Shown: positions 1 to 49,054, counted from the stretch's first letter. The stretch: DNA of 49,054 nucleotides from Thomasclavelia sp. (GCA_020024765.1 JAHHTG010000001.1:1-49054); one strand, 5' to 3'. Numbers and translations: made by a program. The notes: generated by a model from the sequence alone, not told the origin.

Positions 1-732
1 ATATAAAACATATAAAAGACATGTAATTTCTAACGAACTAAAGTTTGGAAGTAATTCTTCAAAGATGAAGAAACGTCCTTTAAAGTACATATAATCAGCA
101 TTAATAGATGAATAATTAATGATATTAGCAGGAATTGATACAAGTAAACTTGCAACACACGGACAGAATAACTCATAAGCTCGCTCGATATGATCGTAAC
201 GATGCATACCAGTAACTACAATCACAAGATATGTGAATAACATGCATCCATGAAAAAAGAAAGTGTGGAAGCCTGGGAACGAAATGCACGAATAACTCGT
301 TAATCTTGAAATGGGATATAAGAAATTTAAGACAGCACCTAGCATACCGAGTGTACAAATATAGCCAAATGCAATCTTCTTGCCTAATCCTTTGCCCCAT
401 ATCACAAAAGGCAATGTATATAAGAAAATGCTGCATGGATATAGTGACAAGCTTTCAGCTAAGTCAATACCAACCGTCTTGCCAGCTGTACTATCCCAAT
501 AGATAATGGCTATTTCCAAAACTAAAAGAGTAACCCAAATCCACGTAAAAGTCCTTTTAATGTATTCACGATGCTTATTTAGGTAAATTACACCCATAAT
601 TATAATAACTAATAATACTGCCTCAAATATAAAATGTAGTGGCGTATAAAGCGTTCCTGGAATTAATGATGCATCCACTAAGAAATCTTTATGAGTAAAG
701 AAATTTTCTAAAACATATCCTAAATCTTGCAT
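1..732 (-). CDS. Integral membrane protein, YwaF/TIGR02206-like; N-terminal 244 codons, C-terminus runs off the left edge
   Basis: I read the minus strand codon by codon from ATG at 732 to position 1 and found no stop. The ORF track omits it because there is no in-window stop. The translation MQDLGYVLENFFTHKDF... is multi-helix hydrophobic, with LYPCS and FHTFFFHG motifs reminiscent of YwaF-type proteins. Track ORFs 173-436(-) and 306-506(+) are out-of-frame shadows of it. Confidence 0.6.
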   Translation of the reverse strand, partial: MQDLGYVLENFFTHKDFLVDASLIPGTLYTPLHFIFEAVLLVIIIMGVIYLNKHREYIKRTFTWIWVTLLVLEIAIIYWDSTAGKTVGIDLAESLSLYPCSIFLYTLPFVIWGKGLGKKIAFGYICTLGMLGAVLNFLYPISRLTSYSCISFPGFHTFFFHGCMLFTYLVIVVTGMHRYDHIERAYELFCPCVASLLVSIPANIINYSSINADYMYFKGRFFIFEELLPNFSSLEITCLLYVLY

Positions 733-826
733 AGTCTCCCCTTATATTAGTTAGGCAATATTCTATCATAATGTTGTGTAAGATGATGGTTAGAATTAAT
801 AAAAGAGTTAAATTTTCGTTAAAGAC

Positions 827-878
827 TTGTTTTATATATCGAAGTACGATATATTATATGTAACGAGGTGCGATATAT
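827..878 (+). promoter_or_regulatory. Candidate padR promoter with overlapping inverted-repeat operator
   Basis: TTGTTT (827-832), 17-nt spacer, TATATT (850-855). A perfect 8-bp inverted repeat ATATATCG-n5-CGATATAT (834-854) lies across the spacer and the -10 box. A third CGATATAT half-site (871-878) sits just before the SD AAGGAGGG. Confidence 0.45.
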
Positions 879-889
879 AAGGAGGGTCT

Positions 890-1213
890 ATGGAAGAACG
901 AATTAAACGAATTTATGTGCCAATGACCGAGACTGGTTTCTACATTTTATTTTGTCTAAGACTTCCACAACATGGTTATGGTATTGCTCAAAAAGTTAAA
1001 GAAATGACAAATAATGAAGTAACTATCAGTCCTGGTACAATGTATGGAACATTGTCCAAAATGGAAAAAGATGGGTTGATTAAATTCGTTAAGGAAGAAG
1101 AAAAACGAAAATTATATATCATAACAGATTTAGGGAATGAAATATTGAATCTGGAAATTAAACGCATCGAACGTTTGTATAAGAATAGTAAAGGAGAAAG
1201 CTGTCATGAGTAA
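890..1213 (+). CDS. PadR family transcriptional regulator
   Basis: 107 aa. Winged-helix signature HGYGIAQKV...ISPGTMYGTLSKMEKDGLI...KLYIITDLG is typical of PadR. Strong SD AAGGAGGG 5 nt upstream of the ATG. Confidence 0.9.
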   Translation: MEERIKRIYVPMTETGFYILFCLRLPQHGYGIAQKVKEMTNNEVTISPGTMYGTLSKMEKDGLIKFVKEEEKRKLYIITDLGNEILNLEIKRIERLYKNSKGESCHE

Positions 1214-1742
1214 GATTAAATTTGCATATTTTACAATTGCTGATTATGAAGATGAGGAAATTTAGCTACGCAAGCAACACCAAAACGGCTTAAAGTTCAA
1301 ACAATTCATCATTCCTGGTATCTATATTTTTGATGAATGTGAAAAAGAAGATGTCATCTATCGTCTTGATTATAATGAAGCTCCTAGAAATGAAGACTAT
1401 ACGAAATTATTTGAAGATTATGGTTGGGAATATCTCATGACATTTAATGGTTTTTCATATTTTAGAAAACCAAAGTCTAAAATAGAAGCTAATATTGATG
1501 GTGAAATTTTTTCAGATAATGTTACTAAAGTTGAAATGGTTGAACATATCATCAAAACAAAAATGATACCTGTTTCAATCTTATTAATTTCTTCATTAAT
1601 CATTTTAATATTTATAAGTGATTATGAGTTACTTGAACCATGGTTTAAGATTATCCATGCTTCGATTGTGCTTCTTGATGTTACACTATTAACACACTGT
1701 ACAATCAAATTGAATAAACTCAAAAATAAATACCTTAAGTAA
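1206..1742 (+). pseudogene. DUF2812-family membrane protein (usual PadR partner), interrupted by an in-frame TAG at 1263-1265
   Basis: ATG 1206 overlaps the padR stop (ATGA). The frame reads MSKIKFAYFTIADYEDEEI-TAG-LRKQHQNGLKFKQF...DYGWEYLMTFNGFSYFRKP and continues in the same frame into track ORF 1437-1742. The stop falls where DUF2812 proteins carry the Trp of the EExWL motif, so TGG to TAG is one substitution. Confidence 0.7.
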
Positions 1743-1758
1743 TCAGTACACTATAAAA

Positions 1759-1790
1759 GGGCTGTTAAGAAAAAATATTCTTAACAGCCC
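1759..1790. terminator. Bidirectional rho-independent terminator between convergent genes
   Basis: GGGCTGTTAAGA - 8-nt loop - TCTTAACAGCCC, a perfect 12-bp stem with A/T runs on both sides. Confidence 0.8.
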
Positions 1791-1804
1791 CTTATTAAAT
1801 TTTA

Positions 1805-2455
1805 TTACATCATAAAGACAATTGCGACAAAGTGAGCAATGCTAGCTAAGGCAATAAAGATGTGCCAGACGAAATGAGCATACGGAAACTTCTTAGCATA
1901 GAAAATAGCCCCAATGGTATAGAAGATACCACCTAAGACAATTAAACCTAAAAACCAAGATGAAGAAACTCTAATAAGCGTTGGTAGGATTAAAATCGCT
2001 ATCCAACCCATCGTCATATATAGACACATCGAGAGTTTCTTGTGAGCCTTACTTGATATTGAAGTTAAAAGAATACCGGCAATGGTTGTTCCCCATTCAA
2101 TAATTAGTAAAATTAAGCCCTTCCAACCACCAATTAACTCTAAGAGAATTGGAGTATAAGTTCCAGCAATAGCTAAATAGATGGCGCAATGATCTAATTT
2201 ACGAAAAACATATTTATGATTAGAACCAAATTCCATCGCATGATAGATGCATGAACATGTAAACATCAGGAAGATGCAAATCATATAGATAGATTCGCCA
2301 ATCGCTCCTAAAGCACCACCGTTTAAATAGGCACGAATCGCCACATAAGGTAAGGTAAACAAGAATAGAACAGCCATTACACCATGGCTGACCGAGTTAC
2401 CAACCTCTTCACCAAATGATAATTTAAACATATCACGCATTGATTCATCTTTCAT
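1805..2455 (-). CDS. Hemolysin III / PAQR family membrane protein
   Basis: 216 aa with 7 predicted TM helices. Motifs NSVSHG, SCIYH and HxxxH-like HFVWHIF are typical of the HlyIII (YqfA/YplQ) family. The start lies 1 nt after the obg stop, and the SD GAGGAT is inside the obg 3' end. Confidence 0.85.
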   Translation of the reverse strand: MKDESMRDMFKLSFGEEVGNSVSHGVMAVLFLFTLPYVAIRAYLNGGALGAIGESIYMICIFLMFTCSCIYHAMEFGSNHKYVFRKLDHCAIYLAIAGTYTPILLELIGGWKGLILLIIEWGTTIAGILLTSISSKAHKKLSMCLYMTMGWIAILILPTLIRVSSSWFLGLIVLGGIFYTIGAIFYAKKFPYAHFVWHIFIALASIAHFVAIVFMM

Positions 2456-2456
2456 A

Positions 2457-3743
2457 TTAATCCTCGTCTACAAATTCAAAACCAAAGTCCTTAATGTATA
2501 CGTAATCACCATCTTTACAGCCTTTTTCTCTTAAGGCATCATCGACTTTCATGTTACGTAATGCACGTCCGAAATAGATAATACTGTCTTCGTTGTCGAA
2601 GTTGACGTTGCTTAATAAACGGAAGACCTTTTCACCTTCAACGCGGTAAACTCCATTACCTTCGTTATAGACAGTGAATTCGTTCTTCTTAGGTTCAAAC
2701 TTATAAACAACTTCTTCTGCTGACTTGTCTTCATCATAAATTGGGAAGGCAGGTGTCACAGCTAATAGATCCTTGATACGGTATAGAACTTGTTCTAGGC
2801 CTTCGTGGATAATTGTTGTTGTTTCAAAGATTTCGACGTCAGGGTATTTAGCCTTGAAACGTTCTAAATTAGCCGGAGCATCATCAAGATCCATCTTGTT
2901 TGCTACAACAATTTGTGGACGTTTTTCAAGGTTACCTGGATATTTTAATAATTCATTGTTGATGATTTCATAATCTTCAACTGGATCACGACCATCATTT
3001 CCACCCATGTCAATAACATGTAGAATTACGCGACATCTTTCGATGTGTTTTAAGAATTCGTGTCCTAAACCTTTACCTTCAGCCGCACCTTCAATTAAAC
3101 CCGGTAAATCCGCCATAACAAAACTTGAACCATCAGGAACTTGGACCATACCAAGTTGCGGTTTTAAAGTTGTGAATGGATAATCTCCAATTTCTGGACG
3201 AGCCTTCGATACAACTGATAGTAATGTTGATTTACCAACGCTTGGGAAACCAACTAAGCCAACATCGGCCAATAATTTTAATTCAACGATAACCTCACGT
3301 TTTTCACCCGCTTCGCCAAGTTTAGCATATTCAGGTGCACTATTAATTGAAGTTGCAAAGTGATAGTTACCAAGACCGCCCTTGCCACCTTTACAAATGA
3401 CAGCTTCTTGGCCATCTTCCTTAAGGTCGGCAATTAAATCACCGGTTTCAACATCACGGACCATAGTTCCAACAGGGACTTTAACATAAACATCCTCAGA
3501 ACTCTTACCATGCATCTTGTTGTTCTTACCTTTTTCACCATCTTTAGCAACAACTTGTTTAGTATAACGTAAATCTAATAAAGTTGATTTATTTGTGTCG
3601 GCCTTGAAAATGATTGAGCCACCTTTGCCTCCATCACCACCACCTGGACCGCCAAGTGGCACGTATTTAGCTCGTAAGAAGGAAACTAGTCCGTCACCAC
3701 CATTACCAGCTTTTAATTTGATTTTTACTTTATCTATGAACAT
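2457..3743 (-). CDS. obg: GTPase Obg/CgtA
   Basis: 428 aa. Glycine-rich Obg fold (GGDGGKGGSIIF, GGKGGLGN), G domain GFPSVGKST / DLPGLIEGA / NKMD, and a C-terminal OCT-type domain. Confidence 0.97.
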   Translation of the reverse strand: MFIDKVKIKLKAGNGGDGLVSFLRAKYVPLGGPGGGDGGKGGSIIFKADTNKSTLLDLRYTKQVVAKDGEKGKNNKMHGKSSEDVYVKVPVGTMVRDVETGDLIADLKEDGQEAVICKGGKGGLGNYHFATSINSAPEYAKLGEAGEKREVIVELKLLADVGLVGFPSVGKSTLLSVVSKARPEIGDYPFTTLKPQLGMVQVPDGSSFVMADLPGLIEGAAEGKGLGHEFLKHIERCRVILHVIDMGGNDGRDPVEDYEIINNELLKYPGNLEKRPQIVVANKMDLDDAPANLERFKAKYPDVEIFETTTIIHEGLEQVLYRIKDLLAVTPAFPIYDEDKSAEEVVYKFEPKKNEFTVYNEGNGVYRVEGEKVFRLLSNVNFDNEDSIIYFGRALRNMKVDDALREKGCKDGDYVYIKDFGFEFVDED

Positions 3744-3751
3744 ATAATTCC

Positions 3752-3785
3752 TCTAAAAATAAAAGCCCATACTGGATGGGCTTTT
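3752..3785 (-). terminator. Hairpin terminator/attenuator between rpmA and obg
   Basis: On the minus strand: AAAAGCCCAT-CCAGT-ATGGGCTTTT followed by ATTTTT. The obg SD follows immediately. Confidence 0.7.
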
Positions 3786-3787
3786 GA

Positions 3788-4072
3788 TTATGCAATTGGA
3801 TATACAGAAACTTTCTTGCCAGTTTTACCGACACGTTCAAATTTAACGATTCCATCAACAGTACAGAATAGAGTGTCATCTCCACCCTTCATTACATTTG
3901 TACCTGGATGAATTTTAGTTCCTCTTTGACGGTATAGAATAGATCCTGCTGTTGCAAACTCTCCATCTGATTTCTTTGCACCTAAGCGTTTAGAATGTGA
4001 ATCACGACCGTTCTTAGTCGAACCAACACCCTTCTTAGAAGCGAAATATTGGATATTTAAAACGAATTTCAT
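3788..4072 (-). CDS. rpmA: 50S ribosomal protein L27 with N-terminal propeptide
   Basis: Starts [25 protein letters not shown]. This carries the Firmicutes L27 extension with the F/A Prp cleavage motif. The SD AAAGGAG lies 8 nt upstream of ATG 4072, so the track start at 4093 is too long. Confidence 0.95.
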
Positions 4073-4076
4073 TTTC

Positions 4077-4385
4077 TTATCTCCTTTCATCAATTTTTAT
4101 GTATTGACTATAAGATTCCTCAATTGTTTTCAACTGGAGAACCGCGAGTTCCAAGTAATTGTTAACCTTCTCACTGTTACCATCATTGATAATTTCAAGA
4201 TTGTTCCCGAGATCTTTAATAATTACTTGTTTGTCAACCATGTCAATGGCATTCATTAGTCCAAACATAATTGAACTAACACCTGCGCAAATTAAATCTT
4301 TGCCGTAGTCATCACTCATTGCATGTCCTTTGACATTTAAATAAGTATAATGACCATCGTTAAAGCCGTATTTAACGGAAATCAT
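4077..4385 (-). CDS. prp: Ribosomal-processing cysteine protease Prp (YsxB family)
   Basis: 102 aa between rplU and rpmA. GHA...DLICAGVSS motif (His/Cys dyad) is typical of Prp. Confidence 0.9.
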
Positions 4386-4696
4386 TAAGCGTTGATTGAT
4401 TCAACAACTAACTTAGTATATGGTTGACGATGACCTTGTTTTCTTCTAGTTGAACCCTTTTTAGCCTTATATTTGAAAATTACGATTTTCTTTGCCTTGC
4501 CTTGTTTTTCAACCTTGCAAGTTACTTTCGCACCTTCAACATAAGGATGACCAAGAGTTAAACCATTGTTTTCAACAGCAACTACTTTATCAAATGTGAA
4601 TGATTCACCTTCGTTTGCTTCTAATTTTTCAACGAAAATTACTGATCCTTCTTCGACCTTAAGTTGCTTACCGCCAGTTTCGATTACTGCGTACAT
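4385..4696 (-). CDS. rplU: 50S ribosomal protein L21
   Basis: [17 protein letters not shown]... is the canonical L21 N-terminus. 103 aa. Its stop overlaps the prp start (TAATG). Confidence 0.97.
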
Positions 4697-4800
4697 TTAC
4701 CTTGCACCTCCTTGTTTTTCTAAATCTTAAGACGCGCCATTGAGGTGTATTAATATAACTTAGAACCTCTTTTGAGCGGTTATAGACCCTCTAAGGGGGC
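4697..4800 (-). promoter_or_regulatory. Candidate rplU 5' leader (L21-leader-like ribosomal protein autoregulatory element)
   Basis: 136-nt non-coding gap upstream of rplU. On the minus strand CACCTC (4747-4742) is complementary to the SD GAGGTG (4710-4705). There are extra GC-rich hairpins (GCCCCCTTAGAGGGTC). I could not test it against the Rfam L21_leader model. Confidence 0.35.
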
Positions 4801-4832
4801 TACAACACAAGAATAATAGCATAGTATCCCGT

Positions 4833-6122
4833 TTAAATCAAGGATTTTAGGCTATTTATCATCATTGCAATGATTTCTTTGTCTGTCTCTTTCATACCTT
4901 CTTTAGCTAGGCGGCCAATGTTGCTAATTGTACTTTCAGCACCCTTTGCAGTTAAACCGTCACCTGCTTTAAATTCGTTATGACGTAAATACATATTGTA
5001 TCCAAGTAGGCCTGCATCAACTGCCGATTGAATCTTAGCAGCGCAACTTGGTTTAGCACCATCACACACAGTACCTGAGATAATGCCAAGACCATTCACA
5101 ACAGTATGTGCTACTGCTTCAAAACTATGTGTTTCTAAATACGCAATTCCTGCACCAGCACCAATGCCAGCACTAACTGCGCCACAATATGCACTTAAAC
5201 GACCAATCCCACTCTTTTGATGGATAGTACATAAATCGCTAACACATAATGCACGATAGATTTCTTCTTCACTATAGCCGTTATCACGACCATACACAAC
5301 AACTGGTACAGAAGAAGTAATACCTTGATTACCACTGCCTGAGACAATGATAACTGGTAATTCACACCCACTCATTCGGGCGTCACTTCCAGCAGCGGCA
5401 TAAGCCTTAGCGCGAATCATTGTATCGTTACCATAAGTCTTTAACAAAGTCTTGCCGATATTAGCTCCCCAATCATTACGGATACCTTCTTCAGCAATCG
5501 CCATATTAAAATCAATTTGTGGATCTAAGTATGGTTTTACATCATTTACATCTACGATATCAGCAAATTCCACGATGCTTTTAATATTTAAACAACTTTT
5601 ATCACAAACATCTTCTTTAACTTCTTGAACACCTGTATCTAAGATAACTTTATCATTCTTGGAAGCATAGACAATATTTGTATGATAGTTGACAATACGA
5701 GCCTTAACGATATCATTATCCTTTTTTAAAGTGATAATCATATCAAAAATATGGCCTGATTCTAATAAACCAACTTTAATTTCGTGTGTTTCAGAATATT
5801 CTTGAATTTTAGCGACATCTTCGCGACTTACTTCCGCAATTACTTCAAGTTGTTTAGCACTTACACCGGCTACAAGTCCAGCAGAAACTGCAGCACCAAT
5901 TCCCTTCATGCCACCGGTATTTGGCACAACAACACTCTTAACATTTTTTAAAAGGTTGCCACTCACATCGATCTCAACACTTTCAGGCAAATCGCCTAAA
6001 ATATCACGGGCATAACTTGCTAAATAAGCAATCGCAATTGGCTCTGTACAACCCATTGCTGGTAATAATTCTTCTTTTAAAATTCGAAGATATTGATTAT
6101 AAATCGCATCATGTCTTTCCAT
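4833..6122 (-). CDS. cyuA: UPF0597/YhaM-type L-cysteine desulfidase (CyuA-like)
   Basis: 429 aa. The N-terminus ...ILKEELLPAMGCTEPIAIAYLAS... matches the conserved GCTEPI motif of the YhaM/CyuA family. Confidence 0.75.
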   Translation of the reverse strand: MERHDAIYNQYLRILKEELLPAMGCTEPIAIAYLASYARDILGDLPESVEIDVSGNLLKNVKSVVVPNTGGMKGIGAAVSAGLVAGVSAKQLEVIAEVSREDVAKIQEYSETHEIKVGLLESGHIFDMIITLKKDNDIVKARIVNYHTNIVYASKNDKVILDTGVQEVKEDVCDKSCLNIKSIVEFADIVDVNDVKPYLDPQIDFNMAIAEEGIRNDWGANIGKTLLKTYGNDTMIRAKAYAAAGSDARMSGCELPVIIVSGSGNQGITSSVPVVVYGRDNGYSEEEIYRALCVSDLCTIHQKSGIGRLSAYCGAVSAGIGAGAGIAYLETHSFEAVAHTVVNGLGIISGTVCDGAKPSCAAKIQSAVDAGLLGYNMYLRHNEFKAGDGLTAKGAESTISNIGRLAKEGMKETDKEIIAMMINSLKSLI

Positions 6123-6133
6123 ATTTCACCTCA

Positions 6134-7093
6134 TCAACAATTACTTAAATATTCTTGATCATCAATCTTGCTAGCCTTAATTGCATCAATGATCGCAAGC
6201 TGCATCACTTTTGCAGCTAATGTCCCGATGACATTGATATCAGCCGGATGTTCGCCTACACTACAAGCGTAAATTGTATCGCCATCCGCCATTGTGCCAA
6301 CCGGGTCAATACTCCTAGCATACCCATTTCGCGCCATATTTGCAATCTTTGAAAGCTCAGCTTTATTGAATTTTGCGTTAGTCACTACTACACCTAAGGT
6401 TGTATTTGCCTTTTCGTTACTGTGATTTGGTAAATAACCTAAGGTATTTTCAAAACTTAAATAACTCTTACGTTCGTGATTTAATACACCTGCAATTTTA
6501 TTACCGTTAGTATCAAAAATATCACCAAGCGCATTAACAACGACAATAGCGCTTAAATAAATATCACCAAAATAAATTGTATAGACACCAAGACCTGCTT
6601 TTGATGCTTGTTTCATACCCAACAATTTGCCAACGGTTGCACCAACACCAGCTCCAATATTACCATGAGCATCGCTTGTACCTTTTAAAGCCTTTTCGCA
6701 AGCTTCATAGCCCATATTGGCATCAGGTCTAACATCAGCCTTGCCATAGCTTAAATCATAAATACATGAGCCTAAAACAAGTGGTACACAAGCACAATTA
6801 GTTTCAAGTCCAATAGCGTGTTTTTCTAAACATTCCATAACACCTTGTGAAGCCGCTAAACCATAAGCTGAACCACCCGCTAAGACAATCGCATTAACAG
6901 GATTATCAGCAGTTAATGGTGTTGCAAGAGGTGTCTCACGTGACGCTGGTCCACCTCCACTTATATCAACACCTACACAAGCGCCATTTTTAAAATAAAT
7001 TACAGATACCCCAGTTTTAGCTTCATCATTTGTCACGTGGTTTAAATTAAAACCATCAATCATTTCTAAACTAATCTTTTGATATAAATCCAT
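6134..7093 (-). CDS. P1/S58 family peptidase (DmpA-like L-aminopeptidase/D-esterase)
   Basis: 319 aa. Motifs GVSVIYF, SGGGPASRET, AIVLAGGSAYGLAA and ANTTLGVVVTN (self-processing nucleophile region) are typical of DmpA/BapA. Confidence 0.8.
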   Translation of the reverse strand: MDLYQKISLEMIDGFNLNHVTNDEAKTGVSVIYFKNGACVGVDISGGGPASRETPLATPLTADNPVNAIVLAGGSAYGLAASQGVMECLEKHAIGLETNCACVPLVLGSCIYDLSYGKADVRPDANMGYEACEKALKGTSDAHGNIGAGVGATVGKLLGMKQASKAGLGVYTIYFGDIYLSAIVVVNALGDIFDTNGNKIAGVLNHERKSYLSFENTLGYLPNHSNEKANTTLGVVVTNAKFNKAELSKIANMARNGYARSIDPVGTMADGDTIYACSVGEHPADINVIGTLAAKVMQLAIIDAIKASKIDDQEYLSNC

Positions 7094-7131
7094 CTTGATA
7101 CCTCGTTTGTCTATATTTTAGCATTATTTAA

Positions 7132-7160
7132 AAGCCAAAAACGCCAAATTAATGGCGTTT
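7132..7160 (-). terminator. Rho-independent terminator of the arylsulfotransferase-like gene
   Basis: AAACGCCA-n6-TGGCGTTT (7139-7160) followed by a T-run on the minus strand. Overlaps the stop codon. Confidence 0.75.
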
Positions 7161-9099
7161 AATAAGTAATTGTATAAGTCGAATCATAAAGACTATTATT
7201 ATAGATATAACATAAACGATATGTGCCCTTGAGTCCTTCTGCGCTAACTGTTTGAATCATGAAGGATTCATCCGGTTTTGGTGAATTAAAAATAGCCACA
7301 CATGTGCCAGGTTCTTCATCGACTTGGAAAGGATAAACCAGCGCTTTATTGTCTTGAACTAGAACTAATTCAAGATTATCTTCTTTATGCAATAAACCTG
7401 AAACTACGATACGATCGGTTTCATCGACAAAAGTAATTGGCATAGCAACATTTAACTGCTCAACATTGATAAAATCATCATATTCTTTTAATAAATCACC
7501 AACCTTAATCTCTTTGTGTTTTGTCACGCCAAGGTTACCTAATAATTTTGAGTCTTCAAATGAAGTTGTTGTAAACTTCGTGACATCGATTTTTTCGGCG
7601 CGATAAATATTGCACGGAAACTTTAGTTCAAATACCAATTCACCATCTTGAATTTCAGAGATAAAAGCATCCATATGATCATGTGCAGTTAATGAACCAG
7701 GATCGTTATTGATTTTACCATTAAGATATGAGATACCACCCGAAGTCACCAAGAAATGATTATCACCTAGATAATCATTATCACAAATATATGGTGAATA
7801 ATATTCAAATCCACGCTCTTTGCCATATTGATAAACTTGTTCAATAGTATGGTTGGTTTCATCAACCTTATAAATAACCATGCGCGAATAGTTATCTTCA
7901 GCAGCTAAAGATTCAGCTTTAGTTTTAGAACGATACATACCATTATCAAAAACCATCAAGTGTTCACTATCAATCCAAGTTGCTGCATGTTGAGCCCATT
8001 GCCATTCAAATTCTTCACCAATCGGAGTTAAGAAATATGGGTGCATCTCTTCACTCCAATTATCATTTGAACCAATTAAATATTTTAATGCGCCACTATC
8101 GTAATCGATAACAGCTACAACATCTTGATGACGGCCCGAAACTGTAAGAGTGTTATTTGTGGGCTCGTAATCGACTGAATTATTGTGGAACCAGTCACTA
8201 GCAGTCCAATTTAAACTACGACCATCTTTTGTATCAAAGATATCTTTCAAATCGAAGGTCTTAACAACGTTACCAGTCTCACAATCAACTTCTACAATAA
8301 CATCTTCTACGGTTTTGCCATTGAAATCATCACTGCAAACCAAGAAATTACCATTCGGCAATTCATCGATATCATGGTGATAGCCACCAGGTAAACGATA
8401 CTCACTTTCGATATGGCCTAATAAATCCATCGTCACAAAACCAGTTGTGTAATACGGACTATTAATAATGCGATCACTACTTAAAACAAGTTTGCCATCT
8501 TTTAGTATGTTGACATCCCAAAAATGTGCCGATGATAAGATAAATCTTAAATCACCATTGCAATCATAAGCCGAAACATGACCATTACTGCTAGGTGTTG
8601 TAAAATATAGTTCATTATGATTTTCTATTAAATTCTTTTGTGTTACTTCTGGTAAATAAACATCTGCTGGTAATTCATGTGCCATAACTTCATGTGTGAA
8701 GATTTGATTATTAACCTTAATTTCTACAGTTGTCGGTTGATCAGATAATAAACCAACAATCGGTAAAATATGCTTAGTACTTGGTTCAAAATTAAAGATT
8801 AAATCAGCAGCGGTTGTTTTACCTTTGACAACCATTTCAATTGGAAATTCACTATCAGTTTCAAATTCTATAATTGCCGAAAGTGGAGCCATACCATATG
8901 GATCGACAATGATAATTGGTTCTTCCAAAGTACCACCATTCAGTTGTTCAACTAAGACTTCTGTTTTATCCTTTTGAGCCAGCATCGTAGTTGGTTTCAT
9001 CTCTAAAGATTGGCCTTCAATTTCAAATTCATAAGGTTTTTGGCAAGCGGTTAAAACTAATCCCAATAGTAATAAAAGTGCGATAAGTTTTTGTCTCAT
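7159..9099 (-). CDS. Arylsulfate sulfotransferase (ASST)-family lipoprotein
   Basis: Start moved to ATG 9099 (SD AAAGGAGAAG upstream). MRQKLIALLLLLGLVLTAC is a signal peptide with a lipobox. The GGYHHDIDELPNGNFLV and WFHNNS blocks are typical of the ASST beta-propeller. Confidence 0.75.
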   Translation of the reverse strand: MRQKLIALLLLLGLVLTACQKPYEFEIEGQSLEMKPTTMLAQKDKTEVLVEQLNGGTLEEPIIIVDPYGMAPLSAIIEFETDSEFPIEMVVKGKTTAADLIFNFEPSTKHILPIVGLLSDQPTTVEIKVNNQIFTHEVMAHELPADVYLPEVTQKNLIENHNELYFTTPSSNGHVSAYDCNGDLRFILSSAHFWDVNILKDGKLVLSSDRIINSPYYTTGFVTMDLLGHIESEYRLPGGYHHDIDELPNGNFLVCSDDFNGKTVEDVIVEVDCETGNVVKTFDLKDIFDTKDGRSLNWTASDWFHNNSVDYEPTNNTLTVSGRHQDVVAVIDYDSGALKYLIGSNDNWSEEMHPYFLTPIGEEFEWQWAQHAATWIDSEHLMVFDNGMYRSKTKAESLAAEDNYSRMVIYKVDETNHTIEQVYQYGKERGFEYYSPYICDNDYLGDNHFLVTSGGISYLNGKINNDPGSLTAHDHMDAFISEIQDGELVFELKFPCNIYRAEKIDVTKFTTTSFEDSKLLGNLGVTKHKEIKVGDLLKEYDDFINVEQLNVAMPITFVDETDRIVVSGLLHKEDNLELVLVQDNKALVYPFQVDEEPGTCVAIFNSPKPDESFMIQTVSAEGLKGTYRLCYIYNNSLYDSTYTITY

Positions 9100-9118
9100 T
9101 AGTAACTTCTCCTTTCGC

Positions 9119-10567
9119 TTAATTGCGTTTAGCCTCAATTATCCATGAGGCAATTTTATTTGTCTGAAGTTTTAAGTCACGAAGACTTTCTAAACGATAT
9201 TCCCAGTTTGGCGAACCAATCGTTCCCGGAGTATTAATACGGTAATCATCATCTAAACCAATAATATCTTGACTTGATAGGACTGCAACTTCCGCAATGG
9301 AATTAAGTGCAATCTTGCAGAAAATATCGTGGACGTTACGCATGTAATAGCCCTCATTTCTAAGTTTTTCACGCAAGACTAAACGTTCATCATGATTAAA
9401 ACTTCGATACCAACCTTCAATCGTTTGGTTATCGTGAGTACCGGTATAAACGATTAAATTCTCGCGATCAATTTCATCATAATTTTTTTCTTCAGCACTA
9501 TAAATAAACTGTAAAACCTTCATGCCTAAGAAATGATAATGATCACGAAGTTCTGAGACTTCCGGTCTTAATTCGCCTAAATCTTCGGCCACGATTTTGA
9601 TATCAGGGCATTTTTTAAACAGTGTATCAAAGAACTCGTAGCCTGGCGCTTCTATCCATTCACCATCAATAGCTGTTTCACACTTAGCATCAATCTTCCA
9701 ATAAGTATCAAAGGCTCTAAAATGGTCAATACGAACGATATCATATAACTCAGAACAAAATTTTAAGCGATCAATCCAGAAACTAAAACCATCTTTTTCC
9801 ATATAATCCCAATCATAAATTGGATTGCCCCATCTTTGGCCTGTTGCACTGAAATAGTCAGGTGGTACACCGGCAACAAATGTTGGAACATATTGATCAT
9901 CTAATAAGAAATTATCTTTGTTGAATAAAACATCAGCACTATCAAGGCCAACATAGAATGGAACATCGCCCATAATCGCCAAACCTTTTTCATGAGCATA
10001 ATCCATCAATTTCTTAAATTGTTTAAAAAGAATGTATTGAATAAAAGCTTCAAAATCAATTTCTTTTTGAAGTTCTTCATCAATGATTAATGTGCCATTA
10101 ATAATATCTTCACATTCATCCCATTCACGCCATGTTTTAGCATTATAGCGAAGATTTAAAGTCGAGAATAATCCATATTCCTGAACCCATTTTTGACTCG
10201 TAAAAGCCAAAGAAGCAACTGTAGGAGTAAAGTTATGATAAGCTTCTTTTAACTTACTGCGTTTATATTCACGGGCGCCAATATAATGCACACGAGTATT
10301 ATCAAAATTAATGTCATCAACTTTTGCAATTAAACCTTCTTCATGCAAGGATACTAAATCAACATATAATTCATCAAGGGCTTTTGATGAATATGGTTGA
10401 TATGGTGAATTTCCAAAACCTAGTGGATTAAGTGGCAAGATTTGCCAAATCTTAAATCTCATTTTTGCGATAATATCGATTGTTTCATACGCCACTTCAC
10501 CAAAATCACCAACACCATATCTAGTTGGCAAAGATGAGATTGGCAATAAGATTCCTGCTTTTCTCAT
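9119..10567 (-). CDS. malQ: 4-alpha-glucanotransferase (amylomaltase)
   Basis: MRKAGILLPISSLPTRYGVGDFG..., PLNPLG, RIDHFRAF, GDVPFYV and EDLG are GH77 signatures. I prefer ATG 10567 (SD GAAGGTG) over the TTG at 10582. Confidence 0.93.
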   Translation of the reverse strand: MRKAGILLPISSLPTRYGVGDFGEVAYETIDIIAKMRFKIWQILPLNPLGFGNSPYQPYSSKALDELYVDLVSLHEEGLIAKVDDINFDNTRVHYIGAREYKRSKLKEAYHNFTPTVASLAFTSQKWVQEYGLFSTLNLRYNAKTWREWDECEDIINGTLIIDEELQKEIDFEAFIQYILFKQFKKLMDYAHEKGLAIMGDVPFYVGLDSADVLFNKDNFLLDDQYVPTFVAGVPPDYFSATGQRWGNPIYDWDYMEKDGFSFWIDRLKFCSELYDIVRIDHFRAFDTYWKIDAKCETAIDGEWIEAPGYEFFDTLFKKCPDIKIVAEDLGELRPEVSELRDHYHFLGMKVLQFIYSAEEKNYDEIDRENLIVYTGTHDNQTIEGWYRSFNHDERLVLREKLRNEGYYMRNVHDIFCKIALNSIAEVAVLSSQDIIGLDDDYRINTPGTIGSPNWEYRLESLRDLKLQTNKIASWIIEAKRN

Positions 10568-10655
10568 ATTATTCACCTTCAATTTTCTTAACTATATGAC
10601 TATTCTAACACACATCAGGGTAATGGCTAAGTTAGTTAGAAAGTTTAAGTCGATA

Positions 10656-10691
10656 TAAAAAGGTTATTCTTAATAAATTTAAGAATAACCT
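10656..10691 (-). terminator. Rho-independent terminator after glpK
   Basis: AGGTTATTCTTAA-n5-TTAAGAATAACCT, a 13-bp stem followed by TTTT on the minus strand. Confidence 0.8.
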
Positions 10692-10702
10692 CAAATAAAT
10701 AT

Positions 10703-12178
10703 TTAGAATGAAATGCAACTATCAACAGCATGTTGCCATCTTGCATATAATGTTTCAGCTTCTTTAGACGAAATTGTTGGCTCAAATTTCGTACTCTTGC
10801 CGACTTTAAAATCTTCTTTTTGGTAAATACCACACGCAAGGCCAGCAAGCCGAGCTGCACCCAAAGCTGTGGCTTCATTGGATTCTCCACGTACAACTGG
10901 AATACCTAAGATATCACTTTGGAAAGCTAATAAGAAATCGTTGGCACTTGCACCACCATCAACTTTTAGCTCATTAATCTTAAGTGATGAATCTTGTTCC
11001 ATGATATCAAGCAAATCTTTACTTTGATAAGCCATTGCTTCTAGAGAAGCTCTTACAATATGACGATAATCACAGCCTCGCGTTAAACCGAAGATTGAGC
11101 CCTTACAATTCTTATTCCAATAAGGAGCACCAATTCCGGTAAAAGCCGGAACAATAATAACGCCCTCACTCGATTCCACAGATTTAGCGATTTCTTCTGT
11201 CTCACTGGCTTTTTTTATAATCCCTAGTCCATCTCTCAACCATTGAATTAAACTGCCAGAAACGAAAATACTGCCTTCTAGTGCGTAATTGACTTGGCCA
11301 TTAATGCGCCATGCAACAGTTGATAATAAGCCATGGTTGGAATTAACAATATCTTTACCGGTGTTCATCAATAAGAAACCGCCAGTGCCATAAGTATTCT
11401 TAACATCGCCTTTTTCAAAACATGACTGACCAAATAAAGCCGCTTGTTGGTCACCACAAATAGCGTTAATTGTACAGCCACCCTCATAATTAAAGAAATG
11501 GTGTGGTTTAACATGAGCAATGTCACCAGCGGTATCAACAACTTTTGGCAAAATACGACGTGGGATATTAAATAATTCCAATAGTTCATCATCCCAATCA
11601 AGTGTATGAATATTAAACAGCATGGTTCTTGAAGCGTTAGTTACATCAGTGACATGAGCTTTACCACCACTTAATTTCCAAACTAGCCATGTATCAATTG
11701 TCCCAAATAAAATGTTAGGGTTATCTTTAACACCCGGTACTTCTTCAAAAATCCAATTAATTTTAGATGCACTAAAATATGGATCGAGAACTAATCCAGT
11801 CTTTTCACGAACGATTGGTTCATAACCTAATTTGCGATATCTATCGATAATATCGCTTGTTTGACGTGATTGCCAAACAATCGCTTTTGTAACAGGCAAA
11901 CCGGTTTCTTTATCCCAAATAACAGTTGTTTCTCTTTGGTTTGTGATTCCAATGGATTTAATTTGGCTAGGACTAATACCAGCAACTTGTACCACTTCCG
12001 CCATAACTACTAAAGTTGATAACCAAATTTCATTGGCATCTTCTAAAACCCAACCTGGATGAAGATAAAATTGTTTAATTTCTCTTTGGGCCATTTGTAC
12101 AACATTTTGATTTTTATCGAACAATAAAGCACGAGTACTTGTTGTACCTTGGTCAATAGCTAAAATATATTTTTCCAT
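10703..12178 (-). CDS. glpK: Glycerol kinase
   Basis: MEKYILAIDQGTTSTRALLFD..., GITNQRETTVIWD and DGGASAN are FGGY-kinase/GlpK signatures. The PHHFF loop resembles the HPr-phosphorylated loop of Firmicutes GlpK. Confidence 0.96.
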   Translation of the reverse strand: MEKYILAIDQGTTSTRALLFDKNQNVVQMAQREIKQFYLHPGWVLEDANEIWLSTLVVMAEVVQVAGISPSQIKSIGITNQRETTVIWDKETGLPVTKAIVWQSRQTSDIIDRYRKLGYEPIVREKTGLVLDPYFSASKINWIFEEVPGVKDNPNILFGTIDTWLVWKLSGGKAHVTDVTNASRTMLFNIHTLDWDDELLELFNIPRRILPKVVDTAGDIAHVKPHHFFNYEGGCTINAICGDQQAALFGQSCFEKGDVKNTYGTGGFLLMNTGKDIVNSNHGLLSTVAWRINGQVNYALEGSIFVSGSLIQWLRDGLGIIKKASETEEIAKSVESSEGVIIVPAFTGIGAPYWNKNCKGSIFGLTRGCDYRHIVRASLEAMAYQSKDLLDIMEQDSSLKINELKVDGGASANDFLLAFQSDILGIPVVRGESNEATALGAARLAGLACGIYQKEDFKVGKSTKFEPTISSKEAETLYARWQHAVDSCISF

Positions 12179-12183
12179 GATTA

Positions 12184-14760
12184 TTACTCCTCATCATCAA
12201 GATATTTACTAATTTCAGCTAGAGGCTGATTTGAAATTTTAATTTGTTTAGATTGGTAATCTTTCGCATTATTTTGGAAAGCACGAACCATTTCTAAGTA
12301 GAAGGTATGGGAAACTAACCGACGCGCACCTTTTGAGAACGTTACGATTTGTTCTAGATAATCAGAAGTCACAACACTCACGCGATAATTTTTAGCGTAT
12401 TCGTTTAAATGACCTTCGATATAGGCGTCAGCTGTTTCGTTTTCTTTAGTAAAGACAATTTCAATATTGTCATACTTGTGCTTTGATACAGCTCTCCCTT
12501 TAACTTTATAGGCATCAAAAACGACAATGGCTTTAAAATGTTTATAGGCGCTAAAGTTTGCAACCAAATCAAGTAATCGCATTCTTGCTAAAGCCAAATC
12601 TTCACTCGCCAATTTCTTAAATTCATTATCAGAATAAATGACGTTATAAGCATCAATTAAATATAACTCAGGCAAGCCACTCTTGATGGTTACTGTTGCA
12701 TTATTCGAGATATCAACCTTAGGTTTAATGGCTGGAATATACTCTTTATTCTTTTTAGTTGGACAGGCTTTTTCGAAAACTCGACGAACTTCTTCGTCAT
12801 CAATAGTGTATTTGCGATGAGCTTCAACTTTTTCTGGTTTCTTAATTGTTAAATCAAGTGGTTCAATGTGAGCATAGTGTTTAACTTCGTAATATGGCAC
12901 ATAATAACCAGCGCCATGGATGCAGAACACAGAACCTGTCGGATGTTCGAGATCTTGTTCAGAATCATAGTTGATATTCATTAAGATTTCTTCTTGATTA
13001 ATAGCTACTTGATAATTTTTAAAACTTAAAGTTAAGCGACCTAAACCACGACTATAGTTATTCACTTCTTTTTGGTATTGTTGAATATAACGTGCTGGAG
13101 CTTCACCAGTCAAAACGGCATAATCTTCATTGCTGGTCGGATCATTGTAAGTGCCGTTCATTTGTTCGACATCATAAATAGCTTTACTTAATAAATTGTT
13201 TGGCAACTCTAATCTAAATTCATAATATGGTTCAAGAATAATTCCTTGGGCTTCTTTTAACCCTTGACGAATAGCGCGATTTAAAGCTTCCTTGAAGTCA
13301 CCACCTACAGTATGTTTTAAGTGACCTTTCCCTGCAATTAAAGTAATACGAATATCTGTGACTTTTGAACCGGTTAATGTTCCGACAATGTCGTCACTGT
13401 TAAAGGCATTCACAATTGCGGCTTGAAATGGTTTTGATAGTAAATGTTCAGGCACAATGTTCTTAAATTCAATACCACTGCCAGGCGCTAATGGTTCAAT
13501 CAATACATGGACTTCTGCATAATGTCTTAAAGGTTCGTAGTGGCCAACACCCACAACTGGACTTGCAATTGTTTCTTCAAATTCAACATGGCCTTCACCA
13601 AATTCAACTTCAAGGTGATATTGTTCAAAAAGACGTCGTTTTAAAACTTCGACTTCAATTTCACCCATTAAAGATAAATTAACAGTTCTTTGGCCTTTAA
13701 TATATTGAATACCTAGCCCCGGATCTTCTTCTTGTAATTCACTCAAGCATTTATCAACCACATTCAAATCTTCGTTATCATTAAAAGTCATTTGATAACG
13801 CATAAATGGTTGAAGTTTTAGATGGTTATCACCTTCATTTAATGGTAATTCTTCACCTGCCATAATCGTTTTTAAACCTTTAATAGCACCAACTTCACCC
13901 GCTGTTAAAATTTGCGTTGTTTCGTATTTGTTACCCGAATATAAACGAATTTGATCGACCTTTTCATGTTCTTTAAGTTCGGTTTTTACTCTTAAATGTC
14001 CACTTAAAACTTTTAGATGGACTAAACGAATACCTTCCTCATGACTAACCTTAAAAGTTCTTGCCTTAAATTCATCATTATGAATAATTTCGTGAGTATA
14101 AACATTGATAAGATTCAACAATTTATCAATACCTTGATTCTTTAAAGCTGAACCAAAAAGACACGGATACATCTTCATCTCATTAAATAATTCTTTGATG
14201 TTTTCATCTAAAACCTCGCCAGTTTCGAGATATTGTTCAAGAAGATTTTCTGAACATAATGCAATATTTTCATAAAGTTTATCATCATGATCACTAAAAT
14301 CAACAACGTGCTCCGATAAATTATCTTGAAGATCTTTTAGAATTTGACCTTTACTTAAATAACTAATATCCATCTTATTGGCAAAGATAAAAGTTGGAAC
14401 ATGATAATGATTTAAGAGCTTCCAAACAGTCTTCGTGTGGCTTTCGACACCTTTAGTACCATTAATAACTAAAATAGCATAATCTAAAATTGATAGGGAT
14501 CTTTCCATCTCTAAAGAAAAGTCGATATGTCCAGGTGTATCAATCAAAGTAATATTTGTATTTTCATAATCAAAAATTGCTTGCTTAGAAAAAATCGTAA
14601 TCCCACGATCACGTTCTTGATTATCAAAATCAAGGAAAGCCGTTTTATGATCAACTCGTCCCAACTTCTTTAAGTGACCCGCTTGATACATCAAACTTTC
14701 TGCAAGTGTAGTTTTGCCAGCATCGACATGTGCCAATAAACCAACGACAATGTTCTTCAT
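12184..14760 (-). CDS. Fusion protein: EF-G/TetM-family translational GTPase (N-terminal ~640 aa) plus YacP/Rae1-type NYN ribonuclease domain (C-terminal ~163 aa)
   Basis: Uninterrupted 858 codons from ATG 14760. G1 AHVDAGKTT, G2 RGITI, G3 DTPGH, G4 NKMD. EF-G domain IV/V-like sequence follows (GSKVTDIRITL..., ILEPYYEF). After a K/E-rich linker come LYLIDAYN, VVFDAY, ETADAYIE and VVTSDYLEQ, the YacP NYN motif series. The track start at 14838 adds 26 implausible residues that overlap the divergent gene. Confidence 0.85.
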   Translation of the reverse strand: MKNIVVGLLAHVDAGKTTLAESLMYQAGHLKKLGRVDHKTAFLDFDNQERDRGITIFSKQAIFDYENTNITLIDTPGHIDFSLEMERSLSILDYAILVINGTKGVESHTKTVWKLLNHYHVPTFIFANKMDISYLSKGQILKDLQDNLSEHVVDFSDHDDKLYENIALCSENLLEQYLETGEVLDENIKELFNEMKMYPCLFGSALKNQGIDKLLNLINVYTHEIIHNDEFKARTFKVSHEEGIRLVHLKVLSGHLRVKTELKEHEKVDQIRLYSGNKYETTQILTAGEVGAIKGLKTIMAGEELPLNEGDNHLKLQPFMRYQMTFNDNEDLNVVDKCLSELQEEDPGLGIQYIKGQRTVNLSLMGEIEVEVLKRRLFEQYHLEVEFGEGHVEFEETIASPVVGVGHYEPLRHYAEVHVLIEPLAPGSGIEFKNIVPEHLLSKPFQAAIVNAFNSDDIVGTLTGSKVTDIRITLIAGKGHLKHTVGGDFKEALNRAIRQGLKEAQGIILEPYYEFRLELPNNLLSKAIYDVEQMNGTYNDPTSNEDYAVLTGEAPARYIQQYQKEVNNYSRGLGRLTLSFKNYQVAINQEEILMNINYDSEQDLEHPTGSVFCIHGAGYYVPYYEVKHYAHIEPLDLTIKKPEKVEAHRKYTIDDEEVRRVFEKACPTKKNKEYIPAIKPKVDISNNATVTIKSGLPELYLIDAYNVIYSDNEFKKLASEDLALARMRLLDLVANFSAYKHFKAIVVFDAYKVKGRAVSKHKYDNIEIVFTKENETADAYIEGHLNEYAKNYRVSVVTSDYLEQIVTFSKGARRLVSHTFYLEMVRAFQNNAKDYQSKQIKISNQPLAEISKYLDDEE
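12187..12675 (-). other. NYN (YacP/Rae1-like) nuclease domain portion of the fusion ORF
   Basis: LPELYLIDAYNVIYSD...AIVVFDAYKVKG...FTKENETADAYIE...VSVVTSDYLEQIV. The acidic residues expected of PIN/NYN metal sites are all present. Confidence 0.75.
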
Positions 14761-14826
14761 AAGTATAATTATAAACGAATAAATGACTTTATGATAGAAT
14801 GGATACAACGAAAATAGGAGGAACTT

Positions 14827-16050
14827 ATGAATCCACAAGTTTATACAAATTATGCCAAGTTAGTCATCAAATATGGCATTAACTTACAAAAAGGCCAAGA
14901 TGTTGTCATCTATTCTTCAACACGTGCAGTAGAATTTGCAAAATACATTCTTGAAGAAGCTTATTTAGCCGGTGCAAGACACGTTCGTGTTGAATTAAAT
15001 GATGAAAAGATTGACTACTTAACTTACAAATACTGCGATGAAAAGGTACTGGGTGAAGTTTTACCTTATCAAGAAGCAAAAGCAAAACACGATGCTGAAA
15101 CATTGCCTTGTAAAATCTATATCGAAGATGAAGACCCAGATGTCTTTGCAGGTTTAGATGCTAATAAGATTTCAAACGTCCGTAGCATGCGCTACAAAGT
15201 CATTAAAAAATATCGTGATATGGAAGACAATAATGATCAATGGATTATTGTAGCCATCCCTTCACCATCTTGGGCTATGAAAGTTTTCCCAGGACTTAGC
15301 GAAGAAGAAGCTATTGCTAAAATGTGGGAAGCAATTATCCATACAGCACGTCTAGAAGGTGATGCTCTAGCAAACTGGGATAAACACGTTAAATATCTAA
15401 ATGAAAAAGCACAAAAGATGAACGCTCTTAACCTTGATTATCTACACTATACTTCTAGTAACGGTACTGATTTAAAACTTCATTTACAACCAAATCATGA
15501 GTGGATTTCGGCTCGTGAAACAAATCTTAAAGGTGTAAGTTTCATTGCGAACATGCCAACAGAAGAAGTTTTCACAATGCCTAAACGTGATGGAGTTGAT
15601 GGGGTTGTTTACTCAACTAAACCATTATCGCTAAATGGCCATGTCATCGAAGATTTCAAAGTGACATTTGAAAAAGGAAAATGTGTTGATGTGCAAGCAC
15701 GTGTTGGCCAAGAAACTTTAGAAGCTATGTTAAATATGGACGAATCTTCACGTCATTTAGGTGAAGTTGCATTGGTTCCATACAATTCACCGATTAACGA
15801 AACAGGCTTATTATTCTACAACACGCTTTACGATGAAAATGCTGCTTGTCACTTAGCATTTGGTCAAGCTTTCAAAAACGACATCCGTGGTTATGAAAAT
15901 ATGACTGATGAAGATTTTGAAAAAGTTGGTTTCAATAATTCTCTTAATCACGTTGACTTTATGGTAGGTTCAAAAGACTTAAATATCGTTGGTTATGATT
16001 TTGAAGGAAAAGCACATCAAATCTTCAAAGATGGTAATTGGGCTATCTAA
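14827..16050 (+). CDS. M29 family aminopeptidase (AmpS/PepS type)
   Basis: 407 aa. YAKLVIKYGINLQKGQDV..., EEVFTMP and HLAFGQAF are typical of thermophilic-metalloprotease M29. SD AGGAGG upstream. Confidence 0.88.
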   Translation: MNPQVYTNYAKLVIKYGINLQKGQDVVIYSSTRAVEFAKYILEEAYLAGARHVRVELNDEKIDYLTYKYCDEKVLGEVLPYQEAKAKHDAETLPCKIYIEDEDPDVFAGLDANKISNVRSMRYKVIKKYRDMEDNNDQWIIVAIPSPSWAMKVFPGLSEEEAIAKMWEAIIHTARLEGDALANWDKHVKYLNEKAQKMNALNLDYLHYTSSNGTDLKLHLQPNHEWISARETNLKGVSFIANMPTEEVFTMPKRDGVDGVVYSTKPLSLNGHVIEDFKVTFEKGKCVDVQARVGQETLEAMLNMDESSRHLGEVALVPYNSPINETGLLFYNTLYDENAACHLAFGQAFKNDIRGYENMTDEDFEKVGFNNSLNHVDFMVGSKDLNIVGYDFEGKAHQIFKDGNWAI

Positions 16051-16074
16051 TTTATTAAATAAATACGAGATAAT

Positions 16075-16108
16075 AAAACGTCATTCATGTGAATGACGTT
16101 TTATTTTA
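16075..16108. terminator. Bidirectional terminator between convergent genes
   Basis: AAAACGTCATTCA-TG-TGAATGACGTTTT, a 13-bp stem flanked by A and T runs. Confidence 0.85.
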
Positions 16109-16110
16109 GA

Positions 16111-16893
16111 TTAGTGATGATGTGTTAAAGAAATAATGATAAATCCTAACATAAAACCTAAAATTTGATAAATAACTGGATGGCGAGTTTTATTCATTAA
16201 ACTAACTTGTGGTAACACTTCATAGTAAACAACATATAACATACAACCAGCAGCCAGTGCTAAGGTAAAGCCAATGACTGTCATGCCAATTGAACCAACC
16301 AAGGCACCAACAATGCCGCCAATTAATGTTGAAATACCACTTAAAGCAACCAAGAATAATGAACGGCCTTTTGAAACGCCACCGCTTCTTAAAGGGACAA
16401 TCATCCCCATACCTTCTGGCAAATTATGAAGTGCTAATAAGAAAGCCATCATTAAGCCAGTGTTTAAATCATAAATAGCACTAGAACCGATTGCCATACC
16501 CTCTGGGAAGTTATGCAGTGCAACCGAGAAAATCATCATAGCACCAAGTTCAACCCATTTATGAGAATCGGCTTTCTCAATTGCTAAATGATGGTGGTGC
16601 AAATCATCAATCTCAGCTCCTTCATCTTCGTGATGATGATGAAACTTGCCATCAAATATAATTAGTAGGAAGAAACCGAGCAAAACACCGAAGATTGTAA
16701 TCAACAAACCCGAATGATGTAAAGCGTGTGGCATTAAATCAAAGCACACCATTGCAATCATCATACCGGCTGAAAAAGATAATAGTAAACTAAATGATTT
16801 AGTTGACTTTGGATCAAATTTTAAGCCGACAATACCACCAAGCAACGTCCCAAGCACGCCAGCTGTAAAAGTTAAAATAACTGCATTAAGCAT
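16111..16893 (-). CDS. ZIP family divalent metal (zinc) transporter
   Basis: 260 aa. Duplicated HNFPEGMA / HNLPEGMG motifs, and a His-rich cytoplasmic loop HHHHEDEGAEIDDLHHHH. Confidence 0.9.
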   Translation of the reverse strand: MLNAVILTFTAGVLGTLLGGIVGLKFDPKSTKSFSLLLSFSAGMMIAMVCFDLMPHALHHSGLLITIFGVLLGFFLLIIFDGKFHHHHEDEGAEIDDLHHHHLAIEKADSHKWVELGAMMIFSVALHNFPEGMAIGSSAIYDLNTGLMMAFLLALHNLPEGMGMIVPLRSGGVSKGRSLFLVALSGISTLIGGIVGALVGSIGMTVIGFTLALAAGCMLYVVYYEVLPQVSLMNKTRHPVIYQILGFMLGFIIISLTHHH

Positions 16894-16947
16894 TTTAATA
16901 CACTCCTTTCTTAAGGCAACAATATAATTGTATCAAAGCTGTCAAGC

Positions 16948-16979
16948 CCCAAAAGAAATGCTACAGCATGTGTAGCATT
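16948..16979 (-). terminator. Rho-independent terminator after the NSS transporter gene
   Basis: AATGCTACA-n5-TGTAGCATT followed by TCTTTTG on the minus strand. Confidence 0.7.
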
Positions 16980-16983
16980 ATAA

Positions 16984-18339
16984 TTAAATAATTCCAATAA
17001 GGAAAACACCAAAGATAATAATTGGTAAGACATACTTAAAGTATGGTTTCATCCAACGTTGAATCTTAGGTCCTTTGCCTGCATTAGCTTCATTTAAGAA
17101 ATTTTCAAAGCCCCAACCATAACGGCTCATAATAAAAACGACAAACGTCAATGAGCCAAGTGGCAAGATTAAATTTGACACCAAGAAGTCTTCAAAATCC
17201 AAAATATTCTTACCAGGACCAAGCGGGCTAACACCACTCAAGACATTAAAACCAAGGACGCATGGTAAAGATAATAAGAAAATGATAACGCAGTTGTATA
17301 GACATGCTTTCTTACGTGACACTTTAAATAAATCAATAGTGCAAGCAATAATGCATTCAAATACAGCTAAAACAGTTGAAACAGCTGCAAAAGTCATAAA
17401 CAAGAAGAATAATGCACCCCATAATCGTCCAAATGATAAGTGATTAAAGATATTTGGCAAAGTTACAAAGATTAACTTTGGACCACTTGTAACACTCACA
17501 CCATACGCAAAACAAGCTGGGAAAATAATTAACCCCGAAGTAAACGCAACAAATGTATCTAAAACCGCAACATTAATTGACTCACCTAGCAAAGCACGAT
17601 CGCGGTTAATATAGCTACCAAAGATAGCCATTGATCCCATACCAATCGATAATGTAAAGAAAGATTGATTCATAGCTGCGACCATTACATTCAACAATCC
17701 GACTTCTTTAACACGTTCAATATTTGGTAAAAGATAGAATTCAAGTCCAGCTCGACCGCCTTCTAAAAAGAAACTATTTATTGCCAAGGCAATCATAATT
17801 ACCAGTAAACTAATCATCATGACTTTTGTGACCTTTTCAATGCCATTCTTCAAACCACGCGAGCAGACAAAGAAACCAAAGACTACAATAATGCCCATGT
17901 AAAAAGTCATTTCCCAAGGATTAGCCAACATACGATCAAAACTCGCTTCAACGCCTGCAGGATCTAGCCCAACATAATCGCCTCTCATCATACCGATAAA
18001 GTATGAGAACATCCATCCAGCAACAGTTGTATAGAACATCATTAATAAGTAGTTACCAACCATTGACACATAACCATGAATATGCCACTTTGAACCTTTT
18101 GGTTCAATTTCTTGATAAAGACGTACTGGGCTTTTCTTGGCAGCACGGCCCAAAGAAAATTCCATTGTCATAACCGGAATACCAAGCACAAGTAAGAAGA
18201 AGATATAAATTAAAACGAAAATAGCTCCGCCGTTTTCCCCAACGATGTAAGGAAACTTCCATACATTACCAATGCCAATCGCACAACCGGCGCTCAATAG
18301 AATAAAGCCAAGACGGCTTGATAGATTTTCACGTTCCAT
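16984..18339 (-). CDS. Sodium-dependent transporter, neurotransmitter:sodium symporter (NSS/SNF) family
   Basis: 451 aa. The N-terminus RLGFILLSAGCAIGIGNVWKFPY is the NSS signature. About 11-12 TM helices. Confidence 0.92.
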   Translation of the reverse strand: MERENLSSRLGFILLSAGCAIGIGNVWKFPYIVGENGGAIFVLIYIFFLLVLGIPVMTMEFSLGRAAKKSPVRLYQEIEPKGSKWHIHGYVSMVGNYLLMMFYTTVAGWMFSYFIGMMRGDYVGLDPAGVEASFDRMLANPWEMTFYMGIIVVFGFFVCSRGLKNGIEKVTKVMMISLLVIMIALAINSFFLEGGRAGLEFYLLPNIERVKEVGLLNVMVAAMNQSFFTLSIGMGSMAIFGSYINRDRALLGESINVAVLDTFVAFTSGLIIFPACFAYGVSVTSGPKLIFVTLPNIFNHLSFGRLWGALFFLFMTFAAVSTVLAVFECIIACTIDLFKVSRKKACLYNCVIIFLLSLPCVLGFNVLSGVSPLGPGKNILDFEDFLVSNLILPLGSLTFVVFIMSRYGWGFENFLNEANAGKGPKIQRWMKPYFKYVLPIIIFGVFLIGII

Positions 18340-18360
18340 ATTTTATCCTCTTCTAACATT

Positions 18361-19143
18361 TTAAATATTCCTTAATATATCTAAAGTATGTGAACTTGCC
18401 CCTAATAATTCATAACGTTCACATGTCTTTAAATGATAATCTAGAAATATATTAAATTCCTCTTCACTTAATTTATTAAGTGCATCACGCATATAGTCAC
18501 TTTGACCATCGCATGCAATAATCTTAATTCTTTGCAATTCCGACATCTTATCATATTTATCAATATCTTCAACACGTACAACGTGATAAAGTTGTCGTTC
18601 AGAAGGCACAATATGATAAGAATCATCAACTTGATCTAATTCTTCAAAGTGTTTTTCTTTAAACACCCTTGTAATAATACAATAGTCATTCATGACATAA
18701 GCAACCATGATAATACCATTGTGTTTCGTGACTCTTTTAGCTTCACTCAAGGCCTTTAAACAATCTTCCAAACTATGAAGATGATACATTGGTCCAAAAA
18801 GCAGAGTTAAATCATAAGTATGGTCTGGCAAGAAACTTAAATCTAAGGCATTACCTTCGTAACTCGGAATATCCGGACAATTCTTTTTTAGAACATTAAG
18901 ATTACACTTAAATAGTTCTACCGCATCAATTTGATAACCTAAATTATGTAAAGCAATCGAATAACGACCTGTTCCTGCTCCAATATCTAAAATCTTAGGG
19001 TTTTCGAATTCTTTGACATATTCCAAAATATAGTGCATTGTCGTTTCAAATTCCACACGACCATGACGTCTTAACAAACGTTTATCTTCATTAAATTTAT
19101 TGTAATAATCCTTTAAACGGGATTCATAGGCTTTTGAACTCAT
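18361..19143 (-). CDS. Class I SAM-dependent methyltransferase
   Basis: 260 aa. Motif I ILDIGAGTGRYS, with an acidic residue at the end of beta-2 (DAVEL). It lies 21 nt upstream of the NSS gene, so they are probably co-transcribed. Confidence 0.8.
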   Translation of the reverse strand: MSSKAYESRLKDYYNKFNEDKRLLRRHGRVEFETTMHYILEYVKEFENPKILDIGAGTGRYSIALHNLGYQIDAVELFKCNLNVLKKNCPDIPSYEGNALDLSFLPDHTYDLTLLFGPMYHLHSLEDCLKALSEAKRVTKHNGIIMVAYVMNDYCIITRVFKEKHFEELDQVDDSYHIVPSERQLYHVVRVEDIDKYDKMSELQRIKIIACDGQSDYMRDALNKLSEEEFNIFLDYHLKTCERYELLGASSHTLDILRNI

Positions 19144-19241
19144 TGCCTTATTTTAACAAATCTTCTTTTATTTGTATATCGTTATATCGATAAAACAAAG
19201 GAATTAAAGGGCTTATATGCTATAATCAAAGAGGTGAAAAT

Positions 19242-19793
19242 ATGAAAATTAAATGTAGTCAATGTAATGAGGATTTGTCAAAACAAATCCGTGAAAATTT
19301 CGAACAATATGAAGTTGGACGTATTGTCTGTCCAAAATGTCGTAAGAAACAAGCTCGATATATTAGCGAAAGTGAACTCTTAATGTATTTTGGTATCTCG
19401 GCGATGTCTTACTGTTTACTCTTTACAATTATCATGGCGATCTTCGAATACTTAGGGACAACGCCAATTGCTTTTGCCATTATTATCGGTTTATTCATCA
19501 TAGGTTACTTTTTCTTAAAAAATGTTTCCTTGGCAATATATAAGAATGCTTATTTCAAAAAAGATTTAAAAGATATTGTCTTCAAGGAAAATAAGATAGC
19601 TATTCAAAAACGTCTTCGTTGGCAATTCATCATGTTTATGTTAGTAGCATTAATGTTTGGTACAAGTACCGAATACACTATCTATTTCATTATCGCTATT
19701 AGTTTATTTGCAATCATTGTTGGAATCAAAGTTTATCTTTCGATTAAAAACGAACGTCAAGGTTTAAAAGAACGTGCAAAATCTAATAAATAG
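19242..19793 (+). CDS. Hypothetical membrane protein with N-terminal CxxC...CxxC zinc ribbon
   Basis: 183 aa. CSQC...CPKC followed by 4 hydrophobic helices. SD AGAGGTGA, with TGcTATAAT (19218-19226) upstream. Confidence 0.65.
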   Translation: MKIKCSQCNEDLSKQIRENFEQYEVGRIVCPKCRKKQARYISESELLMYFGISAMSYCLLFTIIMAIFEYLGTTPIAFAIIIGLFIIGYFFLKNVSLAIYKNAYFKKDLKDIVFKENKIAIQKRLRWQFIMFMLVALMFGTSTEYTIYFIIAISLFAIIVGIKVYLSIKNERQGLKERAKSNK

Positions 19794-19814
19794 TTCCTTT
19801 CGGAACTATTTTTT
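19792..19814 (+). terminator. Rho-independent terminator
   Basis: AGTTCC-TTTC-GGAACT followed by ATTTTTT. Confidence 0.7.
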
Positions 19815-19841
19815 ACTTATCTCTTAAAAAATTAAAACACT

Positions 19842-19864
19842 AAAAAAGGACCCATGGGTCCTTT
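19842..19864 (-). terminator. Rho-independent terminator after mglC
   Basis: AAAGGACCC-AT-GGGTCCTTT followed by TTTTTT on the minus strand. Confidence 0.8.
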
Positions 19865-19876
19865 AAAATTTATTAG

Positions 19877-20893
19877 TTATTTCTTAACGATATATTTACG
19901 AATATCTAGAGCAACGGCTACAACAATTACCATACCTTGTACGATATATTGATAAGATGTATCGATTTGTAAGAATTGCATCGAAGTTTTTAATAACTCA
20001 TATACTAAAACACCTAATAAAACACCAGATACTTTACCGATACCACCATTAGTTGAAACGCCACCGATTGTACAAGATGCAATCGCTTCTAGTTCATAAC
20101 CTAAACCTAAGTTAACTGATGCACCACCTGATTTAGCGGCTAATAAGAAACCAGCAAGACCATACATAGCGCCAGCTAATGTATGAATTAAAATTCTTGA
20201 TTTACTTACGTTAACACCTGATACTTCAGCAGCATTTTCATTACCACCGATAGCATACATATATTTACCATAACGTGTCTTGTTATATAAGAACCAGAAT
20301 CCCACGAATGCAGCGATACCGAAGACATATAACCACTTGAATGTAAATAAACCAGTACCGAAGAAATCAAACTTGAAAATTGGCTTAGTAGCTAAATCTG
20401 TAAAGTCTGTTCTTAAGCCACCAATAGGATCGGCACCAGAATAAACAAGGTTAATACCATAAATGACAGTTTGAGTACCTAAAGTCGTTAAGAACGCAGG
20501 TACTTTGAAGAATGAAATAATAACACCATTCAATAAACCGAAGAAACCAGTAACTACAAGCACTAATAATAGAACAGCAACTAGAGGAACTTCTGGCAAA
20601 TTTGGAAAGAATTTAGCAGCATAATCGGATCTTTGTAGCAAAGTACAAGCGATAACACCGCCTAAACCGACAGCACGACCTGCAGAAAGGTCAGTACCTT
20701 TAATAATTAAACATCCACTAATACCAAGCGCAATAATTAAACGTGGTGTAACGTTAGATAAAATATTTGAAATATTTGGACCGCCAAAGAATCCTTTCTT
20801 AGTGAAACCTACAAATATTACTAAGATAACCAACATTACTGTAATGGCATTATTACTTAAAAAGTTTTTGACTTTTTTAACATTAACTTCCAT
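19877..20893 (-). CDS. mglC: Galactose/methyl-galactoside ABC transporter permease
   Basis: 338 aa. Ribose/galactose-type (BPD_transp_2) permease, directly downstream of mglA. Confidence 0.85.
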   Translation of the reverse strand: MEVNVKKVKNFLSNNAITVMLVILVIFVGFTKKGFFGGPNISNILSNVTPRLIIALGISGCLIIKGTDLSAGRAVGLGGVIACTLLQRSDYAAKFFPNLPEVPLVAVLLLVLVVTGFFGLLNGVIISFFKVPAFLTTLGTQTVIYGINLVYSGADPIGGLRTDFTDLATKPIFKFDFFGTGLFTFKWLYVFGIAAFVGFWFLYNKTRYGKYMYAIGGNENAAEVSGVNVSKSRILIHTLAGAMYGLAGFLLAAKSGGASVNLGLGYELEAIASCTIGGVSTNGGIGKVSGVLLGVLVYELLKTSMQFLQIDTSYQYIVQGMVIVVAVALDIRKYIVKK

Positions 20894-20904
20894 TTCTTTT
20901 CTCC

Positions 20905-22413
20905 TTACATATATTTAGTAGCGAGTGTCATGACATTTTCTTGTGTTGCTTGCTCGCCTTCAACGAATCCAGTTACACGGCCTTCACACATTACCATGAC
21001 ACGATCAGACATACCTAATAATTCAGGCATTTCTGATGAAATCATAATAACTGACTTACCTTGTTTTGCAAGATCGGCAATGATTGTGTAAATTTCATAC
21101 TTAGCACCTACGTCAATACCACGTGTAGGTTCATCAAGAATGAAGACATCTGGATCATTTGCTAACCAACGACCAATAATTACCTTTTGTTGGTTACCAC
21201 CAGATAATGATTGGATTTGTGTTTTCGTGCTAGGAGTCTTGATATTCATCTTCTTAATGTTTTCATTTACTAAAGCATCAAGTTTTTCATGATTAATAAC
21301 AATCTTATGTTCTAGATATTTATCAAGTGATGCAATACCGATATTATCTGAAATTGATAAAACACCAAAAATACCGGTTGCACGACGATCTTCTGTTAGA
21401 AGGGCAATACCCTTCTTAATTGCATCACGTGGACACTTAATTTTAATTTTTTCGCCTTTATAATAAACATCACCAGATACAATATCACGAACACCGAATA
21501 GAGCTTCCATTAATTCTGTTCTTTGGGCGCCTACTAGGCCACCAATTCCAAGAATCTCGCCCTTTTTCAACTCAAAAGCGACATTCTTAAAACTCTTAGG
21601 GTTAACAGAAGTGAAGTTTTCGACTTTAAGAACTACCTCACCAGGGACATTTTCACGTTTAGGGAAACGATCAGTTAATTCACGACCTACCATTTTTTGA
21701 ATGATTAAATCTGTAGTTAAGTTCTTTGAATCCCAAGTACCAACATACGTACCATCACGCATGATTGTTACTTCATCAGAAATCTGTAAGATTTCTTCCA
21801 TCTTGTGTGAAATATAAATTACTGAAACACCTTTGTTTCTTAAATGATTAATGATATCGAATAGACCTTCAACTTCATTTTCAGTTAATGAAGATGTAGG
21901 TTCATCCATAATTACGATTTTTGCATTAACGGATACTGCTTTAGCAATTTCAACAGATTGCATTTGTGAAACAGATAAAGTTGAAAGTTTTACTCTTGGA
22001 TCAAATTTTAAATTTACTTCCTTGAGTAACTTCTCAGTTTCTTCATACATCTTAGCATGGTCAATGACTTTAATTGGCCCATACTTTTTTAATGGATATC
22101 TGCCACAGAAAATATTTTCTGCAATGCTACGGTCTAAAATTGGTTGCAATTCTTGGTGTACCATCGCAATACCATGATGTAATGCATCATTGGCATCTTT
22201 GAAATTAACTTCTTCACCATCAAGAACAACCGTTCCTCCATCACGTTTGTAAATACCGAATAAACACTTCATTAATGTTGATTTACCGGCACCATTTTCT
22301 CCCATTAATGCATGGACTGTGCCAGGCTTAATGTTTAAACATACGTGATCAAGAGCTTTTACACCTGGGAAATTTTTACAGATATCTTTCATTTCTAAAA
22401 CATATTCGCCCAT
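20905..22413 (-). CDS. mglA: Galactose/methyl-galactoside ABC transporter ATP-binding protein (duplicated ABC)
   Basis: Two ABC cassettes (GENGAGKST; LSGGNQQK). Start set to ATG 22413 (MGEYVLEMKDI..., SD AAGAGG). Confidence 0.9.
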   Translation of the reverse strand: MGEYVLEMKDICKNFPGVKALDHVCLNIKPGTVHALMGENGAGKSTLMKCLFGIYKRDGGTVVLDGEEVNFKDANDALHHGIAMVHQELQPILDRSIAENIFCGRYPLKKYGPIKVIDHAKMYEETEKLLKEVNLKFDPRVKLSTLSVSQMQSVEIAKAVSVNAKIVIMDEPTSSLTENEVEGLFDIINHLRNKGVSVIYISHKMEEILQISDEVTIMRDGTYVGTWDSKNLTTDLIIQKMVGRELTDRFPKRENVPGEVVLKVENFTSVNPKSFKNVAFELKKGEILGIGGLVGAQRTELMEALFGVRDIVSGDVYYKGEKIKIKCPRDAIKKGIALLTEDRRATGIFGVLSISDNIGIASLDKYLEHKIVINHEKLDALVNENIKKMNIKTPSTKTQIQSLSGGNQQKVIIGRWLANDPDVFILDEPTRGIDVGAKYEIYTIIADLAKQGKSVIMISSEMPELLGMSDRVMVMCEGRVTGFVEGEQATQENVMTLATKYM

Positions 22414-22508
22414 ATATAAACCTCTTTCATAATATTGAATTAGGTGTATGCTCAGCACACACCTAATAATGTTAAATTTAGCTATTTAATAATAATTTTA
22501 AATGATTA

Positions 22509-23534
22509 CTATTTTGACATGAATTCTGCAGCGTTTTCAGGAGTTACTTTAACGTAGTCAACCCATGAATATGGTTCTAATGTTTCACCGTTAACAGCAG
22601 CAATAGCAGCATCAACAGCAGCGTGTGATTGTCCGATATGGTCGTTTAATACAGTACCTGTCATACCACCATTTGCAACTAATTCAACTGCTTCAGCAAG
22701 AGCATCAACACCTACTAAGTAGATATCTTCGCCTACTACACGTCCAGCAGCTGTGATAGCTTGAACAGCACCTAATGCCATACCATCGTTATTGCAGAAT
22801 ACAACTTCGATATCAGCACCACGTTCACCAGCTAAAGCGTTAGCAACGATTTCTTGGCCTCTTGCTTGTTCCCAGTCACCACGTTGTTCATCAATCTTTT
22901 CAACTTCTAAACCAGATACTTCTTGGTATTGGCTGATTGAGAATTCAGTTCTATATTTAGCATCAACGTTTTCAGGGTCACCAACAACCATAACGTATTG
23001 AAGTTTGCCATCACCATTGATATCGCCCTTGTTTTCAAGTTCAGCGATCATTTCACCTTGGAACTTACCAGATTGACGAGCATCAGCACCTACATAAGTA
23101 ATGAATCCAGGATATTTTTCCATATCTTCAGCACTTGGTTCACGGTTGATAAAGATACATGGTTTACCAGCAGCTTCACACTTATCAATGATTGTAGCAG
23201 CTGATGTAGATTGTACTAAGTTAATGATAAGAACATCGTAGTCTTGAGCGATGAAGTTATCGATTTGAGCTGTTTGTTCAGCCATATCGTTCTTACCATC
23301 TTGGATAGTTACGTTGTAATGAACTTCATCAGTGTTAAGAGTATTGAAATAGTTTTCAATTTCTTGACGGTATAAAGTCATAAAGTTATCATCGAATTTG
23401 TAAATTGAAACACCAACGTTTACTTCCTTAGCATCTGTAGCAGGAGTATCTGTAACAGTTGGTTCTTCTTGTCCGCAACCTACTAATGCAAAGCACATTA
23501 ATAGAGAGCATAATAAAGCAGTAATTTTTTTCAT
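22509..23534 (-). CDS. mglB: Galactose/glucose ABC transporter substrate-binding lipoprotein
   Basis: Start ATG 23534 (SD GGAGG). MKKITALLCSLLMCFALVGCG carries a lipobox. Periplasmic-binding-protein type I fold (NVGVSIYKFDDNFM..., FCNNDGMALGA). Confidence 0.88.
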   Translation of the reverse strand: MKKITALLCSLLMCFALVGCGQEEPTVTDTPATDAKEVNVGVSIYKFDDNFMTLYRQEIENYFNTLNTDEVHYNVTIQDGKNDMAEQTAQIDNFIAQDYDVLIINLVQSTSAATIIDKCEAAGKPCIFINREPSAEDMEKYPGFITYVGADARQSGKFQGEMIAELENKGDINGDGKLQYVMVVGDPENVDAKYRTEFSISQYQEVSGLEVEKIDEQRGDWEQARGQEIVANALAGERGADIEVVFCNNDGMALGAVQAITAAGRVVGEDIYLVGVDALAEAVELVANGGMTGTVLNDHIGQSHAAVDAAIAAVNGETLEPYSWVDYVKVTPENAAEFMSK

Positions 23535-23570
23535 TTTGTCCTCCAAGTGAGTACTTATCTCACTACTCAT

Positions 23571-23599
23571 ATTGTATATAAGAATGAAAGCGTTTGCAA
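23571..23599 (-). promoter_or_regulatory. mglB promoter with overlapping catabolite-responsive element (cre)
   Basis: On the minus strand: TTGCAA (23599-23594), 17 nt, TACAAT (23576-23571). The sequence ATGAAAGCGTTTGCAA (23584-23599) fits the cre consensus WTGNAANCGNWNNCW at every constrained position. Confidence 0.7.
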
Positions 23600-23644
23600 G
23601 ACATTTTTAAATTATAGTAGTTAAAAATATTTAATTTTTATCAC

Positions 23645-23678
23645 AAATAAAAGAATCCAAAACAATGTTTGGATTCTT
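23645..23678 (-). terminator. Rho-independent terminator after galK
   Basis: AAGAATCCAAA-n5-TTTGGATTCTT followed by TTTATTTG on the minus strand. Confidence 0.8.
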
Positions 23679-23684
23679 ATTTAA

Positions 23685-24956
23685 TTAGATTAATTGATAG
23701 CCACCAAGACTACGGATGTTCATTTCAAATGTTGCATCTTCGCCGTAAACTGCTTGCATTGTATGCAGGTAATCTTTTAGCAAATGACTTGGTACTACAG
23801 CTTGAATTGTACCTTCAAAACCACCACCGTGAACTCTAAATGCACCTTCACCATTTAGACATCTTTCACTTAGTGCTAAAGCTAAGCCTAGAGATTGCGA
23901 ATATGGTTTGATGACACAAGAAACATTTTGAAGGTATTGATAACTCGATTGGCCTGATTCTTTCATAAGTTTTAATAAAGCTTCAATATTTTCTTCTTTG
24001 ATGGCTTTTGCTTGTAAATCAACGCGATGATTTTCGTTAAACAAATGGATTGCACGCAACATTGCACGGTCATTGTTTGCCTCTTCTCTAATCGCTTTGA
24101 AGTTGGCATAAAACTCTTTTTCATCACAGTCTCTTAAAACTTCATGACCCATCGCTTTGGCAACAAGTTTCATTTCACCAGGAATCTTAGCATATTCATC
24201 AGATAAATCAGCATGGTCGCCCTTAGTGTTCGTTAATACTAAATGATAACCATATTTATCGAAACTAAAGTCATGTCTTTCAACAATCGGAACACTTGGA
24301 TTCTCAAAATCCATGATTGTAAAGCCACCACAACTAATGGCCATTTGGTCAAGTAAACCACATGGTTTACCAAAATAAACATTTTCAGCATATTGAGCAA
24401 TTTTTGCGATTTCAATCGCATCAACTTTGCCCTCGTTATATAGTTGGTTGAATAATTCAGCTACCAACACTTCGAAAGAAGCGCTGCTTGAAATACCGCT
24501 ACCAACCAAAACTTTTGATTGACTTAATGCATCAATACCACCAATCTTAAAACCCAATTCTTGGAAACGATAGGCAATGCCACGAATTAAACTTTCTGTT
24601 GTATTGATTTCATCTTGATGAACTGATAAATCACTTAAATCAATAGGTTTAATATCAAAACCTAATGACTTAATTCTCACGATATGATCATCGTTCTTTT
24701 TAGCTAAAGCGACACTATCGATATTAACGCTTGCAGCGATAACTTTGCCATGTTGATGGTCAGTATGGTTACCACCAATTTCAGTACGTCCAGGTGCTGA
24801 AATAATGTGATATTCACCTTCACCATATAGTCCTTCTGCTTGATTCAACAAACTTAAATAACGTTCTTTTTCCGCTTCAATTTCATCATTGCATATTAAT
24901 AATTTAATCTTTTCATCTAATTCGTTTGTTGCTAAAACACTACGTAAATTAACCAT
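23685..24956 (-). CDS. galK: Galactokinase (long Firmicutes type)
   Basis: APGRTEIGGNHTDHQHG is the galactokinase signature, and GSGISSSASFEV is the GHMP ATP motif. I prefer ATG 24956 because the SD AGGAGGGG directly abuts the earlier ATG at 24962. Confidence 0.93.
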   Translation of the reverse strand: MVNLRSVLATNELDEKIKLLICNDEIEAEKERYLSLLNQAEGLYGEGEYHIISAPGRTEIGGNHTDHQHGKVIAASVNIDSVALAKKNDDHIVRIKSLGFDIKPIDLSDLSVHQDEINTTESLIRGIAYRFQELGFKIGGIDALSQSKVLVGSGISSSASFEVLVAELFNQLYNEGKVDAIEIAKIAQYAENVYFGKPCGLLDQMAISCGGFTIMDFENPSVPIVERHDFSFDKYGYHLVLTNTKGDHADLSDEYAKIPGEMKLVAKAMGHEVLRDCDEKEFYANFKAIREEANNDRAMLRAIHLFNENHRVDLQAKAIKEENIEALLKLMKESGQSSYQYLQNVSCVIKPYSQSLGLALALSERCLNGEGAFRVHGGGFEGTIQAVVPSHLLKDYLHTMQAVYGEDATFEMNIRSLGGYQLI

Positions 24957-24971
24957 TTTCATCCCCTCCTA

Positions 24972-25967
24972 TTAGACAATTGTATATTTAATAAAATGTT
25001 GCATTTTTTGATTCTTATAAAGTATCGGCTTTAGATAATTTTCATAATTAATCGCATTTGGGTAATATTGGCATTCAAAACAAACACCATCATGTTCCTT
25101 GTAATAGCGACCCTTTTTACCTCTAACTTCACCATCAAGATAATTGGCGGTATAAATATGCATGCCTGGTAAATCACTTGTCACTTTTAAATGACGATCT
25201 TTATAGCACAATTCAGCAACTAATTTCTCATCAAAGTTCTCAAACACAAAGTTATGATCTAAACCACGAGCCAACACGATGTTCGGATGGTTTGAGTTAA
25301 CAGCTTCACGAATTGGTTTAAATTCTCTAAAGTCAAAGTCCGTTCCTTTAACGTTGATAACTTCATCTTTAGTTAAACCATTTTCATCAACCATAGCCAC
25401 TCTATCAGTATAAATCTTTAATTTATGGTCCAAGATATCTGTTGCACCATTGCTTAAATTAAAATATGAATGGTTTGTAATATTAAGAATTGTGTCTTGA
25501 TCACTCAAGCCTTCAATCTTGTAAAAAAGATTTTTGCCATCAATCTCATATGTAATTTTTAAATCAAGATTCCCAGGATAGCCTTCTTCGCCATTCTTAG
25601 AATGATAACTAAATTCAATTGCGTGGTCTAGTTCTTGCACATCATAGACTTGAAAAAAGAAATTATCATTTCCACCATGTAATGAATTTGGACCATTATT
25701 GATAGGCACATGATATTCACAGTCATGCAATTTGAAACAGCCCTTCGCAATTCGATTAGCACAGCGTCCAACCGTTGCGCCCAAATAACTACCATGTTGT
25801 GTTAGATAGGTTTCCAAATCCTCAAAACCTAAAACCATATCACAATCATGTATTTTATCAACAAATGAAACAAGTGTTGCTCCTAAGTTCATTACTTCAA
25901 CCTTTAAATATTCGTTTTCTAAAACATATGAACGAACTAATTTATTTTTATATTTTCCCTCAATCAT
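24972..25967 (-). CDS. galM: Aldose 1-epimerase (galactose mutarotase)
   Basis: GATLVSF, GRCANRI, NSLHGG, NHSYFNL and a Glu-containing C-terminal block are typical mutarotase motifs. Start ATG 25967 with SD AGGTGG. Confidence 0.9.
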   Translation of the reverse strand: MIEGKYKNKLVRSYVLENEYLKVEVMNLGATLVSFVDKIHDCDMVLGFEDLETYLTQHGSYLGATVGRCANRIAKGCFKLHDCEYHVPINNGPNSLHGGNDNFFFQVYDVQELDHAIEFSYHSKNGEEGYPGNLDLKITYEIDGKNLFYKIEGLSDQDTILNITNHSYFNLSNGATDILDHKLKIYTDRVAMVDENGLTKDEVINVKGTDFDFREFKPIREAVNSNHPNIVLARGLDHNFVFENFDEKLVAELCYKDRHLKVTSDLPGMHIYTANYLDGEVRGKKGRYYKEHDGVCFECQYYPNAINYENYLKPILYKNQKMQHFIKYTIV

Positions 25968-26047
25968 AAAAACCACCTACGACATTATTATACATAAATA
26001 AAGTTTATAACCATCAAATAAAAAGGCAATTAATTACAAAATCGCAT

Positions 26048-26094
26048 TAAAAAGGTGATTAACCATGTTCACTTAGGAACACAGGCTAATCACC
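26048..26094 (-). terminator. Rho-independent terminator
   Basis: GGTGATTAACC ... GGCTAATCACC (one mismatch, with an inner hairpin), followed by TTTTTA on the minus strand. Confidence 0.6.
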
Positions 26095-26102
26095 ATAGTT
26101 CG

Positions 26103-27200
26103 TTATTTCATATAAGTAATAATTGGAATCATTCGTTCATCTTCTAAACTACCGGCATGGTGACCCTTATTGATTAATCCCTCGCCATGATAATTATAAA
26201 TAAAGACGCTATGAGCCTTAGCAATAGCTAAATAATCTCCAATCAATTCTTCAAAACGTTCGTGGTTTTGATAATCACCAAAAAGATGTGAATCAATTAC
26301 TTGTTTAGCTGACAAAAGAATAAATTCGTCAGCATATAATGCCTTAAAGGTTTGCTCGAAAACTTCATTGACACCCGGCTTTAAATAGAAAGCGCAAGCA
26401 CGAGGTTCAAGCCCAATCGGCATACGTAAATATTGATTGAGTTCAGTTTGGCAAACATCGATTTGTTTAGTAATTTCCACTTGGCCATGGTCCGCTAAAA
26501 TTATGAGTAAAGTTTCAGGGTTTAATTCACTAAATGATTCAAACAATTGATCCATACTCTTTAAATATTGATTAGGCAATTCACCATCAGGACCATAATT
26601 ATGCATGATTTCATCATAGAAATCCCAATAAGCATAGATAAATGGATCACCGCAATTGTGACTTTCTTCAATAATGCGTTCAACCATTGCCTCAACAGTT
26701 TTACAACCATCTTTGCGGAAACTTGGAAAAATATCATGAGATGAAATTCCGCGTTCCTTAAGTTCATCAATAATGTTGGGTGTCGGAATCTTTTCCCAAG
26801 CATAGTTTGAACCATAATTCTTGCGAGAGTAACTGCCCTTCCCTAAGAAAGGAATAATTGTATCATTCACTTCCTTGAAGTATTGGTTCCATCCAAGCCA
26901 TCCATTCATATTAGGTGAACGTCCGTTTAAAATAGCAGTTGTTGCAGCTGTTGTTGTTGGTGGAAAGACTGTTGCCGTTTCAGCGAACATGTTTCTTCTC
27001 AAAAAGGAATCTTGAGACAATTTACGTTCAATTAAACGTGAACCCATTCCATCAACCAAAAACAGAATAATCTGTTTTGGTTTACGTTCATTCAAATATT
27101 CACTAAAAGCTCGATTAGGCTCGTATGCCGAATCTAAATCAAAATATTTGCGAATACTAGCAACGTAATCTAAAACGGAATCATGATAATTGGTAAACAT
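26103..27200 (-). CDS. Alkaline-phosphatase superfamily protein (type I phosphodiesterase/nucleotide pyrophosphatase-like)
   Basis: 365 aa. LVDGMGS metal-site motif, the nucleophile region FPPTTTAATTAILNG, and ADHG near the C-terminal part. Confidence 0.75.
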   Translation of the reverse strand: MFTNYHDSVLDYVASIRKYFDLDSAYEPNRAFSEYLNERKPKQIILFLVDGMGSRLIERKLSQDSFLRRNMFAETATVFPPTTTAATTAILNGRSPNMNGWLGWNQYFKEVNDTIIPFLGKGSYSRKNYGSNYAWEKIPTPNIIDELKERGISSHDIFPSFRKDGCKTVEAMVERIIEESHNCGDPFIYAYWDFYDEIMHNYGPDGELPNQYLKSMDQLFESFSELNPETLLIILADHGQVEITKQIDVCQTELNQYLRMPIGLEPRACAFYLKPGVNEVFEQTFKALYADEFILLSAKQVIDSHLFGDYQNHERFEELIGDYLAIAKAHSVFIYNYHGEGLINKGHHAGSLEDERMIPIITYMK

Positions 27201-27201
27201 C

Positions 27202-28572
27202 TTATCTCATTTCTTTTAAGAAAGCTTTGTAAGCACGGTAAGCTTCGTATGTATCAACTTTTGATGCAACTTCATAGCAAGCGTGCATGTTTTGTACTGC
27301 AATACCAGCATCGATAACTTCCATATCCATGTTAGCTAGGATATAAGCGATTGTACCACCGCCACCTTGGTCAACTTTACCAAGTTCTGCAGTTTGGAAC
27401 ATAACGTCAGCATTATCTAATACGTTACGGATTTTAGCGATGAATTCAGGGTTAGCGTCATTGCAGCCACCTTTGCCACGTGATCCTGTGTATTTGTTAA
27501 AGACAATACCCTTACCTAAGAAAGCAGTATTCTTAAGTTCGTTAACTTGTGGATAATTTGGATCATATCCAGCACTAACGTCACTTGATAGCATGAAGCT
27601 GTTTCTTAATAATCTTCTTAATGTAAGTTCGCTGTAGCAGCCCATCTTGTTAAGAACTTCGGCCATTGTATTTTCGAAGAATCTTGATTGCATACCAGTT
27701 GCGCCTTGTGAACCAACTTCTTCTTTATCAACCAATAAGCAGCAACTTGTTCTTTCTGGGTTAACGCTTTCAAGAGTTGCGATTAATGAAGTGTAGGCGC
27801 AGATTCTATCATCATGGCCATAACCCATAATCATTGAACGATCTAATCCATAGTCGCGAGCTGCACCAGCAGGCACTAATTCTAATTCAGCACTCATGAA
27901 ATCATCTTCTTCGATGCCATAAGTTTCTTTTAATAAAGCAAGAATTTGTTTCTTAACTAAATCATCACCATCTTCTTCACTCTTAGCAGGAATTGAACCA
28001 AATGTTACATTTAAGTCTTCACCTTCAATAACGTTCGAAGCCTTCTTACTTAATTGATCAGCTGATAAGTGAATTAATAAATCGCTAATTCCAACAACTG
28101 GATCTTTAGGATCTTCACCAATTGTTACATTAACGATTGAGCCGTCTTTCTTGCAAACGACACCATGTAATGACATTGGGTGAGCAACCCATTGATATTT
28201 CTTAATACCACCATAATAGTGAGTATCTAATAAGACGATACCATGATCTTCATATAAAGGAACTTGTTTAATATCAATACGAGGTGAATCAATATGCGCA
28301 CCTAAGATATTTAAACCTTTTTCAATATTTTCAGTACCGATAACTAATAAGCAAACACCTTTGCCTCTGTTAACGGCATATACGCGATCACCAGCTTTTA
28401 ATGTTTCAACTTCGTTAATGTCTTTGAAACCAGCTGCTCTTGCGCGTTCAACTGCACCAATTGTGCATTCTCTTTCAGTCTTTCCGTGAGTTAAGAAATC
28501 TTTGTAACCTTCACAGAAATCCATAACTGTATCTAGTTTACCATCTAGATATTTATTCCAAGCAGTTTTCAT
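27202..28572 (-). CDS. M18 family aminopeptidase
   Basis: Start ATG 28572 (SD AAAGGAG). The AHIDSPR, DKEEVGS and GYGHDDR-type metal-site blocks are typical of M18 aminopeptidases. Confidence 0.85.
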   Translation of the reverse strand: MKTAWNKYLDGKLDTVMDFCEGYKDFLTHGKTERECTIGAVERARAAGFKDINEVETLKAGDRVYAVNRGKGVCLLVIGTENIEKGLNILGAHIDSPRIDIKQVPLYEDHGIVLLDTHYYGGIKKYQWVAHPMSLHGVVCKKDGSIVNVTIGEDPKDPVVGISDLLIHLSADQLSKKASNVIEGEDLNVTFGSIPAKSEEDGDDLVKKQILALLKETYGIEEDDFMSAELELVPAGAARDYGLDRSMIMGYGHDDRICAYTSLIATLESVNPERTSCCLLVDKEEVGSQGATGMQSRFFENTMAEVLNKMGCYSELTLRRLLRNSFMLSSDVSAGYDPNYPQVNELKNTAFLGKGIVFNKYTGSRGKGGCNDANPEFIAKIRNVLDNADVMFQTAELGKVDQGGGGTIAYILANMDMEVIDAGIAVQNMHACYEVASKVDTYEAYRAYKAFLKEMR

Positions 28573-28681
28573 GTAGTTAATTCTCCTTTTTCTAGAATTA
28601 TTATACAACAAATTTATTTGTGACATCGCTTTTTTGATAGTTAAACCTAACGAATTACAGGAAAAAGAAAAACCGGCTTAA

Positions 28682-29620
28682 TTAGTCAGTTTCACATAAA
28701 TTCTTTAATTGTTTTAAGCATTGACTGAAGATACCTGAATTCAAAGCATCTAGGACAATTTCATCATAATATCTTTCAGAATTATAAACACCAAGCATAA
28801 ACGCAAGTACACATTGCGCATTCATTTTATCAATATCAAAATCTTCTAAATTATCTTCTTCGATTTCAATATAATACTTTTGAAGAATCGTTGCATAATG
28901 ATTTGGCAAGCCAAAAACCGGGCAACCAGAACACGCTGATTTCAAAGCCGAGAAAATTTTTATTGATAAACGTTTAGGACTAATATCTTTAGGATTTTGG
29001 CGATATTCTTCGATTGGTTCTAAGAAATCTGTCAAAACTTTAAAATCATAAACAATTGGTTTTTGATTTGCAAAATATTCTTCACTACTTAAACGGTAAA
29101 CTGCCACATCAACTAATCCTTGATTGTTGGTTTCGGCATTTTTCAAAGTTTCAATGTAATGCATTCCGCAAGCTAAAGCGACACCTCCAGAATTGGGATT
29201 ATGTACATCATGTTTAACTTCAACACTTGCTACGCCAACTTCCTTAAATAAAAAATCAATGACACGAGCTAAAGCTCTTTTAGTATAGCCTTGATGCCAA
29301 TACTCTTGACCGATACAATAACCAATTTCAGCAGTCTTGGTCATTTTATTAAAGTTCACAACCGAAATGCTACCAATAACTTCAAAACTGCCTTCTAAAG
29401 CAATCGCCCATTGATAGAAATCTAATTTTTTATATTGTTTAATCCAGTCATTTAAAATGCAAATCGTTTCTTCAATATTTCGATGAGTTGACCATCTTAA
29501 ATATTTCGTAACATCAGGATCACTGGCCCAGTTTTTATACATTGATGTAGCATCATCTTCTCGAAATCTTCTTAAAAAAATTCGGTCGCGATAAAGCTCA
29601 ACAGTCCCTAAATGTTTCAT
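28682..29620 (-). CDS. GNAT (RimJ/RimL-type) N-acetyltransferase with an uncharacterised ~130-aa C-terminal extension
   Basis: Residues 1-180: LRRFREDDA..., WAIALEG..., IGYCIGQEYWHQGYTKRAL (Acetyltransf_3-like). I recognise nothing in residues ~185-312. Confidence 0.75.
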   Translation of the reverse strand: MKHLGTVELYRDRIFLRRFREDDATSMYKNWASDPDVTKYLRWSTHRNIEETICILNDWIKQYKKLDFYQWAIALEGSFEVIGSISVVNFNKMTKTAEIGYCIGQEYWHQGYTKRALARVIDFLFKEVGVASVEVKHDVHNPNSGGVALACGMHYIETLKNAETNNQGLVDVAVYRLSSEEYFANQKPIVYDFKVLTDFLEPIEEYRQNPKDISPKRLSIKIFSALKSACSGCPVFGLPNHYATILQKYYIEIEEDNLEDFDIDKMNAQCVLAFMLGVYNSERYYDEIVLDALNSGIFSQCLKQLKNLCETD

Positions 29621-29663
29621 ATTTCATACCTCTTTTTTATTTTAACACATCAATTCATTCATT

Positions 29664-29686
29664 AAAAAGGAAGGTGTAACCCCTCC
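29664..29686 (-). terminator. Rho-independent terminator after the PspC-domain gene
   Basis: On the minus strand: GGAGGG-GTTACA-CCTTCC (one G-U pair) followed by TTTTT. Confidence 0.65.
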
Positions 29687-29698
29687 AATTAATGACAA

Positions 29699-29887
29699 CT
29701 AATAATTTTTTTCAGGCATGACAAATGCACAAACGATATAAAGCAATATGCCAATACCATATACAATTGTCACTAATGTCCAAAGAATTCTAACGATTGT
29801 TGAGTCAATGCCAAAATATTCAGCAATTCCTCCACAAACACCGCATAATTTTTTATCCGTACGACTGCGGCAAAGTTTCTTCTCCAT
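29699..29887 (-). CDS. PspC domain-containing small membrane protein
   Basis: 62 aa. LCRSRTDKKLCGVCGGIAEYFGIDSTIVRILW is the PspC motif, followed by one TM helix. Confidence 0.85.
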   Translation of the reverse strand: MEKKLCRSRTDKKLCGVCGGIAEYFGIDSTIVRILWTLVTIVYGIGILLYIVCAFVMPEKNY

Positions 29888-29923
29888 ATAAATTCCCTCT
29901 CTTCCTTTGTAATTATAATGTGT

Positions 29924-31291
29924 CTAAACAAGACTATCGTTCATTTTTAAGAGTTTCTTCTTTGTGAAATGATATGTCGTAATCGTCACAATTTCAGGCA
30001 AAATATCTGAAATTGATTCCGCAATAAAGACATATTCAATCGGTAACCATAAAGGTAATAAGAAGACACAAATAAAATAAACAATCTTTCTTAAAGCTGA
30101 TAATGGCAATGAAATATTAACTTGGCCCAAGGCAGTATAACCATCAACAATTCCATATTGAATTGCAAGCGGAATGATACCGATGGTTGATAAACGGATA
30201 ATCCTAACGGTTAAATCAACATATTCCGGAGTTCTTGTAAAGATTAAGACAAATGGTTTTGAACATAGCCATGCTACAATAAACATAATTAAGCAAAATA
30301 AGACACCCATTTTCATAATAACCCGTTGAGCTTCGATGATTTTTTCAGGTTTACGTGCACCATAATTATAACCAAGAATTGTTTGTGTTCCGGTAGTTAA
30401 ACCACCAAGTGGCATTGTAATAATCAACATAAAACTTTGTAAGATAGTATTACATGTCAATAACATATCGCCATAACCCGGACCACCATATCTTTGAAGC
30501 ACAGTATTCAACGCAATTAACATAAAGTTATCAAAGATAACGATTAAAAATGATGTTAAACCAATCTTAATAATTTCAGCCATCAATCTAAAATTTGGTT
30601 TACCGAAAGTAATTTTAATTAAAGCGTATGGCGAAAACAAAAATCTTAAGACAAAGACGCATGATGCAAATTGTGAAATCACAGTTGCGATAGCAGCACC
30701 TTTAATTCCTAGGTCAAACACAAAGATAAAGATTGGATCTAAAACAATATTTAAGACAGCGCCCAAAACAACGCTGAACATCCCTTGTTTACCAAATCCT
30801 TGGCAAATAACCAATTGGTTTAGCCCTGTTGCAATTAACGAAAAGACAATTCCAATTAGATAGATACTGAAATATTCATTAGCATAAGGGAACAATTGTT
30901 CACTAGCACCAAATGTACGAAGCATTGGATCTTTAATGATATAAGCCCCTGCCGTCACAAAAGCTGCAATCATTAAAATTAAATAAAAACAGTTACGAAT
31001 AATATCAAATGCACGTTCTCTTTTGCCTTCACCTAAGGATTTTGATAACAATGGCGAACCACCAATTCCAACTAAAAAAGCAAAAGATGTAATCATTGTA
31101 ACAATTGGTCCAACAACACCAACACCGGCTAAGGCTACATCACCAATGATAGGAATGTTACCGATATACATACGGTCAACAATGCTATAGAAGACACTTA
31201 TTAATTGTGACAACATCGAAGGAATTGCTAAGGAAAGCACCAAACCTTTCAAGTTATCACTACTTAAATCTGTTATTAATTGAAATCTCAT
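29924..31291 (-). CDS. MATE family efflux transporter
   Basis: 455 aa, 12 TM. The N-terminal LAIPSMLSQLISVFYSIVDRMYIG is a typical MatE motif. Confidence 0.9.
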   Translation of the reverse strand: MRFQLITDLSSDNLKGLVLSLAIPSMLSQLISVFYSIVDRMYIGNIPIIGDVALAGVGVVGPIVTMITSFAFLVGIGGSPLLSKSLGEGKRERAFDIIRNCFYLILMIAAFVTAGAYIIKDPMLRTFGASEQLFPYANEYFSIYLIGIVFSLIATGLNQLVICQGFGKQGMFSVVLGAVLNIVLDPIFIFVFDLGIKGAAIATVISQFASCVFVLRFLFSPYALIKITFGKPNFRLMAEIIKIGLTSFLIVIFDNFMLIALNTVLQRYGGPGYGDMLLTCNTILQSFMLIITMPLGGLTTGTQTILGYNYGARKPEKIIEAQRVIMKMGVLFCLIMFIVAWLCSKPFVLIFTRTPEYVDLTVRIIRLSTIGIIPLAIQYGIVDGYTALGQVNISLPLSALRKIVYFICVFLLPLWLPIEYVFIAESISDILPEIVTITTYHFTKKKLLKMNDSLV

Positions 31292-31347
31292 AAATTTATA
31301 TTAGTTCAATCATTTATTAAATACAATTTATTTTGTAAGATATAATC

Positions 31348-31617
31348 ATGAAACGTTATCAAATTATCTTTATGGGTCGCGTTCAAGGCGTGGGCTTTCG
31401 CTATCAAATGGCTGAACAGGCCGAACTTTTAGGCTTAGGTGGTTCCGCTCAAAATCTCTGCAACGGAGATGTCGAGGTCTACCTTGAAGGCGAAGAAAAA
31501 AAGATTATGCAAGCGATTAACTACTTTTTGCATAATCCTGGTTATGTCTATGTAACAGACTATTATATGAATGAAGTTCCTTTAACAAACAATCTAAACT
31601 TCACTATTCTTTATTAG
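31348..31617 (+). CDS. acyP: Acylphosphatase
   Basis: GRVQGVGFRY signature, 89 aa. The start is uncertain: there is no SD, TATAAT ends 1 nt before ATG 31348, and an alternative ATG lies at 31372. Confidence 0.8.
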   Translation: MKRYQIIFMGRVQGVGFRYQMAEQAELLGLGGSAQNLCNGDVEVYLEGEEKKIMQAINYFLHNPGYVYVTDYYMNEVPLTNNLNFTILY

Positions 31618-32323
31618 CGAAATGATACATGACAATGGTACCGGCAATCGCTACATTTAATGAATCAATATTCTCCATGCGAATCTTTACAATTTCATCA
31701 CAAATTGCGAAGATTTCTTTTTTTACACCCGAACCTTCATTACCCAAGACGAATGCCATCTTATCGCTTGTAGTAACTTCTTCAAGTTCTTTGGTTTCTT
31801 TTGTTAAACCGGTGGCATAAACTTTAAAACCTTTCGCTTTTAATTCATTAATATAAGGAATTAAATCACGGCGGACAACATTTAAATGATATAAACTGCC
31901 ACGACTAGCGTTTAAACATTTATCGATATAAAGATCAGCACAGTTAGTACCTAAAACAACTGTATCATAACCAAATAATTCCGCACTATGAAGAATCATA
32001 CCGACATTATATGGATCTTGAAGATCATCAAGAATTACAACACGTTGTGGTTCAAAAGGTTTTTCAATAAGTTTAGTCGCAATACCGATATAGTCATAAG
32101 GTTCGCCTTTAGTTAGCTTATTCATGACTTCATCACTGACTTCATAAGTTTCTTTAAATTCAAATGGACAATTGCCTTTATAAATTAAAGTTTTTAAATA
32201 ACCAGCTTGATAAGCTTCATTAATAATTTCTGGTTCAAAGATTAAATATTCTTGGTCGCGATATTTCTTTTGGTATAAACGCACCCAAGCTTTAACTTTA
32301 GCATTTTGTAGCGAATTAATCAT
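31604..32323 (-). CDS. TrmH/SpoU family RNA 2'-O-methyltransferase
   Basis: Start ATG 32323 overlaps the upstream stop (ATGATTAA). SPOUT motifs VVILDDLQDPYNVGMILHSAE, FVLGNEGSGV and LNVAIAGTIVMY. Confidence 0.85.
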   Translation of the reverse strand: MINSLQNAKVKAWVRLYQKKYRDQEYLIFEPEIINEAYQAGYLKTLIYKGNCPFEFKETYEVSDEVMNKLTKGEPYDYIGIATKLIEKPFEPQRVVILDDLQDPYNVGMILHSAELFGYDTVVLGTNCADLYIDKCLNASRGSLYHLNVVRRDLIPYINELKAKGFKVYATGLTKETKELEEVTTSDKMAFVLGNEGSGVKKEIFAICDEIVKIRMENIDSLNVAIAGTIVMYHFANKE

Positions 32324-33035
32324 GCTGTCCACGCTTTCGCATTTCAATAACGGCTGCCATGACACTAATAGCTGAAGAAGCATTTAAGGCATTACGGAAA
32401 TCACTTGGATAGTCAATATAAACTTCTTCATCAACCAAATTTAAAACATCTTTTTGAATACCACGCTTTTCGCCACCAAGAATTAAAATCATTGGTTTTT
32501 GGTAGCGATAAGTAAAGGCGTCTTTTGCGCCTTCATGACGTCCTAAGGCAACAACTTTATATTTCTTTTTAAGGATTGCTAAATCTTTGCTTAATGATTC
32601 GCTCAAAATAACATCCATTTGATCGAATGCTCCAGCACTTGATTTAAGAATACCAGCTTCCATAGAACTAAAATCACGTTTAGGAAGAATGACTTGATGA
32701 TAACCGAAAGCTCTTAAAGTTCTGAAAATATAACCTAGGTTGAATGGATCTTCAACTCCATCAACTACAAAGACCAAACCTTCATTAACATCTTTAATAG
32801 TTTCATAATCTCGAGGACCAACCTCAGCAATAATGCCTCCATGAGTTTTACCGCTAGCCATTGTATCAATTGTTTCACGATTTACAAATTGATAACGAAT
32901 ACCAAAATCTTTTAAACGGTGAATGATAAATTTAAAGTCTTTTGATTCTTTATCTTTATCAAAGTACACCATATTAATATCACGACGATCGTTTAAAACC
33001 GCCGATTTAACACTAATTGCCCCTTCGATTATCAT
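32316..33035 (-). CDS. TrmH/SpoU family RNA 2'-O-methyltransferase (RlmB-like)
   Basis: 239 aa. HGGIIAEV, VVDGVEDPFNLGYIFRTLRAFG, LILGGEKRGI and LNASSAISV. SD AAAGGTG. Overlaps the upstream U32 gene by 23 nt. Confidence 0.85.
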   Translation of the reverse strand: MIIEGAISVKSAVLNDRRDINMVYFDKDKESKDFKFIIHRLKDFGIRYQFVNRETIDTMASGKTHGGIIAEVGPRDYETIKDVNEGLVFVVDGVEDPFNLGYIFRTLRAFGYHQVILPKRDFSSMEAGILKSSAGAFDQMDVILSESLSKDLAILKKKYKVVALGRHEGAKDAFTYRYQKPMILILGGEKRGIQKDVLNLVDEEVYIDYPSDFRNALNASSAISVMAAVIEMRKRGQHD

Positions 33036-34239
33036 TTGTAAACACCTTTCTAATCATATCGTGGTCATGTACAACGAATGGTATCTTTACACGCAAGATT
33101 TCCGTTGGCTTGTTGGCAACTTCCACGACTTCATCATCTTTATTTAGCATTTCTGATACAAAGAAATGTTCATTATTCACATCAGGTCCAAAGACTTCAA
33201 GTTCATCACCTTTGACAAACTTATTGCGAACTTCAATGGTCGCCATTTGAGTGGCTATGTCATAATCTTTAACATATGCGACAAACTCATGTGTTACACC
33301 AGCACCATTAATACCATATAAATGTTTTGAACTATCGCATGTACCGCTTAAGAAACCATCATCGCTTAATCTGTTTTCAGCTTTTGATAATTCATTATCA
33401 TAATATGCAACTCTTTCTTCATCTAAATGACCCGTAGCATAAACTTCATCAATCATCATGCGATAAGTCTTAACAATTTGTGCAATATAATAATCAGACT
33501 TCATGCGACCTTCAATCTTTAAAGATGCAACGCCACATTTAATCATACGTTCAATATAAGCAGAAGCTCTTAAGTCTTTTGCCGACATCGAAAGTGGGCA
33601 TGACTTATCACTAATTAATTCTTCACCATCATAAATATGATATTTCCAACGACAAGATTGAGCACAGCCTCCACGATTCGCATCGCGTAAAGTCATGCGA
33701 TTCGATAATGTACAATGTCCAGAATAGTTAGAACACATGCCGCCATGAATAAAGACTTCAAGTGGGACATTTGTTGCTTTGGCAACTTGTTCAATTTGAT
33801 CCATATCAACTTCACGCGCTAGTACAACACGATCAGCGCCCCAAGATGCAAAAGTATCTACAACTAATGAATTAGTAGTGGAAGCTTGAGTGCTGATATG
33901 GCATTCAAGTTTTGGTGCAACTTGTTTGCAAATTGTCACCACACCCATTGATTCGACAATAATCGCATCAACCCCAATTGTTTCAAGAGTCTTTAAATAT
34001 TCTTTGATGCCATAGAAATCTTCGTCATGAAAGACAATATTTGTTGTGACATAAATCTTACGACCACGTTCATGTGCGAACTTTACAATTTCAGCGATAT
34101 CAGCAACTTCAAAATTTGATGCACGCGAACGTAAAGAGAAACTCTTACCACCAATATACACTGCATCAGCACCATAGCGAATAGCTGTCTTGGCTTTTTC
34201 TAAATCTTTAGCAGGTGCTAATAATTCGATTTTCTGCAT
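33013..34239 (-). CDS. Peptidase U32 family protein (TrhP/RlhA-type RNA hydroxylation factor; YrrO-like)
   Basis: 408 aa. ELLAPAKDLEKAKTAIRYGADAVYIGG, and the U32 signature EVFIHGGMCSNYSGHCTLS with its Cys residues intact. Confidence 0.88.
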   Translation of the reverse strand: MQKIELLAPAKDLEKAKTAIRYGADAVYIGGKSFSLRSRASNFEVADIAEIVKFAHERGRKIYVTTNIVFHDEDFYGIKEYLKTLETIGVDAIIVESMGVVTICKQVAPKLECHISTQASTTNSLVVDTFASWGADRVVLAREVDMDQIEQVAKATNVPLEVFIHGGMCSNYSGHCTLSNRMTLRDANRGGCAQSCRWKYHIYDGEELISDKSCPLSMSAKDLRASAYIERMIKCGVASLKIEGRMKSDYYIAQIVKTYRMMIDEVYATGHLDEERVAYYDNELSKAENRLSDDGFLSGTCDSSKHLYGINGAGVTHEFVAYVKDYDIATQMATIEVRNKFVKGDELEVFGPDVNNEHFFVSEMLNKDDEVVEVANKPTEILRVKIPFVVHDHDMIRKVFTNDNRRGN

Positions 34240-34249
34240 AGTTTCCTCC

Positions 34250-35122
34250 TTACTTCGTTAAATTGGTCTTTTGGTACAAATAACCAGTATCAAAAGCACA
34301 TTCTGGGCATTCTACAACCAATTCTTCAATCACATCCATGTAGTTGTCTTCATTGACTTTACTAAACGCTTTTAAAATACTCATTGTTTCATCTTCACTT
34401 AAGAAAACATTATCAATAATTGCGCGCTTTAAAAAAGTCTTTAAAGTCGGATATTCTTTTAAAGCTAATAAAATATAATCAGTATAAATTTGTGTACCAT
34501 ATTGATTCTCAATGATAGGCAATGCATAATCACGAGTTTCTTCAACGATCTTTAAATGTTCTTTATTGGTTGGATCATAATCCTTGCCGATATATTTAAA
34601 ATAGTTTGTTAAGAATTTACGTTTTGATGTTGCTGACTTTAAATAACCGGCTACTTGCATCTCAAGATTTGGTGTATGTTTAGCCATACGCATAATTTCG
34701 TTATAAGTAATTTCACGAGCTAAAACAACACTGCCAATACCCTTATTCAAATAGAAGTTAGCATCTAAAGAATTGGTCATTAAAGTTGTTGGGTCATAGA
34801 TTAATTTATCTTCGGAACCTAGTTCTTTAGCAACCGCATAGACACTTAAGTCGGTAAAATAAATTCCTTTAACTCCCATCTTCAATAAAATTCTTAAGTA
34901 ATCTTTTAATGTATCTTTATCCTTTTCTTCAATCATCGTATCAATTGAAATATAAAGATTAAGTTGTGACGATACTGTTTGTTTCTTAATGCTAAATAAA
35001 TCATTAAGGCTAAACTTGTAACGACTAGAAAATAATGATGTTCCGGCAATCACTCCACCAACACCATATTGCTTGTATTTATCAATATTTTCGATTTGAT
35101 TTAATGTAACTAATAATTCCAT
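34250..35122 (-). CDS. Peptidase U32 family paralogue lacking the Cys-rich signature (YrrN-like)
   Basis: 290 aa with a TIM-barrel-like U32 N-terminal pattern. The position of the signature reads EMQVAGYLKSATSKRKFLTNYF, with no Cys. It sits immediately upstream of the canonical U32 gene, as in B. subtilis yrrN-yrrO. Confidence 0.7.
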   Translation of the reverse strand: MELLVTLNQIENIDKYKQYGVGGVIAGTSLFSSRYKFSLNDLFSIKKQTVSSQLNLYISIDTMIEEKDKDTLKDYLRILLKMGVKGIYFTDLSVYAVAKELGSEDKLIYDPTTLMTNSLDANFYLNKGIGSVVLAREITYNEIMRMAKHTPNLEMQVAGYLKSATSKRKFLTNYFKYIGKDYDPTNKEHLKIVEETRDYALPIIENQYGTQIYTDYILLALKEYPTLKTFLKRAIIDNVFLSEDETMSILKAFSKVNEDNYMDVIEELVVECPECAFDTGYLYQKTNLTK

Positions 35123-35153
35123 GGCATTATTCTAGCATAAATAGGAACTTTTA

Positions 35154-35182
35154 TTGCATTTTAATCCTGATATTGTAATAAT
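35154..35182 (+). promoter_or_regulatory. Near-consensus extended -10 sigma-A promoter ending 6 nt (35183-35188) before the start codon
   Basis: TTGCAT (35154-35159), 17-nt spacer containing TG at 35174-35175, then AATAAT (35177-35182). The ATG is at 35189. No SD in between. Confidence 0.6.
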
Positions 35183-35188
35183 AAGGTT

Positions 35189-35776
35189 ATGAAAAAGCAA
35201 ACAAATATTGAAAAAACTAAGTATATCGCGATTGCAGGAATCTTCTTAGCCCTTCATGTGGTTATTAGTGGTTTCTTCATTCCGGTAGGAGAAAATCTTC
35301 GTATCTATTTCACATATTTATTGGTTATGACTTTGGCAATTATCTTACCGCCAAAGATGGCATTTCTCTATGCTTTCATCGAAGACATCATAGCGTTCTT
35401 TGTAATGCCTCCTGGTGGTCCTTTCTTTTTCGGCTATACGATTACCGCAATTGTTAGCATGATGATTTATTCTTTCTTTTTATATAAGGAAGTAACATTA
35501 TCCCGCATCGTTTTAGCTAAAACATCGGTAAATATTATCGCCAACATTTTTTTAAATAGTATTTGGAGCGCAATGTTATATTCACATGGCTTCATCTATT
35601 ACCTCGGCAAAAGCATTGTAAAAAATACAGTACTATTACCAGTTGAAATTCTAGGCTTCGTTCTATTTTATCAACTTGTTTATCCAATATTCGTCAAAAA
35701 CAAGTTCTTAAAGCCAGGCGAGAAAGCCTTGCAAATACACACAGGTTGTCCAATCAAGAAACTATTCTCAAAATAG
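35189..35776 (+). CDS. ECF transporter S component, folate-family-like
   Basis: 195 aa, 6 TM. The pattern IAIAGIFLALHVV...LRIYFTYL...GGPFFFGYTITAIVSMMIYSFFLY resembles FolT-family S components. No cognate ECF A/T genes in the window. Confidence 0.6.
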   Translation: MKKQTNIEKTKYIAIAGIFLALHVVISGFFIPVGENLRIYFTYLLVMTLAIILPPKMAFLYAFIEDIIAFFVMPPGGPFFFGYTITAIVSMMIYSFFLYKEVTLSRIVLAKTSVNIIANIFLNSIWSAMLYSHGFIYYLGKSIVKNTVLLPVEILGFVLFYQLVYPIFVKNKFLKPGEKALQIHTGCPIKKLFSK

Positions 35777-35790
35777 TTTCTTTTTTTCAC

Positions 35791-35818
35791 ACAAAAAGAA
35801 AAGACTCTTACGAGTCTT
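35791..35818 (-). terminator. Rho-independent terminator of the small membrane protein gene
   Basis: AAGACTC-GTAA-GAGTCTT followed by TTCTTTTTGT on the minus strand. Overlaps the stop codon. Confidence 0.6.
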
Positions 35819-36161
35819 AATCAAAGAATGACCATCCACAATAAATGTAGATTAAATAAACAATATAACCATAAAGTCCTAAGTAATTAAAGATTGTCTT
35901 TAATTCTGGAATCATGATATAGCCAAGATCCCACACTAAGAAGAAAATCATGACGAATGAAATCAATACTTTACGCACCCAAGTTTCATATTTACGACGT
36001 TTACCAATGTTGAGCGATAAACCAAACGCAAATAAGAGACAAGCTCGTAAAATGATAATAATACTTTCGCCTAGCGTACCATTAAGTAGTGGGTCTAACC
36101 AACGTACCCCAATTGAAAGTAATAACATAATTCCTAAAGGTAAAAAATATTTTCTATACAT
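35817..36161 (-). CDS. Hypothetical membrane protein (4 TM)
   Basis: 114 aa from ATG 36161 (the track start at 36167 is a TTG). Hydrophobic with no recognisable family. No SD. TATAAT (36175-36170) lies 8 nt upstream of the ATG. Confidence 0.6.
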   Translation of the reverse strand: MYRKYFLPLGIMLLLSIGVRWLDPLLNGTLGESIIIILRACLLFAFGLSLNIGKRRKYETWVRKVLISFVMIFFLVWDLGYIMIPELKTIFNYLGLYGYIVYLIYIYCGWSFFD

Positions 36162-36208
36162 ACTCAATTATTATAATATCGTTTAAATGAGTTTTCAATT
36201 AAACAGAA

Positions 36209-36243
36209 ATAAAAAACTCTGAATCTTACTTCAATCCAGAGTT
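36209..36243 (-). terminator. Terminator-like hairpin inside the long non-coding region
   Basis: On the minus strand: AACTCTG-15 nt-CAGAGTT followed by TTTTTAT. It lies about 50 nt upstream of the membrane protein gene, so it could be an attenuator or the end of a small transcript. Confidence 0.4.
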
Positions 36244-36270
36244 CATCACCAAATTTTCGAAATACATTGC

Positions 36271-36289
36271 TCTTAGAATAATTCTAAGA
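36271..36289. repeat. Perfect 19-bp palindrome TCTTAGAAT-A-ATTCTAAGA
   Basis: 9-bp arms with a 1-nt centre, read directly from the sequence. Possible dimeric regulator site. Confidence 0.5.
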
Positions 36290-36431
36290 TTAGAAAGATT
36301 TATTATCACGAGCTTTTAGGACCTCACATAATCCTTTCTAAATTTTATTTTTTCATTCATTTAGTCTTAATTAATAATCAAAATTATTGATTAGCATATA
36401 GGCCTAACCTATATTTACATATTATTCTTTT

Positions 36432-36476
36432 TTATTTACGAGATCCAAAGATCTCAACTAATATTGTAGGTTCCAT
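36432..36476 (-). CDS. Candidate 14-codon sORF (MEPTILVEIFGSRK)
   Basis: A perfect SD AGGAGG lies 9 nt upstream of the ATG at 36476. The ORF ends at TAA (36434-36432). It contains the palindrome GAGATC-TTTG-GATCTC. No homology evidence. Confidence 0.3.
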   Translation of the reverse strand: MEPTILVEIFGSRK

Positions 36477-36611
36477 TAACTTTAACCTCCTAAGATCTTC
36501 ATCTTTAATTGGTATTCTTTTTACACTTATATAGTAACAAATCCATACTATATTTAAAGTCTATTAATAAAAAATTTTTTGAGGTATAATAAAAGAGTGA
36601 GGTAATCAATT

Positions 36612-36634
36612 AAGCGCCAGTATTTCTGGCGCTT
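36612..36634. terminator. Hairpin terminator downstream of pcrA
   Basis: AAGCGCCAG-TATTTC-TGGCGCTT. The T-run follows on the plus strand and TTAATTGATT follows on the minus strand. Confidence 0.65.
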
Positions 36635-36638
36635 TTAT

Positions 36639-38780
36639 TTATTTCTCAATCTTTTTAATCGATGGGTGAGTACTTAGAATTTTCTTAATCCCAACCGGAT
36701 GCAGGAAGGCTACTTTAATAAATTGACCATCAACACCCACAACAACCCCTTTGCCATACATAGTATGTTCAACATGGTCATGCATCTTAATTTTAGATTT
36801 GACCGTGGTTGCTGTTGCACTCTTTCTTGGTGTAACACCTTTTTCTGATAAATCATCAAAGAAGACAGTTGCAGGACGTTTAGGGGCCGATAAATCTTCG
36901 ACGTATTTCTCATCAATTTCACAAATAAATCTAGACGTTGTCTTTGAATTTTGTGTAATGAAACTAAAGCCATTGTTGTCAGTTAAATATAGATGTCGTT
37001 TAGCACGTGTATAGGCAACATAAGCTAATCGGCGTTCCTCTTCAATACCTTTTAAACCTTCAGCCATAGTTCTTTCGCTTGGAAAAACACCTTCTGACAT
37101 ACCGATAACAAAGACAGTATCAAATTCTAGACCCTTAGCACTATGGATTGTCATCAATGTAACACCTTCATTCGGTTTATCGCTAGCACGATCGGTATAT
37201 AGTGAAATCATTTGTAAATATTCATCCAAATTGCTTTCTGGATATGTTTCTTGATAATTCTTAATATCGTCAAGCAATGACTTAATATTTTCTAAACGTT
37301 CTGTTTCGTTTTCTTTTTCTAAGGCTGCACGATAACCAGAATCAGTTAAAACGGCATTTAATAATTTTTCTAAATCATTATTTTCTAACATCAAACGCCA
37401 TTTTTCAATCATCGTTACAAAGTTGTCAAAAACATTGCGATTCTTAGTGTATAAGCCATTCTTTATGACTTCATACATCGAAATCTTATTAGCACGGGCA
37501 ATATCTAAAATACCATCAATGGTCTTTTGCCCAATACCACGCCGTGGTGTATTAATAATTCTTTGGAATGATAAATCATCACCCGTCACAAGTAATCTCA
37601 AATATGATAAGACATCTTTAATTTCAGCACGTTCATAGAATCTAATAGCCCCAAAAATCATATACGGAATTCTAGATTCCATCAACATTTTTTCAATTGA
37701 ACGTGATAAATAGTTCGAACGATATAAAATCGCAATATCACTAAAAGTTTTGCCATTGTTAACTAATTTCACAATTTCTTGAGCTACATAGAAAGCTTCA
37801 CTATCTTCACTCTCGAGTGTTTTGTGGATAATTTTATCGCCATCACCCGATGAAGTAAATAAGTTCTTATCAATACGCATACGGTTATTGCGAATTAGGC
37901 TGTTAGCACCATTTAAAATATTATTCGTAGAACGATAGTTCTCATCAAGGACGATTGTCTTAGCATTTTTAAATTGTTTCTCAAAATCCATAATAATTTG
38001 GACATCTGCACCACGCCATGTATAAATAGTTTGATCTGGATCACCCACAACATAAACATTGTCATGCACAGTAGCCAATTGGCGAATTAAACGATATTGA
38101 ATCTTATCAACGTCTTGGAATTCATCAACATGAATATAATGGAAACGATTTGACCATTTTTCTTTAATTGTCGGATATTTAGCAAATAAATCAACAGTCC
38201 AAAGAATTAAATCATCAAAGTCTAAGGCATAAAGTTGTTTTAGACGTTTAACATAATAATCATAGACTTTGGCTTTATCTTCTTCACGAGGATCACCGCT
38301 TGCAAGTTGTAATGCGTGTTCTGGTGTCATATATTCACTCTTATTATTTGAAATATAACCTAAAGCAGTACTATAACTAAGAATCTTTTTATCTAAGTTA
38401 TATTCCTTGTAAGCTTCTTTAAGGATGGCGTTTTGGTCATTTTGATCAACGATAGTAAAATTACGTGGATAGCCCAATGTCTCGATATCAGAACGCAAAA
38501 TGCGAACACATAATGAATGGATTGTTGAAATCATGACTTGGCCATTATCTTCACCAATCATGTCAGTAATTCTTTCTTTCATTTCACGAGCTGCTTTATT
38601 TGTAAAAGTAATCGCTAAAATATTCCAAGGAGCGACATTCTTTTGTTCGATTAAATAAGCAATACGCATTGTCAAAACACGAGTCTTTCCCGAACCCGCA
38701 CCAGCTACAATCCTAATATGGGATTCATCAGCTAAAACTGCTTCTTGTTGAGCTTTGTTTAAGTCACTAAATTTAACCAT
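36639..38780 (-). CDS. pcrA: ATP-dependent DNA helicase PcrA (UvrD family)
   Basis: 713 aa. LNKAQQEAV, AGAGSGKTRVLT, VDEFQDV, TIHSAKGLEF and VAYTRAK motifs, plus a C-terminal Tudor-like tail. SD GAGGAGG. Confidence 0.96.
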   Translation of the reverse strand: MVKFSDLNKAQQEAVLADESHIRIVAGAGSGKTRVLTMRIAYLIEQKNVAPWNILAITFTNKAAREMKERITDMIGEDNGQVMISTIHSLCVRILRSDIETLGYPRNFTIVDQNDQNAILKEAYKEYNLDKKILSYSTALGYISNNKSEYMTPEHALQLASGDPREEDKAKVYDYYVKRLKQLYALDFDDLILWTVDLFAKYPTIKEKWSNRFHYIHVDEFQDVDKIQYRLIRQLATVHDNVYVVGDPDQTIYTWRGADVQIIMDFEKQFKNAKTIVLDENYRSTNNILNGANSLIRNNRMRIDKNLFTSSGDGDKIIHKTLESEDSEAFYVAQEIVKLVNNGKTFSDIAILYRSNYLSRSIEKMLMESRIPYMIFGAIRFYERAEIKDVLSYLRLLVTGDDLSFQRIINTPRRGIGQKTIDGILDIARANKISMYEVIKNGLYTKNRNVFDNFVTMIEKWRLMLENNDLEKLLNAVLTDSGYRAALEKENETERLENIKSLLDDIKNYQETYPESNLDEYLQMISLYTDRASDKPNEGVTLMTIHSAKGLEFDTVFVIGMSEGVFPSERTMAEGLKGIEEERRLAYVAYTRAKRHLYLTDNNGFSFITQNSKTTSRFICEIDEKYVEDLSAPKRPATVFFDDLSEKGVTPRKSATATTVKSKIKMHDHVEHTMYGKGVVVGVDGQFIKVAFLHPVGIKKILSTHPSIKKIEK

Positions 38781-38888
38781 AAGTCCTCCTCTAAAAAGTA
38801 TGCCTATCCATTATATACACTATAAATTTTTATTGCCATAATAAATATCTCGATGTTTGGCATTGGTTAGCACGATACCCTTAAAACA

Positions 38889-38897
38889 TGCTATAAT
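38889..38897 (+). promoter_or_regulatory. Consensus extended -10 element TGcTATAAT, with 6 nt between it and the ATG
   Basis: TG (38889-38890), C, TATAAT (38892-38897), then TTGACT, then ATG at 38904. No SD. Confidence 0.6.
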
Positions 38898-38903
38898 TTG
38901 ACT

Positions 38904-39782
38904 ATGATAAAGAGTAAAGAATTTAATGAATATATCCTGCTTGACGCAGGTGATAAAGAAAAATTGGAAAGTTGGAATGGAGTCGTTTTAAGAAGACCTG
39001 ATCCAATGGCTATCTGGCCAAAAACAAGTCCAAAGATGTGGGACAAATGTGACGCCTTTTACCACCGCAGTAATAAAGGAGGCGGTAGTTGGGAATTCAA
39101 GCGTCCATTAAGGGAACATTGGACTTTAAACTTCCGCGATTTAACTTTTAAAGTTTCACCAACAAACTTTAAACATACTGGTTTATTCCCTGAACAAGCT
39201 GCTAACTGGGAATTCATCTATGATCAAGTTGCTGAAGCCTCTAAACATAAAGAAATTAAAATTTTAAATTTATTCGCTTATACTGGCGCAGCAACCATGG
39301 TTGCTTCTAAGGCTGGCGCAGCAGAAGTAGTTCATGTTGATGCTTCAAAAGGAATGGTTGAATGGGCTAAAGAAAACGCTCAATTATCATGTTTAAATAA
39401 AAATGTCATCCGTTACATTGTTGATGACTGCTTAAAATTTATGAAACGTGAAGTTCGTCGTGGACACAAGTATCATGGTATCATCATGGATCCACCTTCA
39501 TATGGTCGTGGACCTAATGGCGAATTATTCCGTTTTGAAGATCAAATTAATGAATTGTTAGCTGAAGCAGTTAAGCTACTTGATGATAATCCATTATTCT
39601 TAATCGTTAACTCATATACAACCGGCTATTCAAGCACTGTTCTAACTAATGTCATGAATGCCCATCTAACAGCATTTAAAGATAAAGGTTATGTTGAATC
39701 TGATGAACTTGGTATTAAGGTTGTAGATAAAGAATTATATTTGCCTTGTGGTTTAACAACACGTTGGGTACACAATGATTAA
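38904..39782 (+). CDS. Class I SAM-dependent (RNA) methyltransferase, RlmI/RlmK-like catalytic domain
   Basis: Motif I LNLFAYTGAATM, and IIMDPPSYGRG (DPP motif typical of RNA/DNA base methyltransferases). I prefer ATG 38904 over the TTG at 38898. Confidence 0.8.
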   Translation: MIKSKEFNEYILLDAGDKEKLESWNGVVLRRPDPMAIWPKTSPKMWDKCDAFYHRSNKGGGSWEFKRPLREHWTLNFRDLTFKVSPTNFKHTGLFPEQAANWEFIYDQVAEASKHKEIKILNLFAYTGAATMVASKAGAAEVVHVDASKGMVEWAKENAQLSCLNKNVIRYIVDDCLKFMKREVRRGHKYHGIIMDPPSYGRGPNGELFRFEDQINELLAEAVKLLDDNPLFLIVNSYTTGYSSTVLTNVMNAHLTAFKDKGYVESDELGIKVVDKELYLPCGLTTRWVHND

Positions 39783-40422
39783 TGTTATATACGAAGACAA
39801 TCATTTATTAGTGGTTGAAAAACCCGTGAACATTCCAATGCAAGCCGATTCTTCAAAAGACTTAGATCTTTTAAGTATGGTTAAACAGTATTTAGTAAAA
39901 AAATACAATAAACCAGGTGATGCCTATGTTGGACTTGTTCATAGATTGGATCGTCCAGTTGGTGGTGTTTGTGTTTTCGCAAAAACTTCCAAAGCTGCAA
40001 ATCGTTTATCTCAGATGATTGCCAAACACGATTTTGAAAAAGCTTATTATGCTGTCGTAACAGATAATGGCTTAGAAGAAAGTGGAACTTTTGAAGATTA
40101 TCTTTTAAAGGACCACAATACCAATACTGTTAAAGTTAACCCTAAAGGAAAATATGCCAAACTTGATTATCAAGTTATCAAAAGAGCGAACAATCTCGCT
40201 TTAGTCGATGTCAATTTGCACACTGGTCGTTCTCATCAAATCAGAGTACAATTTTCATCACGTAATCATGCCTTATACGGCGACCAACGTTATAACAAAC
40301 AAGCTAAAGTTGGCCAACAAATCGCTTTGTGGTCATACCGTTTAGCTTTTATACATCCTGTTACTAAAGAGAAAATGGAATTCGTGTTAAAACCTCACGA
40401 TCGTTATCCATTTAATATTTAA
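39775..40422 (+). CDS. RluA family pseudouridine synthase (no S4 domain)
   Basis: VHRLDRPVGGV (catalytic Asp) and HTGRSHQIRVQ. The start overlaps the upstream stop by 8 nt (ATGATTAA). Confidence 0.9.
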   Translation: MINVIYEDNHLLVVEKPVNIPMQADSSKDLDLLSMVKQYLVKKYNKPGDAYVGLVHRLDRPVGGVCVFAKTSKAANRLSQMIAKHDFEKAYYAVVTDNGLEESGTFEDYLLKDHNTNTVKVNPKGKYAKLDYQVIKRANNLALVDVNLHTGRSHQIRVQFSSRNHALYGDQRYNKQAKVGQQIALWSYRLAFIHPVTKEKMEFVLKPHDRYPFNI

Positions 40423-40438
40423 ATAAAGGAGTTCCATC

Positions 40439-41554
40439 ATGTCAAAGAAACAAGTTAAACAAAAACGTGTCATCAATCGTTGGGCAGTTGTCTTAATTTC
40501 AGCCGTCCTTCTTGTCGTAATTTCTGTCTTCAAGATTCCAAGTTTCAAAAAACATCAAGCTTTAGTTAAACTTGGTTACACTGAAGAAGCTATTACCGCA
40601 ATTAAGGATCAAAGATTAACAACAACTATCATTGATAACGAGTATTATTCTGATTATCTAAATCAGGAAATTGTGAAGAAGAACTTTAAAAAAGATTACT
40701 TAATGTTATACCTATATCGTACAACTCTAACTGAAGATGATTTCTTACTTTATGATAAATTAATTGCTAAGGGTTATACAAAAGACGAGGTTAATAACCT
40801 TTTCAAAGAATTGAAGTTCTATGAATTAACTCCATTGCTAGTCTTTGATAAGATGGTTGATTTATCGATGTATATCGAAGATTGTCATCAAAACAATGAC
40901 AATAATAGTTTAGCCGCTTTCAAATTAAGCCATAACTATTTGTATCCATATCAAAACGTTAAGCCTGCCAAAAATATTGGTCAAGCCAATGTCTTAGTAA
41001 CACTTAAGAATGAACTCGGCGATTATAAACCTAAAAAATTAGTCCCATTATCGTATCAATACGCCGGTGAAGGCGTCCAAATTGATAACTTAGCTTACGA
41101 TGCTTTTATCGAATTATGGAAAGATATGATGGACAAAGATTTGCCTATCTATGCCTTAAGTGGTTATCGTAGTTATGACCAACAAGCCGAAATCTATAAC
41201 TCATATCAAAACCCAAAAGAAGCTGATGCCCAAAGTATTCGTCCAGGATTTGGTGAATCCCAAACCGGTTTAGATTTAACAGTTGTTGATTCACGAAATG
41301 AAAAATTAAGCAATTTTGGTAATACCGAAGAATATAAATATTTGGCTGAAAATGCACATAAATTCGGATTCATTATTAGATATCCTGAAAACAAAGCAAC
41401 AATTACAGGCTATGATTTTATTCCTTACCAAATTAGATTTGTTGGTAAAGATTTAGCGCCAAAGATTAAAGAAAGTGGGTTAACTTACGAAGAATATTTC
41501 TACTTATACCTCGATGATGCCAAACCTATTTCAACTCCGGAAACTACCGAATAA
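40439..41554 (+). CDS. VanY/M15B-like D,D-carboxypeptidase-fold protein with N-terminal TM anchor; active-site positions substituted
   Basis: SGYRSYDQQ, RPGFGESQTGLDLT, FGFIIRYP and ITGYDFIPYQIRFVG follow the VanY scaffold (SGYRS..Q, PGxSEHQTGLAxD, GFIxRYP, EPWHxRYVG), but with His to Ser, Asp to Thr, Glu to Ile and His to Gln. Confidence 0.8.
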   Translation: MSKKQVKQKRVINRWAVVLISAVLLVVISVFKIPSFKKHQALVKLGYTEEAITAIKDQRLTTTIIDNEYYSDYLNQEIVKKNFKKDYLMLYLYRTTLTEDDFLLYDKLIAKGYTKDEVNNLFKELKFYELTPLLVFDKMVDLSMYIEDCHQNNDNNSLAAFKLSHNYLYPYQNVKPAKNIGQANVLVTLKNELGDYKPKKLVPLSYQYAGEGVQIDNLAYDAFIELWKDMMDKDLPIYALSGYRSYDQQAEIYNSYQNPKEADAQSIRPGFGESQTGLDLTVVDSRNEKLSNFGNTEEYKYLAENAHKFGFIIRYPENKATITGYDFIPYQIRFVGKDLAPKIKESGLTYEEYFYLYLDDAKPISTPETTE

Positions 41555-41558
41555 TTAT

Positions 41559-41588
41559 AAAACCTGCCAAGTGCAGGTTTTATTTTTT
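41559..41588. terminator. Bidirectional terminator between convergent genes
   Basis: AAAACCTGC-CAAGT-GCAGGTTTT followed by ATTTTTT. Overlaps the rlmA stop. Confidence 0.85.
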
Positions 41589-42365
41589 CTTATAAATATC
41601 AATATTAAATTGCAGACGAGTAGATAACGTTTCTAGTTCTGCTAAGCGCAAGGAACGCTCTTTAGGTGTGTGATAATAATAAGGTGTCATCTTAAACAAA
41701 GCATCAATCTTATCTTGACCAATAACTTCTATGCAGTCTTCAACTTCTAAATGTCGAACAAGTTCAAAGGCTTTATCATTAACTTCTTCGATTTTATTAA
41801 GGTATGGCTCCTCATAAAGAACTTCTTTTAAATCGAATAAATGATAAGGCCCTGGACCTACCTTGATAAAATAACCATCACTCTTTAAAACACGAGCCAT
41901 TTCTTTGAAAGAATACGGGGCAAAAATACTTAGAACACCATCAACACAGTCATCCTTAACAGGCATATTAAAAACGCTAGCCACATAATAGTGCACATCA
42001 TGATTACCTTTAGCCGCTTTAGCTAGAGCTAATTTTGACATATCAAAGCCATAAACTTCAACATTTGTCTTTTCTTTAATAGCATTAGTATAATAGCCTT
42101 CACCACAACCAGCGTCAATTAACGTCTTAATGCCCAATTCTTGAATTAAAGCAATGATGCATTCTTTTAAAGCATGATAATAATCTTCGCTAAAGAATAA
42201 CTTACGAGCATCAACCATAACCTTATTATCGCCTGTACTCTTTTGCGTATGAATCAAAAGATTGGTATAACCTTGCTTAGCGATATCAAACATATGACCA
42301 TGGTCACATTTATAACTCTTGCCAACTTGTTTTAAAGTCGCACCGCAGTTGGGGCATCTTAACAT
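41580..42365 (-). CDS. rlmA: 23S rRNA (guanine-N1)-methyltransferase RlmA family
   Basis: N-terminal zinc ribbon LRCPNCG...YKCDHGHMFDIAKQGYTNLL, then SAM motif LIDAGCGEGYY. This is the typical RrmA/RlmA layout. Confidence 0.85.
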   Translation of the reverse strand: MLRCPNCGATLKQVGKSYKCDHGHMFDIAKQGYTNLLIHTQKSTGDNKVMVDARKLFFSEDYYHALKECIIALIQELGIKTLIDAGCGEGYYTNAIKEKTNVEVYGFDMSKLALAKAAKGNHDVHYYVASVFNMPVKDDCVDGVLSIFAPYSFKEMARVLKSDGYFIKVGPGPYHLFDLKEVLYEEPYLNKIEEVNDKAFELVRHLEVEDCIEVIGQDKIDALFKMTPYYYHTPKERSLRLAELETLSTRLQFNIDIYKKK

Positions 42366-43222
42366 GTTTGATCCTTTTGGAACATAGCTAGGATTTCATC
42401 TTTGCGTTTTTCCATATCATCACGTCCAAGTTGATATAACTTACGTAAATTTTCCTTATCACCGCTTGTACGACTAACAGGGATAGTCATACTTGGATAA
42501 ATATATAGAGCTTTATGTTCATGCTCAAGTTTTTTAATGATAGCAATTTGATCGTTGTAGTTAATATGACGGATATTATAGTCTTTACTAACTTGCGGCC
42601 ACTTACGATAACACATCTTAATCAAAGCTTTGATTGGTGCTTTAGCTGGTTTACGAACATAATCACCAGGTTTAGTTGTAATAATTAAATGTAAATCATT
42701 TCCGTCTTTAATTGATTCTTCGATAGGAATCATCTTAGTGATACCCCCATCTAGATAGTGATGACCACCATATTCAACGACTCTCCCTAAAATTGGAAGT
42801 GATGTCGCCGCTTTCAACATGATGTTGCCACGATCCATATCAGTTAATTTATGAAAGATCGTCTCGCCTTGTTCAAGGTCGTAAATACCAATCTTGGCAA
42901 CTGTATCCGAAGCATAAGCCTTTGAGATATCATAATGTTTCTCAATCGGTAAGATGTGATTGAATAGATATTCATAACCCACAAATCGTCCTTCTCTTAA
43001 CAATGAACGAATTCCAACCAATTCTTTATCTGCAATTTTATTTGTTGATAAATCATATAAGTAATCTTCGTTTTCACTTAAAAACGAACATAAATGAACT
43101 GCACCAGTACTAATACCATAAGCCGCATCAAAACTGATGTGGTGTTCTAAAAGCCATGATAAACAGCCAGCCGTGTATGCTCCACGCATTCCACCGCCTT
43201 CTAATACTAACGATGTCTTCAC
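42359..43222 (-). CDS. Patatin-like phospholipase
   Basis: I prefer GTG 43222, which has AGGAGG 6 nt upstream. VKTSLVLEGGGMRGAYTAG (oxyanion hole), GISTGA (GxSxG) and DGG (catalytic Asp). Confidence 0.88.
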   Translation of the reverse strand: MKTSLVLEGGGMRGAYTAGCLSWLLEHHISFDAAYGISTGAVHLCSFLSENEDYLYDLSTNKIADKELVGIRSLLREGRFVGYEYLFNHILPIEKHYDISKAYASDTVAKIGIYDLEQGETIFHKLTDMDRGNIMLKAATSLPILGRVVEYGGHHYLDGGITKMIPIEESIKDGNDLHLIITTKPGDYVRKPAKAPIKALIKMCYRKWPQVSKDYNIRHINYNDQIAIIKKLEHEHKALYIYPSMTIPVSRTSGDKENLRKLYQLGRDDMEKRKDEILAMFQKDQTC

Positions 43223-43235
43223 TTTAATCCTCCTG

Positions 43236-43490
43236 CTATTTATGTTTAAATGCATAATATTCTTCATCTTTTAACGGATCAACAAACGCTGAATTGTCTT
43301 CGTATAAGAAGAATGTTTCTTCGGCATAAAGATTAACAAAATCTTCAAGGCTCATTACAATCCGATTACGATTAAAGTAACTCATGATTTTCTTCTTACT
43401 CAAGACAAAATAATTGCCATTGGCGAGCGTGACAATGGCACCTTGTTTTAATAAATCTAATGTTTCGCTAAAAGTCTCTATTTTTTCCAT
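43236..43490 (-). CDS. Hypothetical 84-aa protein
   Basis: Complete ORF packed tightly between cls and the patatin gene. Acidic, no TM, no recognisable family. Confidence 0.5.
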   Translation of the reverse strand: MEKIETFSETLDLLKQGAIVTLANGNYFVLSKKKIMSYFNRNRIVMSLEDFVNLYAEETFFLYEDNSAFVDPLKDEEYYAFKHK

Positions 43491-43501
43491 ACCGCTTTAT
43501 T

Positions 43502-45043
43502 TTACAACAATGGCGCGAAAACATTCAATATAGCGCGAAGAACCCTCACAATAAAGTTTGTAGACTTAACTTTTTCCACTGTGATTTCTTCAGATTTCTT
43601 AAGTGTATCAAGATAATCTTCTTTCATCTTTAAGATCTCTTTATCATTGGCGATAATTGCACCGCATTCATAATTCAAATAATAAGAACGGAAATCCATA
43701 TTGAAAGTTCCAACAATCGCAATCTTATCATCAGAAACAACAAGTTTTGAATGAATAAAACCCGGGGTATATTCATAGATTTTAACGCCAGCTTCAATTA
43801 AAGCTTGATAGTTAGATTGTGTAACCGCAAAAACTGTTACTTTGTCTGGAATATGTGGTACCGTAATAATCACTTCAACCCCAGACTTAGCAGCTGTTCT
43901 TAGTGCATTTGTCAAATCATAATCAATAATTAAATATGGTGTATGAATATACACATATTTTTTGGCGTGCGTAATGATGTTAAAGTGTGTTGCTCGGCAA
44001 AGATCTTCGTCATCTGTTGGGCTATCCGAAAACGGTAAAACAATACTATTGTTTTTAATAATTTCATGCGTATCTTTGAAGTCGAGATATCGCAATGTAT
44101 CTTTTTCTTCAACACTCGCATTATAAAATTGAATAAACATGACAGTAAAATTCCAAACCGCTTCCCCTTTAAACATTGCACCGGTATCTTTCCAATGGCC
44201 AAATCGAGAAATTTTGTTGATATACTCGTCGGCGATATTGAAACCACCAGTAAAGGCATAAAGATTATCAATGACAACAATCTTACGATGACTACGATTA
44301 TTAGCGCGTGATAGTAATGATAGTTTTAAAGTAATTGGTGAGAAAGTTACAACCTTAATCCCAATCTGTGTTAAATTCTCTTTAAAATTATTTGGCAAAC
44401 AAGTAATACATCCACCGTCGTCATATAACAAATAAACCTCAACGCCTTGTTCAATGCGTTCTTTTAAGGCTTCAAGCAAAGTATCCAACATATAACCATC
44501 TTTAATAATAAAGAATTCAATAAATATAAAATGCTTTGCCTCTTGAATCTTGGCAATTAAATCTTTGAAGTACTCTTCACCAATTGGGTAATATTTTACA
44601 CTTGTATTTTGACAATAAGGATAATAACCATTGCGATTAGTATAGTCAAGAATTTGAGCGATATCTTGATCTTCAATCTCGATATTAGGCGACTCTTCAA
44701 ATAGCTCTTTTGACTCATTTAAATGACGAATGATTTTGCCACGAAGGCTCTTAGGAACTTTACGTTCCGCGAATAATAGATATGTTACACCACCTACAAA
44801 TGGCAAACCTAATATAATGATAATCCAAGCTAATTTATAAGCAGGATTAGAATAACGATTAACAACTTTAATAGTTAACGTCAAGTTAATAATATATAGA
44901 ATTAAACGAATACCATCATTGAAGATTCCATATTTAAGAATGAAAGTCATGATAATCATGAATTGTGATGCAATGATGAAAAAGACCACGAAAATGCGGC
45001 TTGTTAAAAATTTTAAGATGTTACGTAACATTTTAACTAACAT
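43502..45043 (-). CDS. cls: Cardiolipin synthase
   Basis: 513 aa. Two N-terminal TM helices and two HKD motifs (HRKIVVIDN, HSKLVVSDD). Confidence 0.93.
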   Translation of the reverse strand: MLVKMLRNILKFLTSRIFVVFFIIASQFMIIMTFILKYGIFNDGIRLILYIINLTLTIKVVNRYSNPAYKLAWIIIILGLPFVGGVTYLLFAERKVPKSLRGKIIRHLNESKELFEESPNIEIEDQDIAQILDYTNRNGYYPYCQNTSVKYYPIGEEYFKDLIAKIQEAKHFIFIEFFIIKDGYMLDTLLEALKERIEQGVEVYLLYDDGGCITCLPNNFKENLTQIGIKVVTFSPITLKLSLLSRANNRSHRKIVVIDNLYAFTGGFNIADEYINKISRFGHWKDTGAMFKGEAVWNFTVMFIQFYNASVEEKDTLRYLDFKDTHEIIKNNSIVLPFSDSPTDDEDLCRATHFNIITHAKKYVYIHTPYLIIDYDLTNALRTAAKSGVEVIITVPHIPDKVTVFAVTQSNYQALIEAGVKIYEYTPGFIHSKLVVSDDKIAIVGTFNMDFRSYYLNYECGAIIANDKEILKMKEDYLDTLKKSEEITVEKVKSTNFIVRVLRAILNVFAPLL

Positions 45044-45054
45044 ATCAACCTCAA

Positions 45055-45519
45055 CTACAGTTTAATACGATAAACCAATTTTTCTTTTTCGCCCAAACGA
45101 TATAATTCATGATCTTTCGGAACACCAACATGTTCAATAAAGATGCCGCCAACACGTTCGATAGTCTTAATCGATGCGTAATTATCAGGGTTGCATGTCA
45201 CAATCAATTCAGACATGTCATATTTTTCTTTCGCTAGTAACTTAATAATTGTACAAGCTTCAGAAGCATAATGATTGCCTCGATATTTTTCAAGAATGTG
45301 ATAACCCAAATGACCATAATAATACATGAAATCATTCATTGTTAAACGCAAGTCAATTTCACCAATTTTATGATAGTTTTCTTTTAAATGAATGGTGTAG
45401 ACAATGACTTCAACCTTATCATAGGTATCTTCAGACTTTAAATGATATTTTTCTTTTAAAAAGATTCTTGGCCCTTGATAAAGTGTTGATGGATAAAAAT
45501 GATGCAAATTTTTCCACAT
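45055..45519 (-). CDS. GNAT family N-acetyltransferase
   Basis: 154 aa. LGYHILEKYRGNHYASEA (acetyl-CoA motif A-like). Confidence 0.75.
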   Translation of the reverse strand: MWKNLHHFYPSTLYQGPRIFLKEKYHLKSEDTYDKVEVIVYTIHLKENYHKIGEIDLRLTMNDFMYYYGHLGYHILEKYRGNHYASEACTIIKLLAKEKYDMSELIVTCNPDNYASIKTIERVGGIFIEHVGVPKDHELYRLGEKEKLVYRIKL

Positions 45520-45558
45520 ATAATAAAACCCAATATATTTAGATTCATTATTATACTA

Positions 45559-45588
45559 GAAAAGAAAAGCCGACTTAAATTAGTCGAC
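45559..45588 (-). terminator. Rho-independent terminator after the thioredoxin-fold lipoprotein gene
   Basis: On the minus strand: GTCGACT-AATTTA-AGTCGGC (one mismatch) followed by TTTTCTTTTC. Overlaps the last codons of the gene. Confidence 0.6.
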
Positions 45589-46140
45589 CTTAAAATACTC
45601 CATCATTTCGATGTAACGAGCTTTAACCTTTTCACGGTCAGCTTCATTTTCGTTTGGTTCTAAACCATCGATACCAATTTGGCTATCAATGAATTCACCA
45701 TTCACAATTGTCATAACATGCGGAGTTAAAACAACTGGTTCACCATCACGAACTTCAAGAATTGGACGAGTAGCATCGATAAATTCCTCAATGTGATCCA
45801 TCAACGGATTAAGTTCATCATAGCAATCAATATAAAAAATCTTAACACCAAGTTCGGCTGCTGCTTCGTTTAAGACAGAAACAGCTTCATTACATACTGG
45901 ACAAGTATCATAACCGACATAGACAATACCACTTCCACCACTCTTTAAAAATTCTAAGAATGTAACTGGAGTAATACCTAAAAATTGATGATTAGTGCTA
46001 TTCATATTCTTATAGCCACTCATATCAACATTATGTGTTTCAATTGTGCTAATTGTTACCGGTTCTGTTGGTTTTTTTCCACCATCACCACAACCAGCTA
46101 AAACCAAAATCATCGCTAAGACAATGAATAATTTCTTCAT
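45580..46140 (-). CDS. Thioredoxin-fold lipoprotein (CPVC motif)
   Basis: MKKLFIVLAMILVLAGCG carries a lipobox. YVGYDTCPVCNEA is a CxxC redox motif. Confidence 0.7.
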   Translation of the reverse strand: MKKLFIVLAMILVLAGCGDGGKKPTEPVTISTIETHNVDMSGYKNMNSTNHQFLGITPVTFLEFLKSGGSGIVYVGYDTCPVCNEAVSVLNEAAAELGVKIFYIDCYDELNPLMDHIEEFIDATRPILEVRDGEPVVLTPHVMTIVNGEFIDSQIGIDGLEPNENEADREKVKARYIEMMEYFKVD

Positions 46141-46153
46141 AAAAACCTCTCCT

Positions 46154-47089
46154 TTATAGTTTTACAATTTCTACACTTGGTAGAATTGCCTCGATTTCTT
46201 CTCGATTTGCTAAACCTTCTTTAAAAGCAGTTGCACTACCTGCGGCACAGGCATAAGCAAAAGCTTCAAGCGGATTAGCACCACGTTGTAAGTTGAAGAC
46301 ATAAGCCCCAATCATCGAATCACCACAACCGGTTGTTGAAACAACTCGGCCTTCAATATGATGAGATTGGTAAACACCATCTTCATTAACTAATAATGCC
46401 CCGTCAGTGCCGAGTGACACAAGGACATTGACTGCCCCATAACTTAATAGGACTTTCGCACATTTAACAATATCTTCAAAACTCTTAAGATTACACTTAC
46501 TTTTTGTAATTGAACAATATAGTTCCGATAATTCTAAACAGTTGGGTTTAATGAGACATGGATGGTATTTTAAACATTCCGCCATTAAAGTTGGATTGGT
46601 ATCCAAAATGATACGAATATTCCTTTGACTTAAGTCAGCCACCAAATTTAACATACGTTGATGCATATCATTTTGGACATGCCCACTCAAAACAAAGGTA
46701 TCACCACTGTAAATGCGCTCAGTACGAGCCAAAAAATCATTAAATTCTTGATCACTAATCATCGGTCCTTTAGCGTTAATATCAGTCTCTAAGTCATTGC
46801 TATTAAGTTTAATATTAATGCGCGTATTTCCCGCAATCGGTGTAAAATTTGGCAAAATATAACGATATGCTCGCAATAATGATAAATAGTAGTCACGAGT
46901 GAAACCACCTAAAAAACCTATTGCACTCGAGCTAATCATTAAATTGTTTAATACAATTGAAACATTGACGCCTTTTCCACCTGCAACATAGCGTTCAGAG
47001 TCGCATCGATTAACTAAACCGAGTTCAAATTTATTCTCAAGATTAATAAAATAATCAAGTGATGGGTTCACTGTACACGTATAAATCAC
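46154..47089 (-). CDS. PfkB family hexose-phosphate kinase (1-phosphofructokinase / tagatose-6-phosphate kinase type)
   Basis: (M)IYTCTVNPSLDY, GGKGVNVS and TTGCGDSMIGA motifs. The start codon is GTG 47089, with no SD. Confidence 0.85.
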   Translation of the reverse strand: MIYTCTVNPSLDYFINLENKFELGLVNRCDSERYVAGGKGVNVSIVLNNLMISSSAIGFLGGFTRDYYLSLLRAYRYILPNFTPIAGNTRINIKLNSNDLETDINAKGPMISDQEFNDFLARTERIYSGDTFVLSGHVQNDMHQRMLNLVADLSQRNIRIILDTNPTLMAECLKYHPCLIKPNCLELSELYCSITKSKCNLKSFEDIVKCAKVLLSYGAVNVLVSLGTDGALLVNEDGVYQSHHIEGRVVSTTGCGDSMIGAYVFNLQRGANPLEAFAYACAAGSATAFKEGLANREEIEAILPSVEIVKL

Positions 47090-47107
47090 GTTTTAATTAT
47101 ACACTAC

Positions 47108-47136
47108 TTGAGGTTGATTTAAAAATAATTTAGAAT
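47108..47136 (+). promoter_or_regulatory. Candidate promoter TTGAGG-17-TAGAAT, with a 7-nt spacer before the GT39 start codon
   Basis: TTGAGG (47108-47113), TAGAAT (47131-47136), ATG at 47144. The only SD-like string, AGGTG, is just 2 nt from the ATG. Confidence 0.5.
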
Positions 47137-47143
47137 AGGTGAT

Positions 47144-48967
47144 ATGCTATCAAATATCAGCCTAGAACTCTTTAAAAATAGTGAATTATTACCTTTATTA
47201 TGTATTAGTTTTTGTGCATTATTTATTCTGAAAATCATCTTCCAACTGTTTCATTTTAAACGACATTTCTATTTGGTTGCGTTAACTTTGGTTTATGCCA
47301 TTTTCATCTTTCATGACCTTGGCACGCACCAGTTGGCTGCATCATATTTCGACCCAATTGAGAACCACACTATGATCACCTTAGAGGTTGATCAACCATT
47401 TAATCGCATTATTACAATCACCGGGGAAGGTCATAATAACGAAAATAATGGTCAATATCAAATTTACAATTCTGATATTGAAATTGACGCAAGCAATGAT
47501 TTAAGTGGTCCGTGGTATTACATCGCAACACTTAATGATCGTACTTTCTTCAAATACGATTCTCATCAGCTCAAACAAATACATAATGAAAAATATATTC
47601 GTTTAAACTTTCAAAACAAGAACAGTATTTTAAATGAAATATGGTTCCTCTTAGATGATGAAATTATATCAACCCACGTTGTCGATAGTACGATGTCACT
47701 TGATGAGGCCAATAAAATTGTAGATGAACAAGCTATTCTTAATCTTGACTTTGACTACCAAAATGAAACTTATTTTGATGAAGTCTATCATGTTCGAAAT
47801 GCTTATGAAATCTTAAATAACGAAAAATTATATACAGCAACACATCCTCTATTTGGGACGCGTTTAATTGCTTTGGGCATGAAACTATTCGGTGTCTCGC
47901 CTTTTGGTTTCCGTTTCTTTGGCGCCTTATTCAGTGTGATGCTGGTACCATTGATGTATAGTTTCTTAAAGGAATTCTTCAAGAAAGATGCTTGGCCGCT
48001 CTTCGGTGCAACTTTGTTTGCCTTGGATTTTATGCCTTTTGCAACAGGACGTATCGGAACTCTAGAACCATTTAGTGTCTTCTTTATTGTTTTGATGTTC
48101 AAACTATATTTTAAGGCTTTAAAGGTTGACTATACTTTAAATTTCAAAAAGCACATAACATTGATGGCTTTCACAGGTATTGCCATGAGTATTGCAATCA
48201 TCACTAAATGGACTGCTGTTTATGGTGCCTTTGGAATGGGAATTATCTATATCTTAGTTGAGGGTCATTATTATTTAGAAGGCCGTAAACACGTTGAAGA
48301 TATTACCGAAAAAACGTTAAATCTAATTCTTTTCTCGATTCTTTTCTTTGTTTTACTACCGATTATTGTCTATATATTCTCTTTCTACCATTTGCAAATT
48401 TATGCTGAAACACCTAAAACGATTAGCGAATACATCAATCAGGTTATTAGCTATAACATTTATTCATTTGAATATCATAGCGGTTTAACAACAACCCATC
48501 CATTTAGTTCAAAATGGTATATGTGGCTATTTGATATCCGGCCAATTTGGTACTATGTTAAGCGAGCTGGTGATTATGTGCAATCAATCTCTTGCTTCAA
48601 TAATCCGGCTATTACAATTCCAGCCATCCTAAGCGCCATTTATCTAGCATTTCATACTTTTAAACAAAAAGATTTCAAAGGCTTAATCATTCTTATTACT
48701 TATCTATCAGAATTGGTGCCTTGGATTTTTATCAGCCGTGCTAGCTTCGCTTACCACTATTATCCATGCCTTCCATTCATCATCTTAATCTTTACTTATG
48801 TCTTATCACTATTCGCTAAACATAAAGTGATTAAGAAACAGCTTAAAATATATTTAGCAATTGTACTTACGTGCTTCATTATCTTCATGCCAGCATTCAG
48901 TGGTTTCAAAACCACAAAGACTTATATCAATTTGATTGAAGTTTTGCCAACTTGGAAGTTTGAATAA
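47144..48967 (+). CDS. GT39/PMT-family (dolichyl-phosphate-mannose-protein mannosyltransferase-like) membrane glycosyltransferase
   Basis: 607 aa. The FDEVYHVRNAYE acidic loop motif follows TM helices, and there are many more TM helices. An additional ~150-aa soluble insert precedes the DE motif. Confidence 0.85.
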   Translation: MLSNISLELFKNSELLPLLCISFCALFILKIIFQLFHFKRHFYLVALTLVYAIFIFHDLGTHQLAASYFDPIENHTMITLEVDQPFNRIITITGEGHNNENNGQYQIYNSDIEIDASNDLSGPWYYIATLNDRTFFKYDSHQLKQIHNEKYIRLNFQNKNSILNEIWFLLDDEIISTHVVDSTMSLDEANKIVDEQAILNLDFDYQNETYFDEVYHVRNAYEILNNEKLYTATHPLFGTRLIALGMKLFGVSPFGFRFFGALFSVMLVPLMYSFLKEFFKKDAWPLFGATLFALDFMPFATGRIGTLEPFSVFFIVLMFKLYFKALKVDYTLNFKKHITLMAFTGIAMSIAIITKWTAVYGAFGMGIIYILVEGHYYLEGRKHVEDITEKTLNLILFSILFFVLLPIIVYIFSFYHLQIYAETPKTISEYINQVISYNIYSFEYHSGLTTTHPFSSKWYMWLFDIRPIWYYVKRAGDYVQSISCFNNPAITIPAILSAIYLAFHTFKQKDFKGLIILITYLSELVPWIFISRASFAYHYYPCLPFIILIFTYVLSLFAKHKVIKKQLKIYLAIVLTCFIIFMPAFSGFKTTKTYINLIEVLPTWKFE

Positions 48968-49008
48968 TTTATTAATAATATCTATTAAACCCGAGTATCA
49001 TTGATATG

Positions 49009-49049
49009 TACCCTCTTTACTGGACAAACCAGTAAGGAGGGTATTTTTT
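49009..49049 (+). terminator. Rho-independent terminator after the GT39 gene
   Basis: TACCCTCTTTACTGG-ACAAA-CCAGTAAGGAGGGTA (15-bp stem with one G-U pair) followed by TTTTTT. Confidence 0.8.
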
Positions 49050-49054
49050 ATGCG

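Follow-up and report, generated by a model that had tools for sequence, protein, structure and literature searches.

A gene in the window, the 49,054-nt stretch of Thomasclavelia DNA that we analysed, encodes a translational GTPase of the EF-G/Tet type that continues, in the same open reading frame (ORF), into a Rae1/YacP-type NYN endoribonuclease. The initial annotation had proposed such a GTPase-NYN fusion, and it proves to be real and conserved: it is present in 146 of 151 representative clusters (50% identity), at least 96% of these 151 clusters retain the catalytic residues of the two enzymes, and both catalytic centres are intact across the family. The reading that we favour, to which we give about an even chance, is that of a GTP-gated, ribosome-docked nuclease of the Rae1 type, which would cut mRNA on stalled or collided ribosomes and thereby feed tmRNA rescue.

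The architecture, which the initial annotation could not place as catalogued or not, is already catalogued and is not new. TetM-like/NYN_YacP fusions were described by Atkinson 2015 (PMC4342817) and by Matelska et al. 2017 (PMC5499597); their domain order is identical to that of the window protein, with no difference in kind. That literature counted 'ten species', whereas the family now extends to at least 600, its domain IV signature pattern being recovered in at least that many species genomes of Clostridia and Erysipelotrichia. RefSeq lists such fusions either as 'translation factor GTPase family protein' or as 'NYN domain-containing protein'. No functional study of, or experiment on, any fusion member was found in the literature searched, nor did we find there the family-specific domain IV loops, the members devoid of an NYN domain, or the lack of conserved gene neighbours that are described below.

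The same architecture, in full length, was seen in over 120 clusters at 90% identity, and the NYN part is present in all of the best 80 genome loci, which were surveyed out of the at least 600 species with the domain IV signature. Among the lineages in which the family is common are the Lachnospiraceae, Oscillospiraceae, Faecalibacterium, Ruminococcus and Erysipelotrichales. Full-length identity between the window protein and the RefSeq members of Thomasclavelia and Longibaculum is 45 to 48%, and all the signatures of the family are common to it and to the copies of Lachnospiraceae and Monoglobus; it is a divergent member of the Erysipelotrichia type, from a genome of 34% G+C. In Monoglobus, the rlmB locus, which is the usual site of rae1, is without rae1, and the fusion is the only NYN match in the records searched. 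Natural members lacking the NYN domain also exist (634 to 642 aa, ending just past the C-terminal extension), and the GTPase core must therefore have a function of its own, which need not be nuclease delivery. A split-gene (Rosetta-stone) version of the fusion was considered and rejected, as these members have no downstream NYN gene.

Translation of the minus strand of the ORF gave the 858 stop-free codons and every one of the motifs that had been quoted beforehand (Table 1). A mechanical ORF call extends upstream to a TTG at 14838 and overlaps the divergent M29 peptidase gene; the ATG at 14760 yields the same MK start as in homologues with 99% and 82% identity. The fusion gene is flanked by this peptidase gene on one side and by the glycerol kinase gene glpK on the other. 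It is probably co-transcribed with the latter, since the gap between the two is of 5 nt and the Shine-Dalgarno sequence of glpK (GAGGAG) sits inside the final codons of the fusion ORF. This neighbour is lineage-specific, is missing beside more distant homologues, and stands outside the design of the fusion family. An upstream regulatory leader was rejected, the intergenic gap being just 66 nt long and common to the divergent peptidase gene. No extra NYN or GTPase copy was found elsewhere in the window, and no tRNA, tmRNA or known RNA element near the fusion gene. An L21 leader, at 4720-4791, is the sole Rfam match in the window.

Table 1. Features of the fusion gene and of the gene downstream; residues are those of the fusion protein
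Feature	Residues (aa)	Position in window (nt)	Strand	Evidence or remark
Whole CDS: EF-G/Tet-type translational GTPase and NYN nuclease	858 aa + stop	12184..14760	-	Same-length homologues back ATG 14760
G domain, reduced G' insert	1-225	14086..14760	-	Pfam GTP_EFTU 4.9e-50 (aa 4-221)
Domain II beta-barrel	232-310	13831..14067	-	AlphaFold2 strands 232-294
Domain III	318-388	13597..13809	-	Pfam EFG_III 8e-07, 29.5 bits vs cut-off 27
Domain IV	391-505	13246..13590	-	Pfam EFG_IV 4.7e-15
Domain IV loop 1 signature GVGHYEPLRHYAEV	404-417	13510..13551	-	Alignments and family conservation
Domain IV tip loop GKGHLKHTVGGDF	477-489	13294..13332	-	Alignments and conservation
Domain V	508-586	13003..13239	-	Pfam EFG_C 2.9e-15
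Family-specific C-terminal extension	589-635	12856..12996	-	AlphaFold2 pLDDT 74-86; conserved
Disordered K/E/R-rich tether	636-697	12670..12855	-	pLDDT <50 at aa 639-654 and 665-694
Rae1/YacP-type NYN endoribonuclease domain	698-845	12226..12669	-	Pfam PF05991 3.5e-40
Downstream glycerol kinase gene		10703..12178	-	Starts 5 nt past fusion stop

Gene neighbourhoods were compared by clustering the ORFs within 4 kb of the fusion gene over the best 80 loci. No conserved operon partner emerged in these loci, the best candidates being a MATE-like transporter (12/80) and then an ABC exporter (6/80), and the HTH neighbours mentioned by Matelska 2017 (PMC5499597) were not recovered in them. The contexts of the fusion gene are chromosomal and of the housekeeping type, with no mobile-element context. 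A mobile or resistance context was rejected; the plasmid matches are very large non-mobilizable records that resemble mislabelled chromosome pieces. One copy, in A. rectalis, adjoins a BrnT/CopG toxin-antitoxin pair.

The protein consists of five parts, namely the G domain and domains II to V, which together form the GTPase, an extension of about 45 aa, a K/E/R-rich tether and the YacP/Rae1 NYN domain. The G domain contains the motifs AHVDAGKTT (G1), RGITI (G2), DTPGH (G3, with the catalytic H78), NKMD (G4) and GSAL (G5). These are kept in 137 to 151 of the 151 representative clusters, the lowest value being that of S204 in G5 (137), and H78 is kept in 150; with G1 to G5 and the catalytic His in place, the GTPase centre is intact. 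EFG_III, EFG_IV and EFG_C all score above the Pfam cut-offs, which gives the five-domain order G-II-III-IV-V, and EF-G_D2, weak in the window protein (0.0019), is yet significant in homologues. The four Pfam families for which a search had been proposed (PF00009, PF03764, PF00679 and PF05991) were all matched. AlphaFold2 models an EF-G-like body, and the top 50 Foldseek hits are of the EF-G family or TetM, many of them ribosome-bound, the best EF-G having an E value of about 1e-53.

Domain IV is the part of EF-G-type factors that reaches the ribosomal A site. Taken alone, that of the window protein scores higher against T. thermophilus EF-G (39.6 bits) than against TetO (31.7) or TetM (27.4), and its loops are specific to the family. 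In loop 1, the GGRGQ of EF-G is replaced by GHYEPLRHY (HYEPLRH), and the same family-specific loop takes the place of the PPNPFW loop of TetO and TetM; its signature positions are kept in 125 to 151 of the 151 representatives, R412 being the lowest (125). At the tip, H480 aligns with H573 of T. thermophilus EF-G and is a His in 132 of the 151. Where TetO and TetM have LYYSPVSTP, the aligned residues are GHLKHTVGG, without YSPVS. The family signatures can be written GH[FY]EPL[RK]HYAEV, HxKHTEGGDF and, for the extension, SVFCxHGAG..VPW; all are found in the window protein and are conserved across the 151 representatives.

The C-terminal extension that follows domain V folds, in the AlphaFold2 model, as a helix, a beta-hairpin and a short helix (structured over aa 589-630), and carries the motif YDxxxDxxNPxGSVFCxHGAGxxVPWxEVxxYMH. 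It corresponds to no Pfam family and, searched as a 30-sequence profile, to no PDB sequence at E<=10; the alignments with TetO and TetM end before it, at aa 587-588 of the window protein. Next comes the K/E-rich linker that had been noted at the outset between GTPase and NYN, and which is indeed seen: it is about 60 aa long, disordered in AlphaFold2 (aa 639-694), and includes one short helix at aa 655-665 (nt 12766-12798), which is conserved and has ELxxIFERTYG as its family motif. Over the family, tether length ranges from about 34 to 116 aa, with a median of 58. Charged, disordered as modelled and variable in length, it looks like a leash and not a rigid interface. AlphaFold2 does not dock the NYN domain onto the GTPase body (pTM 0.54), so that the geometry of the two is unconstrained.

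NYN_YacP (PF05991) matches aa 701-845 with 138.1 bits, against a gathering score of 24.6, over model positions 2-148 of 166, and AlphaFold2 predicts an NYN fold at aa 698-838. Among PDB sequences, this part matches only B. subtilis YacP/Rae1 (5mq8/5mq9, 5e-17). The Rae1 residues D7, D53, D81 and D104 align with D703, D749, D778 and D800, which are kept in 146, 147, 146 and 148 of the 151 representatives, respectively. The description of a full NYN domain with its metal-site acidic residues, given in the initial annotation, therefore stands, and the catalytic centre is intact; in Rae1, the D7N D81N double mutant is inactive (PMC10351889). The fusion NYN domains are mostly without the long basic C-terminal tail of free Rae1 (median 13 aa, versus 35 aa in Rae1 of C. 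difficile, a species in which the canonical cysS-mrnC-rlmB-rae1 locus is present).

Of the NYN_YacP members, only Rae1 has been characterised: it is an endonuclease whose cleavage of mRNA depends on translation, takes place at ribosomes that have stalled or collided, and feeds tmRNA (PMC12407103, PMC13622287). In 2025-26 its cut site was revised and put at the tail of such ribosomes, about 12 nt upstream of the A site (PMC12407103). Reasoning from this enzyme, the NYN domain of the window protein probably shares Rae1 chemistry and acts on ribosome-bound mRNA. In the mechanism that we propose, the EF-G-like body, in its GTP form, would dock at the factor-binding site of a stalled ribosome, or of a ribosome that has collided behind the stall, and domain IV would probe the A site of the docked ribosome. 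The tethered NYN domain, unable to share the A site with domain IV, would cut the mRNA at the edge of the ribosome; the truncated message left by this cut would be resolved by tmRNA, and the factor would be released upon GTP hydrolysis. Free Rae1 binds ribosomes weakly and transiently; the GTPase would put a gated and state-specific binding in place of this, and a tether so long and flexible points to a cut at the periphery of the ribosome. The mRNA surveillance role of the fusion is our inference, and so are the nature of its RNA substrate (mRNA, rRNA or tRNA), the state of the ribosome that it recognises and the position of cleavage.

We suggest, more tentatively, that the GTPase core may represent a new functional class of bacterial translational GTPase, which senses stalled or collided ribosomes, that with the NYN domain it may form a one-protein, GTP-gated no-go-decay machine, and that this machine may replace free Rae1 in some Clostridia. 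The features that would mark this class are the EF-G-like tip His, the unique His/Arg/Tyr-rich loop 1, the private C-terminal extension and the existence of nuclease-free forms.

Among the alternatives to an mRNA-cutting factor, an rRNA or tRNA target seems rather unlikely, without being negligible. In that case, the GTPase would test a ribosome, either 70S or immature, whose rRNA would be trimmed or cleaved by the NYN domain. The purpose could be maturation, for which there is a parallel in the eukaryotic PIN nuclease Nob1, helped by the GTPase eIF5B, or else the disabling or degradation of ribosomes under stress. EF-G-like GTPases of ribosome assembly are known (BipA, LepA, Efl1), the NYN-less members show that the GTPase has a ribosomal role of its own, and the site of Rae1 action, at the ribosomal tail, adjoins the 16S 3' end. 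Free rae1, moreover, belongs to an rRNA/tRNA-related operon (cysS, mrnC, rlmB, NYN; PMC5499597), and the earliest prediction for the NYN family was a role in rRNA or tRNA processing (PMC4342817). However, the sole NYN_YacP enzyme tested cuts mRNA and not rRNA, and in the 80 loci the fusion gene is never beside rRNA-processing genes.

It is doubtful that the GTPase places the NYN domain in the A site for a RelE-like cut of the A-site codon. Such a geometry is suggested by established structures of EF-G and TetM, in which the C-terminus folds back towards domain IV, close to the decoding centre, the very point at which the conserved extension (aa 589-635) follows, and by the 2017 model, as quoted in PMC12407103, in which Rae1 was docked in the A site. 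The initial annotation had likewise taken Rae1 to cut at the A site, and the fusion to bring its nuclease to the ribosome. The A-site view of Rae1 has been withdrawn by the authors of the model themselves, who now place the cut 12 nt upstream (PMC12407103); delivery of the nuclease into the A site is sterically unlikely, because in an EF-G-type factor the 30S A site is already taken up by domain IV and the two cannot fit simultaneously. A disordered tether of 34 to 116 aa would, besides, be needless for a site a few angstroms away.

Could the protein be a tetracycline ribosomal protection protein with an accessory RNase, as suggested by Atkinson 2015, whose survey put the fusion proteins in the Tet subfamily (PMC4342817)? 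Its best full-length matches are TetO (248 bits) and TetM (245 bits), together with NCBIfam tet_protect, and one RefSeq homologue is named TetM/W/O/S. These scores, however, fall far under the NCBI cut-offs (375.1 bits versus 775 for tet_protect, 281.7 versus 1100 for tet_protect_M_W, and 242 versus 1420 for a further Tet model), as do those of the homologue so named. EF-G scores nearly as high over the full length (236 bits), and higher on domain IV alone; the EF-G equivalog TIGR00484 is itself at 259.6 bits versus a cut-off of 659.4. Moreover, the drug-dislodging YSPVS loop (HLKHTVGGDF here) and the Tet C-terminal helix are both replaced, and the gene is chromosomal and vertically spread. 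We consequently hold a role in tetracycline protection to be very improbable, in agreement with the early advice that the gene should not be annotated as a resistance determinant.

We give hardly any weight to a stress toxin or anti-phage effector that would halt translation through RNA cuts on ribosomes. Ribosome-dependent RNases such as RelE do work in this manner, and the A. rectalis copy lies beside its BrnT/CopG pair, but the PADLOC defence-system models gave no match and the 80 loci are without conserved partner, immunity gene or defence-island context. The two 'phage' records with the fusion gene are marked unverified, and the one inspected ('Bacteriophage sp.') has bacterial housekeeping genes. 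As for an assembly or frameshift artefact joining two genes, it is already effectively refuted: a few chimeric database entries do exist (for example, P0239 and P0259), but the same continuous ORF is found in independent assemblies and in isolate genomes of at least two Bacillota classes, and the junction is not a sequencing artefact because the same architecture recurs across clusters and genome loci.

The fusion bears on the question of how Rae1 locates stalled or collided ribosomes and engages with them. According to a 2026 preprint, there is no structure of Rae1 on the ribosome because its binding is transient (PMC13622287). A natural tie between an EF-G-type factor and a Rae1 nuclease could be locked on the ribosome with GDPNP or an H78 mutant, which would make that question directly testable; if the core does form a new GTPase class, the fusion would give structural studies a natural means of trapping a Rae1-type nuclease on ribosomes. 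As the family is common in dominant gut Firmicutes, its function bears on translation quality control in a large part of the human microbiome. In addition, fusion genes can be mislabelled as tetracycline-resistance determinants, and this inflates resistome counts.

Set against known systems, the window protein shares with EF-G the five-domain fold and the catalytic His, and differs from it by a shorter G' insert, by its loop 1, although the tip H480 aligns with H573 of T. thermophilus EF-G, and by the addition of the extension, tether and nuclease. Tet(M) and Tet(O) resemble it in the size of the GTPase part and in their reduced G' insert, and give the best sequence scores over the full length, whereas the window protein fails all NCBI Tet cut-offs, has a domain IV nearer to that of EF-G, is not on mobile elements, and carries a different, conserved extension of about 45 aa instead of the short C-terminal helix that follows domain V in these proteins. 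Rae1/YacP (5mq8) has the same NYN_YacP fold, and its catalytic Asp residues D7/D81 are matched here by D703/D778; unlike Rae1, a free protein of about 170 aa which is encoded in the cysS-mrnC-rlmB operon and binds the ribosome only transiently, the window protein has its nuclease tethered to a GTPase, and its gene lies in an unrelated context. Finally, the collision-sensing factors SmrB of E. coli, MutS2 of B. subtilis and Cue2 of yeast may be functionally analogous, as in each case a nuclease is brought to stalled or collided ribosomes. MutS2 also has a nuclease domain fused to an NTPase, but does not itself cleave mRNA (PMC13622287). In these systems, however, the nuclease is of the SMR type, unrelated to NYN, the partner is an ABC or MutS ATPase in place of a translational GTPase, and binding is to the 30S-30S collision interface and not to the factor-binding site.

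The 858-residue reading frame described in the initial annotation as an EF-G/Tet-type GTPase joined to a Rae1/YacP-type NYN ribonuclease domain is uninterrupted up to its stop, and its translation contains all of the motifs that had been quoted. The fusion within one ORF is fully borne out: Pfam recognizes domains of both parts, including NYN_YacP, and among all PDB sequences the C-terminal part matched only B. subtilis YacP/Rae1 (5mq8/5mq9, 5e-17), whose residues D7, D53, D81 and D104 align with D703, D749, D778 and D800, respectively. A D7N D81N Rae1 protein is inactive (PMC10351889). An AlphaFold2 model was built on 26 family members (mean pLDDT 76.9, pTM 0.54); Foldseek comparison with the PDB gave EF-G as top matches (E ~1e-53), many of them ribosome-bound, with TetM lower in the list. 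The C-terminal extension (residues 589-635) belongs to no Pfam family, and a 30-sequence profile of it had no PDB match at E<=10.

Features of the fusion gene, its protein and the surrounding window
Feature	Position (strand)	Source	Score
Fusion gene	12184-14760 (-)	translation	
TATAAT	14768-14773 (-)		
M29 aminopeptidase gene	14827-16050 (+)		
glpK	10703-12178 (-)		
Ribosomal protein L21 leader	4720-4791 (-)	Rfam RF00559	42.2 bits (gathering score 36)
GTP_EFTU	aa 4-221	Pfam	4.9e-50
EFG_III	aa 318-388	Pfam	
EFG_IV	aa 391-505	Pfam	
EFG_C	aa 508-586	Pfam	
NYN_YacP	aa 701-845	Pfam	3.5e-40, 138 bits (gathering score 24.6)
EF-G-like body	to aa 586	AlphaFold2	
Structured extension: helix, beta-hairpin, short helix	aa 589-630	AlphaFold2	pLDDT 74-86
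Tether	aa 639-694	AlphaFold2	pLDDT below 50 save short helix aa 655-665
NYN fold	aa 698-838	AlphaFold2	

In a mechanical ORF list the reading frame ran on to TTG 14838 and gave 884 residues. We took the ATG at 14760 as the start, because homologues at 99% and 82% identity begin at the same Met-Lys and because the TTG falls within the region where the divergent M29 aminopeptidase gene starts; the added stretch (14761-14838), which overlaps both the start and the ribosome-binding site of that gene, is an ORF-calling artefact. No Shine-Dalgarno sequence precedes the ATG (window 14761-14826, minus strand), and a perfect TATAAT, identical in the 82%-identical homologue, is located exactly 7 nt upstream of it. 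Judging from these sequence features, a leaderless mRNA is possible. In L003, a homologue at 46% identity, there is instead a leader of ~26 nt with a weak Shine-Dalgarno sequence.

Conservation was assessed on 151 sequences, namely the query and the best 150 representatives of a library at 50% identity, all with E<=3e-159. In the GTPase centre, D13, G15, K16, T55, D74, G77, K129 and D131 are present in 151 and H78 in 150; the NYN metal site gives 146 for D703, 147 for D749, 146 for D778 and 148 for D800, counts that fall below 151 mostly because some members have no NYN domain, which was found in 146. Both catalytic centres and their single-chain arrangement are strongly conserved. Two near-invariant loops in domain IV are specific to the family, namely loop 1 (G-x-G-H-[FY]-E-P-L-[RK]-H-Y-A-E-V) and the tip loop (H-x-K-H-T-E-G-G-D-F), and the C-terminal extension has the consensus Y-D-x3-D-x2-N-P-x-G-S-V-F-C-x-H-G-A-G-x2-V-P-W-x-E-V-x3-M-H. 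The link between GTPase and NYN is a flexible leash of variable length, K/E/R-rich and about 34-116 residues long (median 58). Within it, residues 653-667 (about nt 12760-12804) form a short conserved helix of consensus ELxxIFERTYG, which reads DDEEVRRVFEKACP in the window and may serve in docking, either to the ribosome or to one of the enzymatic modules.

Some natural members do without the nuclease. Two representative clusters, P0262 (642 aa; locus L087, 2679-4607) and P0269 (634 aa; locus L089, 4638-6542), end a few residues past the conserved extension, and no NYN gene lies downstream of either gene. Both retain the loop 1 signature, P0262 also that of the tip loop, and the P0262 cluster has 53 members on many long, independent contigs. 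The GTPase and the extension thus make up a module that stands by itself, to which the nuclease is an add-on in most members. Two further candidates of this kind, P0239 and P0259, were rejected as frameshifted or chimeric gene calls: one goes out of frame past the C-terminal extension, and the other enters a class IV aminotransferase.

EF-G-type factors bind the ribosome at its GTPase-associated centre and reach with domain IV into the A site of the 30S subunit, and their C-terminus turns back towards domain IV. The reading that we favor, with roughly even confidence, is a GTP-gated docking on a stalled or collided ribosome, from which the tethered NYN domain cuts mRNA at the ribosome edge. 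The GTP form would dock on the stalled ribosome or on the one collided behind it, and the private domain IV loops would sense the state of the A site; the NYN domain, kept out of the A site by domain IV on its ~60-residue leash, would then cut the mRNA at the edge of the docked ribosome and so leave a non-stop end on which tmRNA could act; the factor would come off upon GTP hydrolysis. Either docking choice is geometrically plausible, because the tail of the stalled ribosome, the position mapped for free Rae1, is also the mRNA entry side of the collided one. That the enzyme would instead be directed at rRNA or tRNA, in ribosome maturation or decay, appears unlikely. Cleavage in the A site itself, as initially proposed, is quite improbable: the outline of a GTPase-controlled delivery to the ribosome is reasonable, but the Rae1 model underneath is outdated, having been revised by Deves et al. 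(PMC12407103) to a cut ~12 nt upstream of the A site, and domain IV would exclude the NYN domain from that site.

At full length, the GTPase part is nearly equidistant from TetO (248 bits), TetM (245) and EF-G (236). Among NCBIfam models tet_protect ranks first, but its 375 bits fall short of the curated 775, and the scores are 282 against 1100 for Tet(M/W/O/S), 242 against 1420 for Tet(M), and 260 against 659 for EF-G (TIGR00484); all lie below the cut-offs, and the fusion protein therefore belongs to neither the Tet nor the EF-G equivalog. Domain IV alone is closer to T. thermophilus EF-G (39.6 bits) than to TetO (31.7) or TetM (27.4), and H480 aligns with H573, the conserved tip histidine of EF-G, whereas loop 1 is GGRGQ in EF-G and the family's own HYEPLRH in the fusion protein. 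In place of the tip LYYSPVSTP of TetO and TetM stands GHLKHTVGG. Tetracycline protection with an accessory RNase, for which the first rank of tet_protect could speak, is made very improbable by the missed cut-off and the replaced tip, and the earlier warning against a tetracycline-resistance label was justified. It is also needed because RefSeq names the Agathobacter rectalis copy (L005 5093-7894, NZ_CP143948.1, WP_306784676.1) 'TetM/TetW/TetO/TetS family tetracycline resistance ribosomal protection protein', despite 262 bits against 1100 for the model of that name and 389 against 775 for tet_protect. This name is probably a misannotation, and such misnaming of GTPase-NYN fusions could inflate resistome counts.

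The fusion gene is flanked upstream by the divergent M29 aminopeptidase gene, beyond which come genes for ZIP and SNF transporters; downstream, it shares its strand with glpK and with genes for a GH77 glucanotransferase and an arylsulfotransferase. The glpK start is 5 nt past the fusion stop, with a Shine-Dalgarno GAGGAG within the last fusion codons (window 12179-12200), an arrangement suggestive of co-transcription and perhaps of coupled translation. L001, the homologue at 82% identity, has this layout too, but more distant ones do not, the 46%-identity homologues and the Lachnospiraceae and Monoglobus copies having unrelated neighbours, and clustering of all ORFs within 4 kb at the best 80 loci of the species scan described below gave no conserved partner gene. 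The commonest neighbour, a MATE-like efflux transporter, occurs within 4 kb in 12 of these 80 loci (L007-L086), and an ABC exporter in 6, counts above our guess for chance in loci that are, however, phylogenetically related; the counts deserve notice since the mRNA of the multidrug exporter bmrCD is under the control of Rae1 in B. subtilis. PADLOC gave no defence-system match, and a toxin or defence role is highly doubtful.

A plasmid location was rejected, the matches in plasmid collections being very large non-mobilizable records that resemble mislabelled chromosome pieces. So was a phage origin for the one such record inspected: L092 (MT835563.1, 'UNVERIFIED: Bacteriophage sp.'), where an 875-aa fusion gene (5397-8024) lies beside NAD(P)H-hydrate dehydratase and citrate-transporter genes, resembles a high-G+C bacterial chromosome fragment with housekeeping genes. 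No further NYN or EF-G-like gene occurs in the window, and the L21 leader is the only Rfam family there at gathering score. The G+C of the window is 34%, 31 of the 38 ORFs of >=150 aa are on the minus strand, and the plus strand has 19.4% C versus 15.0% G (GC skew about -0.13); ORF bias and skew fit a chromosomal segment with genes co-oriented with replication.

The fusion is widespread, neither artefact nor rare. Among 5.8 billion proteins searched, >120 clusters showed the same Pfam set with full-length coverage; they include RefSeq proteins of Thomasclavelia spiroformis and Longibaculum muris that bear the names 'translation factor GTPase family protein' or 'NYN domain-containing protein'. 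When one genome per species was scanned, the two domain IV patterns matched in at least 600 species, and the fused NYN part was present in all of the best 80 loci, which belong to Lachnospiraceae, Oscillospiraceae, Ruminococcus, Faecalibacterium, Flavonifractor, Desulfitobacterium, Anaerovorax, Holdemania, Merdibacter and others. The copies of A. rectalis (933 aa) and Monoglobus pectinilyticus (862 aa) carry every family signature. Such recurrence, in clusters, 50%-identity representatives and best loci alike, leaves a virtually negligible probability that an assembly or frameshift artefact joined two genes.

The architecture has been on record since 2015 and 2017: Atkinson (2015) described proteins of the Tet subfamily that carry a YacP-like NYN domain in ten Clostridiales species, suggesting an RNase-based resistance mechanism (PMC4342817), and Matelska et al. 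(2017) found NYN_YacP joined to a TetM-like domain in some Clostridia, leaving the function open (PMC5499597). A full-text literature search found no functional study of the fusion; the window protein is a divergent member of an uncharacterised family. Absent from the literature searched are the family's invariant signatures in domain IV, its conserved extension at the C-terminus, its natural NYN-less forms, the figures on the tether, the finding that no neighbours are conserved, the spread over at least 600 species and the documented RefSeq mislabel.

Tetreault et al. (2026 preprint) describe tmRNA substrates made by Rae1 on collided ribosomes, and give transient binding as the reason for the absence of a ribosome-bound Rae1 structure (PMC13622287); neither they nor Deves et al. 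mention the GTPase fusion. The family is an attractive, tractable handle on how Rae1-type nucleases engage stalled ribosomes. In C. difficile (L093) a free rae1/NYN gene follows rlmB; in M. pectinilyticus (L094, NZ_OY725739.1, 3965-5529) a metallophosphoesterase gene comes after rlmB, with no rae1/NYN gene there, and the fusion, the only NYN match among the Monoglobus records examined, may be the sole NYN_YacP protein of this species. The free Rae1 of C. difficile has a long basic tail of 35 residues, whereas fusion NYN domains are mostly without it (median 13 residues); together with the rlmB locus of Monoglobus, these short tails would loosely fit a GTPase that takes over ribosome targeting.
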